Shown here: positions 1 to 64,000 of the stretch, piece after piece
Position numbering within the stretch: the first letter of the stretch is position 1
How the letters are laid out: the number at the start of each line of letters is the position of its first letter
Source: Octopus sinensis
Lineage: Eukaryota
Assembly: GCF_006345805.1 (NCBI RefSeq)
Contig: NC_043001.1
Location: 128,774,001-128,838,000, forward strand
Direction: 5' to 3'
Length of the DNA: 64,000 bases
Notes under the pieces: generated by a model
Database searches by the model: none
What the model was told of the DNA's origin: nothing
What the model saw: only the letters and a program-made list of their open reading frames with translations
Made by a program: the position numbers and the translations under genes

Positions 1-534
1 AACAAGTGAAGCACATGCATTGAGTATGTGTGTTCGATAATGTTTACAACACTAGCACTGCTTCTAATTCATATTTGAATTTATTCTTACGTGTGTATTG
101 TCGGGACATACCAGCAAATTTTTTTACAGTATTCGTAAATAGTTATGGACTAGCGATTCAGTTCGCCATGAGCCTACTATCAAGCATGACAGACTCACAG
201 AAATGACAGGTTTCTGAGGTATTTGCCTTCGAAGGAGCGCTTCAGAATGGTTATATATTCCGAATATTACCGACATGAACGTTATTACAATTCAACGACA
301 AAACCTTTAGACAGTCAGTAAGACTGTTAAACATGGTAGCTAAATTTCTTCAAACCATACCTTATTGCCTTAAAAGAAGAAAGAAGCACATAGTCCTAGG
401 TATATAATGCCTGAAAAGCAAAACCAAACCAAAGAAGACACGGCCAAAGCTTGAACACCTACTCAATCTGGGCAATTCCGACATAACCAGAAAAACTACT
501 ACTACTAAACCTACCGCTGCTGCTGCTACTACTG

Positions 535-585
<51 letters not shown>

Positions 586-822
586 TTGCTGCTGCTGCTG
601 CTGCTGCTGGTGCTGCAGCTGTATCACAGCCACAACCATTAGCATTATTTTGAACTGCGACTGGCGGAACTTTCTGAATGTCATGCCTAACAAAAAAAAC
701 ATCATCTTGAATTATTTTGTAGTAGTGCGGCCCGCTTGATGATAAGCCATGTCTCATGCCGTTCACTTCTCGAAAATAAAGAAAAAAAAAAAGGTGGGTC
801 TCTGCCTGTGCTTGATTTAGAC

Positions 823-1080
823 CAGTGATCCTCAACCAGGTTCCATATGGCCCCTGACGGTTCATACAAGATTTTTTGGGTCCATGCAACAAAATAGTAA
901 ATTGGAGATCCTCAATAGTATTTTAAGGGCCCCTGAAAAAATTTTGCTTTAGACGTATGTATTGCAAGAAACAGCTAAGCTTCTTTTTCCAACATTTTAC
1001 GTACTTCAACCTACACAAATTATTGTGTGAGAAACAAAGTACAAATTTTGAAAGAAATTTCTATAAAACTAGTTTTTAAA
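823..1080 (+). mobile_element. Probable hAT-type MITE remnant (left end only)
   Basis: Begins CAGTGATCCTCAACC, like the CAGTGGTTTTCAACC terminus of the TSD-flanked MITE at 6166; right end not resolved. Confidence 0.35.
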
Positions 1081-1156
1081 CAATAAGAGCAGAAATTAAT
1101 ATTATCAAAAAAATATCAATTTCAACCAGTGGTCAGCAAACTTAAAAAAAAAAAAA

Positions 1157-1579
1157 CAGGAGTGGCTGTGTGGTAAGTAGCTTGCTAACCAACCACATGG
1201 TTCCGGGTTCAGTCCCACTACGTGGCATCTTGGGCAAGTGTCTTCTGCTATAGCCCCGGGCCGACCAATGCCTTGTGAGTGGATTTGGTAGACGGAAACT
1301 GAAAGAAGCCTGTCGTATATATGTATATATATATATATATGTATGTGTGTGTATATGTTTGTGTGTCTGTGTTTGTTCCCCTAGCATTGCTTGACAACCG
1401 ATGCTGGTGTGTTTACGTCCCCGTCACTTAGCGGTTCGGCAAAAGAGACCGATAGAATAAGTACTGGGCTTACAAAAGATTAAGTCCCGGGGTCGAGTTG
1501 CTCGATTAAAGGCGGTGCTCCAGCATGGCCGCAGTCAAATGACTGAAACAAGTAAAAAGAGTAAAAAAGAGTAAGAGAG
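1157..1579 (+). mobile_element. tRNA-derived SINE (octopus OR-type), full length
   Basis: A-box-like TGGCTGTGTGGT, B-box-like GGTTCAGTCCC, central TA/TG microsatellite, 3' tail AAAGGCGGTGCTCCAGCATGGCCGCAGTCAAATGACTGAAACAAGTAAAAAGAG; many near-identical copies in the window. Confidence 0.9.
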
Positions 1580-1774
1580 TTTATTTTTAGTAAGCAAGGG
1601 ATCTACATAGTGGTCTTCTCCTATCGTTTATATCTAGTTTTTTAAACATTGAATAGCTACGTGGATCCATCAGAATAAAAATAGTAATCAAAAGGGGTCT
1701 ATGGATAAAAAAAATGGTTGAAGGGGAACCCTTGATTTAGAAGATTATTATCACAGCTACCATTACTACTAGCA

Positions 1775-1833
1775 CTATTAACAACAATACCACCAACACC
1801 ACCACTGCCGCCGCCACCACCACCACCACCACC

Positions 1834-1889
<56 letters not shown>

Positions 1890-2018
1890 CACCACTACTA
1901 CCACCACCACCACCACCACCACTACCACCAGTCATCACAACTACAACTACTTCTAGCCCACCACCCTCCTGACGACGGCGACAACGACGACGACCACTAC
2001 CGCCCCGCCCTCACAACA

Positions 2019-2056
<38 letters not shown>

Positions 2057-2130
2057 AATTATCACTAGATTTAAAATATGCTAGATAACAATAACAACAG
2101 CAACAACAACAATGAACAAACGTATTGATA
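1775..2130. repeat. (ACC)n/(ACT)n/(ACA)n trinucleotide microsatellite cluster
   Basis: Directly visible; source of the poly-V/G/S ORFs. Confidence 0.95.
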
Positions 2131-2759
2131 TGATGGAGGGATAATAGTGAAATGGAAGACGAGAAGGCGTGCTGTTCACAGACAGCTTGCAATAAGAAAA
2201 GGTCTGGTTGGCAACAACGGGTTTATATTGGAATATTTTAAATACCAATTGGTTGATAAAAAAAATTTTATCAGAAAAAAAAAAAAAAAAATAATAATAA
2301 TAAACGGGGACTAAAACGAATATCGAAAACAAAACCCCCACCCAAAAAAAATTCATAAAAAAAAAAATTCCGACAACAACAGATAAATGAAAATGTTTGT
2401 ATTCACTTCGAAGATAACATGAAAACAACAACAACAACAAAAGCAAATTCTAATTGATCACTATATTCAATCCCATTCCCCTCCCCTCAAAAGTACATCC
2501 TTGAGTCTGCACTAGAGATTGCACATTACAACAGTAGCTGTAATAGTATCTCTCTCTCTCTCTTTATTGAACTATGTGTCTGCATCTTTTCCTGTCACTC
2601 TTGCTCTCCCCACAATCTCTCCCTTACGTGTTTAAAATTATTAACTTAGAGAAACAGTAAAGGATCCTAAATTTCTGTTCGTTTGTTGCACCTCCCACCC
2701 ACCTTTCCAATACAAAGCCACATTTCATTTGAGATGACACTTTAGATGTTGAATGTTCG

Positions 2760-2910
2760 ACGTTATAAGAAGCTTGCTTCCCAACCACATGGTTCCGGGT
2801 TCAGTCCCACTGCGTAGCATGTTTTGGGCAAGTGTCTTCTACTATAAAATCTCAGGGCAACCTTGTGAGTGGATTTAGTTGACGAAAACTGAAAAAAGCT
2901 CGTCTTATAC
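2760..2910 (+). mobile_element. OR-type SINE head fragment
   Basis: CCAACCACATGGTTCCGGGTTCAGTCCCACTGCG...GAAACTGAAA matches the 1157 copy. Confidence 0.8.
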
Positions 2911-3012
2911 ATTTTGATAGATAAATTGACGGAGCTTATAGTCCAAATGTGGCGAATAGGGACTGCCTGTTAACGATTTAAAGATGCAACGAGTGTACAT
3001 CTGTATAAGAAT

Positions 3013-3377
3013 TAAGTGGCCCAGTGGTTAGGGCAGCGGACTCGCGGTTATAGGATCGCGGTTTCGATTCCCAGACCGGGCGTTGTGAGTGTTTATTGAG
3101 CGAAAACACCTAAAAGCTCCACGAGGCTCCGGCAGGGGATGGTGGTGATCCCTGCTGTACTCTTTCACCACAACTTTCTCTCACTCTTACTTCCTGTTTC
3201 TGTTGTACCTGTATTTCACTCTCTCTGTGTCACGCTGAATATCCCTGAGAATTACGTTAAGGGTGCACGTGTCTGTGGAGTGCTCAGCCACTTACACGTT
3301 AATTTCACGAGCAGGCTGTTCCGTTGATTCGGATCAACCGGAACTCTCATCGTCGTAACCGACGGAGTGCTTCCATC
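3013..3377 (+). mobile_element. tRNA-derived SINE of a different family, inserted in an RTE LINE remnant
   Basis: A box TGGCCCAGTGGTTAGG and B box GGTTTCGATTCC; body is non-tRNA, so not a tRNA gene. Confidence 0.75.
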
Positions 3378-4920
3378 TATCCAGAGAATCAGCAAGGGTT
3401 TAGGTCAGGTCGATGGACAGTGGATATGATATTCAGTTTGCTACGAGTTCAGAAGGCCCAGGAGCACAATGAAGACGTATATGTGGTATTTGTTGATCTT
3501 ACAAAATATTTTAATTCTGAATGTCGGCAGTTTTGTAGAAAGTATTGGCAAAGCTCAGGGTTTCCGCGTAAATACTAAATGTCTTGGCGTCCCTACATAA
3601 TAATATGAAGGCATCAGTTCTCTCAAATGGCAGACCGTCTCAGCCTTCTAATGTTAAAAATGGCACAAGGCTGTGTTTTGGCATCAGTATTATTGCGCTA
3701 TTTTTCGCAGCAATGCCAGATTGTGTCTTTTTTATGTAGAAGAGGGTGTGTTTCTTGAATATACGACTGCGGGTGGCATCTTCAACCAACAGCATTCCAA
3801 AACAAGATATGTACTAATACTGAAGGCTGAAGGCGGCGAGCTGGCAGAAACGTTAGCGCACCATGCGAAATGCTTAGCGGTATTTCGTCTGTCGCAACGT
3901 TCTGAGTTCAAATTCCGCCGAGGTCGACTTTGCCTTTCATCCTTTCAGGGTCGATAAATTAAGTACCAGTTATGCACTGGGTCGATGTAATCGACTTAAT
4001 CCGCTTGTCTGTCCTTGTTTGTCCTCTCTGTGTTTAGCCCCTTGTGGGTAGTAAAGAAATAGGTATTTCATCTGCCGTTACGTTCTGAGTTCAAATTCCG
4101 CCGAGGTCGACTTTGCCTTTCATCCTTTCGGGGTCGATAAATTAAGTACCAGTTATGCACTGGGGTCGATGTAATCGACTTAATCCGTTTGTCTGTCCTT
4201 GTTTGTCCCCACTGTGTTTAGCCCCTTGTGGGCAATAAAGAAATAGGTATTTCGTCTGCGTTACGTTGTGAGTTCAAATTCCGCCGATGTCGACTTTGCC
4301 TTTCATCCTTTCGGGGTCGATAAATTAAGTACCAGTTACGCACTGGGGTCGATGTAATCGACTTAATCCCTTTGTCTGTCCTTGTTTGTCCCCACTGTGT
4401 TTAGCCCCTTGTGGGTAATAAAGAAATAGGTATTTCGTCTGCGTTACGTTGTGAGTTCAAATTCCGCCGATGTCGACTTTGCCTTTCATCCTTTCGGGGT
4501 CGATAAATTAAGTACCAGTTACGCACTGGGGTCGATGTAATCGACTTAATCCGTTTGTCTGTCCTTGTTTGTCCCTTCTGTGTTTAGCCCCTTGTGGGTA
4601 ATAAAGAAATAGGCATTCCAAAACAAGGACGAAAGTGTATCGTAGACAATAGAAGACTTACTGTTTATAGATGTTTGTGCCGAAGTTGCTCAGACACTCG
4701 AGTACATCCAGTAACACCATTCACAAATTTGCAGCGGAAGCCAGTACATCTTTTGGCTTAGCTATCAGGATAAAAAAGACCAAACCGTTGTATCAGCCAC
4801 GTCCTGGTAACAATCAATAAATCTTGACCAGCGTGTTTATTGAAAACAAGGGTCTGAAAACGGTTGATGCTTTCATATATTTGGATTCTTGTGCAACAAG
4901 TGATGCTAAACTTGAGGGGG
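3378..4920 (+). pseudogene. RTE-clade LINE reverse transcriptase fragment, interrupted by a SINE concatemer at 3807-4612
   Basis: YPENQQGFRSGRWTVDMIF...VYVVFVDLTKYF (RT domains 2-3); after the insert, FGLAI..KKT...YQPRP and LKTVDAFIYL.SC resemble the RTE RT C-terminus; frameshifted. Confidence 0.8.
3807..4612 (+). mobile_element. OK-type SINE tetramer (one headed unit plus three head-less 183-184 bp units) with 15-bp TSD
   Basis: Unit starts at ~3821, 4063, 4247, 4430; TSD GCATTCCAAAACAAG at 3792-3806 and 4613-4627. Confidence 0.9.
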
Positions 4921-4922
4921 AG

Positions 4923-5280
4923 CCGTATTTCGTCTGCCGTTACGTTCTGAGTTCAAATTCCGCCGAGGTCTACTTTGCCTTTCATCCTTTCGGGGGTCGA
5001 TAAATTAAGTACCAGTTACGCACTGGGGTCGATGTAATCGACTTAATCCGTTTGTCTGCCCTTGTTTGTCCCCTCTATGTTTAGCCCCTTGTGGGCAATA
5101 AAGAAACAGGTATTTCGCCCGTCCTTATGTTCTGAGTTCAAATTCCGCCGAGGTCGACTTTGCCTTTCATCCTCTCGAGATTGATAAATCAAGTACTAGT
5201 TGAGTACTGGGGGTCGATGAAATCGGCTGTCTCCTCCCCACAAAATCCAGGCCTTGTGCCTATAGTACAAAAGATTATTT
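4923..5280 (+). mobile_element. OK-type SINE head-less dimer
   Basis: GTATTTCGTCTGCCG...AAAGAAACAG|GTATTTC junction at ~5110, followed by a variant-tail unit. Confidence 0.85.
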
Positions 5281-5541
5281 ATAGCGATATCTGTATTTCT
5301 TCAATTCGTAAAAAAAACTTGTTTTCAAATTGTTATTGCTTAAAATACAATATTTCGCAAATTTAACGCTATGAAAGAGATATACATGTAGTAAATTTTA
5401 CCTCAGATAGGGAATGTATTTCAAGAGCTCTCCGACAGTAAAAGTTTAGAGAAAAATTGGGCTTAGTAGTTTTTTCATCGTTTCGTACTGTGTTACTGAA
5501 AAAGTTATTTGGTTCCCATAATGCTCTCCCCTGCTTTGCGC

Positions 5542-5920
<379 letters not shown>

Positions 5921-6103
5921 ATCTTTTTTTTATTTTATTTTATTTATTTGTTTTTGTTCTTCTTTTTCCCTTTTACGATCCCTTTTGATCGAAAACCTAC
6001 GCCACCTTTTTTTTGTTTTTTGTTTTTTTCATCCCCCAAAAGAAAAGCTCTACCTTGTAACTTGTCCCATCTGTGTGCAGCCCTGTGTGGCCAATAAAGA
6101 AAC

Positions 6104-6164
<61 letters not shown>

Positions 6165-6165
6165 G

Positions 6166-6383
6166 CAGTGGTTTTCAACCAGGGTTCCACGGAACCTTAG
6201 GGTTCTGCCAGTACAGTCCAGGGGTTCCGCAAGAAGGTACAAAACTGCTAAAATCGGCAGTAATTTTTAATTCTCTTGTGCAGATGTGTGTGCATAAGAC
6301 TATTAAATTATTGCACAGGGGTTCCTCGAGCCAGTGGAATGTTTCCTTGGGGTTCCGCTCCAGCAAAAAGTTGAAAAGCACTG
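6166..6383. mobile_element. hAT-type MITE, 218 bp
   Basis: TIRs CAGTGGTTTTCAAC / GTTGAAAAGCACTG; 8-bp TSD ATCTATCG (6158-6165) / ATCTACCG (6384-6391). Confidence 0.85.
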
Positions 6384-7009
6384 ATCTACCGTACTTCATA
6401 CAATGAATGTAATAAACATAAATAATAAGTTGAAATTTGTTATACTTATTATAATCTGTTAAAAAAAAAAAAAACTCTCCCCCCTACACCTCCTTCTCAC
6501 TCCTCATCCATATGTCATTTCTATTGTTTTCTGTTATTAATTTTTTCCTTGTTTACTTTTTTGGTTTTTAAAATTCAATTAATTTTTTTAAACAACAACA
6601 AAAAAAAACAACAACAAGAACACAAAACACAAACAAGAGCAAAGCAAACAAACGTTTGTAATAACTGAAAGTTGAATGTAACTTGTTGAAGATAACTACT
6701 TCCTGCATTAAAGACAGCTATTTCCTCCATAGACTGACAGTTCTCACAATGTGTGCTGGACATGTTCTCATCTACTAAAGGATTTAAGTTAATGAAACTG
6801 CGAGACAAAAACAACGAGAACAACAACAACAACAACGAAGTAAATAAACCGACGTTCACTGAATGTAAGACCGAATTAAAAGAAGAAAAAAATGACATCA
6901 GATATGTATGTCATCTCGGTTGAGGTAGCAATCACACAATAATACTCGGTAAAGATGATTAAGCTACAACCAATAAATAGATAAATAGATAAAGAAATAA
7001 AGCATATGT

Positions 7010-7360
7010 AGGTGCAGGCATGGCTGTATGGATAAAAAAGCTCGCTTGTCAACCACAAGTAATTGGGCTCAGTTCCACTACGTGGCACCTATAGTTTCGG
7101 ACCGACCTATGCTTTGTGAGTGGATCTGGGCGAGCTGGCAGAAACGTTAGCGCGCCGGACGAAATGCTAAGCGGTATTTCGTCTGCCGCTACGTTCTGAG
7201 TTCAAATTCCGCCGAGGTCGACTTTGCCTTTCATCCTTTCGGGGTCGATAAATTAAGTACCAGTTACGCACTGGGGTCGATGTAATCGACTTAATACCTT
7301 TGTCTGTCCTTGTTTGTCCCCTCTGTGTTTAGCCCCTTGTGGGTAATAAAGAAATAGGTA
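7010..7360 (+). mobile_element. OR-type SINE head (7010-7128) joined to a full OK-type SINE (7129-7360)
   Basis: GGCGAGCTGGCAGAAACGTTAG...GAGTTCAAATTCC...AAAGAAATAGGTA. Confidence 0.85.
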
Positions 7361-7920
7361 ATTGTGTGTATGTGTCTGTGTGAGTGCGTGCGCTTCGCTG
7401 ACTGACAGGTGAGGGTCGTTTAGAAAAAGCGCGGGCTAAAACTACGCGCCTTCACTAGTCAGTTAAGGTGAGACAGTGTCACGTAACAACTTGCTGGGGC
7501 TGCCCTGCTGGAGCCTAGCGGCAGGTATTTCAAGGGAGAAATTTTACAAGACAGTCAGTCACCGGCTGGCACTCGCTGACGATACATCGAAGAGGCCAGG
7601 GAACAGAAGAAAGAAGACATGCACCCAACACCAGAGCTGAAGGCACCTCCGAAGGGGGGGGGGGACGCCACGTCAAAACGGTAGAGGAGTAGGGGCCGAA
7701 ACCGGACGTGGTTCCTCCTGATGATGCTTTGTGCTAACTGGATCCTATAAAGGAGCTGTTGTGGTAGCAGACCACGAAACACGGTTGTAATTCCTACACA
7801 GAATGAGAGAGACAGACACTGAAATGAAAGAGAGACAGAGAATGTGTGTGTGAGAGAAAGAGCGAGTGAGTGTGTGTGTGTGATAGCACGTGTGTGTATG
7901 TTAGCGCGAGTGTATGTCAG

Positions 7921-8230
7921 TAACTGTGTGTGTGTTTGCGTGGCGGCGTGTGTGCGCGTAGTGATAACATTGTGTGTGTGCTTGCGTGGCGGCGTGTGTG
8001 CGCGTGGTGTTAACTGTGTGTGCGTGTTTGCGTGGCGGCGTATGTGCGCGTAGTGATAACTGTGTGTGTGCTTGAGTGGCGGCGTGTGTGCGCGTGGTGT
8101 TAACTGTGTGTGCGTGTTTGCGTGGCGGCGTATGTGCGCGTAGGGATAACTGTGTGTGTGCTTGAGTGGCGGCGTGGTGTTAACTGTGTGTGCGTGTTTA
8201 CGTGGCGGCATGTATGCGCATGATGGTAAC
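7921..8230. repeat. CpG-rich minisatellite with alternating 46/44-bp units (90-bp higher-order repeat)
   Basis: TAACTGTGTGTGCGTGTTTGCGTGGCGGCG recurs at 8011 and 8101. Confidence 0.85.
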
Positions 8231-8440
8231 GTATGTGCCTCTGTGCGTTTGCACTTGTGGTTGTCTCTCACCGCCTGATAACTGGCGTTGCTTTGTTTAT
8301 GTTTCCGCAACTTAGCGATTTGGGAAAAAGGGTCTCGAACTTGTAGGAGATATGCAATGGATTTGCAACCACGGATTGAAACCTCACTCTACACATTCGT
8401 TTGTATTGTTCTCGAATTGTGCACTTAAAAACAAAATTTC

Positions 8441-8715
8441 TGGGTCGATAAATTAAGTACCAGTTACGCACTGTAATCGACTTAATCCGTTTGTCTGTCC
8501 TTGTTTGTCCCCTCTGTGTTTAGCCCCTTGTGGGTAGTAAAGAAATAGGTATTTCGTCTGCTGCTACGTTCTGAGTTCAAATTCCGCCGAGGTCGATTTT
8601 GCGTTTCATCCTTTCGAGGTCAATAAATTAAATATCAGTTGAGTACTGGGGGTCGATGTAAACGACTATCCCCCCTTCATGCCCCAATTTCAGGCCTTGT
8701 GCCTATAGTAGAAAG
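8441..8715 (+). mobile_element. 5'-truncated OK-type SINE dimer
   Basis: AAAGAAATAG|GTATTTCGTC junction at ~8548. Confidence 0.8.
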
Positions 8716-8746
8716 GATTATTATTATTATTATTATTATTATTTAA

Positions 8747-8797
<51 letters not shown>

Positions 8798-9069
8798 TAT
8801 TCATAATGCCTTCTGAGTAATTTACAGTTTGCTTGAAACAATAAAGTTTCCAGGTCAACCATAAAAACCATAAAAACTATAAGGCCACTTGCAAGCGACT
8901 ATCATCTGGTTGCATCTACCACGCTTTCGCCAATCGCTTGAGGTGAGTAAGCACAGACACCCTCTCGATTCTCTCAACATTTAAGCCGTGGAACATCGAT
9001 GACATGACAGCTGGAGGGAGAGTGGGCTACACCGAGGGGTACTTATTTTTAGTTGAGTATAACTGTTGT

Positions 9070-9485
9070 GTGGAGGCGCGTGGTTTAGTGGTTAGGGTGT
9101 CAGCATCATGATCGTAAGATTGTGGTTTCGATTCCTGGACCGGGTGACGCGTTGTGTTTTTGAGCAAAACACTTCATTTCACATTGCTAGAGTCCACTCA
9201 GCTGGCAAAAATGAGTAACACAGCGATGGACTGGCATCCCATCCACTGGTTAGGGTGTCAGCATCATGATCGTAAGATTGTGGTTTCGATTCCTGGACTG
9301 GGTGACGCGTTGTGTTCTTGAGCAAAACACTTCACTTCACGTTGCTCCAGTCCACTCAGCTGGCAAAAATGAGTAACGCTGCAATGGACTGGCGTCCCGT
9401 CCAGCTGGGGAACACATACGCCACAGAAACCAGGAAACCGGGTCCATGAGCCTGGCTAGGCTTTAAAAGGGCGCATTTATTTATT
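9070..9485 (+). mobile_element. tRNA-derived SINE with conserved-core-like domain and internal 158-bp tandem duplication
   Basis: A box TGGTTTAGTGGTTAGG, B box GGTTTCGATTCC; GCGATGGACTGGCRTCCCRTCCA core-like motif; TGGTTAGGGTGTCAGC at 9089 and 9247. Core superfamily not assigned. Confidence 0.75.
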
Positions 9486-10612
9486 ACTCACTACAAAACG
9501 CTCAGTTCATGAATAGAACACACAATCATATGACTGTGAGTCCAACATCCTAACCACAAGTCCCGCGCCCTCACACGCACATAGAAGCATATATTATGCA
9601 TAGAGGGCGGGAAAATAGGAGTGTCTAACAAAAATACCTTGTGGTATTTGCTTTCGCATTAGTTATACTCCCTTTCATCAACGTTTGTGCTGACTTTGCT
9701 TAACGACTCACGTGAGGTCGATAAAATAAATACCAGTCCGGAATTGGTGCAAAACTAAGATTAATAGCAGTTTTCTCCAAACCACCACCACCACCACCAC
9801 CACCACCATTGCCATCACCACCACCATTGCCCTCACCGTCGCCACTGCCTCCACCGCCGTCACCACCACCACCACCACCACCACCACCATTGCCATCACC
9901 ATCACCATTGCCACCACCGTCGCCACTGCCTCCACCGCCATCACTACCACACCACCATCACCACCGCTGTGGTGGTCGAACGCTCATCATTATTAGCCCC
10001 AATAAGGATATCATCATTATCAGCATAATTAATATTTTTTTCATTATCGTTATCGTCATCATTGTTTATCATTAGTGGTAGTTAAAAAAAGCGTCAAAGG
10101 ATCAAGGAATTTCAGAGAACTTTGGAAAAGAAAACATCAACTCAACTTAAATCAAGTTGTTGTAATAGCTGAGATGATGACAAAACATCGTTTAAATACG
10201 GTTTTAGAATCAAGGAAAGGGAAATCTAAAAATATCCTGTTTCTTTTTTAAAAAAGAAACGTTAATTATTAAAGCATTTTTTCGAATTGTCAGAGCGTTG
10301 GATAGAATGTTTGCCGTATTTGTTTTAACTGTTCACGCTCTGCGTTCAAAAACAGACGGTCAACTTTGCCTTTCATTCTTTCGGGGTCAATAAAAAAGAA
10401 GCAGCAATCCAAGGTGGTCTAAGGAGAAGAGCGCTAAAAGGCATATACAGTATAGTCACGTGGTAGTGGTCAAATACATCTGAAACCTAAACTGCAGCCT
10501 TTGGTGCAGGGCAGATAGCTCTGATATAGGAAATCGGCTATAAAAAAAATGATATTCGACGGGAGGGTATGGAAGCAGAAAAGGCAGATAAACAAAAAGC
10601 AGGTGTAAAAAA

Positions 10613-10868
10613 TGTAATTACATGGAAAGTTGCGTATATCAATAAATAAATGATGTAATCAAGTCTTATCTTTGCAGCTGTTTCGGATAAACAATAACAG
10701 GTATCATAAGCATATATATTACGTGATGTGACCCAGTAATATTGTAGGTGTATGGACTATCTCTGATGTCCATTATGCGAAATCATCAGAAAACTCTAGC
10801 AAGATGTAAAGATAAGATTTGATCACATCATTCATTTATTTGCATATGCAACTTTCCATGTAAATACA
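10613..10868. mobile_element. MITE with ~65-bp imperfect TIRs
   Basis: TGTAATTACATGGAAAGTTGCGTAT...TCTTATCTTT inverted against AAAGATAAGA...ATATGCAACTTTCCATGTAAATACA. Confidence 0.75.
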
Positions 10869-11099
10869 CTTCGTATATTTTTTCTAACGATCAGAAAATG
10901 CAACAACCTTATAATGTGCATAGTTAATTGTGTATTCTCTACACAACTGCTTTACACTTTAATGAAAATTCCAAAACTTTCAAATCCGCCTCAATCTAAT
11001 ATGGTGTAAAAGAGAGTGTCTCTCCTATAACAGCTGACTACAAGGGCCACACGATGAATACATACATACATACATACATACATACATACATACATACAT

Positions 11100-11132
<33 letters not shown>

Positions 11133-12279
11133 TATATATTTATATATATATATATAATAACAAAATAATAAATAAAGCATATGCATATATGCATACATAT
11201 ATGTACATACCTACATCTATATGTATATATACATGCATATATGGATACAGGACACAAAAAAACGTAGAACAAAATGAGAAACGAAAACATAAAAACAAAA
11301 ACATGGAAACGGAATTTTTTCAAACAACGAAAAAACAGAGTACAAGACATACAACACAAGGAATATTCCCCTTCTTCAGTTGCCCCTGTTTCGACTACTC
11401 CATGTTTCGAACACAACGGGCTTCTTTCAGTTTTGGAAGTCCATTCACAAGGCTTTGGTCTCATTTAGTACTCTAGTCTGAAACGCTTTCTTTTAATTAC
11501 CACAGGCAGCTAGCCATTTTTTGTGTGTACCTAAAGGAAGATGTATAATTATAAAAAAATGATCTACTAAATTCCTTTACGGCATGCCATGCAACGTTTA
11601 CGAGCCACTGTTTTATAGAGGTGTCCTCTCTCTCATAAATTACCCCAGTTTAAACACCAGATCAGAGATATTCGAGAAATGCAGACTCTTTGAAAACTAC
11701 TTGTTATGGAAATGGGAATAAACACCATTTTTACAGGACTAAAACATCAGTGATGCACATATCTGAAATTTATACTATTTAGACTTCATATTTGCTGCCT
11801 TTCTTCTATCACCTTTTCTCCATCTCTCATCCTCTACCTTATTTATTTCCCAACGTCCGTCTTCCTCTTTCTCCACAGCTTTTATGCCTTTTCTTATTTC
11901 CATTGATGATGTATCAATTTCTCTTATGTCACATAACGTATCTATTGTTCGTTTTTCTACAAAATTACATAATTTGTTCCAGTATCTCCAATACTGGAGC
12001 GCTAGAAGTAGTTAAAGGAGAATATTCCTATCTACAATTAAAGAGTTATTGACCTTTACAGAAGTAGAAGATGTGTACATATGCTTTGTATAATTTCGTA
12101 AAACCTATGAGTGGAGAAATAAGGCTTAAATGCATGTAGAGCGCATGGTACATGAAACCTTTGGTTGCCTGCGCATCAGTTTTTACTCGAATTGGGGTAT
12201 AAATTCACACACACACACAACACACACACACACACACATACACACACACACACACACATTATATTATATTGTATTATAT

Positions 12280-12665
12280 TGTACTTGCTTCAGTCATTAA
12301 ACTGCAGCCATACTGGGGCATCGCTTTGAAGAATTTGAATTGAACGAATCGACCCCAGTACTTGATTTTTTAAAGCCTGGTACTTTTTCTATCGGTCGTT
12401 TTTGCCGAACCGCTAAGTTACGGGGGATGTAAACAAACCGAAACCAGTTGTTAAGCGGTGGGGGAACACAGAGACATAAAAATAAGCGCGCGCGCACACA
12501 CACACACACACACACATATATTCGACAGCTTCTTTCAGTTTCCGTCTACCAAATCCACTCACAAGGTTTGGGCGGTGTGAGGCTATAATAAAGGTGTCAT
12601 GCAGCAGGACTGAACCCGGACCATGTGGTTGGGAAGCAAGCATTTTACCACACAGCTACGCCTGG
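12280..12665 (-). mobile_element. OR-type SINE, diverged
   Basis: Reverse complement of head (ACCACACAGCTACGCC) and tail (CTTCAGTCATT..GCAGCCATACTGGGGCA). Confidence 0.8.
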
Positions 12666-12887
12666 TGGTGGTGATGGTGGTGGTATCGAAGTAGGTCAGA
12701 ATCCTTATTTTTACGTCACAGTATATCTAAAACCTGTTTTGCATTAAACTCAAGGATTACACAACACTATTTAGTAGAGTCTATATGTAATAAGTTTTAC
12801 ATGGAAAAGTTTGACAGTGATTTCGAAGTCGTAACTTGCTCGCCTTCTTCAGTCTGATGAACCTTCGAAGGTACTGTCAACCACTTT

Positions 12888-12929
<42 letters not shown>

Positions 12930-12930
<1 letters not shown>

Positions 12931-13349
12931 GATCTTTTCGGTTTGAACGGCAGTTTTTTTCTAGCGGTGTTATATGAAATTGTCACCCATAATTATGACC
13001 CTAGTATCGATCTATTGCATTTCAATCTGTTTTAGGGTTAGGGTTAGGGGTGGGGGGAAGGGTGTCTTTTTTCTTCACAAATGTAAATAAACCCAATCTG
13101 TTTCTTAAACGAGGGACATATTCATACGGCACAGAATGTTTTTTTTACCTCAATGGACGTCATTGATTGGTTGAAATTGCAGAAATTGAAGAAAAAAAAC
13201 AACAAATATCTTACAAACTATAGAATATTCTCAATAAAGCCAAGAGAAAAAGATGTTTTGTAAACACATTCTACCAGTATACGAAGTTTAAAAGTGTTTA
13301 GTTACGTGGAAATTATTTTTAAAAACTGCCGTTCAAACCGAAAAGATCC
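12930..13349. mobile_element. Non-autonomous DNA transposon, 420 bp, ~29-bp TIRs
   Basis: GGATCTTTTCGGTTTGAACGGCAGTTTTT / AAAAACTGCCGTTCAAACCGAAAAGATCC; internal TTAGGGTTAGGGTTAGGG. Confidence 0.85.
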
Positions 13350-13561
13350 CCCCTACTCTCTCTCTCTCATACCTATGCGCGCGCGCACATTCACTCTCAC
13401 ACACACGCACACACATATGCGCGCGCGCACATTCACTCTCACACACACGCACACACATATGCGCGCGCGCTCATACACTCTCACACATTCACTTATTTAA
13501 TAGGCAGAGAGCATTGAATTCTCTTTTGCTGTTTTCATCCATTTAAGTTGACCATATTTAC

Positions 13562-15290
13562 ATGTTTACGTGTATGTATGTATGCATGTATGTGTGAATG
13601 TATTTATGTGTGTGTGTGTATGTATGTATGTATGTATGTATGTATGTGTGAATGTATTTATGTGTGTGTGTATGTATGTATGTATGTATGTATGTATGTG
13701 TGAATGTATTTGTGTGTGTGTATGTATGTATGTATGTATGTATGTATGTGTGAATGTATTTATGTGTGTGTGTATGTATGTATGTATGTATGTATGTATG
13801 TATGTGTGAATGTATTTATGTGTGTGTGTATGTATGTATGTATGTATGTATGTATGTATGTATGTATGTTTGAATGTATTTATGTGTGTGTGTGTATGTA
13901 TGTATGTATGTATGTATGTATGTATGTGTGAATGTATTTATGTGTGTGTGTATGTATGTATGTATGTATGTATGTATGTATGTATGTGTGAATGTATTTA
14001 TGTGTGTGTGTGTATGTATGTATGTATGTATGTATGTATGTGTGAATGTATTTATGTGTGTGTGTATGTATGTATGTATGTATGTATGTATGTGTGAATG
14101 TATTTATGTGTGTGTGTATGTATGTATGTATGTATGTATGTATGTATGTATGTGTGAATGTATTTATGTGTGTGTGTATGTATGTATGTATGTATGTATG
14201 TATGTGTGAATGTATTTATGTGTGTGTGTATGTATGTATGTATGTATGTATGTATGTATGTGTGAATGTATTTATGTGTGTGTGTATGTATGTATGTATG
14301 TATGTATGTATGTATGTGTGAATGTATTTATGTGTGTGTGTATGTATGTATGTATGTATGTATGTATGTATGTATGTGTGAATGTATTTATGTGTGTGTG
14401 TATGTATGTATGTATGTATGTATGTATGTGTGAATGTATTTATGTGTGTGTGTATGTATGTATGTATGTATGTATGTATGTGTGAATGTATTTATGTGTG
14501 TTGTGTATGTATGTATGTATGTATGTATGTATGTATGTTGTATGTGTGAATGTATTTATGTTGTGTGTATGTATGTATGTATGTATGTATGTATGTGTGA
14601 ATGTATTTATGTGTGTGTGTATGTATGTATGTATGTATGTATATGTATGTATGTGTGAATGTATTTATGTGTGTGTGTATGTATGTATGTATGTATGTAT
14701 GTATGTGTGAATGTATTTATGTGTGTGTGTATGTATGTATGTATGTATGTATGTGTGAATGTATTTATGTGTGTGTATGTATGTATGTGTGAATGTATTT
14801 ATGTGTGTATGTATGTATGTACGTATGTATGCGTGTATGTATGTGCGCGCGTGTGTGTATATGTATGTATGTATGTGTGTATGTAAGTGTGTGTGAATGT
14901 ATTTATGTGTGTGTATTTATGTATGTGCGTGTGTGTGTATATGTATGCACGTATGTGTGTATATATGTATGTATATATGTATGTATGTATGTATGTATAT
15001 ATGTATGTATGTATGTATATATATGTATGTATGTATGTATATATGTATGTATGTATGTATATATTATGTATGTATGTATGTATGTATGGTATGTATGTAT
15101 GTATGTCTGTATGTATGTATGTAGTATGTATGTTGTATGTATGTATGTTATGTATGTATGTATGTCTGTATGTATGTATGTATGTATGTATGTATGTATG
15201 TCTGTATGTATGTATGTATGTATATATGTATGTATGTATATATGTATGTATGTATGTATATGTATGTGTGTGTGTGCGTATGTGTCCTAT
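13562..15290. repeat. Compound (TATG)n/(TG)n array with recurring GTGAATGTATTTAT spacer (~50-65 bp period)
   Basis: Directly visible; more than 20 spacer copies between 13590 and 14910. Confidence 0.95.
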
Positions 15291-15802
15291 GATGAATCGG
15301 AGTTTGGCCAAAAGTCAGGTAATTTGTATGGATTTATTCATTGTGGCGGTGGCAGTTAAGTCTTATGTCGTTACCGTTAAAGTAATTGGTATATTGGTAC
15401 AGCATTAGATGACAACCAGGTAGCGTACTGACCTACTTCGATACCACCACCACCACCACCGATATCACCTATATCATCATCTCCACCACCAACACCACCA
15501 TCACCACCACTACCACCATCACCACCACTACCACCACCACCACTACAACTACCACCACCACCACCACCACTACCACCACCAACACCACTACCACCACTAC
15601 CACTACCACCACCACCACCACCACCACCACTACCACCACTACTACCACCACCACCACTACCACCACAACCACTAGCACCACCACCACTACCACCACCACC
15701 ACCACCACCACCATCACCACCACCACCACCACCACCACCACCACTACCACCACTACCACTACCACCACCACTACACCACCACCACCACCACTACCACCAC
15801 CA

Positions 15803-15895
15803 CAACAACACCGACGGTCACCATTACCGCCACCGCCACAACGCTGACGGCCACCATCACGACCGCTGCAAACGCCGCCATCGCCACCGACATCC

Positions 15896-15946
<51 letters not shown>

Positions 15947-16420
15947 AACTGTCGCCTCCACTTCCTTCAACCTAAATCCTGTCAGTTATCACCAATGTCT
16001 CCACAACTACTATAAACTCCGGTGGTAAGTTTTATAGTCTCTCAAAAGCCATTTGTCTCCCAAAAGCCATTTGTCTCCCAAATACCTCTTGTCCCCTCAA
16101 AGCTTTTAGTTTCCAAAAAGTCTTTACAGTCTCCTGTGCTACCATTTCTTCCACACTGCTGTACTAATGATTTCACAAGTTGATACAACCACCACCAGAA
16201 CTATCATATATCTCAAATGCAACCGTACCGTAATTCACCATCGTGACCACCACCACCCACCACCACCACCACCACCACTACCACCACTACCACTACACCA
16301 CCACCACCACTACTACTACCACCACCACAACAACACCGACGGTCACCATTACCGCCACCGCCACAACGCTGACGGCCACCATCACGACCGCTGCAAACGC
16401 CGCCATCGCCACCGACATCC

Positions 16421-16471
<51 letters not shown>

Positions 16472-16785
16472 AACTGTCGCCTCCACTTCCTTCAACCTAA
16501 ATCCTGTCAGTTATCACCAATGTCTCCACAACTACTATAAACTCCGGTGGTAAGTTTTATAGTCTCTCAAAAGCCATTTGTCTCCCAAAAGCCATTTGTC
16601 TCCCAAATACCTCTTGTCCCCTCAAAGCTTTTAGTTTCCAAAAAGTCTTTACAGTCTCCTGTGCTACCATTTCTTCCACACTGCTGTACTAATGATTTCA
16701 CAAGTTGATACAACCACCACCAGAACTATCATATATCTCAAATGCAACCGTACCGTAATTCACCATCGTGACCACCACCACCCCC
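15803..16785. repeat. Near-identical direct tandem duplication, period ~525 bp
   Basis: ACAACAACACCGACGGTCACC at ~15803 and ~16327; identical ORF starts at 16167 and 16692. Confidence 0.9.
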
Positions 16786-17174
16786 ACCCCCACCAACAAC
16801 AACCACAACAACCACTATTCCTATCACCATCTCTTGCATCACCATTATACTCCCTATTCTGTAATGCTTCTTCGTCCTCCAGCTGGTTCCAAATGCTAGG
16901 GCTCAGATCCTTTACTGAGCCGAGCATCAATGGCATCGCGCTGAACCGCCGTAGAGAGTCTACATTGGCAATGGGCTCTTTATTTGCACTAAATAATTGC
17001 TGCTCACATTGGCGTAAAACCAGAAATTTTGTAAAGGTGTATAGGCAGTTAAATTGACACTGGTGCTTTTTTTTTTTTAAATCGGTTCAGAAATTAGAAA
17101 GACAATGCCATCTTCTGTAAGATTTGAATTCTGGAAGAAAATTTCCAGATCCCCTAAAATCTATAAGTCTTCGG

Positions 17175-17940
17175 GAAGATTTAAGTCTCCCAAAAAGCCG
17201 TTAGTCTTTTAAAAACTTTTAGTCACTCAAACGCCTTTAACCTCTCAAAAGCCATTAATCACTCAAACGCCTTTAACCTCTCAAAAGCCTTAAGTCGCCC
17301 AAAAGCCGTTAGTCTTTCAGAAGCCTTTAGTCACTCAAACATCTTTATCTCTCAAAAGCCATTAGCCACTCAAACGCTTTTAACCTCTCAAAAACCGTCA
17401 GTCTTTCAAAAGTCTTTATTCAGTCACCTAAACACTTTTAATCTATCAAAAGCCGATAGTCTCTCAAAGCCTTAAGTCGTCCAAAAGCCGTTAGTCTTTC
17501 AGAAGCATTTAGTCACTCAAACGTCTGTAATCTCTTAAAAGCCGTTAGTCTTCCAAAAGCCTTACTTCTCCCCAAAACCTTAATTTTACCAAAACCCGTT
17601 AATCTATCAAAAACCGTTAGTCACTCAAACGCCTTCATCCTCTCAAGAGCCATTAATCACTCAGACGTCTTTAACCTCTCAAAAGCCTTAAGTCTCTCAG
17701 AATCTGTTAGTCTTTCAGAAGCCTTTAGTCACCCAAACGCCTTTAATCATTCAAAAGTCATTAGTCTCACAAAAGCCTTAAGTCTCCCAAAAGCTGTCAG
17801 CCTTTCAAAATCCTTTAGTCACCCAAACATCTTTAAGTCTTTCAGAAGCCTTTAGTCTCTCAAATGCCTTTCGTCTCTCAAAAGCCATTTGTCTCCCAAA
17901 AGCCTCTCTCCCCGCAAAACATTTAGTTTTCCAAAAGTCT
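17175..17940. repeat. Degenerate 18-bp minisatellite (consensus ~AAAAGCCNTTAGTCNCTC)
   Basis: In-register units at 17193, 17211, 17229, 17247, 17265, 17283, 17301 and onwards. Confidence 0.9.
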
Positions 17941-18261
17941 TTATAGTCTCCTGTGCTACCATTTCTCCCACACTGCTGTACTAGTTGATACAATAGAAGT
18001 ACTGTAGTCAATTTTACCGGCCATCATTGATACTGTCGCTCCCTCAGAATATAGATAAAACTCAATAAAGATGAGCTCACTGCATTTACGGTATTGGCAT
18101 ACGTTTAATGATTAACTTTGATTTCATGTATGTAGTGTCTCTAACTTGTTTCTTCCCTAAACTCTTATTTTTCTATACCAACCAGAGTACAATATCATAC
18201 ATTTACCCCATGATTCTCTCATCGCAACTTCAGTATATACAGTCAAGTGTACGCTTTTATC

Positions 18262-18563
18262 GACGCCGAAAGGATGAAAGTTAAAGTCGACCACAGTGGA
18301 ATTTGAACTCAGAATGTTAAGACGAAATACCTATTTCTTTACTACCCACAAGGGGCTAAACATAGAGGAGACAAACAAGGACAGACAAACGGATTAAGTC
18401 GATTACATCGATCCCCAGTGCGTAACTGGTACTTAATTTATCGACCCCGAAAGGATGAAAGGCAAAGTCAACCTCGGTGGAATTTGAACTCAGAATGTAA
18501 CGGCAGACAAAATACGGCTACGCATTTCGCCCGGCGTGCTAACGATTCTGCCAGCTCGCCGCC
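18262..18563 (-). mobile_element. OK-type SINE (headed unit plus partial second unit)
   Basis: GACGAAATAC|CTATTTCTTT junction at ~18330; head CTGCCAGCTCGCCGCC at ~18550-18563. Confidence 0.85.
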
Positions 18564-18577
18564 TTATATAAGTAATA

Positions 18578-19700
18578 CGAGGTGGTATCAAAAGGTTCCA
18601 GGACTTGTTAAGTTTAATAAAGAACTTATTCACCTAAGTTTTAACATCATCTCTTTCGAAATAGTCACCTCGCACAGCAATACGCCAGTCCCAGCGTTCC
18701 TGCCCCTTTTGGAATCCGGATTGGAAGTCGTTTTCCGTAATCGAGTCGAGGACATTCTGCAGTTTGCTTTTGATCTCGACAACGGTGTTAAAATGGCGAT
18801 CTTTGCGCTGCATTTTCATCTTGGGGGAAGAGATGGAAGTCCGCAGGTGCTACACCTGGTGAATAGGGTGGGTGCAGAAGCGATGCCATGTTGTTTTTGG
18901 CGAGAAACTCGCGAATGAGGAGAGCTTGGTGACAGTGTGCATTTTTGTCGTGAAGAATTTAATTCTTCGCGCTCCACAGAACCGGTCGGTTTCGCCGAAT
19001 GTCCCTTCTAAAACCCTTCAAAACGTTGATTGTCCTCCGATAACCCTCATGCACAAGCTGATGAATTTTCTCCACATTTCCGGGGGTGATGCTTGTGGAA
19101 GGTCTTCCAGATCGCTCATCGTCTTCCAGGGACATTCTTCTGGTTTTGAAGCGCCCGTGCCGCTCGAAACATTGCGAACGATCGTCGCCATAATCTGCCT
19201 ACGCATGCTCAATGTCTTTGTAACAGACTTCCCAAGTTTAACGGAAAATTTCATGTTAACTCTTTGTTCCAACTTCCTGTCCACGACAAAAATCACAGAC
19301 TACAACATACATGTGATCAAACAAAACACAAATTTCACAACTTGCAAAGTAAACACAGTGACGTCGCTCAGCACATCATTCATCATCATCATTATTCGAC
19401 CGTGGTCGAGACAATGGAATTTACCATGCTACGCCAGACTTCACGGTCCATCATGGCATTAAGGAGGTCCTGTTGCTGGATGCCTGTATCCCTGGAGATT
19501 ACATCAGGGTAGGAGAGTGTGCGCCTTCTGGTATAGCGAGTAGATGGCTTCCAGAGGAGAAGAGTAGAAATTACTTCCTTTTCAGCTCTACAACACTGTC
19601 TCATGAAGGTCTCTACTAGCTCTCACTGTGCACGCGACCGTGTGCTGCCATCTGTTGGCGCACTGCGGAACTTGTCCGGGGACTTTTTGATATCACCTCA
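18578..19700 (-). mobile_element. mariner (DD34D) transposon, internally deleted, TA TSD
   Basis: TIRs CGAGGTGGTATCAAAAGGTTCCAGGAC / GTCCGGGGACTTTTTGATATCACCTCA with TA flanks; EQRVNMKFSVKLGKS N-terminus, ILHDKNA, HPPYSPGVAPADFHLFPKMK, RWDWRIAVRGDYFE; WVPHEL and first catalytic D region deleted. Confidence 0.9.
19376..19620 (-). mobile_element. 3' end of an RTE LINE inserted in the mariner
   Basis: RTLSYPDVISRDTG...LLNAMMDREVWRSMV* followed by an (ATG)n tail. Confidence 0.75.
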
Positions 19701-19887
19701 TATATTAGTTATTAACTAATATAGTGAGAAACACCGTTGAAAGAAGCGGAGAAATACTACGTTTTCAGCCGTTTAATCACCATGGAAGCATGGAAAAGCT
19801 CCGGTTAAATGTGCTTGAAGGCTCATGAAAGACTGCTCTTTTGAAATTTCTTCACGTTGCCTCGGTTGATCAAGGTCGATCAATAAT

Positions 19888-19903
19888 CTGTGTGTGTGTG
19901 TGA

Positions 19904-19939
<36 letters not shown>

Positions 19940-20275
19940 GTATGTATGTATGTATGCATGTATGTATGTATGCATGTATGTGTGTGTGTGTATGTATGTA
20001 TGTGTGTGTGTGTATGTATTTATGTATGTGTGTATGTATGTATGTATGCATGTATGTATGTAATTATGTGTGTGTGTGTATGTATGTATGTATGCATGCA
20101 TGTGTGTATGTATGTATGTATTTATGTATGTATGTGTGTATGTATTTATGTATGTATTTATGTATGTATGTATGTATGTATGTATGTATGTATGTATGTA
20201 TGTATGTATGTATGTATGATGTATGTGTGTATGTATGTATGTATGCAATTATGTATGTATGTATGTATGTATGTG
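19888..20275. repeat. (TATG)n/(TG)n microsatellite
   Basis: Directly visible. Confidence 0.95.
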
Positions 20276-20676
20276 CAGACCCTTGTGTTTAAAAGAAAGT
20301 TGGATGCTGGCTCTGCATGAAAGGTAGACAGCCACAATAGAAACCTCAAATGTTTGTGCGAGTGTATGTGACAATGAGTTGTCTAATACAGCGGTAATAT
20401 GACGAACAACCAAATCCATCCCAGAAGCATTGTAGGCCTCTGGGCGTATCAATGCATTGACCTTATAACATTTATTGACAGCAAGCCACAAGATATATGG
20501 GTCTGTATTGGACCCCTAGACCTATGGAGGCCCCTGGGCAACAACCCGGTGTACCCATGCCTTAAGAAGGCCCTGTGCGCAACACGATCAGGACGGCCAC
20601 CTGTGGTTAACAGCAAAGATTTGGTGGGCCACAACGTATTTCATAAGACTAAAGAAATCGTAGTTATTTTATATGT

Positions 20677-20822
20677 AGGCGCAGGCGTGGCTCTCCCCGA
20701 TCACATGATTCTGGGTTCAGTCCCACTGCGTGACACCTCGCGTGAATGTCTTCTACTACTGCCCTGGGCCGACCAAAGTCTTGTGAATGGATTTAGTAGA
20801 TGGGAACTAAAAGAAGACCGTC
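20677..20822 (+). mobile_element. Diverged OR-type SINE head (A-box region deleted), host of the 7SL insertion
   Basis: AGGCGCAGGCGTGGCT...GGGTTCAGTCCCACTGCG...AAAGAAGACCGTC; its body resumes at ~21163 (GTGTTTGTCCACCTCCACCGCTTGACAAC). Confidence 0.8.
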
Positions 20823-21101
20823 CCTGTAATCCAGCTACTCGGAGGCTTGGTTGGTTGACCGGTTTGAGGATGGGAGTCCTGGTAGTCGGTCTTCTATGGC
20901 GATCGGGTGTCCGCGCTAAGCTCGGCATCAATATGGTGCTGGAGAGGGAGCTCATCAGGACCGGGTTGTCTAAGGAGGGTCGTTTCGGCCCAGGGTGGGA
21001 ACGCAGCAGGCAAAAGGCCCCGTGTCGAGCAATAGTGGGATCGAGCCTGTGAATAGTCGTCGGCTGGCAGCCTGTTCGATATAATTGAACTCCAACCTTT
21101 T
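20820..21101 (+). ncRNA. 7SL (SRP) RNA copy, 5'-truncated by about 15 nt; probable retrocopy
   Basis: CCTGTAATCCAGCTACTCGGAGGC (Alu domain), CGATCGGGTGTCCGCGCTAAGCTCGGCATCAATATGGTG, helix 6 GAG-GGAG-CTC (GNRA at 20947-50), helix 8 CAGG-GTG-GGAA-CGC-AGCAGG (GNRA at 20998-21001, SRP54 loop), AATAGTGGGATCGAGCCTGTGAATAG, ends CCAACCTTTT. Collinear with recalled metazoan 7SL. Confidence 0.93.
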
Positions 21102-21162
21102 AAAGGCGGTGCTCCAGCATGGCCGCAGTCAAATGACTGAAACAAGTAAAAGAGTAAAAGAG
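21102..21162 (+). mobile_element. OR-type SINE 3' tail fused directly to the 7SL 3' end
   Basis: AAAGGCGGTGCTCCAGCATGGCCGCAGTCAAATGACTGAAACAAGTAAAAGAGTAAAAGAG, matching the young copies at 29762, 34700 and 43160. Confidence 0.9.
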
Positions 21163-21229
21163 AATGTGTATGTGTTTGTCCACCTCCACCGCTTGACAAC
21201 TGGTATTGGTGTCTCTACATCTTCGTAAC

Positions 21230-21530
21230 TGAGACTTGTGAGTAGATTTGGTAGACAGAAACTGCAAGAAGCCCGCCGTGTATATAAATATATCTATGAA
21301 AGTGTCTTTGTGTCTGTATTTTTCCCTCGCCCTCATCGCTTGACAACCGGTGTTAGGGTGTTTATGTCCTCGTAAATTAGCAGTTTGGCAAAAAGAGTAC
21401 GATGGAACAAGTACCCGGTTTTAAAAAAATAAGTACTGGGAACAATTTGTTCGACTAAATCCTTCAAAGCGGTGCCCCAGCATGGCCGCAGTCAAATGAC
21501 TGAAAACAATCAGAAGATAACAGATAAAAG
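21230..21530 (+). mobile_element. Diverged, 5'-truncated OR-type SINE
   Basis: CTTGTGAGTAGATTTGGTAGACAGAAACTG...GCGGTGCCCCAGCATGGCCGCAGTC. Confidence 0.75.
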
Positions 21531-21775
21531 ATAGTGTAATGTTTCTTTGACCATGTACCACCATCACCACCACCACCACCACCACCACCACCGCGTTACG
21601 AGCCAACGAGGGAGCTTCTATGTAGTAGCGTGACATGCTAGAAATAGCAGTCAAATCTGCCTAAAAACCCACACAAGATTTTTTTACAAAAAAAAAAGGA
21701 ACACAATGATTAATGTATTCCCGGGTACACTATACCTCAACACAAACATGTAATAATAAATAAATTTTTAATAAC

Positions 21776-22165
21776 AGGCGTAGGAGTGGCTGTGTGGTAA
21801 GTAGCTTGCTTGCCAACCACACGGTTTCGGGTTCAGTCACACTGCGTGGCACCTTGGGCAAGTGTCTTCTACTATAGCCTCGGGCCGACCAAAGCCTTGT
21901 GAGTGGAACTGGTAGACGGAAACTGAAAGAAGCCCGTCACACACACACACACATATATATGTTTGTGTGTCTGTGCTTATACCCCCAACATCGCTTGACA
22001 ACCGATGCTGGTGTGTTTACATCCCCGTAACTTAGCGGTTCGGCAAGAGAGACTGATAGAATAAGTACTAGGCTTACAAAGAATAAGTCCTAGGGTCGAT
22101 TTGCTCGACTAAAGGCGGTGCTCCAGCATGGCCACAGTCAAATGACTGAAACAAATAAAAGAATT
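21776..22165 (+). mobile_element. OR-type SINE, full length
   Basis: Head, microsatellite and tail as at 1157. Confidence 0.9.
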
Positions 22166-22235
22166 TTTAAAGTTTGAAGGCTTCGGATCAACGACTTGCT
22201 CAACAACTACCCCGGGTTAAACACTACTACTACTA

Positions 22236-22466
22236 AGGCGGCGAGCTGGCAGAGTCGTTAGCACGCCGGGCGAAATGCGTAGCCGTATTTCGTCTGCCGC
22301 AACGTTCTGAGTTCAAATTCCGCCGTGGTCGACTTTGCCTTTCATCCTTTCGGGGTCGATAAATTAAGTACCAGTTACGCACTGGTGTCGATGCAATCGA
22401 CTTAATTCGTTTGTCTGTCCTTGTTTGTCCTCTCTGTGTTTAGTCCCTTGTGGGTAATAAAGAAAC
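22236..22466 (+). mobile_element. OK-type SINE
   Basis: AAGGCGGCGAGCTGGCAGAG...AATAAAGAAAC. Confidence 0.9.
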
Positions 22467-22715
22467 ATACTACTACTACTACTACTACTACAAATACTAC
22501 CACCACCACCACCACACTACTACTACTACTACTACAACAAATACCACCACCACCACTACTACTTACTACTACTACAAATACTACTACCACCACTACTACC
22601 ACCACCACCACTACTACTACTACTACTACAACAAATACCACCACCACCACCACCACTACTACTTACTACTACTACAAATACTACTACCACCACCACCACC
22701 ACTACTACCACCACC

Positions 22716-22748
<33 letters not shown>

Positions 22749-23039
22749 GCTGCTGCTACTGCTGCTGCTGTTGTTGTTGTTCAAGGCAAATGTAATGTAG
22801 AATGAAATTAGTGTCATCTGAGTGAAAAATGCAGGTTTAAGTTTTCAAGTTTTCAAGTCAAAATGAAAAACTAATGACAGATTTATCTCCCTTACATCGA
22901 GATTTTTGGCTTTTGCGAAATGTTTGCTTTTGCTGAATGTCTCGTCTGCTATGGAAGAGAGTCTGGCAGCGATTTGTCGTTATATCAGGGGACAGTGGGG
23001 CTACGAGAAAATACCACACACACACACACACATCTTTTT

Positions 23040-23570
23040 TCAAAATTTCATTTTATTACTTGCTTCAGTCATTGGACCGAGGCCATGCTGGAGCACACCA
23101 CGGTAGGGTTTAATCGAACAAATATCGATTACAGTACTTATTTAAAAAGTCTGATACCTATTCTATTGGTGTGTGTTATAAGGATGTAAACAAACCAGCA
23201 TCGATTATCGAGCGGTGGTAGACAAACACTCACACACTGACACAAGCACACACACGCACAAACACACATAAATTCACACTCATACACACATACGTATACA
23301 TACACATACTCAGACACCGCATGTATAAATTCACACACATACGCATACATACAAACACATAAATTCCCACACATACACACATACATATACATACACAAAC
23401 ACACACACACACACACACTCACATACACACACTTGCATAGATTCAGTCAAAGGCATTGGTCGTCCAGGGGCTATAGTAGAAGACACTCGATCAGGGTACC
23501 GCGCATTGGGGCTGAACCCGAAACCACCTGCCCACAAGGCAAGCTTTCGTAACCACACAGCTATGCCAGT
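23040..23570 (-). mobile_element. Diverged OR-type SINE
   Basis: Tail CTTCAGTCATTGGACCGAGGCCATGCTGGAGCAC; head AACCACACAGCTATGCC. Confidence 0.7.
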
Positions 23571-23872
23571 GCGTAACTTCTTGGCTAAGTCTGTTTAATT
23601 TAATTTGGATCGAGCCAAGCTTTGGGAGTTAAATTAGACGGAAGACAAGTATATAGAAATCCTTTGGATGGACTATATGTGTAATTCGGATGTCCTTCTC
23701 TCGTTTCACTGATATAACCGGAGAATTATGATAAGGGTACATGAGTCTGTTAAACGTTAGCCATTTGGTATGCTAATTCAGTTGTTCAGTTGAGTGAGAA
23801 AAAATTAAATAACCATATGTCAAAACCGATGGTGCGTATGTGTGTGTGTGTGTGCGCGAGGGGAAGAAAGTC

Positions 23873-23914
<42 letters not shown>

Positions 23915-24119
23915 TATATATATATATATATATCTATATATATCTATATATATATATATGTAAAAAAATACAGACTGGGACAAGAACGCAAAACGTTTAG
24001 AAGACGATACAAAAAACACGGACGGGACATTCGAAGCCTTCAATCTTCAGTCAAGAACCGGATCATCCTCGCAATTTCAGTTGAATATATATGCACAAAC
24101 ACACACATGCAGACATATA

Positions 24120-25678
24120 TTGGGTGCGGTGAATAAATTGTCTAAATTATGCAAAAATGAAAATAACACTGGCGTCTTATTTTAATAGATATATTTACGA
24201 AAATTACATAAAAATATCTTGAAATACTAAAGAGTATTCGATAAAATCGCCATGGCTTCAACCAAGGCCTCCAAACGACTTCTGGACGGTCTCCTTGTTT
24301 AAGTTGGTGAATGCTTCCATAATCCTTGCCTTCAGTTCATCTTTGGTGTTACAAAGGAGTTTTGTTTGGTCTTGCACTTCTCACATAATAATCAAGGAGG
24401 TTGCAGCCTGGGGAGTTAGTTGGCCAGATGTTAAGGGTGATGTGGTCGCAGAAATTGTCTGACAGCCATGACTGGGTTCTCCAGCTTACACAGCATGGAG
24501 CAGAGTCCTGTTGCCAGATATTGGGTCTTCCAGTAACTACCCTGTTGACCCAAGGCAGCACTACCTCCTCCAGGCACTTGATGTAGGCCTCCGTGTTGAG
24601 TCTGAGGCCGTGTGGGAAAATGAATGGAGGCATAACTTCGCCATCACTAGTGATCACTTCAAACACCATGATGTTGACTAGATGTTTGATTTTTATCACT
24701 CTGTACGTTTTGAGGACATGGCAAGCCAACGGTTGATCTGTGCCTTCACCAGTCGTACCTATTTCATTATTACCCACAAGGGGCTAAACACAGAGGGGAC
24801 AAACAAGGACAGACATAGGTATTAAGTCGATTACATCGACCCCAGTGCGTAACTGGTACTTAATTTATCGGCCCCGAAAGGATGAAAGGCAAAGTCGACC
24901 TCGGCGGAATTTGAACTCAGAATGTAACGGCAGACGAAATACCACTAAGCATTTCGCCCGGCGTGCTAACGTTTCTACCAGCTTGCCGCCTTATTTCTGC
25001 CAACTCGCCGCCTTATATGCCTTCACCATTCGTTCCGCTTACAGTTGCATCCAGCAGCAGGGGCTACTGGCAGAAATGTTTCTCGTCTGAGAGAAAGTAA
25101 AGCATATTCGGTTGGAGGGGGTGCTTGAGTTTGTTCAAAAGCTTCGTAGCACAGTCTTTCCTCTTGTCCTTGATGGCTTGAGATAAAAATTAGCCCTTTC
25201 TCATCTTGTATGAAGAATACTGAATATCTTCATGCATTACCTTCCTGATAAGAAACTCGGACACTCCCATGTCCCTGGTGATAGACCTGATTGACTTGGA
25301 GGGAGCGTTGTCAATCATGGCCTGAATCTCACCAACAAATTCAGGTGTTATTTTCTTATCAAAACGATCAGAGTGTGTTTTCCAAGCTGTCGTACCTTCG
25401 TAATCACCATTAGACTCATCCATCTCTTTCTGAATCCTCTGCACTGTTCTCAGATTGATCAAAACACTCTGGAATGTTTGAATTGGAGCTTCCGGTGTGA
25501 ATGCCAAGTAGTACAGCATGTCGTTTCCAAATTTCTAGCAGTGTAAAATGCATCATAGTACAGCTTTCCTCACAGACGGTGCCCAACGGATCTTACTGCG
25601 TAGTCGACAAAATCAAAAATAATGGGCAAGCGCGAAATTGAAAATATAAAGTAGCGACAATTTACCTATTGCACCCTG
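24120..25678 (-). mobile_element. Tc1/mariner superfamily transposon (maT/DD37D-like), decayed
   Basis: TIRs (TA)TTGGGTGCGGTGAATAAATTGTC / GACAATTTACCTATTGCACCCTG(TA); HTH-like SKSIRSITRDMGVSEFLIR; WQQDSAPC and WPTNSPGCNLLDYYV motifs; interrupted by a SINE. Confidence 0.85.
24757..25017 (-). mobile_element. OK-type SINE with 16-bp TSD inside the Tc1/maT element
   Basis: TGCCTTCACCA(G/T)TCGT at 24741-24756 and 25018-25033. Confidence 0.9.
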
Positions 25679-25693
25679 TATACACATACATGC

Positions 25694-25727
<34 letters not shown>

Positions 25728-25728
<1 letters not shown>

Positions 25729-25905
25729 TCTTTACTACCCACAAGGGGCTAAACACAAAGGGGATAAACAAGGACGTACTTAATTTATCGACCCCGAAAG
25801 GATGAAAGGCAAAGCCGACCTCGGCGGAATTTGAACCCAGAACGTAACGGCAGACGAAATACGGCTACGCATTTCGCCCAGCGTGCTAACGTTTCTGCCA
25901 GCTCA
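25728..25905 (-). mobile_element. OK-type SINE with internal deletion
   Basis: TTTCTTTACTACCCACAAGGGG...TTTCTGCCAGCTC. Confidence 0.8.
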
Positions 25906-25914
25906 AACTCTTTC

Positions 25915-26467
25915 ATTCATTCATTCATACATATATACATACATACATGTATCATACATACATACATACATACATACATACATACATACATACATACATG
26001 TATACATACATACATACATACATGTATCATACATACATACATACATACATACATACATACATGCATGCGTACATACATACATACATACATATCTGTACAT
26101 ACATACATACATACATACATACATACATACATGCATACATACATACATACATACATACATACATGCATACATACAACATACATACATACATATATACATA
26201 CATATCTATACATACATGCATACATACATACATACAGACATACATACATACATACATACATACAAACAGACATGCATACATACACACACACACACATACA
26301 TACATACATACATACATACATACATACATACATACATACATACGTGCATGCATGCATGCATACATACACACACACACACACATACATACACACACACACA
26401 CACACATACACCCCCCACACACATACATACATACATACATACACACACATACATACACTCCCCCCAC

Positions 26468-26498
<31 letters not shown>

Positions 26499-26535
26499 TA
26501 CATACACCCCCACACACACATACATACATACATAC
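25915..26535. repeat. (CATA)n/(CA)n microsatellite
   Basis: Directly visible. Confidence 0.95.
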
Positions 26536-26695
26536 AAGGCAATCAATAGGCAGAGTTGTTACAGGATCGAATAAAATGTGTTGTAATATTTGTTGCTTCT
26601 GTATTCTGTGTTAAAATTCTACTAAGTTTAACGTTGCCTTTTACTTTTTTCAAGGTTGATAAATAAAATACCAGCCCAGTGTTGTCTCTCACCAG

Positions 26696-26764
26696 CTGTC
26701 ATTAACTGGATGTTCACCTGGCTGGCAGGCCTGAGGGCTGCTGTGTCTATGTATGACAATATGG
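26696..26764 (+). CDS. Candidate internal exon (phase 1-1, 69 nt), peptide VINWMFTWLAGLRAAVSMYDNM; product unknown
   Basis: Acceptor TGTCTCTCACCAG, donor G|GTATGT; only one open frame; in phase with 27613-27667. No family recognised. Confidence 0.35.
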
Positions 26765-26806
26765 GTATGTAAAACCTTTTAAAAAAAGCATGATACGTAC
26801 TAATAC

Positions 26807-27230
26807 TGAAGGCGGCGAGCTGGCAGAACCGTTAGCACGCCGGGCGAAATTCGCAGCCGTATTTCGTCTGCCGTTACATTCTGAGTTCAAATTCCGCCGA
26901 GGTCGACTTTGCCTTTCATCCTTTCGGGGCCGATAAATTAAGTACCAGTTACGCACTGGGGTTGATATAATCGACTTAATCCGTCTGTCTGTCCTTGTTT
27001 GTCAACCTCTGTGTTTAGCCCCTTGTGGGCGTGCGAAATGTGTAGCCGTATTTTGTCTGCCATTACGTTCTGAGTTCAAATTCCGGCGAGGTCGACTTTG
27101 CCTTTCATCCTTTTGGGGCCGATAAATTAAGTACCAGTTATGCACTGGGGTTGATATAATCGACTTAATACCTATGTCTGTCCTTGTTTGTCCCCTCTGT
27201 GTTTAGCCTCTTGTGGGTAGTAAAGAAATA
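26807..27230 (+). mobile_element. OK-type SINE dimer flanked by a 15-bp direct repeat
   Basis: GATA(C/T)GTACTAATAC at 26792-26806 and 27231-27245. Confidence 0.88.
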
Positions 27231-27612
27231 GATATGTACTAATACCAAATCACCCTCGATTACAACTGATCGCCATGATACACACACGCATGCACGCACA
27301 CACACACACACACATTGTCAGTAGTTCATATATCCAAAACAGAAGCAGAATCTTAAGCATTAGAGCAGTAATATATTTTTTAGGAAGTTTGGTGCCCCAG
27401 CATGGCCGCGGCCTTCGGGCTAAAACATTTTAAAGGATTTATACCTATACGGCTAAACGCTTTATAGCTGCGAAACCAATGGTCACTCTACGACCGGCCA
27501 TAACTTTTAACTTCCCGATATATATATTTACATATTAAGTAAAAAGCAGCTCTAGTATAATAAACATTATTAACCAGGTATGGTTAATAATATTTAGGTT
27601 TGCAATTTCCAG

Positions 27613-27667
27613 GTATGCCAACACATTATTTTACAAGCTATGAGCATATAAGTTGTGGACTGGCTGG
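27613..27667 (+). CDS. Candidate internal exon (phase 1-2, 55 nt), peptide (G)MPTHYFTSYEHISCGLA(G)
   Basis: Acceptor TTTGCAATTTCCAG, donor GG|GTAACT; the other two frames are closed. Confidence 0.33.
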
Positions 27668-28146
27668 GTAACTTGCCTTCAGCTCTGGCTGGTACGTGAT
27701 GTTGATGAGCCACAAAAATGGGGAAACATCAGCGTCCATCACTGCCAAATGGGATTGAAAGTGAGTTACCTCGTCTGTCCATGACTCTGAGGTATTTTAA
27801 CAACCGGTACACTGTAAGTGTATGTACTGAGCCACGCTATTGCAACCACCGGAAAATACATGAAGCATATATGTTAAGTATATGTTAAGTATACGTTAAG
27901 TATATGTTAAGTGTATGTTAAGTATATGAATAATATACATTTGTTTGTTTGTTCGTTCATTCGTTCGTTCGTACGTACGGCTTGCTTGCTTGCATGCTTG
28001 CTTGCTTGCATACATACATACATATAGGAAAAATAAGAATGGAGAAAATCACATCTTTAATTGGTGATTACCCCATACATTACTGACAATGGTTTCTGTT
28101 GTGCCAGCATACTTAGATACAGAAAAAAGTATAAAATATCAGTTAA

Positions 28147-29232
28147 CCCTTTCGTTACTATATTTCTGACCAAAATACACCCCTTATGTGTTTCAATTAA
28201 TTTCTAACATAATCATAAATTTAGTCTGGTTTCATTAAACAACTATAACATTTTTATTTATCAATATATTAACGTGATTTTTGGAAGATAATTTAATGAA
28301 ATGTTCTCAACCAATTCTATACTATAATTTTTGTCACAAAGTGACTCTAATTGCAGGTAGATACAGGTAAATTCAACAAAATATAAAATTATTAAAATTT
28401 TGTTCAAACATCGCTATAGAAAATGGGTTATTAGCTAATATTCAATTGGGTATACAACAAAATTTTACGATAGAATTTGTTATTCTGGGTAACTTTCTGA
28501 TACCCATAATAATATTTATGGCAAAATAGTCTTAATTTCATTTAAGGTTGTGGGAAACCACTAACTATCCTTTCTTTCGCTTTGTTTACATTTACCGTAA
28601 CGGTTCGTTTCCGCCGTAATGATTTCAAATAGGCTCATTCGAAAAAGTAAAAAGAAATAGTCTAAGGCTTTACTCTTCTGGGAAAGTCTGTGGTTTGGTC
28701 CAGTTTCTTCAGAAAAATCACCGAAAGAAACAGTTTTAAAATTTTCATTCCATTCAGGTGCCAATTCATTTTCTTTATCGCTGTCGGAGCTCTCGGATTC
28801 GCTGTTTTCACGTTCGGAAAATGAAACATCAGATTCATTATCAAATACCACGTGCTCTTTTTTTTCAGTCATAGAGTTAGATTTATGAAGGTCTTCAGTA
28901 GAAAATCCTTCGAATTCTGACTCGCTGCTTGATATAATGAAATTCGTATCCATTTTTTGTCAGAATTACAAATTTTGAAAACACAATAGGAACAAATTTC
29001 GGAAAAAAATCTCCCAAAATTCATGGAATTAAAATTACACTTCGATTGTTGTACAAAACTGTAGTTGAACTGTTTACGAAGTATAATACGTGTTTTCACG
29101 AATGTACCAAAGAGATTTGCTCTGATATTCTCATTTGAATATGAATAGGTAAATACGGGCGTGTTTGGGCGGTTTGGTCACATTAAACAAAAGTTTTTTC
29201 GGGCGGCTTTGGGCGGTTTGGTAACGAAAGGG
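28147..29232 (-). mobile_element. piggyBac internal-deletion derivative retaining the transposase N-terminus (ORF 28561-28953)
   Basis: TTAA TSDs (28143-46, 29233-36), TIR CCCTTTCGTTAC / GTAACGAAAGGG; acidic N-terminus then ALDYFFLLF...IITAETNRY, typical of piggyBac transposases. Confidence 0.9.
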
Positions 29233-29418
29233 TTAAATTAACATATCCAAAAATAAATGCTAACACAACGTTATCAAGGCAATAGAATACATGAAGAATT
29301 ACTTGGATATTTTTTCTACTTGCATTTATTGGTATCTGATTATTTGATATAGTTAACCAAACATTGAGTGTTTTATAGATATCTGCCTGAATTTATCAAT
29401 CCTTTTTACTTATATGAG

Positions 29419-29830
29419 TAGGAGTGGCTGTGTTGTAGTTACTTTCTTACCAACCACATGGTTCCGGGTTCAGTCCCACTGCGTGGCATCTTGGGCAAGT
29501 GCCTTCTACTATAGCCTCAGGCCGACCAAAGCCTTGTGAGTGGATTTGGTAGACGGAAACTCAAAGAAGCCCGTCGTATATATGTATATATATATGTATG
29601 TGTGTGTATATGTTTGTGTGTCTGTGTTTGTCCCCCTAGCATTGCTTGACAACCGATGCTGGTGTGTTTACGTCTTCGTCACTTAGCGGTTCGGCAAAAG
29701 AGACTGATAGAATAAGTACCTAGCTTACAAAGAATAAGTTCCGGGGTCGATTTGCTCGACTAAAGGCGGTGCTCCAGCATGGCCGCAGTCAAATGACTGA
29801 AACCAGTAAAAGAGTAAAAGAGTAAAGAGT
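29419..29830 (+). mobile_element. OR-type SINE, full length
   Basis: As at 1157. Confidence 0.9.
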
Positions 29831-29844
29831 ATATATATGTATAT

Positions 29845-30260
29845 ATCATCATCATCATCATCGTTTAACGTCCGTTCTCCATGCTAGCATGGGTTGGACG
29901 GTTCGACCGGGGATCCGGGAAGCCAGAAGGCTGCACCAGGCTCCAGTCTTATCTGGCAATGTTTCTACAGCTGGATGCCCTTCCTAACGCCAACCACTCC
30001 GTGAGTGTAGTGGGTGCTTTTTACGTGCCACCTGCACAGGTGCCAGGCGAAGCTGGCCACGGCCACGGTCGGATTGGTGTATTTTACGTGCCACCGGCAC
30101 GGAAGCCAGTCGAGGCGGCACTGGCATTGGCCACGAGTCGGATAGTGCTTTTTACGTACCACCAGACCAGGGATCCTGGCTGGTTCAATTCGATTTCGAT
30201 TTCGCTTGCCCCAACATGTCTTTGCAAGCAAAGGGATTGGCATGGGTGCCTGTCGTCGGA
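29845..30260 (-). mobile_element. RTE-tailed SINE with (ATG)n tail
   Basis: ATCATCGTTTAACGTCCGTTCTCCATGCTAGCATGGGTTGGACGG...GGATGCCCTTCCTAACGCCAACC; family repeated at 36643, 38722, 39262, 43513 and 59452. Confidence 0.8.
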
Positions 30261-30355
30261 TGAGGTTCTATATCGACTTCGATATAGAACCTCATATATA
30301 TATATAATATATTATATATATATATAATATATATAATATATATATATACACACAC

Positions 30356-31138
30356 AGTACTACTTTGGCATGTGATCTGCAATTTAAAGGGCGATTACTT
30401 TAGGTTACTTTTTAAATTTGTGCTACGGCTACTTTGGTGTGTGATCTATGTGAGCAAATTTACTTTGGTGTGTGATAATTTTATCGATAACTTGAGCAAA
30501 CATCTGCTTGAAATGCAAGAAAAAGGTTTGCAGCACTCTTCCTCATCTGTAACCAACAGAAATAATCAAGGTGAGATCGGAAGATTTTTTTTTGCTCATT
30601 CCTGTCATCTTTTTTCAAAATACGAATTTTTGAATCCAACCAGGTTCTTTCAGTTGCTTGAGTATTGGTTCCAGTATTTGGATCAACATAATGTCTTTGG
30701 TAGTTGAAGCAGAATAGCAGAAATTTAGGTGATTTAGATTGGAGCATATTGGCTATTTGTCAGAATGAATAACCAAATTTTCTGCAACTTTCCTTTGAAT
30801 TATGGAATTCGAGTGTTTCACGATTTCTTTATTTCTTTTTTCTACATAAAAATAATGGCAATCAGCACCTTTCTTCAATCCAAGGAACCTTCCGATCTCA
30901 CCTTGATCGTTTCTCTTGGCTACAGATAAGGAAGAGTGGTGAAGACCTTTCTCTTGCATTTCTAGCAGATGTTCACTCAATCTATCAATGAAATTGTTTT
31001 AATAATAATAAAGCCATGTTTCATTTATGTCATAGTAAATAAAAAAATGTAAAATAAACAACATTATAATTAAAATAAGCATGTAGATCACACACCAAAG
31101 TAAATTTGCTGATGTAGATCACACGCCAAAGTAGCACC
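30356..31138 (-). mobile_element. Merlin (IS1016/IS1595-like) DNA transposon derivative
   Basis: Minus strand YFYVEKR...IIQRKVAENLVIHSD and RHYVDPNTGTNTQATERTWLDSK (Merlin DDE motifs); termini AGTACTACTTTGGCATGTGATCT / AGATCACACGCCAAAGTAGCACC. Confidence 0.8.
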
Positions 31139-31189
31139 TATATATATATGTGCATGTATATATATATGTATATATATATAATATATATA

Positions 31190-31235
<46 letters not shown>

Positions 31236-31240
31236 AAAAA

Positions 31241-31804
31241 TTAGGGTGTCTAGGAGACACCAACATGCCGAAATAGCAGTCGAAATTCTGACTATAAAAC
31301 CACGTTAAGCGTTCATATCGTACCATGAGATAAGACAGAGGAGCAAAATATACAAGCAAAAATTATTGAATAATTCAAGATCCTGGATTACTGGTTTTGC
31401 TTTAAATAAGCTTTACCATCATCAATTGAATATATCAAGGGTACATAAATACAGATATATATATGCAGAGCAAACGATATACTTACATATGCGAACGTCC
31501 ATACACATATACATATGCACGTATGCACACGGCCAGTTAAATTGCCCGCCAAAAACCCCATAATCCTGATATGGTTAAAATAAGCACCGCAGTGAATATA
31601 ATAACGAATTATATAAATTTATATATGAGGATAATATCGATATTTAAGTATCAATATTATCAAGTGGCCAGCATGGAAAAAATACCGTAAAAAGGTAATA
31701 ATTTTTAACAATTAAAAATAAGGGTTGCTAGGAGACACCAACATGCCGAAAGGCCACTTGATAATATTGATACTTAAATATCGATATTATCCTCATATAT
31801 AATT

Positions 31805-31806
<2 letters not shown>
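31241..31806. mobile_element. Unclassified (TA)n-embedded element with ~478-bp terminal redundancy and a 50-bp perfect inverted repeat
   Basis: CTAGGAGACACCAACATGCCGAAA at 31250 and 31728; IR arms 31620-31669 and 31752-31801. Confidence 0.6.
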
Positions 31807-31850
<44 letters not shown>

Positions 31851-32599
31851 CTTCTAGGATGAGTTTCAATTATGAAATCTTTTTTTGAATACAGTCAAAG
31901 CAGTATCACACTAAAAGACAGAGAGGGGAAAACAGACAAAGAAGCCAGGAAAAATGTGAACAAACCCAAAACCCAAGTACAAAAATGGGGTCATAACCCC
32001 GAAATATTGAATACAAGGTAAGTCTACATTAATTAACATATTTGTTTTCTTGTGATTTACCTTGCATTTACTTCGCATTGCTTTGGCCTTACCCATGATA
32101 CAATACATATCCTTTATACAGACCTCAGCCAAACTGTCCTACACATGCCAGCATGGAAAATGGACATTATATGATGATGATGATGATGATGATGATATAT
32201 GTGTGTGTGTGTATTAGAAAAAGGGATTAAAAATCCAGGCGAATACATTTTAAACATTCTGTTAGAGTCAAATTGGCTGACCAAATTGGTCACTCGATTT
32301 CCGTAGAATCCTATTCAACTAAATATGGATCGATTAATATGCTGGGTTAATATATCGCTGAATTATGCAATACCAATGTATCTGGAATGATTGTAACATT
32401 TAAAAATGTATAATTTTCCTTTTTTTTTGTGTTATCCATCAAACGATCGAAGGGGAAGTAAAATATTTACTCACACCTTCACTAAAACTTTCTTTAGGTT
32501 GGCTGCACTACCTTCAGCACTCGTGCTGAAAGATAGTACTCATGTGAGCACACAGCCAAAGTTTGACCTTGATTGCTCCAGTTTTCTTTCTCGTGTTAT

Positions 32600-33330
32600 A
32601 GAGTAAACACAGCTGCTCTGCTGGTATTGTGCAGCAAAGAAGAACAAAGATAAGTGTTCCAATTTCTCTAGTCTGAAGGTGTGTCAGGGGCTGAAATTCA
32701 TTGCAGGCTTTCTGTACAATATAACAACAGTGATCTATTGCGTAGAAGTGTGTATGAGTTAACTGAGTTTAAAAATGGTCAGACAAACACGAAGTATGAA
32801 GATAGAGCCGGACGTCCATCAACCTCCACCTTTGACATAAAGATTCAACAAGCTCGAGAGATGGTTCTGGTGAACCAACGACTAGTTATTGATGAGGTAA
32901 TATAGTCTCCACAAATTAGTCATAGTTATGCATATGAAATCATCCACAACATGCTTCGTTTCCATAAAGTCTGTGCGAGATGCGTGCCATGAGAGCTTAC
33001 TGAAGTGCACAAGTGCAGTCGTGTAGAGATGTCAACACTTATTCGACCACTACAATGACGAAGGTGAAACATCTTTGGAGAGAATAGTCACAAGAGACAA
33101 GACCTGGGTCCATAACTTTGAGTCAGAATCCCAAAGACAGAGTATAGAGTGGAAAAACCTTGGAGTCACCAGTGAAAAAGAAATCCAAAATCAACCTTTT
33201 GAAGAAAAAATTATGCTGACTGTTTTGGGGTTGCAAGAGGGCCAATAATAAAACATTACCAGGAAAAGAGGTGTACAGTCATCAATGTAAGCTTCAGGGA
33301 AATGCTGATCAACAAACTGAATTCACACCA
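32600..33330 (+). pseudogene. mariner transposase pseudogene fragment
   Basis: GAEIH.RL..QY, EDRAGRPSTS, HKVCARCVP.ELT (WVPHEL-like), RIVTRDKTWVH (TGDETW-like); frameshifts and stops. Confidence 0.85.
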
Positions 33331-33533
33331 AATGTCAAGGTCCATTGTCAATTAACACCAAACGCAGAGGTCCTTTGTCAAAGCAAGGTAGGGTTTGCTG
33401 TATGCATGCCTACTACAGACACTACCTTTTTCTGGCAAAGGCTTATATGTCCCAATATTAGACTATTTCCCTTAGTCAATGCACAGTGATTGCTATAAGC
33501 TTTAAGCTTATAAAACATTATTATTATTTACAG

Positions 33534-33600
<67 letters not shown>

Positions 33601-34328
33601 ATGCCATCTATAAGTCATATGTTATGGAAATATCTTGTTGAAAACCAAATTCACTGCAGTATTCGTCTGGATAATATCTCTTACAAGTATGTTGTATTTA
33701 AAAATAATATATATATATTAAAAATGGGGAAGACTGGTTTTGGGGATTACCTTGTTGTTGTTGGAGCTGGGACCAATAATATTGTATAACAAAATTTTAA
33801 CTTTTTTTGGTCTTTGGTCAATGTTATTTCCTATTTGCTTCTATCTAGAAATCGAAGGAAATGACTTCTATTCCCTTCAAACTTTACTTTTGTGACCTTG
33901 ATATTAATGTTTGCTAACTGACCTATTTTCCATTACATTTCAGACAGATTCAGTGCTGAGTTGCTGAAGCAGAAATATCATTATAGCAAATATTCTGCTC
34001 AATATCACAGATACACTTGTCATTTGCTTCGCTGTAATCAGTTGAGCATGTCCCTTAGTGGTTAATAATATGTGTATCTCTGATCATGAGCAGGAGTAAC
34101 ATGGTGGAGTATCATGGCCATGTGTTGAGAGGGTTTCTTTGGGGTTTGAATAAATGTAACAAAAGCAAAGTTTGAGGGAAATATTAGCCATTTTTCATAA
34201 TTTCTCGGAGTAAGCAAATAGGAAATATCAGTTGCCACCCAAGGACAAAAATCATGTTACACAGTGTAATCTATGAGCCTTTAGGATCAATATTTTATCC
34301 ACTCAGCCATAGTACCTCTATAGCAATA

Positions 34329-34499
34329 GACGCAGGAGTGGCCGTGTGGTAAGTAGCTTGCTAACCAACCACATGGTTCCGGGTTCAATCCCACTGCGTG
34401 GCATCTTGGGCAAATGTCTTCTGCTATAGCCCCAGGCCAACCAATGCCTTGTGAGTGGATTTGGTAGAGGGAAACTGAAAGAAGCCTGTCGTATATATG

Positions 34500-34545
<46 letters not shown>

Positions 34546-34750
34546 ATGTTTGTGTGTCTGTGTTTGTCCCCCTAGCATTGCTTGACAACCGATGCTGGTG
34601 TGTTTACGTCCCCGTCACTTAGCGGTTCGGCAAAAAAGAGACCGATAGAATAAGTACTGGGCTTACAAAGAATAAGCCCCGGGGTCGATTTGCTCGACTA
34701 AAGGCGGTGCTCCAGCATGGCCGCAGTCAAATGACTGAAACAAGTAAAGC
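34329..34750 (+). mobile_element. OR-type SINE, full length
   Basis: As at 1157. Confidence 0.9.
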
Positions 34751-34959
34751 AATGATACCTCAGATGCTAGTTGGAGTGCTGGAGTGAGTGAGTATAATAA
34801 CACTTGTGCTTCATGAGTTGGAATTTAAAGCAAACTGTTGGACATGGAGGTGGTGGTGGTGATTTCATCTTTCATCTTATTGGACAATAAAGTATATTAA
34901 ATAAGTAAAGAAAAGACTGAAAGAAGTGGAGTCTTAGGAGATAGACAAATGAAAGATAG

Positions 34960-35440
34960 AGAGCAAGGGTGAGATTAAGAGAGTGATTGAGAGAGGGAGA
35001 AAGTGAGACTATAAAGGAGAGAGAGAGAGAGTGAGAATACAAAGGAGAGAGAGAGTGAGAATGCAAGGGAGAGAAAAAGAGAGTGAGACTGTAAGGGAGA
35101 GAGAGACCACAAAGGAAAGAGAGTGAGACTATAAGGGAGAGAGAGAGACCACAAAGGACAGAGAGACTACAAACGAGAGAGAGAGAGAGAGTGAAAGAGA
35201 CAGAGAGAGACTACAAAGGAAAGTAAGACTACTAAGCAAGAGAGAGAGAGACTACAAAGGAGAAAGAGGAAAACTACAAGGGAGAGAGAACAAGACTATA
35301 AAGAAAAGAGAATGAGAGTACAAAGGAGAGAGACTGAAAGAGGGAGAGAGAGAGGGAGAGAAAGAGAGAGAGTGGGAGAAGAAGGGTTAGAACGAGATAA
35401 GGGAAAAGAAGAGAGAAGGAGGAGGAGGAGAGAAAATGGA
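34960..35440. repeat. GA-rich degenerate repeat (GAGACTACAAAGG-type units)
   Basis: Directly visible. Confidence 0.85.
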
Positions 35441-35649
35441 AGGGATTAATCACAGAGGTTGTGGAAGATAATTAATTCCACTGCAACAGCTGTGGAAGTG
35501 TGTCAATGACCCGGGTCACAGAGAGACCCTGGATCAAAATTTTGATACCTCAAGAAGTTTAAAGAAGAGTGAGTAAAACAGGTTCAAATTTTTTTTTATG
35601 TGTTGAATGGCTGAGAATGATGCTTCCACAAAGTTACTGATTCAGTTTC

Positions 35650-36057
35650 GACGCGCAGGAGTGGCTGTGTGGTAAGTAGCTTGCTAACCAACCACATGGT
35701 TCCAGGTTCAGTCCCACTGCGTGGCATCTTGGGCAAGTGTCTTCTGCTATAGCCCCGGGCCGACCAATGCCTTGTGAGTGGATTTGGTAGATGGAAACTG
35801 AAAGAAGCCTGTCGTATATATGTATATATATATATATTCCTTTACTACCCACAAGGGGCTAAACATAGAGGGGACAAACAAGGACAGACAAAGTGATTAA
35901 GTCGATTACATCGACCCCAGTGCGAAACTGGTACTTAATTTATCGACCCCGAAAGAATGAAAGGCAAAGTTGACCTCGGCGAAATTTGAACTCACAACGT
36001 AACGACAGACGAAATACGGCTACGCATTTCGCCCGGCGTGCTAACAATTCTGCCAGA
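35650..36057. mobile_element. OR-type SINE head (+, 35650-35835) abutting an OK-type SINE (-, 35838-36057)
   Basis: Sequence identity to the other copies. Confidence 0.85.
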
Positions 36058-36584
36058 CACTTACCACACATGACAGCAGCACAAATGAAACCGAGAGTTA
36101 CCAAGAACAAACTGACGTATTTGGCGTTTGCACACCATACATCAGCGCCATCTATTGCTAAACTAAATAATGAACTTTCTCACTGTTTGTTTTGTTGCTG
36201 TTATTTCTTTAATTTTGAATTAAGACCGCTTTCATTATATCAAGTTTTATAATACAGCCTATATCTAGCTGAAAGTATAGCTATAATCTTGTGCATGCTC
36301 ATAACTCAAAATCCTGATGTACTAGAATAATTCTGTGGGTAGATTCTTAGACGTGAGTTATTAATTCCTCATAAGTTGTTAAAATTCGGAATTAGCATTC
36401 TTGATTTAGTCTGAAACACATGCTTTTACCCCAGTAGCAAAAATCTTTGCTGTCCAGTGAATCAGATTGTTACCTTATGCTCCATTGTATTCCTTGCGCA
36501 AAACTGATTGGTAAGATCAACTGTGATGGACATATAATACTATATATTTCACATAATTCACACACACACACACATACATGCACA

Positions 36585-37056
36585 TGTTGTAGGGAATTAG
36601 TAATAACAGTACAATTAGTAATAACAGCATGTAAAATGCACTAATCCGACCGTGGCTGATACCAGCCTCGCCTGGCTCCAGTGCAGGTGGCACGTAAAAA
36701 GCACCCACTACACTCATGGAGTGGTTGACGTTAGGAAGGGCATCCAGCTGTAGAAACATTGCCAGATAAGACCGGAGCCTGGTGCAGCCTTCTGGCTTCC
36801 CAGATCCCCGGTCGAACCGTCCAACCCATGCTAGCATGGAGAACGGACGTTAAACGATGATGATGATGATGATGAGTACACCCTTCCCATGTGACGGATG
36901 GAATAACCTAGTCTCTATAAGTACAGAGAAGTATGTGAAGTACCAGGGTACATGGCAGGTGGTCAGAGATAGCTGTGTCTTTATTGGATTTACTAAGTAT
37001 ACCATATACTGAAGTGGGCGTTATAACAATCTAACATATAAGAAGCATATATAACA
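36585..37056 (+). mobile_element. Gypsy 5' LTR (TGTTGTA...TATAACA), interrupted by an RTE-tailed SINE at 36643-36874
   Basis: TG...CA termini; followed by PBS-like GTGGTGACAAGGA (37057-37069) and gag. Confidence 0.65.
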
Positions 37057-37186
37057 GTGGTGACAAGGATTCAAGCAACTCACGAGGAATTAATAAACTT
37101 GAGGGGGATTTAAAGAACTCATGAAAATTTTAACAACTTATGAGGAATTAATAACTCACGTCTAGTTATCAAACTCACAAAAGATT

Positions 37187-39770
37187 TTGTTGTGTGAATT
37201 TTATGAAACAAATCGTAAAATTAGGGAAAATTTGTTGGCCGGTTTGCTTGAGCTGCAAAAGCAGCAACAACAGCAACTGAAAGAACAACATCAGCAGCTA
37301 CAACTGCAAGAACAACAGTTGAAGCAACAACAACAAATTATATTACAGCAACAAATGCTGAAATTACTGAAATCATCAGGTAAGTCAGAAAAAGTGTTCT
37401 CGACGGACTATGTCACAAACTCCATAACAGAGTTCAAATATGAACCTGACAAAGGAGTTATCTTTGAAGCATACTACAGAAGATATGAACAAATCTTTGA
37501 GAAGGAATGTAAAGATTGGAATGACGAGATGAAAACACACTTAACCCTTTAGTGTTCGCATTATTCTGCCAAAATTAAAGCTTCTTCATCCACATTGTTT
37601 TGAACTAATCATGCATTATCTTGTAGCTATGAGATTTTGATGAGGTAACTGTTAATTTTAAAAACAATATTGTAGGGTTGGTGTGAGAGACCAGATCTGG
37701 CCAGTGTGAACATAAAACAGGCAGAATACTTTTGGCCAGATATGGCCGGTTTAAATGCTAAAGGGTTAATCTTGAGAAAACTGGTGGCAACAGGACATGA
37801 ACAATTCAATAATTATGTACTTCCAAGAAGACTTTCAGACATAAGCTTTAATGACACAATGGATATATTGTGTAAAATTTTCAGTGAAGAAAGATCATTG
37901 TTCAACACACGTTGGAAGTGTCTGTACATAGAGAAAAACAATGATGAGGACTACATCACATATGCTGTAGAGTTAACAGGGAATGCAAAATTAAGCTGGA
38001 CAAATTAATGCCACATATGTTTAAATGCCTGATTTTTACACAGAGGACTTACCGCCGAAAATGATGTAGAAGTTAAAACTAAAATTCTTGCAAAGCTGCA
38101 ACAAAGCCAGGATGTAACCCTACGGCAAGTGTCAGAAGAATGTAAAAGAATAGTCAAATTAAGACATGACACAGAGGAAGCTGAATGTAAAGATTGTTTC
38201 CGAGTAAAGCAAGTGCAAAATAGTCAGAATAGAAATAAAGCGTTTTCTAAAAGATAGAACAAAAGTCAGGAAATAAAGCCATGTTTTGCATGTGGGGGTA
38301 TACAAACGAGGAAAAATTGTCCATTTAAAAAAGCAGAGTGCTTTTGTTGTGGTAATATAGGGCATATAAAGATGCACTGTAGAACAAAGATGACAAAACG
38401 TCAGAACAAAGGAAAAAGAATAAATAGTATGTCATCAAAAGAAATTGGTACTATAATGATGAGGAAATTTGTGAAGGTGAAAATCAGAAATACAAGTGTC
38501 AAAATGTAGTTGGACACTTGTAGTAATATCACCATTTTAAACCATTGTAGTATCACCATTTTAAATGTAAAAACTAGGAAGTATGTTGGTAAGCTGAAAC
38601 TAATTAAATCAGAAAAAAGTAGTACATAGTGTTACAGAAAAAAGATTATATTTTTTCGGTGACTTCATATGTAATGTAACATTTCGAGGTCAAACAAAAA
38701 AGGCAAAGATATCATCATCATCATCATCATTTAGCGTCCGTTTTCCATGCTAGCATGGGTTGGACGGTTCGACCGGGGTCTGGGAAGCCAGGGGCTGCTC
38801 CAGGCTCCAGTCTGATCTGGTAGAGTTTCTACGGCTGGATGCCCTTCCTAACGCCAACCACTCCGCGAGTGTAGTGGGTGCTTTTTACGTGCCACCTGCA
38901 CAGGTGCCAGGGGGGGTCCGTCATCGGTCATGATCGGTTGGAGCTTTTAATGTGCCAGCGGCACGGAAGCCAGCCAAGGCGGCGCTGGCAACGTTTGGAT
39001 GGTCTTGTCATCGAAAGAAATTGGTACTATAATGATGAGGAAATTTGTGAAGGTGAAAATCAGAAATACAAGTGTCAAAATGTAGTTGGACACTTGTAGT
39101 AATATCACCATTTTAAACGTAAAAACTTGGAAATATGTTGGTAAGCTGAAACTAATTAAATCAGAAAAAGGTAGAACATAGAGTTACAGAAAAAAGATTA
39201 TATTTTTTCGGTGACTTCATATGTAATGTAACATTTCGAGGTCAAGCAAAAAAGGCAAAGATATCATCATCATCATCATCATCATCATCATTTAGCGTCC
39301 GTTTTCCATGCTAGCATGGGTTGGACGGTTCAACTGGGGTCTGTGGAGCCAGAAGGCTGCATCAGGCCCAGTCAGATCTGGCAGTGTTTCTACGGCTGGA
39401 TGCCCTTCCTAACGCCAACCACTCAGTGAGTGTAGTGGGTGCTTTTTACGTGCCACCTGCACAGGTGCCAGACGGAGCTGGCAAACGGCCACAAATGGAT
39501 GGTGCTTTTACGTGCCACCAGCATGGGGGCCAGCCAAGGCTGGCAACGGACACGAACGGATGGTGCTTTTAAAAAGATCACTTAATCTATTCAGTACAGA
39601 GTGGATGAAACTATTCAAAGCATGGAATATTCCCATAAGTGTTTTGTGTGGCAATATAGCTGGTTCAGTCAAAGGTTCAAATGTGGCTGAGGGACTGAAA
39701 CAAAAAAATCGCAGTAAAACAGAGTGGAACACCTGTATGTAAGCCAAAACGAAATGAAAAATTGCCTATT
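37187..39770 (+). pseudogene. Gypsy (Mag-like) gag-protease remnant
   Basis: SITEFKYEPDKGVIFEAYYRRYE, LILRKL...SLFNTRWKCL, zinc knuckles CFACG...CP and CFCCGNIGHIKMHC, protease-like VKM*LDTCS, NLFSTEWMKLF; interrupted by a MITE and two SINEs. Confidence 0.88.
37545..37765. mobile_element. piggyBac-type MITE in gag
   Basis: TTAA TSDs (37541-44, 37766-69), TIR CCCTTTAG / CTAAAGGG; excision restores K-T-H-L-I-L-R-K-L. Confidence 0.9.
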
Positions 39771-39774
39771 CCTC

Positions 39775-40180
39775 ACTCTTTTACTCTTTTACTTGTTTCA
39801 GTCATTTGACTGCGGCCATGCTGGAGCACCACCTTCAGTCGAGCAAATTGACCCCGGGACTTATTCTTTGTAAGCCCAGTACTTATTCTATCGGTCTCTT
39901 TTGCCGAACCACTAAGTGACGGGGACATAAACACACCAGCATCGGTTGTCAAGCAATGCTAGGGGGACAAACACACACACAAACATACATACACATATAT
40001 ATATATACATATATACGACGGGCTTCTTTCAGTTTCCGTCTACCAAATCTACTCACAAGGCATTGGTCGGCCCGAGGCTATAGCAGAAGACACTTGCCCA
40101 AGATGCCACGCAGTGGGACTGAACCCAGAACCATGTGGTTGGTTAGCAAGCTACTTACCACACAGCCACTCCTGCGCCTA
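39775..40180 (-). mobile_element. OR-type SINE, full length
   Basis: Reverse complement of the 1157 family. Confidence 0.9.
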
Positions 40181-40364
40181 CTAATGATTCTACCATTTCA
40201 CTTCCTTCTTTTGTCTTTTCAGAAGAGAAGGTAAAAAATACTTCACTAACAAAATGTGCAGCAATCTGTCTTTATTTGTCAGTTTGAGAACCAGCATCCT
40301 ACACCACATCACAAGATAAACCATAACTAACTAACTAAATAAATAAATATATAAACCTGTTTGA

Positions 40365-40713
40365 TCCTTTAGCATTCAGATTACTCAGTCAAATGTTATG
40401 TTTACTTGTTCACATTGTTTTTAATTAACCATGCATTATCTTGTAGCTTTGAGTTTTCAATGATGCGATTATAAGGTTGTCCCAAAAGTTCGTAAAAACT
40501 TTGCGAAAATTTGAATTTTTATGCAATTTTTAATTGTTTGTTTGGGTTTATATTGTTATAGTCAATTTTCGCAAGTGTTTACGAACTTTTGGGACAACCT
40601 AATATTTATAGAATGACATTGTAGGATAGGTATAAGAGGCCAGATCTGGCTGGTTTGAGCATAAAACAGGTGGAATATCCGAGCTAGATATGGTCGGCCT
40701 AAATGCTAACGGG
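40365..40713. mobile_element. TTAA-type MITE (37545 family) containing a nested MITE
   Basis: CCTTTAGCATTC...AAATGCTAACGGG|TTAA. Confidence 0.75.
40472..40602. mobile_element. Tc1/mariner-type MITE, 131 bp
   Basis: TIR AGGTTGTCCCAAAAGTTCGTAAA..TTGCGAAAATT / AATTTTCGCAAG..TTTACGAACTTTTGGGACAACCT; TA flanks. Confidence 0.85.
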
Positions 40714-41479
40714 TTAATTGATATGGAGTTATCTACCAACATACCCCAACCTCTGACCTACAGATGTGCTGTCTCCTCTTTGTTCTGCATCTGAAGTGGC
40801 CTCTGTTCCTCAGATTTAGTTGATCTTATATTATCACCACTCAGGCTCTTCAGCACATTTGTCTCTTTTCCTTTTTCTCTCACCCGTTTTATATCCATTC
40901 CTCATCAGGTCCCACACAAACCATTACAATCCATTCAGCCTTTCCCTTCCAGAAACATCAATCCTTTGAAATTCCCCTACTGTTGGTGTTTTTCCCTCCG
41001 GTCCATCAACTTTCAACTCTTCAAGAGCAACATTAATTGACTATTGCCAGCCAAATCTCATTGGTTTTTGAGGGTGTTTGAAGGACTAGGGGCACATCCC
41101 TTACCCAAGACAAAACTAATAAAAGGTAAAAAAAAAAAAAAGGACCCAGGAGACTCACTACCAGGGGCAAGGAGCACTATCATCACCAATAATACTGTTG
41201 CCTCTGTCACCACTGCCTCTACCTGATTGTTCTTCAGTTTAGAGACAGAGGTGAGGGAGAACACACATGCACGCATACACACATGCACACACAGATACAC
41301 TCTATCTCTGTCTCTCTCTCAGACACATGCATACATCTTGTCTTTAAAGAGGTGAAGTCAAAATGAGTCATCAAACCAACTTAGTAGCACCTGATACTAA
41401 CTATTTATGTAATATGATATTTTAACAACAACTTCCCAAATATTCTGTCCATCTCTCTGTCTGACTCTATTACATACTT

Positions 41480-41965
41480 GTGTGTGTGTGTGTGTGTGTA
41501 TGTGTGTGTGTGTGTATGTGTGTGTGTGTGTATGTGTGTGTGTGTGGAGAGAAATAGAGTAAGAGATGAGAAAAGAGAGTGGGAGAGGGGGGAGAGGAGG
41601 GGGGCTGGGAGAGATGCTGCATAACCAATAGCTAACTAATAAGATGGAGTGGAACGACCAAGAAGGTCGCTGTCGGATATTTTATCACTTGGTCATTGAG
41701 ATAAGGTAACCAAGGAACATGTGTGTGTGTGTGTGTGTGTGTATGTGTGTGTGTGTGTGTATGTGTGTGTGTGTGGAGAGAAATAGAGTAAGAGATGAGA
41801 AAAGAGAGTGGGAGAGGGGGGAGAGGAGGGGGGCTGGGAGAGATGCTGCATAACCAATAGCTAACTAATAAGATGGAGTGGAACGACCAAGAAGGTCGCT
41901 GTCGGATATTTTATCACTTGGTCATTGAGATAAGGTAACCAAGGAACATGTGTGTGTGTGTGTGT
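41480..41965. repeat. Direct tandem duplication, period 229 bp, bounded by (TG)n
   Basis: GGAGAGAAATAGAGTAAGAG at 41546 and 41775; unique portions identical. Confidence 0.9.
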
Positions 41966-42544
41966 GGGGGGTTGGGGGTAGATGGGTGGAAGGGGGGGGA
42001 CACAAATCGAAGGGGTGGGGAGGAGGGAACCGAAGAAGGCAGAGGAGGTCATGGGATGATGAGTGTGGTGATGATGGTGATGGTGATGTCGTATTTGCTG
42101 TTATTGTTGTTGTTGTTGTTGGTGGTGATGGTGTAGGTATCAGAAGGATTGGGTGGAATGACAGGCTTGTGTTGGCCTGCAGGGTGGGTGGTTGGTTGGA
42201 GGTTTAGTAAGAGGTGGTAGTGGTGGTGGTGGAGGACATGGTAATGATGATGACAGTGGTAGCAGTCGTAGTTAGAAATAGTAGTAGTAGCAGTGGTGGC
42301 GGTGGACTATGTAGACTGATGGTGGGGTAAGGTACTTGGTGGTGTTGGGGCGTGGTTATTGGTCAGCTGGTGGCGAGGGCAGCAGGAGTTCTTCATTATC
42401 TCTCATTCACTCTGTAACATATCTTTCATACATGATATACACATAGACATAAACACAAGTATAATTCTACACATACATACAACACACGGACACATACATT
42501 TACCTATTTATACACACACACATCTCCATTTCAGGTATGCATTG

Positions 42545-43225
42545 TACCCATATGCACAGGTGTGGCTGTGCAGTTAAGAAGCTTGATTGCTAACCATCTT
42601 GTCTCAGGTTCAATCCCACTGTGAGGCATCTTGAGCAAGAGTTTTCTAGTATAGCCCCAGAACAAACAAAGCTTTGTGAGTGGACTTAGTAGATGAAAAC
42701 TGGAAGAAGCCATCATATGTATGTATGTGTGTATGTATGTATGTATGTATGTATGTATGTATGTATGTATGTATGTATGTATGTATATATAGGTGTGTAT
42801 ATATGTATGTATAGGCGCAGGAGTGGCTGTGTGGTAAGTAGCTTGCTTACCAACCACATGCTTCCGGGTTCAGTCTCACTGCGTGGCATCTTGGGCAAGT
42901 GTCTTCTGCTATAGCCCCGGGCTGACCAATGCCTTGTGAGTGGATTTGGTAGACGGAAACTGAAAGAAGCCTGTCGTATATATGTATATATATATATATA
43001 TGTGTGTGTGTGTTTCTGTGTCTGTGTTTGTCCCCCTAGCATTGCTTGACAACCGATGCTGGTGTGTTTACGTCCCCGTCACTTAGCAGTTCGGCAAAAG
43101 AGACCGATAGAATAAGTACTGGGCTTACAAAGAATAAGTCCCGGGGTCAATTTGCTCGACTAAAGGCGGTGCTCCAGCATGGCCGCAGTCAAATGACTGA
43201 AACAAGTAAAAGAGTAAAAGAGTAA
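42545..43225 (+). mobile_element. Old OR-type SINE head (42545-42720) followed by a young full-length OR-type SINE (42813-43225)
   Basis: Family identity. Confidence 0.85.
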
Positions 43226-43954
43226 AGATTACATATATACTTAATTAGTCAATAAATTATATGAATTGGTATTATCTGTAAGTTGATGATTGAAAGGAAT
43301 CTGTTCCTCCATTTTCTTATTTGTATTATGATTTTGAAGTAAAACATTTTACCTTCGCCCATCTAATACAATAAATGAACTAATTGCATTGCAATTGTAA
43401 GCATTTATGTATTAGCCTTTTGGGTACTTCACTGGCAGTATATTGAATAACTGATATCCCATAGTGGGTTACACTCATAACCCCTATCTCACTTTGTACT
43501 ATATGTATGTACATCATCATCATCATCATTTAGCGTCCGCTTTCCATGCTAGCATGGGTTGGACGGTTCAACTGGGGCCTGTGAAGCCAGAAGGCTTCAT
43601 CAGGCCTAGTCTGATCTGGCAGTGTTTCTACGGCTGGATGCCCTTCCTAACGCCAACCACTCCGTGAGTGTAGTGGGTGCTTTTTATATATATATATATA
43701 TATACACACATATGAGTGTGTGTATGTATGCATGTATGTATATACAGGGTATAGTGAATAATTATTATTATTTGACTGCGGTTAAACTTTTGGTAGCCAC
43801 AACTTTTCCTGCTGACAAACTATTTATTTTTTTCTTGTTTACTCTTTACTCTTTACTCTTTTACTTGTTTCAGTCATTTGCTCGACTAAAGGCGGTGCTC
43901 CAGCATGGCCGCAGTCAAATAACTGAAACAAGTAAAAGAGTATAAAAGAGTTTA

Positions 43955-44253
43955 TCTTTATATATAAAACTAAAGTTGTGTGTCTGTCTCCTACGATTTA
44001 GATTCCTAACTACTCCCACATTTTGCGGTGCAGTTTAACCAAAACCGGGTATCTTATAGTCGTGATTCATATCAAGCCCTTCTGGGTATTAGCGCACGTC
44101 TACGATGAGTCTACGATTTAAAAAAAAATTTACCATAATTTTTTCCCATTTTTAATGCATTTTTTTGCTATTATATAAGGGAAGTAACTCTCTAAAAATG
44201 CTTATATAGTTATTTCCCTTACAAACCTGAGCAACGCCGGGCGATACTGCTAG
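43955..44253 (+). mobile_element. Non-autonomous Helitron, 299 bp
   Basis: 5' TC after A (43954), subterminal hairpin CCTGAGCAACGCCGGG, 3' CTAG followed by T; no TSD. Confidence 0.85.
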
Positions 44254-44826
44254 TTTGTAATATAATATTCAAAGGTCAAACCAAAAAAGTGAAGGTTTAT
44301 GTGTTGAGAAAATTTCAGGAATTTATTTGGCACCAAATGGATGAAGAAATTTAATTTATGGGATACACCCATAAGCACCTTGTGCAATAGCATAAATGGA
44401 GCAGTCAAACAACTGAAGAAGTCCAATGGACTGAAACAAAAAACAAGTGATGTGGAACGTTGTGTGTGAACTACCAGTAACTTTGGAAGAAATAAAAAGA
44501 AATGTGAGAAACGACAAATTTATTAATGAGACAAAAAGAAAACTGTGGTCGACAAAAGGAAATAAAGAAAGGTCTGTTGCAGAGAGCTGCCAAGATGTGA
44601 ACTCTAGATGTAATGGTGTACTAATGTACGCTCAAAGGATGGTCATACCACAGACATTACAGAACAAAATGCTAAAAGAGTTTTTCATGTGGGACACCCA
44701 GGCATCTCGGCATCTCTAGAATGAAAGCACTGATGCAATGTATTGTATACTGGCCAAGCATGGACAAGGAAGTTAAAAACCTGGTAAAAGGCTGCAGAGC
44801 ATGTGCGCTGGCAGTGAAATTACCTA
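44254..44826 (+). pseudogene. Second Gypsy fragment: protease C-terminus fused by deletion to the integrase zinc-binding region
   Basis: NLFGTKWM...LWDTPIS; LPVTLEEIK...; VIPQTLQNKML...RMKALMQCIVYWPSMDKEVKNLVKGCRAC. Confidence 0.85.
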
Positions 44827-44883
<57 letters not shown>

Positions 44884-44955
44884 TATTATTACTATTACTG
44901 TTGTTGATGTTGTTGTTATTATTATTATTATTCAGGTCAGTGAATAATGACGATG

Positions 44956-45001
<46 letters not shown>

Positions 45002-45762
45002 TTAAAATAATAACAATGGTAAAATACCTTAGGAATGAGAACTCAGGTTTGAAATTCCTCCAGGACACCTGATGAAGGCTGGAGAGTACATCAGCTGAAA
45101 TGGGTTAACAACAAACAAGAAGAGGACAAATATCTGTCAAATGTAAATAATGTAAATAACGTACATAATTCCTCATCTCCCAAATATAGAACTGTATTAG
45201 CTAGAAGATGATAGGGGTTTCCTCCCTTGCTTGCAATATGTATTGAGTGCAAAGTGCATTGATAACCACCAAGAAGAGGCTCCTGAGGTTAAAAATGGTA
45301 GCTACATCAGTCCCTACAGAACATCCATATTGATGTTCAATAGCTAGGGAGGCTCCAAAAGAGATCTCAGGGAGTAGCGTCCCTACCTTCTTGAGCTAGT
45401 TTTCCACCACATTTCTTAAAAATCATTGTAGAGGCCATGGTCTTGGGACCACTCATGTCTAGAAACTGAGACTGGGGGTAAGCAAGGGTATGCTCCCCAT
45501 AGAAAATCCAGCTCCAAAACGCCTCATGATAGCAAAGCAGAATGAGCACCAGCCAGCCAGCCCAAAGGTTGGGGTGGGCTGCACCTACCTACTTTGGTTG
45601 CTATGGCATTGAGCTAGATCCAGCCACCTCTTTTAACGGGGATAAAACCTGGATTTAAAACACTGGATGATGATAATGATGATGATGATGATTCATAATG
45701 AAGTTTGATAAACATTATTCTTAATAATATTTAATTATAAAAATATAATGGGATTTTTTTAA

Positions 45763-45982
45763 CCCTTTTGTTACTGTATTTCTGTTGAGATGCTCTGTGT
45801 TTCTTTCAATTACTTTAAATATGATAAAGAATTTAGTAAAATAACTTAGTTATCATTAAGCTAATGTTAGGAACATAAATTGTGACTAAGGATTGGTGGA
45901 AGATTTGAATTCAAAACTTATGGATACAAGACATTTGTACTCAGAGCCAGAGGCTGTTTCAACCGGGTTGGTATCGAAAGGG
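45763..45982. mobile_element. piggyBac-type MITE, 220 bp
   Basis: TTAA|CCCTTTTGTTAC ... GTATCGAAAGGG|TTAA; same TIR as 28147. Confidence 0.88.
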
Positions 45983-46367
45983 TTAAACATCTTATGTCTA
46001 TGGGGATCCAGTTGAGTAAAACAGAAAATGGTTGAGAACCACTACACTTGATACTCTATACTACCACCATTACTACAACACAATACCCCACTACCCTACA
46101 ATCACCTGATGGTAACCACAAGCACTAGTACCTGAACTAGATCTCCCCTTGTAAAATCTATCCCATGTCACCATCTGTCAACAAGACAAAACAAACCAAT
46201 AACATATAGGTGCAGGCGTAGCTGTGTGGCAAGAAGCTTGCTTCACAACCACATGGTTCTGGGTTCAGTCCCACTGTGTGAAACCATGGGCAAGTGTTTT
46301 CTACTGTAGCTCCAGGCCAACCAATGACTTGTGAATGGATTTGATAGATAGAAACTGAAAGAAGCCC

Positions 46368-46419
<52 letters not shown>

Positions 46420-46424
46420 ATATG

Positions 46425-46459
<35 letters not shown>

Positions 46460-46461
<2 letters not shown>

Positions 46462-46951
46462 TAGTCAATTTAGGGTAGCAAAAAAATTTCATAGAATTTA
46501 TCGCTACCAGCGGCCTGGTGGAAAAGAGAAAATAGTCATCGACTAAATATATAAATATAACAATTTAGGAGTGACCCTAACAGGTCACTCGTCCACCAGA
46601 AAGAGCAGCCATAACTCACACCGCCAAGTAGTAGTAATTCAGAAATAGGTGAAAATTTAAAACATTTACCCTAATTCATCTTTTAGACGTTGCAACGTTT
46701 CTGTGTCATTAATGATTAAATTAGCTTAATTAAATTAAATTAAGCTAATCTACCATAGGTTACACTTCATCAGTAAAAAACCTGGGAGAGACAAATATAC
46801 ACGAGGCGTCTGTATCGATGCCTACGGAATATCTGTCTTAAAATTTTCAAGACTGACGTATTCGCGCCAAACTTATCAGCAGTAAATATAAACTGCCGAT
46901 TCAATCTCAGAATTATTCAGAAAATTATCAATTAGTCAATTTAGGGTAGCA
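46460..46951 (-). mobile_element. Retrozyme/Penelope-LTR-like element, 471-bp unit plus 21-bp terminal redundancy
   Basis: ATTAGTCAATTTAGGGTAGCA at 46460 and 46931; several hairpins; carries a hammerhead motif; non-coding. Confidence 0.6.
46678..46781 (-). ncRNA. Type I hammerhead ribozyme
   Basis: Minus strand UUUUA-CUGAUGA-aGUGU...(long hairpin)...ACACa-GAAAC-guugcaac-GUC-UAAAA: stem I UUUUA/UAAAA, intact core, palindromic stem III ACGUUGCAACGU, GUC cleavage triplet; A.A mismatch at the base of stem II. Confidence 0.75.
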
Positions 46952-47642
46952 TGTATTTTTATATATCTGTGCTTGTCTTTGTGTTAGTGGTTTGTCTCCC
47001 ACCACCTCCACCACCACTACCACTTGACAACAGGTGTTGGTTTGTTTACATCCTCTGTCACTTAGTATTTCGGCAAAAGAGACCGATGGAATAAGTACCT
47101 GGCTTAAAAAAAGTACTGGAGTCAATTCATTTGACTAAAAGCTCTTCAAAATGGTGCTCCAGCATGGTCGCTGAAACAAGTAAAAAATGAAAGATAAACA
47201 AAAAAACACAGAGGAGCTTCTATGTGGTTGTCCACCATGCTAGAAATAGCAGCTAAGTCTTGCTTAATCCCATTCCACTGTCTTATTAAAGGATTTGATG
47301 GCTAATGAGACCCTGGGTCCCTTACACATAGGAAAAAAATTGGATGGTCATGATTGGATTGCTTTTATTTTTAATCCTAGGGCAGCTTGATTGATTTTCA
47401 CCTGTAGCTAAACAACAATGACCGTTACAAACCTACCAAACTATGAATATTACCAGCCATATCACTGGACCCTGTGATGACCACCTTTAATGATATCACA
47501 TACCACTGATACGACTGGACATCAATGGGGTCACTGGCAATATCTCTTACCCATACACCTCAGCATCTCACATGAAATATTATTGTTGTCACCACCATCG
47601 TCACTGCCACCACCACCACCACCACCACCACCACCACCACCA

Positions 47643-47790
47643 ATACCTATTTCTTTATTACCCACAAGGGGCTAAACACAGAGGGGACAAACAAGGACAG
47701 ACATAGGTATTAAGTCGATTACATCGACCCCAGTATGTAACTGGTACTTAATTTATCGACCCCGAAAGGATGAAAGGCAAAGTCGACCAC
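47643..47790 (-). mobile_element. 5'-truncated OK-type SINE
   Basis: TACCTATTTCTTTATTACCCACAAGGGG...AAAGTCGACC. Confidence 0.85.
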
Positions 47791-49200
47791 CACCAATACC
47801 ACCACCACTACCACCACCACCACCACCGCTGCTGCTGCCACCAGTGCCATTCACTACTATCGCCACCAGTGTCATCCACCACCACCACCACCACCACTAC
47901 CACCACTACTACTGCGATCATCACTACCACCACCACTGCCACTCCTGCCACCACTGCATACCATCACTATCACCATCAACAAAGCAAGTATAGCCAAACA
48001 CTACCGTCATCACTGCCAATATCACAGTTATGCACTTTCAGTGTCATTGTTGACATCATTACTACTGCTGCCACCAAAACCACCACCACCACCACCACAT
48101 GTCATCATCACTAATCTTTTGTTACACGCTTCTATTACCACCACCACCACCACCATTACCATCACCACCACCACCACTATCACCACCACTGTCACCACCA
48201 CCACCATTACCAACACCACCACCACCACTATCACCACCACCACCACCACCACTGTCAATATCACCACCATCACTGCTGCCACAATCACCCTCCCCCTCCA
48301 CCAGCACTACCACTACCACCATCACCATTGTCACCATCACCATCACCGCTGCCTACAATCACCACCACCACTACCACCACCATCACCACCACCACCACCA
48401 CCACCACCACCACCACTGTCAACATCACCACCATCACCATTGTCACCATCACCATCACCACTACCACCACCACCACCACCACCACTGTCAACATCACCAC
48501 CATCACCATTGTCACCATCACCATCACCGCTGCCTACAATCACCACCACCACTACCACCACCACCACCACCACCACTGTCAACATCACCACCATCACCAT
48601 TGTCACCATCACCATCACCGCTGCCACAATCACCACCACCACAACCACCATCGCCGCTGCCACCCATAAATCGTTTGTCACACACTTCCATCACCAAAAT
48701 CAACAGAACCCACACCATCTATGCCACTAAATCACCCTACATCACCATCACAAACCTACACCAGATAACCATTACATCATCATCATCATCATCGTCACAA
48801 TGCTAAACACCACCACACAACCAACAATTTTTTGCACTCACTTTTACTGTTGCTGCTGTCACCTCACCCCCACCCTAACCCCACGCCACCCCCGTGGTCC
48901 CCCCACCCGCCATCATCGCTACCACTGCTACCATGAAGACAATGAAGATGACGATGATGACGACGCCGATGACGACCACCACCACGACCACCACTACCAC
49001 CACGACCACCACCACTACTACAACCACGACGACGACGACCACCACCACCACCACTACCATCACCACCACGAACACCACCACGACTACCATCGCCACCACT
49101 ACGACCACCACCACGACCACCACGACCACCACGACCACCACCACCACTACCATCACCACCACCACCACCACGATCACCACCACCATATTGCAGGGCCAAT
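47790..49200. repeat. (ACC/ATC/ACG)n low-complexity array with local higher-order repeats
   Basis: Directly visible; ACTGTCAACATCACCACCATCACCATTGTCACC block repeated about three times. Confidence 0.92.
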
Positions 49201-49738
49201 AACTCTATCACACATGTCCATACCACATCATCTTGTCATACGACTTCCCGATTATATGACATCAACATCACCCACATCATTACAGCACCATACGATTGAA
49301 CCACACACACACACACCAACATACCGCCACATCACGTCACACCACACACGCACACACGCATACACGCACGCACATATCACACCACACACAATCAAACAAT
49401 AACTAACCTTCCCCACCTTCGCATTCCCACAAACCCCCACCCTCGCCCAAAGAGTCAAGCAATCCATTAAGATAGAATTCAGTTTTTAATTACATTTGAT
49501 TATCAAGTCAATTTTGAGTCGGTCATTAAACTAACCTTAACTGGACACTAACTGCACAGTATTTTAAAAACGTTGCAATAATGAGGCAATGAGGGAAGCT
49601 ATACGTGATCACAAGATCTGCTAGAAATAACAGCCAAATCTGCCTTTAATCACACCTTACTTTCTTAACCCTTTAATATTTACACTGGCAAAATCTGGTC
49701 AAAATATTCTATTTGTTTTATGTTCAAACTGGCCAAGC

Positions 49739-49919
49739 CACTAGTGTAGCTAGAGGGGCAGATGTAGTAGGGGTGGTCTGCCCCGGGTGGCACTTTTAAA
49801 GAGTGGCACTTTTCATCAAGTTGTAGGCTATTGCTATAGGCAATGTGTTTTTTGTGGGGTCTGGGGGAAGCAAATGGAAGGGCTGACCCGGGGGAGCACA
49901 CACTCTAGCTACGCTAGTG
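49739..49919. mobile_element. hAT-type MITE nested in a TTAA-MITE starting at 49669
   Basis: TIR CACTAGTGTAGCTAGAG / CTCTAGCTACGCTAGTG; 8-bp TSD GGCCAAGC (49731-38, 49920-27). Confidence 0.9.
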
Positions 49920-50453
49920 GGCCAAGCCCTGCCTTTCACACCTGTCCTACAACGTCATTCTAAAAGTAAACAATCCCAAAATCTCAAAGCTACAAAATAT
50001 CATTTACTATTCTTTTGTCTTTCACCTGTTTCAGTAATTTGATTGTGGCCATGCTGGGGTACCACCTTGAAGGCTTTTAGTCAAACAAATCAACTCTAGC
50101 ACTTTTACTGAACTGCTATGTTATGGGGATGTAAACACACCAACACCAGTTGTCAAACAATGGTGGGGAACAACCACAGACACAAAGATATAATAGTAAT
50201 AATAATACTTTCTACTAAAGGCACAATGCCTGAAATTTTGGGGTTTGGCGGAGGGGGTTCATTCAATTAGATTGGCACCAGTATGCAACTGGCACTTAAT
50301 TTGTAGACCCAAAAGGATGAAAGGCAAAGCTGACCTCAGCGGAATTTGAACTCAGAACATAAAAACATGAAATGCCGCTAAGCATTTTGCCCAGTATGCT
50401 AATGACTCAGCCAGCTCACTGCCTTAATGATGATGATGATGATGATAGTAGTA

Positions 50454-50517
<64 letters not shown>

Positions 50518-50521
<4 letters not shown>

Positions 50522-50724
50522 CCTTTCTGCTATAGGTACAAGGCCTGAAATTTTGGGAGAGGGGACTAGTTGATTACATTGATCCTAGTGTTTCACTGGT
50601 TCTTACAGCATCCAAAAGGATGAAAGGCAATGTTGACCTTGGCAGAATCTGAACTCAGAACATAGTGGTGGGCAAAACACCACTAAACATTTCGTCTAGC
50701 ATGCTAATGATTCTGCCAGCTCAC

Positions 50725-50765
<41 letters not shown>

Positions 50766-51037
50766 TAATAATAATAATAATAATAATCCTTTCTATTATA
50801 GGCAAAAGGCCTGAAATTTGGGGGAGGGTGATAGTTGATTACATTGACCCCAGTGCTTAACAGGTAACTAATTTATCGACTCCAAAAGGATCAAGGCAAA
50901 GTCAATTTTGGCGGAATTTGAACTCAGAACAGTTGAAGACACACAAGATGTCGAAATATTGTTCACTAGATAACAACGGCACTCTTCTTTTAATTTTGAC
51001 TCTATATCTTCAGGAGGAGTTACCTCAATCCTTTCTA

Positions 51038-51076
<39 letters not shown>

Positions 51077-51100
51077 AAATGATAATAATAATAATAATAT

Positions 51101-51131
<31 letters not shown>

Positions 51132-51133
51132 AA

Positions 51134-51168
<35 letters not shown>

Positions 51169-51387
51169 TAATAATAATAATAATCCTTTCTGCTATAGGT
51201 ACAAGGCCTGAAATTTTGGGAGAGGGGACTAGTTGATTACATTGATCCTAGTGTTTCACTGGTTCTTACAGCATCCAAAAGGATGAAAGGCAATGTTGAC
51301 CTTGGCAGAATCTGAACTCAGAACATAGTGGTGGGCAAAACACCACTAAACATTTCGTCTAGCATGCTAATGATTCTGCCAGCTCAC

Positions 51388-51431
<44 letters not shown>

Positions 51432-51754
51432 TAATAATAATAATAATAATAATCCTTTCTATTATAGGCAAAAGGCCTGAAATTTGGGGGAGGGTGATAG
51501 TTGATTACATTGACCCCAGTGCTTAACAGGTAACTAATTTATCGACTCCAAAAGGATCAAGGCAAAGTCAATTTTGGCGGAATTTGAACTCAGAACAGTT
51601 GAAGACACACAAGATGTCGAAATATTGTTCACTAGATAACAACGGCACTCTTCTTTTAATTTTGACTCTATATCTTCAGGAGGAGTTACCTCAATCCTTT
51701 CTATACTACTACTACTACTACTACTACTACAAATGATAATAATAATAATAATAT

Positions 51755-51806
<52 letters not shown>
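50518..51806. repeat. Near-identical tandem duplication (period 663 bp) of two old OK-type SINEs (-) and (AAT)n/(ACT)n
   Basis: TAATCCTTTCTGCTATAGGTACAAGG at 50518 and 51181. Confidence 0.9.
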
Positions 51807-51807
<1 letters not shown>

Positions 51808-52360
51808 TGGATGGGCTAGTGATACCGTCAGGAGAGGTTATGAAGCAGATAGAAGAGATGGGCTATAAGTACTTGGGGATATTAGAAATAGATAAATCGA
51901 TGGAGAAATAAATGACAGACAAAGTTAAGGTGGAGTACTTGCACAGACTGAGACTGACCCTAAAGTCAAAATTAAATGGATGGAATAAGATTGAAGCTAT
52001 CAACACCTGGGTGGTTTCACTCCTTAGATCTGGATCTGGGATAAGCGCATGGCCAGTAGACGAACTAAACAGCTTAGGTAGAAAGACAAAAAAGTTGCTG
52101 ACTAGATATGGGATACTCCACCCAAAAAGTGACATAGACAGAGCGTATGTACCAAGAAAAAGAGGGGGAAGAGGACTGATTGGATGTGAACACAGCATTA
52201 GAACAGAAGAAAACAACATAGCATGGTATGGGTATGTAAAAAATGCCACAGAACCACTATTATTGGAAGTAAGAAGGTCAGGCTTGTGTAGAATAGAAGA
52301 TTGCATAGATAAAGCATTTTATAAGCACTTGAGAATGATTGAAAACTTTTACCACAATAG
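51807..52360 (+). pseudogene. R4/Dong-clade non-LTR retrotransposon RT C-terminal fragment
   Basis: GYKYLGILE, EYLHRLRLTLKSKLNGWNKIEAINTW, LHPKSDIDRAYVPRKRGGRGLI; begins right after (AAT)n. Confidence 0.85.
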
Positions 52361-52691
52361 AGGGAGGAAAAGAAATTATCTAGAAATAGTTTAATATTTA
52401 TACATATGATATACTTAAATACTAACTTATAAGATGGTTCTGTGAATATTGATCAATTGGTATATACTGGTATTTAATAGGTTTTTTTTAATGACTATAC
52501 TCACTATAAATTCTGTAAACTCCCTCAGCCCCATTCCTAACAGACATTGCTCCTTGTTCTCTTGGGCCTTAGATATAAACACTACTGATTCACTTGTTCC
52601 AAAAGACAAGTTGGTCAAGGTTAAAATCCCTTTGACCACAAGACTGCCTGATTAAGTTTATCTGAGGTTAAATGACAAATCTAAGGAGGAT

Positions 52692-52738
<47 letters not shown>

Positions 52739-52739
52739 C

Positions 52740-52777
<38 letters not shown>

Positions 52778-52883
52778 GTGTAATAATAATAATGATGATG
52801 ATGATGATAAAAATAATAATAATAATAATAATAATAATGATAATAATAATAATAATAATAATAATGATAATAATAATAATAAA

Positions 52884-53141
52884 AACAGAAACAATTTCTA
52901 TCATAGTAGGTGCATTAGGTATGATAAAAAAAATATTCAGACAAATACATAACAAAAATACCAGGACTTACAAACACATATAACGTACAGAAAATTGCAC
53001 TACTGGGCACTGCACACATCCTACACAAAACACTTTCAATACAGTAACCATCAGAGCATCACAACAAACCATAGCACATACCCAGGGCACACAGAGCTGC
53101 GCTCGGTAGTGAAGTGAAAGCACACTATAAAAATAAAACTA

Positions 53142-53150
<9 letters not shown>
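52884..53150 (+). mobile_element. R4/Dong 3' end (C-terminus plus 3' UTR) inserted in (AAT)n
   Basis: ISIIVGALGMIKK...VQKIALLGTAHIL.K.L*; flanked by (AAT)n on both sides. Confidence 0.82.
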
Positions 53151-53172
<22 letters not shown>

Positions 53173-53184
53173 TAATAATAATAC

Positions 53185-53393
53185 TGAAGACACAAGGCCT
53201 TAAAATTTTGGGGGAGGGGACTAGTTGATGACATCGACTCCGGTACTCAACTGATACTTAATTTATCGACCCCAAAAGGATGAAAGGCAAAGTCAACCTC
53301 AGCAGAATTTGAACTCAGAGCACAAAGACGAGTGAAATACTGCTAAGCATTTCATCCAGCATGCTAACGATTCTGCCAGCTCACCACCTTTAC

Positions 53394-53428
<35 letters not shown>

Positions 53429-53483
53429 TAATATAATAATAATAATAATGATGATAATGATAATAATAATAATAATAATAATG

Positions 53484-53541
<58 letters not shown>

Positions 53542-54025
53542 TAATTGTTTCAGATTTAGGGATGATGTCAGAAACTTTTGAGGGTAAGGGTTAGTAGATT
53601 ACATTGACCCAAATACTTGATTGGTACTTTATTTTACTGACCCTGAAGGGATAAAAGTTGACCTTGCTGAGATTTGAATCCAGAACATAATGATTCAGAA
53701 AAAAATCTTGTAAGGCATTTTTTCTGAAGCTGCAACAACTAAAAAACAACGATAACAACAACAACAACAACAACAACAATAACAACAATAATAATCCTTT
53801 CTACTATAGTCATAAGGCCTGAAATTCTGAGAAGAAGGGGAAGTCAATTCCATTGATCCTGGTACTTGACTGGTATTTTATTTTATCGACCCCCCCACCC
53901 GCCCAAAGGGATGAAAGGCAAGCTGACTAACATGGGATTTGAACCAAGAATATAAAATAACTGGAAGAAATGCCACCAAGCATTTTGTCAAATGATCTAA
54001 CAATCCTGCCAGCTTGGTGCCTTAA
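53185..54025 (-). mobile_element. Cluster of three diverged OK-type SINEs separated by (AAT)n/(AAC)n
   Basis: GGATGAAAGGCAAAGTC..., GATTCTGCCAGCTCACC. Confidence 0.75.
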
Positions 54026-54540
54026 TAATTATTATAATAATGGTTTTTCTTTCGATTGAAATGAAGGCAACAGCTGTGGGGACATAACAAGGACAAAATA
54101 CAAGTAAATGATGATGGTGATGGTGGTGGTAGTGGTGGTGGTAGTGGTGGTGGTGGTGGTGGAGTTTATGCATAATTGATGATGAAGAAAACGATCATGT
54201 GAAACAAAATTACAAGAGGAAATGAAATGAAATATTCCATTATGAGGAGAACTACCTAGGGCTAAACAAGGCACAACATATATCCATGATTACCAAAATT
54301 TTAAGTGCCCTATCACAGTTGTGTTCTTTGACTTACAGGGGACATGCTGAGTGGCCCCTGTAAGTGAGTGTCACTTGGGCCATATTCACCATTCTCATCC
54401 TGCTTTCAGCAAATTTACTTGAGAGTAGTATCTGCTTCACCCAAGTTTCTTCTAATGGTGCTTGAAGAAGTTAATGAGGGACTGGTTGAAGAAGGTTCAT
54501 CATTTAATCAAGAGGAAATGTAGTACTTAATACTCTTTAA

Positions 54541-54750
54541 CCCTTTTGTTACTAACCTGGCCCAAACCGGCTCTGGCTATGTGGTAAAATGTCTTGTTTT
54601 CATAAGTTTTGAATTAAAATATTCCACCAAGCCTTAGTCACAATTTACATTCCTAACACTAGCTTAATGATAACGAAGTTATTTTACTAAATTCTTTGTT
54701 ATATTCAAAGAAACACAGAGCATCTCAAAATAAATTCAGTAATGAAAGGG
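54541..54750. mobile_element. piggyBac-type MITE, 210 bp, inverted relative to 45763
   Basis: TTAA|CCCTTTTGTTAC ... GTAATGAAAGGG|TTAA. Confidence 0.88.
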
Positions 54751-55502
54751 TTAAAGAGCTTCTGAGATTGGTGGGAGGAAGGTACCCTCAAACTTAAGGT
54801 CTGGCTTGAATGCTTACAAAAATGGGGGTCTCCACTAGAGAGAGTTTAAGACCATATGGAGGAATAAAACCAAGTTATAAATTATGACTGTCCTCACTCC
54901 TTTTAATCCTTTAGCATTCAAGCCAGCCATATCCAGCCAAAATATTTTACCTGTTTCCTCTTAAAATCAGGCAGATCTGGCCTCTCACACCTATCCTACA
55001 ATGTCATTTTGTGCCGGTGGCACATAAAAAGCACCATCCAATCGTGGCTGTTGCCAGCCTCGTCTGGCACCTGTGCCGGTGGCACGTAAAAAGCACCCAC
55101 TTGCGTTGTAATTTTGAGCAAAAACACTTCATCTCACAATGCTCTATGATCACTTTGACACCTGACATGTGGCCAGCTACTTTGCATTTAACCTTTGTAT
55201 GTATAATTTCTCAGTTCCAGTTACTCACAATAAATGGACTTTGACAGGTACGTTTGGTGACTTTCCATGTATTTAATTTTTGTATATGCCCACCTCTCCT
55301 CCCTCCCTTATTTCCTCATCTCTTGCTTCTCCATATTCTCTAGCAACCCCACCTACTTACAATCCTCTCTCCTCTGTCTCCACTCCTACTCACCTTGTAC
55401 CTCGAGGGTATATCCTAGATACCTACTCCCTAATATTTTATTTCTTTTCTAACTCCACTCGATCCTTCATACCCTTTCTGGTAAATGTGAGTGGCCATAT
55501 AT

Positions 55503-55733
55503 ATTTCTTTACTACTCACAAGGGGCTAAACATAGAGAGGACAAACAAGGACAGACAGACGGATTAAGTCGATTACATCGACCCCAGTGGGTAACTGGTA
55601 CTTAATTTATCGACCCCGAAAGGATGAAAGGCAAAGTCGACCTCGGCGGAATTTGAACTCACAACGTAACGACAGACGAAATACCGCTAAGCATTTCGCC
55701 CGGCGCGCTAACGTTTCTGCCAGCTCGCCGCCT
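55503..55733 (-). mobile_element. OK-type SINE, young
   Basis: Near-consensus reverse-complement copy. Confidence 0.9.
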
Positions 55734-56089
55734 ATAACTCTGGCCATATAACTCTGCGACAATAAAAAAACCTGCTCGGCCCTCCCCACCCTTTTCTCAT
55801 ACTTTATCCTCTCGTTTCTTTGCATAAAGCTGTCCCCAGTATCGCTACCATCACCATCCTCCTTTGAGTTCGTAGTGCTGCAAGCTGTATGGTGACATCA
55901 CTTGTGCTGGTGACATAAAAATAGACACCCAGTGCATGCTGTAAAGTGCTTGGTGTTACGAAGGGCAACTTTCCAGAGAAACCATGCCAAAACAGACACT
56001 AGTGTGCAATGCAAATCTTGGACCCATTAGCTTCCATCATACCATTCAACCCCTGCCAGCATGGAATATGGGTATTAATTGATCTTATA

Positions 56090-56470
56090 TTTTTTCCTTG
56101 TTTCAGTCACTAGACTGCAGCCATGCTGGGGCACTGCCTTGAGGCATTTTCAGCTGAATGGATCAATCCCAGTTCCTTTTTTTTTATAAAGCCTGGTACT
56201 TATTCTATTGGTCATTTTTGCTGAAGTACTAAGTTACATGGGCATAAACATACCAACACCGGTTGTCAAGTGGTTGTGGTGGTGGTGGGGGACAAACACA
56301 GACACAGACATACACACACACACACATGATGGGCTTCTTTCAGTTTTTGTCTACAAAATCCACTCGTAAGGCATTGGTCGGCCTGGGGCTATAGTAGAAG
56401 ACACTTGCCCAAAGTGTGAGTGGGATTTCAACAGTTTCCTAAACCATGTGGTTGGGAAACAAGGTTCTTA
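56090..56470 (-). mobile_element. Diverged OR-type SINE
   Basis: Tail and head both present. Confidence 0.75.
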
Positions 56471-57574
56471 ACCACACAGCCACGCTTGCACCTGATGATG
56501 AGGAGGAGAAGGTGCCCATTGAACCAGAATTAAACTGGGCTCTCTAAAATCTAAACTAAGTCCTTGGTAGAGATTGTTTCCCAGAATGTTACTCAGCTTT
56601 AAGTAGAAATTTATTCATATACCTACACATAAACAGAATTTCAGTTTTTTTTTGTGGCATTGCGTCAGATTTTAAATTTTTCAGCCAGATATAAATTGCA
56701 CCTCATCAATTGACTAGAATAAGTGTTTGCAATTTAAACAAAACTCTAGCGTATAAGAATAAGAGGAAAGGCATGGCTATTACAGCTTCCGATCTCCTTT
56801 GTTCACCGTTATATTTCAAAGATCTCTTCAATTCAGATTTCAAGATGTATGTGTGCATATATGTGCTTGCATATGGGTGTGTATCTGTCCATTTGTATGT
56901 GTGTGTGTCTGTGTGTGTGCACATGCGTGTCTGTGTGTACGTGTGTATTTTTTATACTTTCATGTTCTTTTGAACACTAAATTGTACTAACAATAGAAAT
57001 GAGGAATGAATTTCTAATTTGCATATTTGATATGGCTATTGCGATATTTTATTGTTGTTGTGGTTAATGTTTGTGGTAGCTGTTACGTTTTTGGTTTTCT
57101 TTAGCAAGGTGGCAGTGGTGGTAGTTGGAGGTGGTGGTGGCTGGAGATAGTAGTGATAGTGATGATGGTTGGAGGTGATGGAAATGGTTGGAGGAGGTGG
57201 TGGTTGTGGTTATGTTAATGGTGATGGTGGAGCAGGTGGTGGTGGTGGTGGTGGTTATGGTAATGGGGAAGATGGAGGAGGTGGTGGTGATGGTGGTATA
57301 AATCGGCAGGTTTAAAGAGATCATTCCTCTGATTAACTCAGACACTTCCGCCATTCCAAGAGCTATGAAACTTTGCCTGCAGAGATGAATTCTGAAAGTT
57401 ATGGTCAGAGAGAGAAGAAAGAAAGAAAGAAAGTAAAAAAAAAAGAAAAAAAGAAACAAGTAACAAGAACACAGCAACAATAACAACAACAAAGAACACA
57501 CAATGAAAATACAAAACAAAAACAAATTATTATGAACCTGCCATTGTATTAATAATTCTTCCTTTATAGAATTT

Positions 57575-58145
57575 ACACACACACACACACACACCACACA
57601 CACACATACACACACACACGCACACACACACACTCACAAACACACATACTCACACACACAAACACACACACACACACACACACTCACAAACATGCACTCA
57701 CACACACATAATCACACTCACAAACACACATACACACACACACACACACACTCACAAACACACACACTCACACACACAAACACACACACACACCACACAC
57801 ACACACACACACTCACAAACATGCACTCACACACACATAATCACACTCACAAACACACACTCACACTCACAAGCACACATACACACACACACACACACAC
57901 ACTCACAAACACACACACTCACACACACAAACATACACACACACACACACTCACACACACACACACAAACATGCGCACACTTCCCCCATTAAACACACAT
58001 ACATGCATATACAAGCACCACATGTTTTTACACATGCACATACAGAAGTACACTCACACGCACACATGGACACACACACACACACATATACACATGCACA
58101 CACACACACTCACACGCACACACACATACACACACACACACACAC
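57575..58145. repeat. (CA)n-based compound repeat
   Basis: Directly visible. Confidence 0.92.
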
Positions 58146-59117
58146 TTCATTTTCATTTCATCATCATTAATTTAAGTTTTATGGTTGATCTTTTTTTTCC
58201 TTCTTTTTCTTTTCCATGATGACATGGGCAAACAGAAGGGGCCTTAACAAAAGCAGTACTGAGTGCTGCTGGACTCTAGATACCTTATAGTTTCACTCCT
58301 GCATGCCCTGAGTTCAATTCCCAGAGACTCTGATTTAAAAATTTCATTTCATAATCATGTGATTTCACATTCATTCCCATGGCTGGCAATGTTGCAAAAT
58401 GTTTCCTGCCACATAGACAGATTAGCCCAAACTTTGTGGGTGAAATTAGGCACATTAGGTTTGTCAGAGAGATTGAGTAAGTTGTTAGGTAGAAAAATTA
58501 ATCCACCAATTGGTCCTCCTCCTCCTCCTCCTCCACCGGCACCACCAACACCAGCAGCAGTAGCAGCAGCAGTAGCAGCAGCAGTACCACCACCACCACC
58601 ACCACCACCACCACTACTATAACCTGAGTTTGGGGTGCCTTTAGTAGAATGATGAGCTTCCATACAGTTTCTGCCAACCAAATTCACTCACAAGGCATTG
58701 GTCAGCCCAAAGCTATAGTAGAAGATGCTTGCTGAAGGTGCTGTGTGGTGGGAGTGAACCTGAAACTTCATGGTTGCAAAGTGAATTTTTTTTATTGAAA
58801 GGAAGCAGCCTTGACTCTTTATTTTTTCAGGGTCTCTAAGACTTGTTGGGTGGATGAAGACAGGGAGTTTATCCATAAATCAGGGATCTGGTTTAATCCT
58901 TCAGCATCCAGATTACTCTGTCAAATGCAATGCTTATTTATTCATGCTGTTTTGAATTAATCATGCATTCCTTGGAGCTTTGAGATTTCAATGATGTGAT
59001 TGTTTATTGTAGGGTAGCAGTGAGAAGCCTGATCTGGCTGGTTTTAATATAAATCATGTAGAATATTTGGACCCAGATAGGGCCAGTTTAAAAACAAAAG
59101 GCTTCAATGCTTGCCAT

Positions 59118-59350
59118 CACTAGCGTAGCTAGAGTGTGTGCCACCTGGAGTGCCCCTTCTGTTTGCCATCCCTGAACCCCACAAAAAACACATATTACCT
59201 ACAGCAACCTCCCCACAAAAAACACATATTACCTACAGCAACCTCCCCACAAAAAACGCATATTACCTACAGCAAAACCAAAAATGCCACCCTTTTAAAA
59301 GTGCTCGGGGTAGATCACTCCTACCACCCACCCCACTTGCTACACTAGTT
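59118..59350. mobile_element. hAT-type MITE (49739 family) with an internal 34-bp triplication
   Basis: TIR CACTAGCGTAGC / GCTACACTAGTT; 8-bp TSD CTTGCCAT (59110-17, 59351-58); CATATTACCTACAGCAA at 59191, 59225 and 59259. Confidence 0.88.
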
Positions 59351-59451
59351 CTTGCCATAGAAAAAACTTCACTGAAGGCACCCAAGGATCAGGTGATGGA
59401 TTAAGTCTACAACCGAAGGATATTGTTGACAGTCAAAATATTTGGTTAGAT

Positions 59452-59722
59452 GTGCCTCGTCTGGCACCTGTGTCGGTGGCACATAAAAAACACCATCCGA
59501 GCATGGCCGTTCGCCAGCCTTGTCTGGCACCTGTGTCGGTGGCACATAAAAAGCACCCACTACACTCATGGTGTGGTTGGCGTTAGGAAGGGTATCAAGC
59601 TGTAGAAACACTACCAGATCTGACTGGCCTGGTGTAGCCTCCTGGCTTCCCAGACCCCAGTTGAACCGTCCAACCCATGCTAGCATGGAAAGCAGATGCT
59701 AAATGATGATGATGATGATGTT
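59452..59722 (+). mobile_element. RTE-tailed SINE, 5'-truncated
   Basis: ...CCAACCCATGCTAGCATGGAAAGCAGATGCTAAATGATGATG. Confidence 0.8.
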
Positions 59723-60160
59723 CACTAGTCCTATCCTCCAAAGAACTAAAACAAGCACTTGGGAAATGTATGCAACAAACCATGTTTGATGCAGTCCTCC
59801 AACCACATGCATGCACACAACTATATGCACACTAGTGACCACTGAGTGGTGAAGTGTACATTGCAATCTCAAGCAAAGATTTGAGTGATGTATATCAAGT
59901 GTGGATGTTCAGTGCATTTGACAAGAACCTTGTGGAACAGATCTCTGCTGAAGAAGAAGTGATCATGGCTATTCAGCAACAACAACAACTACTACTGCTG
60001 CTGCTGCTGCTGCTACTACTACTACTACTACTACTACTACTAAAACACATCATCACCATTGGCAGTGGTGACAGTAGCAGCAACAACAACAACAACAGTA
60101 CATCATGATCATCATTAGCAGTTGCAGCAGCAGCAACTACTACTGCAGCTGCTGCTGCTG

Positions 60161-60213
<53 letters not shown>

Positions 60214-60443
60214 GCTGCTGTTGTTGTTAAGCAACAAGACGGGTAAGGGTGATTAGGTGATGGTCTAGGGCTTAGGGGTGGGAGGCCCCAGACCTTTGGA
60301 AAAAAAAAAGCCTTTGGTCATCTTGTTGTTGTCGAGGGCTCTTTGTTGACGCCCGACACCACTGGGAGGTGGCCCTCGAAGTCGCTGGAAATGAAGATCT
60401 CTAGGTTCAAATTCTTGAACGGCTACTGCTGCTGCTGCTGCTG

Positions 60444-60505
<62 letters not shown>

Positions 60506-60848
60506 GTTGCTGCTGCTAATACTAGGTTCGTTACATGATTTCAACTGAAAAAATAGAATGAAATCCCAAACAGCACTTGTGGTTTACAAGTCCAAAACTC
60601 TACCTATGCAGCCATTGCAACAAACTTTTTAGTTGCAATACTATGAAACTCTTAGAACAACTGTTGACTTTAACATTGTACATGTGAAATATATAAATTT
60701 CAAAGATTCTCAGTTAACCTCTATCTATAAATCACATCCAAAACATATCCCAATTACTTCAAGTGTTCAGATGAAAGAAAAAATATACATTTAATACAAA
60801 AATACAAAAGACACAAAGATATAAACTATATATAAATAATATATATAT

Positions 60849-60892
<44 letters not shown>

Positions 60893-61199
60893 AAAGAGAC
60901 AAAAATATAATTTATAAAAAATACTAAACAAAAATTAATAAACGGTTATATCAAAAATTTAGAAAACACAACTTTTCATACAAAAATTTATCAGATATTT
61001 TTAGCTGTTTTTTTTTTCTTTTTGTTTACTCCTTATGAATAATTTCAACAATATTTTTGGAGACAAATAAATAATTAAGTTTTAGACGTAAATGTAAATG
61101 TAAATATAAATAAAAGTACAATAATTTATATTATTATTGAGATAAAAAAAAAGAAAGAAACATGGTTTTATTTTTAACTTTTGACATCCTGTGTAACTT

Positions 61200-62302
<1,103 letters not shown>

Positions 62303-62823
62303 CTTCAGTGAAAAGAAATAAATATTGAAGTGATGCATACCTAGAGAGACTCAAACACATATTCGCACAGAAATGCATATGTCCACACAAGTACACATTT
62401 ACACACAAAAGTTTTCCTCCCCCCCACCATATATCCACATAGTTATGTATGTGTCTGTGTGTTGCAGAGAAACTAGTAGTAGTAGGAGGAGGAGGAAGAG
62501 GAGGAAGGAGCAAGGGAGTAGTAGAGATCAGATACATACACAGTCTCCCAAAGTCTCTTCGTTGTTATCATTGTCATCATTGTCACCATCATCGTCATCA
62601 TCATCATCGGTGAGCTGGTAGATTCGTTCGTACAATGGGCATGATGCTTAATTGCATTTTGTCTGTCTCTGTGTTCTGAGTTCAAATTCTGCTGAGGTTG
62701 ACTTTATCTTACATCCTCTTGGGGTTGATAAATTAAGAACCTACAAAACAGTAGGGTCGATGTAATCGACTGGTCCCCTCCTGTCAAAATTTCAGGCCTT
62801 GTGCCTATAGCAGAAAGGATTTT

Positions 62824-63181
62824 TATTACCTCAGCTTAGCAAAGGCGGAGGTATTGTTTTCAGTCATGTTTGTTTGTCTGTGGACAAGATATCTCAAGAA
62901 TGGCTGAATGGATTCAGATGAAACTTTCAGGGATGTTTGGCCTCATGACTGGCACAAATTGATTAGATTTTGGGATTGATCTGGTACTGGACAAGGATTC
63001 TGGATTATTTTTCCTGTTTTTTAATTAATTTTTGAGAGTGAGTGAATTCATTTTCAGTATTCTTGTTTGTGAGAGCAGTTGAGTTTATTTCAGATATTCT
63101 CATTTTAAAAATCATCCTTGGCTAATCATTGAGAGGACGTTGGTGTTGCCTTGGCAGAAGTTTGTGCTCTGAGTGTTCTTC
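62824..63181 (+). mobile_element. Helentron/HINE-like non-autonomous element
   Basis: 5' ATTACCTCAGC...AAGGCGGAGGT hairpin/sub-TIR, GTTT/GTCT repeats, 3' TTGGCAGAAGTTTGTGCTCTGAGTG; resembles recalled Helitron2 non-autonomous layout. Confidence 0.55.
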
Positions 63182-63262
63182 TTCTTCTTCTTCTTCTTCT
63201 TATTATTATTATTAATATTATTAATATTATTATTAATAATATTATTATTATTATTATTATTA

Positions 63263-63914
63263 AAGGTGGGGAGCTGGTAGAATCATTAGCATGCTAGGCA
63301 AAATGGCAAAATGCTTAGGGGCATTTCATCTGTCTTTATGTTTTGAGTTCAATTTCTGCTGGGGCTAACTTTGCCTTTCATCTTTTCAGGGTCAATAAAA
63401 TAGGTACCAGTTGAATACAGGAGTCGATGTAATCAACTAGGCCCCACGCCTCAAATTTCAGGTCTTATGCCTGCAGTAGAAAGGATTATTATTATTATTA
63501 TTATTATTACTATTATTGCCTGTAGAATTGTTAGCATGTCAAACAAAATGCTTAATAGTATTTCTTCCAGCTCTTCAGGTTCTGAGTTCAAATTCCAATG
63601 AGGTTGGCTTTGCCTTTCATGCTTCTGAGGTCATTAAATATAGTACCAATCAAGTACCGGAATCAGTGGATCTATAAATCTACTCTCACAAAATTTCTGG
63701 CTTGTGCCTGTATTATTAGAAAAGATTATTATTTTCATTTAGGTGGCAAGCTGACAGGATTGTTAACATGCAGGGCAAAATGATGAGTGGTATTACTTTC
63801 AAATTTGGTCAGCCCGAGGCTATAGTAGAAGACACTTGCCCAAGGTGCCATGCAGTGGGACTGAACCTGAAACCATGTGGTTGGTAAGCAAGCTACTTAC
63901 CACACAGCCACTCC

Positions 63915-63916
<2 letters not shown>
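63263..63916. mobile_element. Diverged OK-type SINEs (+) and an OR-type SINE head (-, 63800-63916)
   Basis: Family motifs. Confidence 0.75.
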
Positions 63917-63956
<40 letters not shown>

Positions 63957-64000
63957 AGGTTGACCAAAAGTCACCTTACAGTAAACCAAAGCCATTTAAT

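What the first reader, a model, noticed from the sequence alone, without database searches (positions are those of the whole stretch)
20677..21228. 7SL/SRP RNA fused to a young SINE 3' tail: chimeric retrocopy or nascent 7SL-derived SINE in an octopus-type genome
Seen: an almost complete 7SL RNA (Alu domain, helix 6 GGAG loop, helix 8 GGAA loop with the SRP54-binding CAGG/AGCAG motif, terminal UUUU) lacking about 15 nt at its 5' end. Its U-tract runs straight into the last ~60 nt of the OR-type SINE, which match the young consensus. The unit sits inside an older, visibly diverged SINE whose body resumes at ~21163; the 5' junction shares CGTC with the host. Established: SINE tails are what the partner LINE recognises; small-RNA/LINE chimeras such as U6-L1 arise by template switching or RNA ligation; as far as I recall, 7SL-derived SINEs are known from Euarchontoglires (Alu, B1) and hagfish. 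Inference: 7SL was captured by the octopus SINE/LINE machinery. If the fusion is multicopy it is an undescribed molluscan SINE1 family; if single-copy it is a snapshot of how such SINEs are born. The upstream SINE B box might also allow Pol III transcription.
Basis: partly seen in the sequence, partly recalled or inferred. Interest (0 to 1): 0.86.

Follow-up and report, generated by a model that had tools for sequence, protein, structure and literature searches.

The report
7SL RNA retrocopy fused to SINE tail
This is a dead, reverse-transcribed copy of the signal-recognition-particle RNA (7SL) that was pasted into the genome because it became joined to the short 3' "address tag" of a mobile element; the genome holds dozens of such independent fusions (also with U6 and 5S RNA), so it is a by-product of mobile-element copying already known from vertebrates and fungi, not a new family of jumping genes.

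Summary
Window 20823-21100 is 7SL/SRP RNA (Rfam RF00017, 202 bits) lacking its first 20 nt. It ends in TTTT and runs directly into 55 nt identical to the last 55 nt of the genome's abundant ~400-nt SINE, plus (GTAAAAGA)2. The unit sits in the internal microsatellite of an older SINE.

Genome-wide, about 55-60 7SL-derived loci were found. About 10 are genes (a cluster at C5:117.0 Mb) and about 40 are retrocopies. Nearly every retrocopy is joined at its U-tract to a retroposon 3' end:
- at least four tail types occur, or a longer or full-length SINE;
- linkers differ from locus to locus;
- at least three 7SL source variants are involved;
- divergence ranges from 0.7 to 19%.

The window's exact junction is unique. 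A T4-T5 Pol III terminator precedes the tail, so such copies should not make tail-bearing transcripts. The same junction, at the base of a conserved two-hairpin tail, occurs in 39 U6-tail chimeras and one 5S chimera.

Best explanation: recurrent template switching (less likely RNA ligation) by a tail-specific LINE reverse transcriptase, as described for U6 with L2, RTE and their SINEs in vertebrates. It is a chimeric retropseudogene, not a SINE1 family: a new member of a known kind, of moderate interest.

The parts
20677..20822 (+). 5' part of the older host SINE (consensus positions 1-163). It has a 17-nt deletion in the box-A region, its box-B-like GGTTCAGTCCC is retained, and it is about 15% diverged.
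   Evidence: Pairwise alignment to the 403-nt SINE consensus; consensus built.
20823..21100 (+). 7SL/SRP RNA retrocopy covering positions 21-298 of the 298-nt gene. The first 20 nt are missing. It carries 6 substitutions relative to the gene-cluster consensus (2.2%).
   Evidence: Rfam RF00017 202.4 bits; BLAST to gene copy L004; differences listed; placed inside the gene-cluster clade in the tree.
21098..21101 (+). TTTT: the U-tract of the 7SL transcript, which is also a Pol III terminator lying between the 7SL part and the tail. The 4th T is ambiguous with SINE consensus position 349.
   Evidence: Sequence. Genes carry T7-T12 at this place, and most chimeras carry T3-T6.
21101..21155 (+). Retroposon 3' tail, identical (55/55) to SINE consensus 349-403. 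It comprises an A-run, hairpin 1 (21105-21124, GGCGGTGCTCCAGCATGGCC), hairpin 2 (21126-21139, CAGTCAAATGACTG) and AAAC (21140-21143).
   Evidence: BLAST to consensus; RNA folds of tails A, B and C give the same two-hairpin shape; pair counts show 98.3% paired with two covarying pairs.
21146..21164 (+). Terminal short tandem repeat (GTAAAAGA)2 G followed by AA: the microsatellite-like 3' end of the inserted unit.
   Evidence: Sequence; the same repeat ends other copies of the SINE in the window.
21165..21233 (+). Resumption of the host SINE (consensus 205-274, about 21% diverged).
   Evidence: Alignment.
21232..21505 (+). A second, 5'-truncated and diverged SINE copy (consensus 118-401, about 76% identity) abutting the host. 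It is not part of the chimera.

Best explanation
The feature is a chimeric retropseudogene.

How it arose:
1. A mature 7SL transcript from the gene cluster 11.8 Mb away on the same chromosome-scale contig, ending in its short U-tract, became joined to the ~55-nt 3' tail of the genome's SINE/LINE system.
2. A LINE reverse transcriptase that starts only on that tail began target-primed reverse transcription on a SINE (or LINE) RNA. The tail consists of two hairpins, AAAC and a short tandem repeat.
3. The enzyme copied the tail domain. At its 5' base (the A-run CTAAA|GGCGG) it switched template to the 3' end of a 7SL RNA.
4. It copied all but the last 20 nt of the 7SL RNA, and the cDNA was integrated in the TA/TG microsatellite of an older SINE.

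What the product is: an inert pseudogene. It has no gene-type upstream region, and the 5' 20 nt, with part of the Alu domain and the internal promoter region, are missing. A T4 terminator sits ahead of the tail, so any Pol III transcript would lose the tail and could not be copied again.

The same accident has happened repeatedly in this genome with 7SL (about 40 loci), U6 (at least 39 loci) and 5S rRNA. The window copy is therefore one single-copy event of a recurrent process, not a member of a self-propagating SINE1 family.

Shown:
- the anatomy of the window copy;
- the RNA origin of the 7SL part (short U-tract, near-full-length or 5'-truncated copies, dispersed loci);
- recurrence and heterogeneity of the fusions;
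- the fixed junction at the base of the tail;
- the conserved two-hairpin tail.

Inferred:
- template switching as the joining step;
- the LINE partner and its tail specificity;
- lack of transcription.
For: Anatomy of the window copy.

Genes compared with retrocopies:
- Eight intact copies at C5:117.013-117.041 Mb plus C5:118.57 Mb share a conserved upstream sequence and T7-T12 terminators.
- They carry no tail.

Recurrence and heterogeneity:
- Short-tail chimeras carry tail A (9 loci including the window), tail B (7), tail C (6), tail D (2 loci) or another tail (1).
- Nine loci join 7SL to a full-length SINE, starting exactly at the SINE 5' end.
- Four loci join 7SL to longer partial SINE 3' parts.
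- Two further loci join an internal 7SL fragment to a tail or SINE 3' part (L073, L074).
- Junction linkers differ at nearly every locus.

Source variants:
- One strongly supported 7SL clade (SH-aLRT 95) contains fusions to tails A, B and C and to a full SINE.
- Tail types are as scattered on the 7SL tree as shuffled labels: 8 changes for 8 rows, 6 for 6 and 5 for 5.
- The window copy falls in the gene-cluster clade.

Census:
- Only 46 and 38 genome hits for two 7SL 27-28-mers, with 0 in the controls.
- Tail B alone has 8,656 near-exact copies, so the chimeras are rare by-products.

Junction hot spot:
- Eleven 7SL chimeras start at SINE consensus positions 349-351.
- Ordinary 5'-truncated SINE copies start at scattered positions (118 to 338).

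Tail structure.

Generality:
- 39 exact U6-3'-end-to-tail junctions, 0 in the control, with the same boundary and all three tails.
- L077 is 7SL(10-170) + 143 nt + a full 5S rRNA (107.6 bits) + tail B, as expected from serial template jumps.

LINE link: tail C directly follows a LINE-like ORF end in L066.

Literature:
- Stringent LINEs form only chimeras with U6, with tiny TSDs of 1-9 bp (PMC4476161).
- The criteria for chimeric retrogenes, 7SL among the partners, hot-spot switching below hairpins, and tripartite chimeras are described (PMC2104539).
Against: - No target-site duplication is visible around the window insert. Integration as a single unit is therefore inferred from recurrence and from the host-SINE alignment, not proven at this locus.
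- Only one other locus shows a clear 5-bp duplication (C18, AACCT).
- Template switching cannot be told from RNA ligation followed by reverse transcription using sequence alone.
- The 7SL tree is poorly resolved (2 starred branches). Strongly supported branches force only 2 or more origins per tail type.
- Three variant-7SL + tail B loci (C11, C2, C21) have near-identical junctions and could share one origin.
- The LINE partner was not classified: Pfam gave no hit on the short ORF fragments.
- No transcript or population data were available.
Confidence: 0.85

Rival explanations
1. A nascent or undescribed 7SL-derived SINE (SINE1) family. In this reading one 7SL-tail fusion became a master copy, is transcribed by Pol III, and is re-copied by the LINE machinery.
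For: - 7SL-tail fusions are multicopy.
- Three variant-7SL + tail B loci (C11, C2, C21) have almost the same junction and differ little.
- The hagfish SINE1 family arose from exactly such a 7SL/SINE chimera (PMC7245038).
Against: - There is no uniform structure. Tails, linkers, T-run lengths, 5' ends and 7SL variants differ from locus to locus.
- Tail types are unclustered on the 7SL tree.
- The window's exact junction is unique.
- There are only about 40-60 7SL-derived loci in 2.72 Gb.
- No internal deletion or other derived feature separates them from plain retrocopies, which is the criterion used in PMC7245038.
- A T4-T5 terminator precedes the tail.
- U6 and 5S form the same fusions, which points to a general by-product.
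Confidence: 0.05
2. The product is the same but the joining step differs. The 3' end of 7SL RNA was ligated to the 5' end of a cleaved SINE/LINE RNA fragment (RtcB-type RNA ligation, as proposed for U6/L1), and the chimeric RNA was then reverse-transcribed from its tail.
For: - The junction falls at one place, the single-stranded A-run between two hairpins. This could be a preferred RNA cleavage site.
- U6, whose 3' end is a ligase substrate (my recollection of the U6/L1 ligation work, not checked here), is the most frequent partner: 39 exact hits against 9 for 7SL under like-for-like patterns.
Against: - 7SL and 5S are not known to carry the cyclic-phosphate ends that such ligation needs (established knowledge, not tested here).
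- Nine fusions start exactly at the 5' end of a full-length SINE, as expected for end-to-end template jumping.
- Internal 7SL fragments and a multipartite 7SL-X-5S-tail locus fit serial jumps.
- A/G-rich fillers occur at some junctions.
Confidence: 0.12
3. Two unrelated events or an artefact: a tail-less 7SL pseudogene that later received a 5'-truncated SINE insertion at its T-run, DNA-level recombination, or a mis-assembly.
For: No TSD brackets the unit in the window. The region is a nest of SINE fragments.
Against: - The same head-to-tail arrangement, in the same orientation and with the same tail boundary, recurs at about 25 short-tail 7SL loci and 39 U6 loci with unrelated flanks, and 0 in reversed-pattern controls.
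- Among the dispersed near-full-length 7SL copies only two lack a retroposon 3' end, and both carry long T-runs with TATA-like upstream boxes and are probably genes. A few short fragments could not be classified.
- Ordinary truncated SINE copies do not start at position 349-351.
Confidence: 0.03

Closest known systems
U6 snRNA chimeras with stringent LINEs and their SINEs (platypus L2/Mon-1; Anolis L2, RTE, AnolisSINE2) - Doucet et al. 2015, PMC4476161
   Same: - A Pol III small RNA is joined in sense orientation to a short 3' piece of a tail-specific LINE or its partner SINE.
- There are only chimeras, with no poly(A) retrocopies.
- TSDs are tiny or absent, and the element ends in a simple-repeat 3' end.
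- This genome also has at least 39 U6-tail chimeras.
   Different: - The 5' partner here is 7SL RNA.
- The host is a cephalopod-type invertebrate genome.
- At least four tail types are used in parallel.
- Most 7SL parts are near full length, whereas the platypus U6 parts are mostly 5'-truncated.
- The junction is pinned to the base of a two-hairpin tail domain.
Chimeric retrogenes of mammals and Magnaporthe (Buzdin 2003; Gogvadze et al. 2007, PMC2104539) and 7SL/L1 chimeras (bioRxiv 10.1101/2025.02.02.635956)
   Same: - The 5' part is a copy of an abundant cellular RNA; 7SL is listed among the partners.
- The 3' part is a 5'-truncated LINE or SINE, with direct sense-sense joining.
- Template-switch hot spots lie just below hairpins in the fungus.
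- Tripartite chimeras occur, as in L077 here.
   Different: - In mammals the partner is poly(A)-dependent L1, truncated at random lengths.
- Here the 3' part is almost always the minimal ~55-nt tail or the whole SINE.
- Clear TSDs (criterion v) are mostly lacking here.
SINE1 families: Alu/B1 (Euarchontoglires) and SINE1-1_EBu (hagfish; Kojima 2020, PMC7245038)
   Same: A 7SL-derived 5' part. For hagfish, also a 3' part taken from an existing SINE/stringent-LINE system through chimera formation.
   Different: - SINE1 families have a uniform structure, an internal deletion of the S domain and thousands of copies (2,363 full-length in hagfish).
- They also have an internal promoter that transcribes the whole unit.
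- The octopus-type loci are full-length 7SL retrocopies with heterogeneous junctions and about 40 copies in total.
- They carry a terminator ahead of the tail.
P7SL_Cpo / P7SL_MD (full-length 7SL + poly(A) in guinea pig and marsupials; discussed in PMC7245038)
   Same: Full-length 7SL retrocopies whose status as a SINE family is doubted, because they may simply be repeated retrocopies of the RNA.
   Different: Those carry poly(A) (L1-type mobilisation). These carry a specific structured tail.

Membership tests
Metazoan SRP (7SL) RNA, Rfam RF00017 | Covariance-model score at or above the gathering threshold (70 bits) | tested here: met
   202.4 bits, E 6.9e-54. Intact genes of the same genome score 245-252 bits.
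Functional 7SL gene of this genome | Complete 5' end, the conserved upstream region seen at the gene cluster, and a long T-run followed by non-repeat flank | tested here: not met
   - The first 20 nt are missing.
- The upstream sequence is a diverged SINE, not the conserved 'aggtttaagtaattaaattcg.acaggtgccat' of the cluster.
- The T-run is T4 and is followed by a SINE tail.
Chimeric retrogene (criteria i-v of PMC2104539) | (i) The 5' part is a full-length copy of a cellular RNA | tested here: inconclusive
   The window copy lacks 20 nt. Most sister loci start at 7SL positions 1-6.
Chimeric retrogene (criteria i-v of PMC2104539) | (ii)+(iv) The 3' part is a 5'-truncated LINE/SINE copy, joined directly in the same orientation | tested here: met
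   SINE consensus 349-403 at 55/55 identity, directly after the U-tract on the same strand.
Chimeric retrogene (criteria i-v of PMC2104539) | (iii) Truncation sites are random (mammals) or at hot spots below hairpins (fungus) | tested here: met
   - There is a hot spot at consensus 349-351 in 11 7SL chimeras, and at the same boundary in 39 U6 chimeras.
- The hairpin GGTCGA..TCGACT lies immediately upstream in the SINE.
- A second mode lies at the exact SINE 5' end.
Chimeric retrogene (criteria i-v of PMC2104539) | (v) Flanked by short direct repeats | tested here: not met
   - No TSD is seen at the window locus.
- One clear 5-bp duplication is seen elsewhere (C18), and the others are ambiguous because they lie in microsatellites.
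- Tiny or absent TSDs are reported as normal for L2-type chimeras (PMC4476161).
SINE1 (7SL-derived SINE family; criteria from PMC7245038) | Uniform chimeric structure among many copies | tested here: not met
   - Tails, linkers, 5' ends and source variants are heterogeneous.
- The window junction is unique.
SINE1 (7SL-derived SINE family; criteria from PMC7245038) | A derived feature, such as an internal deletion, that distinguishes it from plain 7SL retrocopies | tested here: not met
   The window copy is collinear with the gene from position 21 to 298 with no indels.
SINE1 (7SL-derived SINE family; criteria from PMC7245038) | A Pol III transcript that includes the tail (transposition competence) | not testable with these tools
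   By sequence, a T4 terminator (21098-21101) lies ahead of the tail, and the 5' 20 nt and the gene-type upstream region are absent. No expression data are available.
SINE1 (7SL-derived SINE family; criteria from PMC7245038) | 3' tail shared with a partner LINE | tested here: inconclusive
   - Tail C directly follows a LINE-like ORF end in L066.
- Tails A, B and C share the hairpin-1 core.
- The LINE carrying tail A itself was not found, and the LINE clade is not determined.
tRNA-derived 'OR-type' octopus SINE (host element and tail donor) | tRNA-related head with box A and box B; identity to the published OR1/OR2 sequences | tested here: inconclusive
   - Box-A-like TGGCTGTGTGG and box-B-like GGTTCAGTCCC are visible in the consensus.
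- ARAGORN calls no tRNA in the consensus, and Rfam gives no tRNA hit in the window.

The most novel reading that the evidence does not exclude
One of the recurrent fusions has begun to propagate as the first protostome SINE1 lineage. One candidate is the variant-7SL + tail B group with near-identical junctions on C11, C2 and C21. Another is the older set in which 7SL is joined to a full-length SINE. In that case the window copy and its relatives would document every intermediate step of SINE birth in one genome.
Probability: 0.06. Interest if true: 0.75.

Novelty: new member of a known kind. Interest (0 to 1): 0.4.

Why it matters
The finding shows that, in a cephalopod-type genome dominated by tail-specific retroposons, abundant Pol III RNAs (7SL, U6, 5S) reach new loci only after being fused to a ~55-nt two-hairpin tail. 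This is the same rule seen for stringent LINEs in platypus and lizard.

The natural chimeras map the 5' boundary of the tail that the reverse transcriptase appears to need. They also supply ready-made head-tail fusions, the raw material from which new SINEs are thought to arise. That makes the minimal cis-signal and the template-switch site testable in this system.

For annotation, these loci should be labelled SRP-RNA pseudogenes or chimeric retrocopies. They are neither 7SL genes nor a SINE1 family.

Tried and rejected
- Simple read-through of a real 7SL gene into a neighbouring SINE: rejected. The genes have long T-runs and no tail.
- A high-copy Alu-like family: rejected. Patterns for the Alu-domain and for the 3' end of 7SL give only 38 and 46 genome hits.
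- TSD search around all chimeras: mostly uninformative, because insertions lie in TA/CA microsatellites. Only C18 gives a clean 5-bp repeat.
- A general 5'-truncation hot spot of the SINE at position ~350: rejected. Ordinary truncated copies start elsewhere. Two apparent extra cases (window 50018-50068, L029 1859-1904) were just diverged SINE copies in which BLAST aligned only the tail.
- Classifying the partner LINE with Pfam on the two ORF fragments of L066: no hit. My impression that its C-terminus resembles CR1-type LINEs rests on memory only.
- Looking for a LINE in the window: no long RT ORF was found.
- Fetching 30 tail B loci to survey what else is fused to tails: not possible.
- Window 27390-27440, a tail C copy without a SINE body: tested as another small-RNA chimera, but there is no Rfam hit even at E<=1.
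- The idea that the acceptor 7SL RNA was oligoadenylated (A11 and A/G-rich fillers at 3 junctions): kept only as a weak speculation. Most U6 and 7SL junctions are explained by the donor's own CTAAA run.
- ARAGORN on the SINE consensus: negative.
Full report
1. WHAT IS IN THE WINDOW

Rfam finds a single RNA family in the 64 kb: Metazoa_SRP at 20799-21100 (+), 202.4 bits, E 6.9e-54. The first two dozen bases of that hit are poorly paired host sequence.

BLAST against an intact gene copy from the same genome places real 7SL homology at 20823-21100, which is 7SL positions 21-298 at 97.5% identity. Against the consensus of the gene cluster the copy has six substitutions and no indels (2.2%).

The copy ends in TTTT (21098-21101). 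It continues without a break into 55 nt that are identical to positions 349-403 of a 403-nt SINE consensus I built from 14 full-length copies. These are followed by (GTAAAAGA)2. The same tail occurs eight times in the window, against 0 expected by chance.

The unit interrupts an older SINE:
- 20677-20822 = consensus 1-163, about 15% diverged, with a 17-nt deletion in the box-A region.
- 21165-21233 = consensus 205-274, about 21% diverged.

The insertion therefore sits in the host's internal TA/TG microsatellite. No target-site duplication is visible.

2. THE REST OF THE GENOME

The window is G000:C5:128,774,001-128,838,000 of a 2.72-Gb assembly.

Genes. Intact 7SL copies (245-252 bits) form a cluster at C5:117.013-117.041 Mb, with one more at C5:118.57 Mb. 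They share a conserved upstream sequence and T7-T12 terminators followed by unrelated AT-rich DNA. Two dispersed variant copies (C5:115.31 and 125.28 Mb) have T14-T15 runs, TATA-like upstream boxes and no tail. They are probably variant genes.

Copy number. Two independent 7SL patterns give 46 hits (3' end) and 38 hits (Alu domain), with 0 in the reversed controls. I collected about 68 loci. There is no high-copy Alu-like derivative.

3. NEARLY EVERY DISPERSED COPY IS A FUSION

The dispersed copies fall into these classes:

| Class | Loci |
|---|---|
| 7SL + short tail A (CAGTCAAATGACTGAAAC...(AAAAGAGT)n) | 9, including the window |
| 7SL + short tail B (CAGCTCRTGAGCTGAAAC...(AATC)n) | 7 |
| 7SL + short tail C (GCGGCCTTCGGGCTAAAAC...(AAGGATTT)n) | 6 |
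| 7SL + short tail D (...CATGCTAGCATGG...(ATG)n) | 2 |
| 7SL + another tail | 1 |
| 7SL U-tract abutting the exact 5' end of a full-length SINE | 9 |
| 7SL joined to longer partial SINE 3' parts | 4 |

Two of the loci counted above use an internal 7SL fragment rather than the 7SL 3' end: L073 (7SL 11-120 + tail B, among the tail B loci) and L074 (7SL 5-214 + the last ~150 nt of the SINE, among the partial-SINE loci).

Other features of these loci:
- Linkers differ almost everywhere. Examples are CCTTT|TAAAGG, CCTTT|AAAGG, CTAT|TAAAGAAAAAGG, CCTTT|A11TTAAGG and CCTTT|CAGAAACAGCGG.
- U-tracts are mostly 3-6 T, against T7-T15 in the genes. This is what mature Pol III transcripts would give.
- 5' ends are mostly at 7SL positions 1-6. 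A minority are truncated at 11, 13, 16, 21 (the window), 26, 30 and 129.
- Divergence from the gene consensus runs from 0.7% to about 19%. The process is therefore old and recently active.

4. INDEPENDENT EVENTS, NOT A FAMILY

- The alignment shows at least three 7SL source variants.
- A well-supported clade (SH-aLRT 95) that includes the C5:125.28 Mb variant gene contains fusions to tails A, B and C and to a full SINE.
- The gene-cluster clade, which holds the window copy, contains fusions to tails A, B and C and to partial SINEs.
- On the tree, tail types are no more clustered than shuffled labels: A needs 8 changes for 8 rows, B 6 for 6 and C 5 for 5. The tree is weakly resolved, so this rests jointly on the junction differences.
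- The window's exact junction occurs once in the genome. The best other match to window 20960-21160 is 91% identical.
- A T4-T5 run, a Pol III terminator, always lies between the 7SL part and the tail. A transcript started in the 7SL part should therefore lose the tail.
- The window copy also lacks the 5' 20 nt and the gene-type upstream region. Any such transcript would stop at the T4 in any case.

By the criteria that Kojima used for the hagfish SINE1 (PMC7245038), this is not a SINE1 family. Those criteria are a uniform structure, a derived internal deletion and thousands of copies.

5. THE JUNCTION AND THE TAIL

Eleven tail A chimeras begin at SINE consensus positions 349-351. Ordinary 5'-truncated SINE copies in the same data begin at scattered positions, from 118 to 338.

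Tails A, B and C fold into the same shape:
- Hairpin 1 (GGC.GGUGC-UCCA-GCAU.GCC) is conserved.
- Hairpin 2 has covarying stems: CAGUC/GACUG, CAGCU/AGCUG and GGCC/GGCU.
- AAAC and a short tandem repeat follow.

On 20 distinct tails, 98.3% of cells pair, against 21-43% when the partners are slid. Two pairs change on both sides. Only about three tail lineages are involved, so this is suggestive rather than strong.

The fusion point lies 0-6 nt upstream of hairpin 1, in the A-run CTAAA. In the SINE a further hairpin (GGUCGA...UCGACU) lies immediately upstream. This resembles the pause sites below hairpins reported at template-switch hot spots in Magnaporthe (PMC2104539).

Tail B alone has 8,656 near-exact copies. 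In L066, tail C follows directly on a LINE-like ORF end. The tails therefore belong to high-copy retroposons and, at least for tail C, to a LINE.

6. THE PROCESS IS GENERAL

- A pattern joining the conserved U6 snRNA 3' end to the tail core within 25 nt gives 39 exact hits and 0 in the control. The boundary is the same and all three tails occur. The like-for-like 7SL pattern gives 9 hits.
- L077 is 7SL(10-170) + 143 nt of unknown origin + a complete 5S rRNA (Rfam 107.6 bits) + 9 nt + tail B. This multipartite chimera is of the kind attributed to serial template jumps.

7. MECHANISM

Best-supported model:
1. A tail-specific LINE reverse transcriptase starts target-primed reverse transcription on the tail of a SINE or LINE RNA.
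2. It copies the two-hairpin domain.
3. It jumps to the 3' end of an abundant small RNA, either at the base of that domain or at the 5' end of the SINE RNA.
4. The cDNA is integrated, often in TA/CA microsatellites, with little or no TSD.

This is what Doucet et al. describe for U6 with L2/Mon-1 in platypus and with L2, RTE and AnolisSINE2 in lizard. Their description includes the absence of poly(A) retrocopies and TSDs of 1-9 bp (PMC4476161).

RNA ligation before reverse transcription cannot be excluded from sequence. It fits less well with the fusions at the exact SINE 5' end, with the internal 7SL fragments and with the multipartite locus.

Two unrelated insertions, or a mis-assembly, are very unlikely given about 65 loci with the same architecture.

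8. NOVELTY

I found no paper on 7SL or U6 chimeras in cephalopods or other molluscs in the library. Chimeric retrogenes that include 7SL, and small-RNA fusions with stringent LINEs and their SINEs, are established. The hagfish work explicitly separates SINE1 families from chimeric 7SL retrocopies.

The finding is therefore a new member of a known kind. The modestly new points are:
- the taxon;
- 7SL as a frequent partner;
- the parallel use of four tails;
- a junction pinned to the base of a ~55-nt two-hairpin tail.

9. LIMITS

- Genome counts are lower bounds.
- No more genome DNA could be cut.
- The partner LINE clade and the name of the SINE were not verified.
- The species was not identified.
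- No transcript, long-read or cross-species data were available.

Noticed in passing
G000:C5:117,012,986-117,040,831 (loci L001-L005, L007, L009, L049) and C5:118,570,359: A cluster of at least 8 near-identical 7SL genes lies in both orientations within ~28 kb. The copies share an upstream sequence and T7-T12 terminators. One copy inside the cluster is 5'-truncated (7SL 97-298). One more gene lies 1.5 Mb away.
   Followed up: partly
G000, 39 places listed (e.g. C2:192342592-192342631, C9:26326726-26326766): The U6 snRNA 3' end is joined through its T-run to the same tail domain (tails A, B and C). There are 39 exact pattern hits and 0 in the control, about four times more than 7SL under a comparable pattern.
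   Followed up: partly
L077 990-1480 (G000:C4:147.866 Mb): A multipartite chimera: 7SL positions 10-170, then 143 nt of unknown origin, then a complete 5S rRNA (Rfam 107.6 bits), then 9 nt, then tail B with (ATAAAG)3.
   Followed up: partly
window 27390-27440 (+): A tail C copy (TGGTGCCCCAGCATGGCCGCGGCCTTCGGGCTAAAAC...) with no SINE body upstream. The preceding ~70 nt match no Rfam family even at E<=1. It may be a truncated LINE end or a chimera with an unknown RNA.
   Followed up: partly
window 43855-43941: Two tail A fragments sit head-to-head: a 26-nt inverted copy directly abuts a 66-nt forward tail. The forward copy starts at SINE consensus 338, not at the usual truncation points.
   Followed up: no
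L063 307-611 and 1457-1761 (G000:C15:36.308-36.309 Mb); L052 (C17:6.063 Mb): 7SL is fused to a fourth tail type (..CCAACCCATGCYAGCATGGAAAA..TAAATGATGATGA). The C15 locus is duplicated in tandem with a period of ~1.15 kb, so some copies spread by DNA duplication after insertion.
   Followed up: no
G000 contig C5: Six of the ~40 7SL chimeras, plus two fragments, lie on C5. This is the contig that carries all the 7SL genes, and it makes up only ~5% of the assembly. The excess is mild and unexplained.
   Followed up: no
L066 1077-2026 (-) (G000:C3:167.293 Mb): The 3' end of a LINE-like ORF (..LDYCSQLWSP..LEAIQRSYTKKI..SLERRRERY.VIYIWKILEGL..) runs straight into tail C. This is a candidate autonomous partner. 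Pfam gave no hit on the fragments.
   Followed up: partly
window 5440-6200, 14790-15410, 25770-26610, 47770-49400, 57060-58220, 61290-62560: Long low-complexity and microsatellite tracts (TA/TG/CA-rich, CCN-rich) produce spurious long ORFs. No convincing protein-coding ORF of 150 aa or more was seen in the window, apart from a short LINE-like C-terminal fragment at 51912-52394 (+).
   Followed up: no
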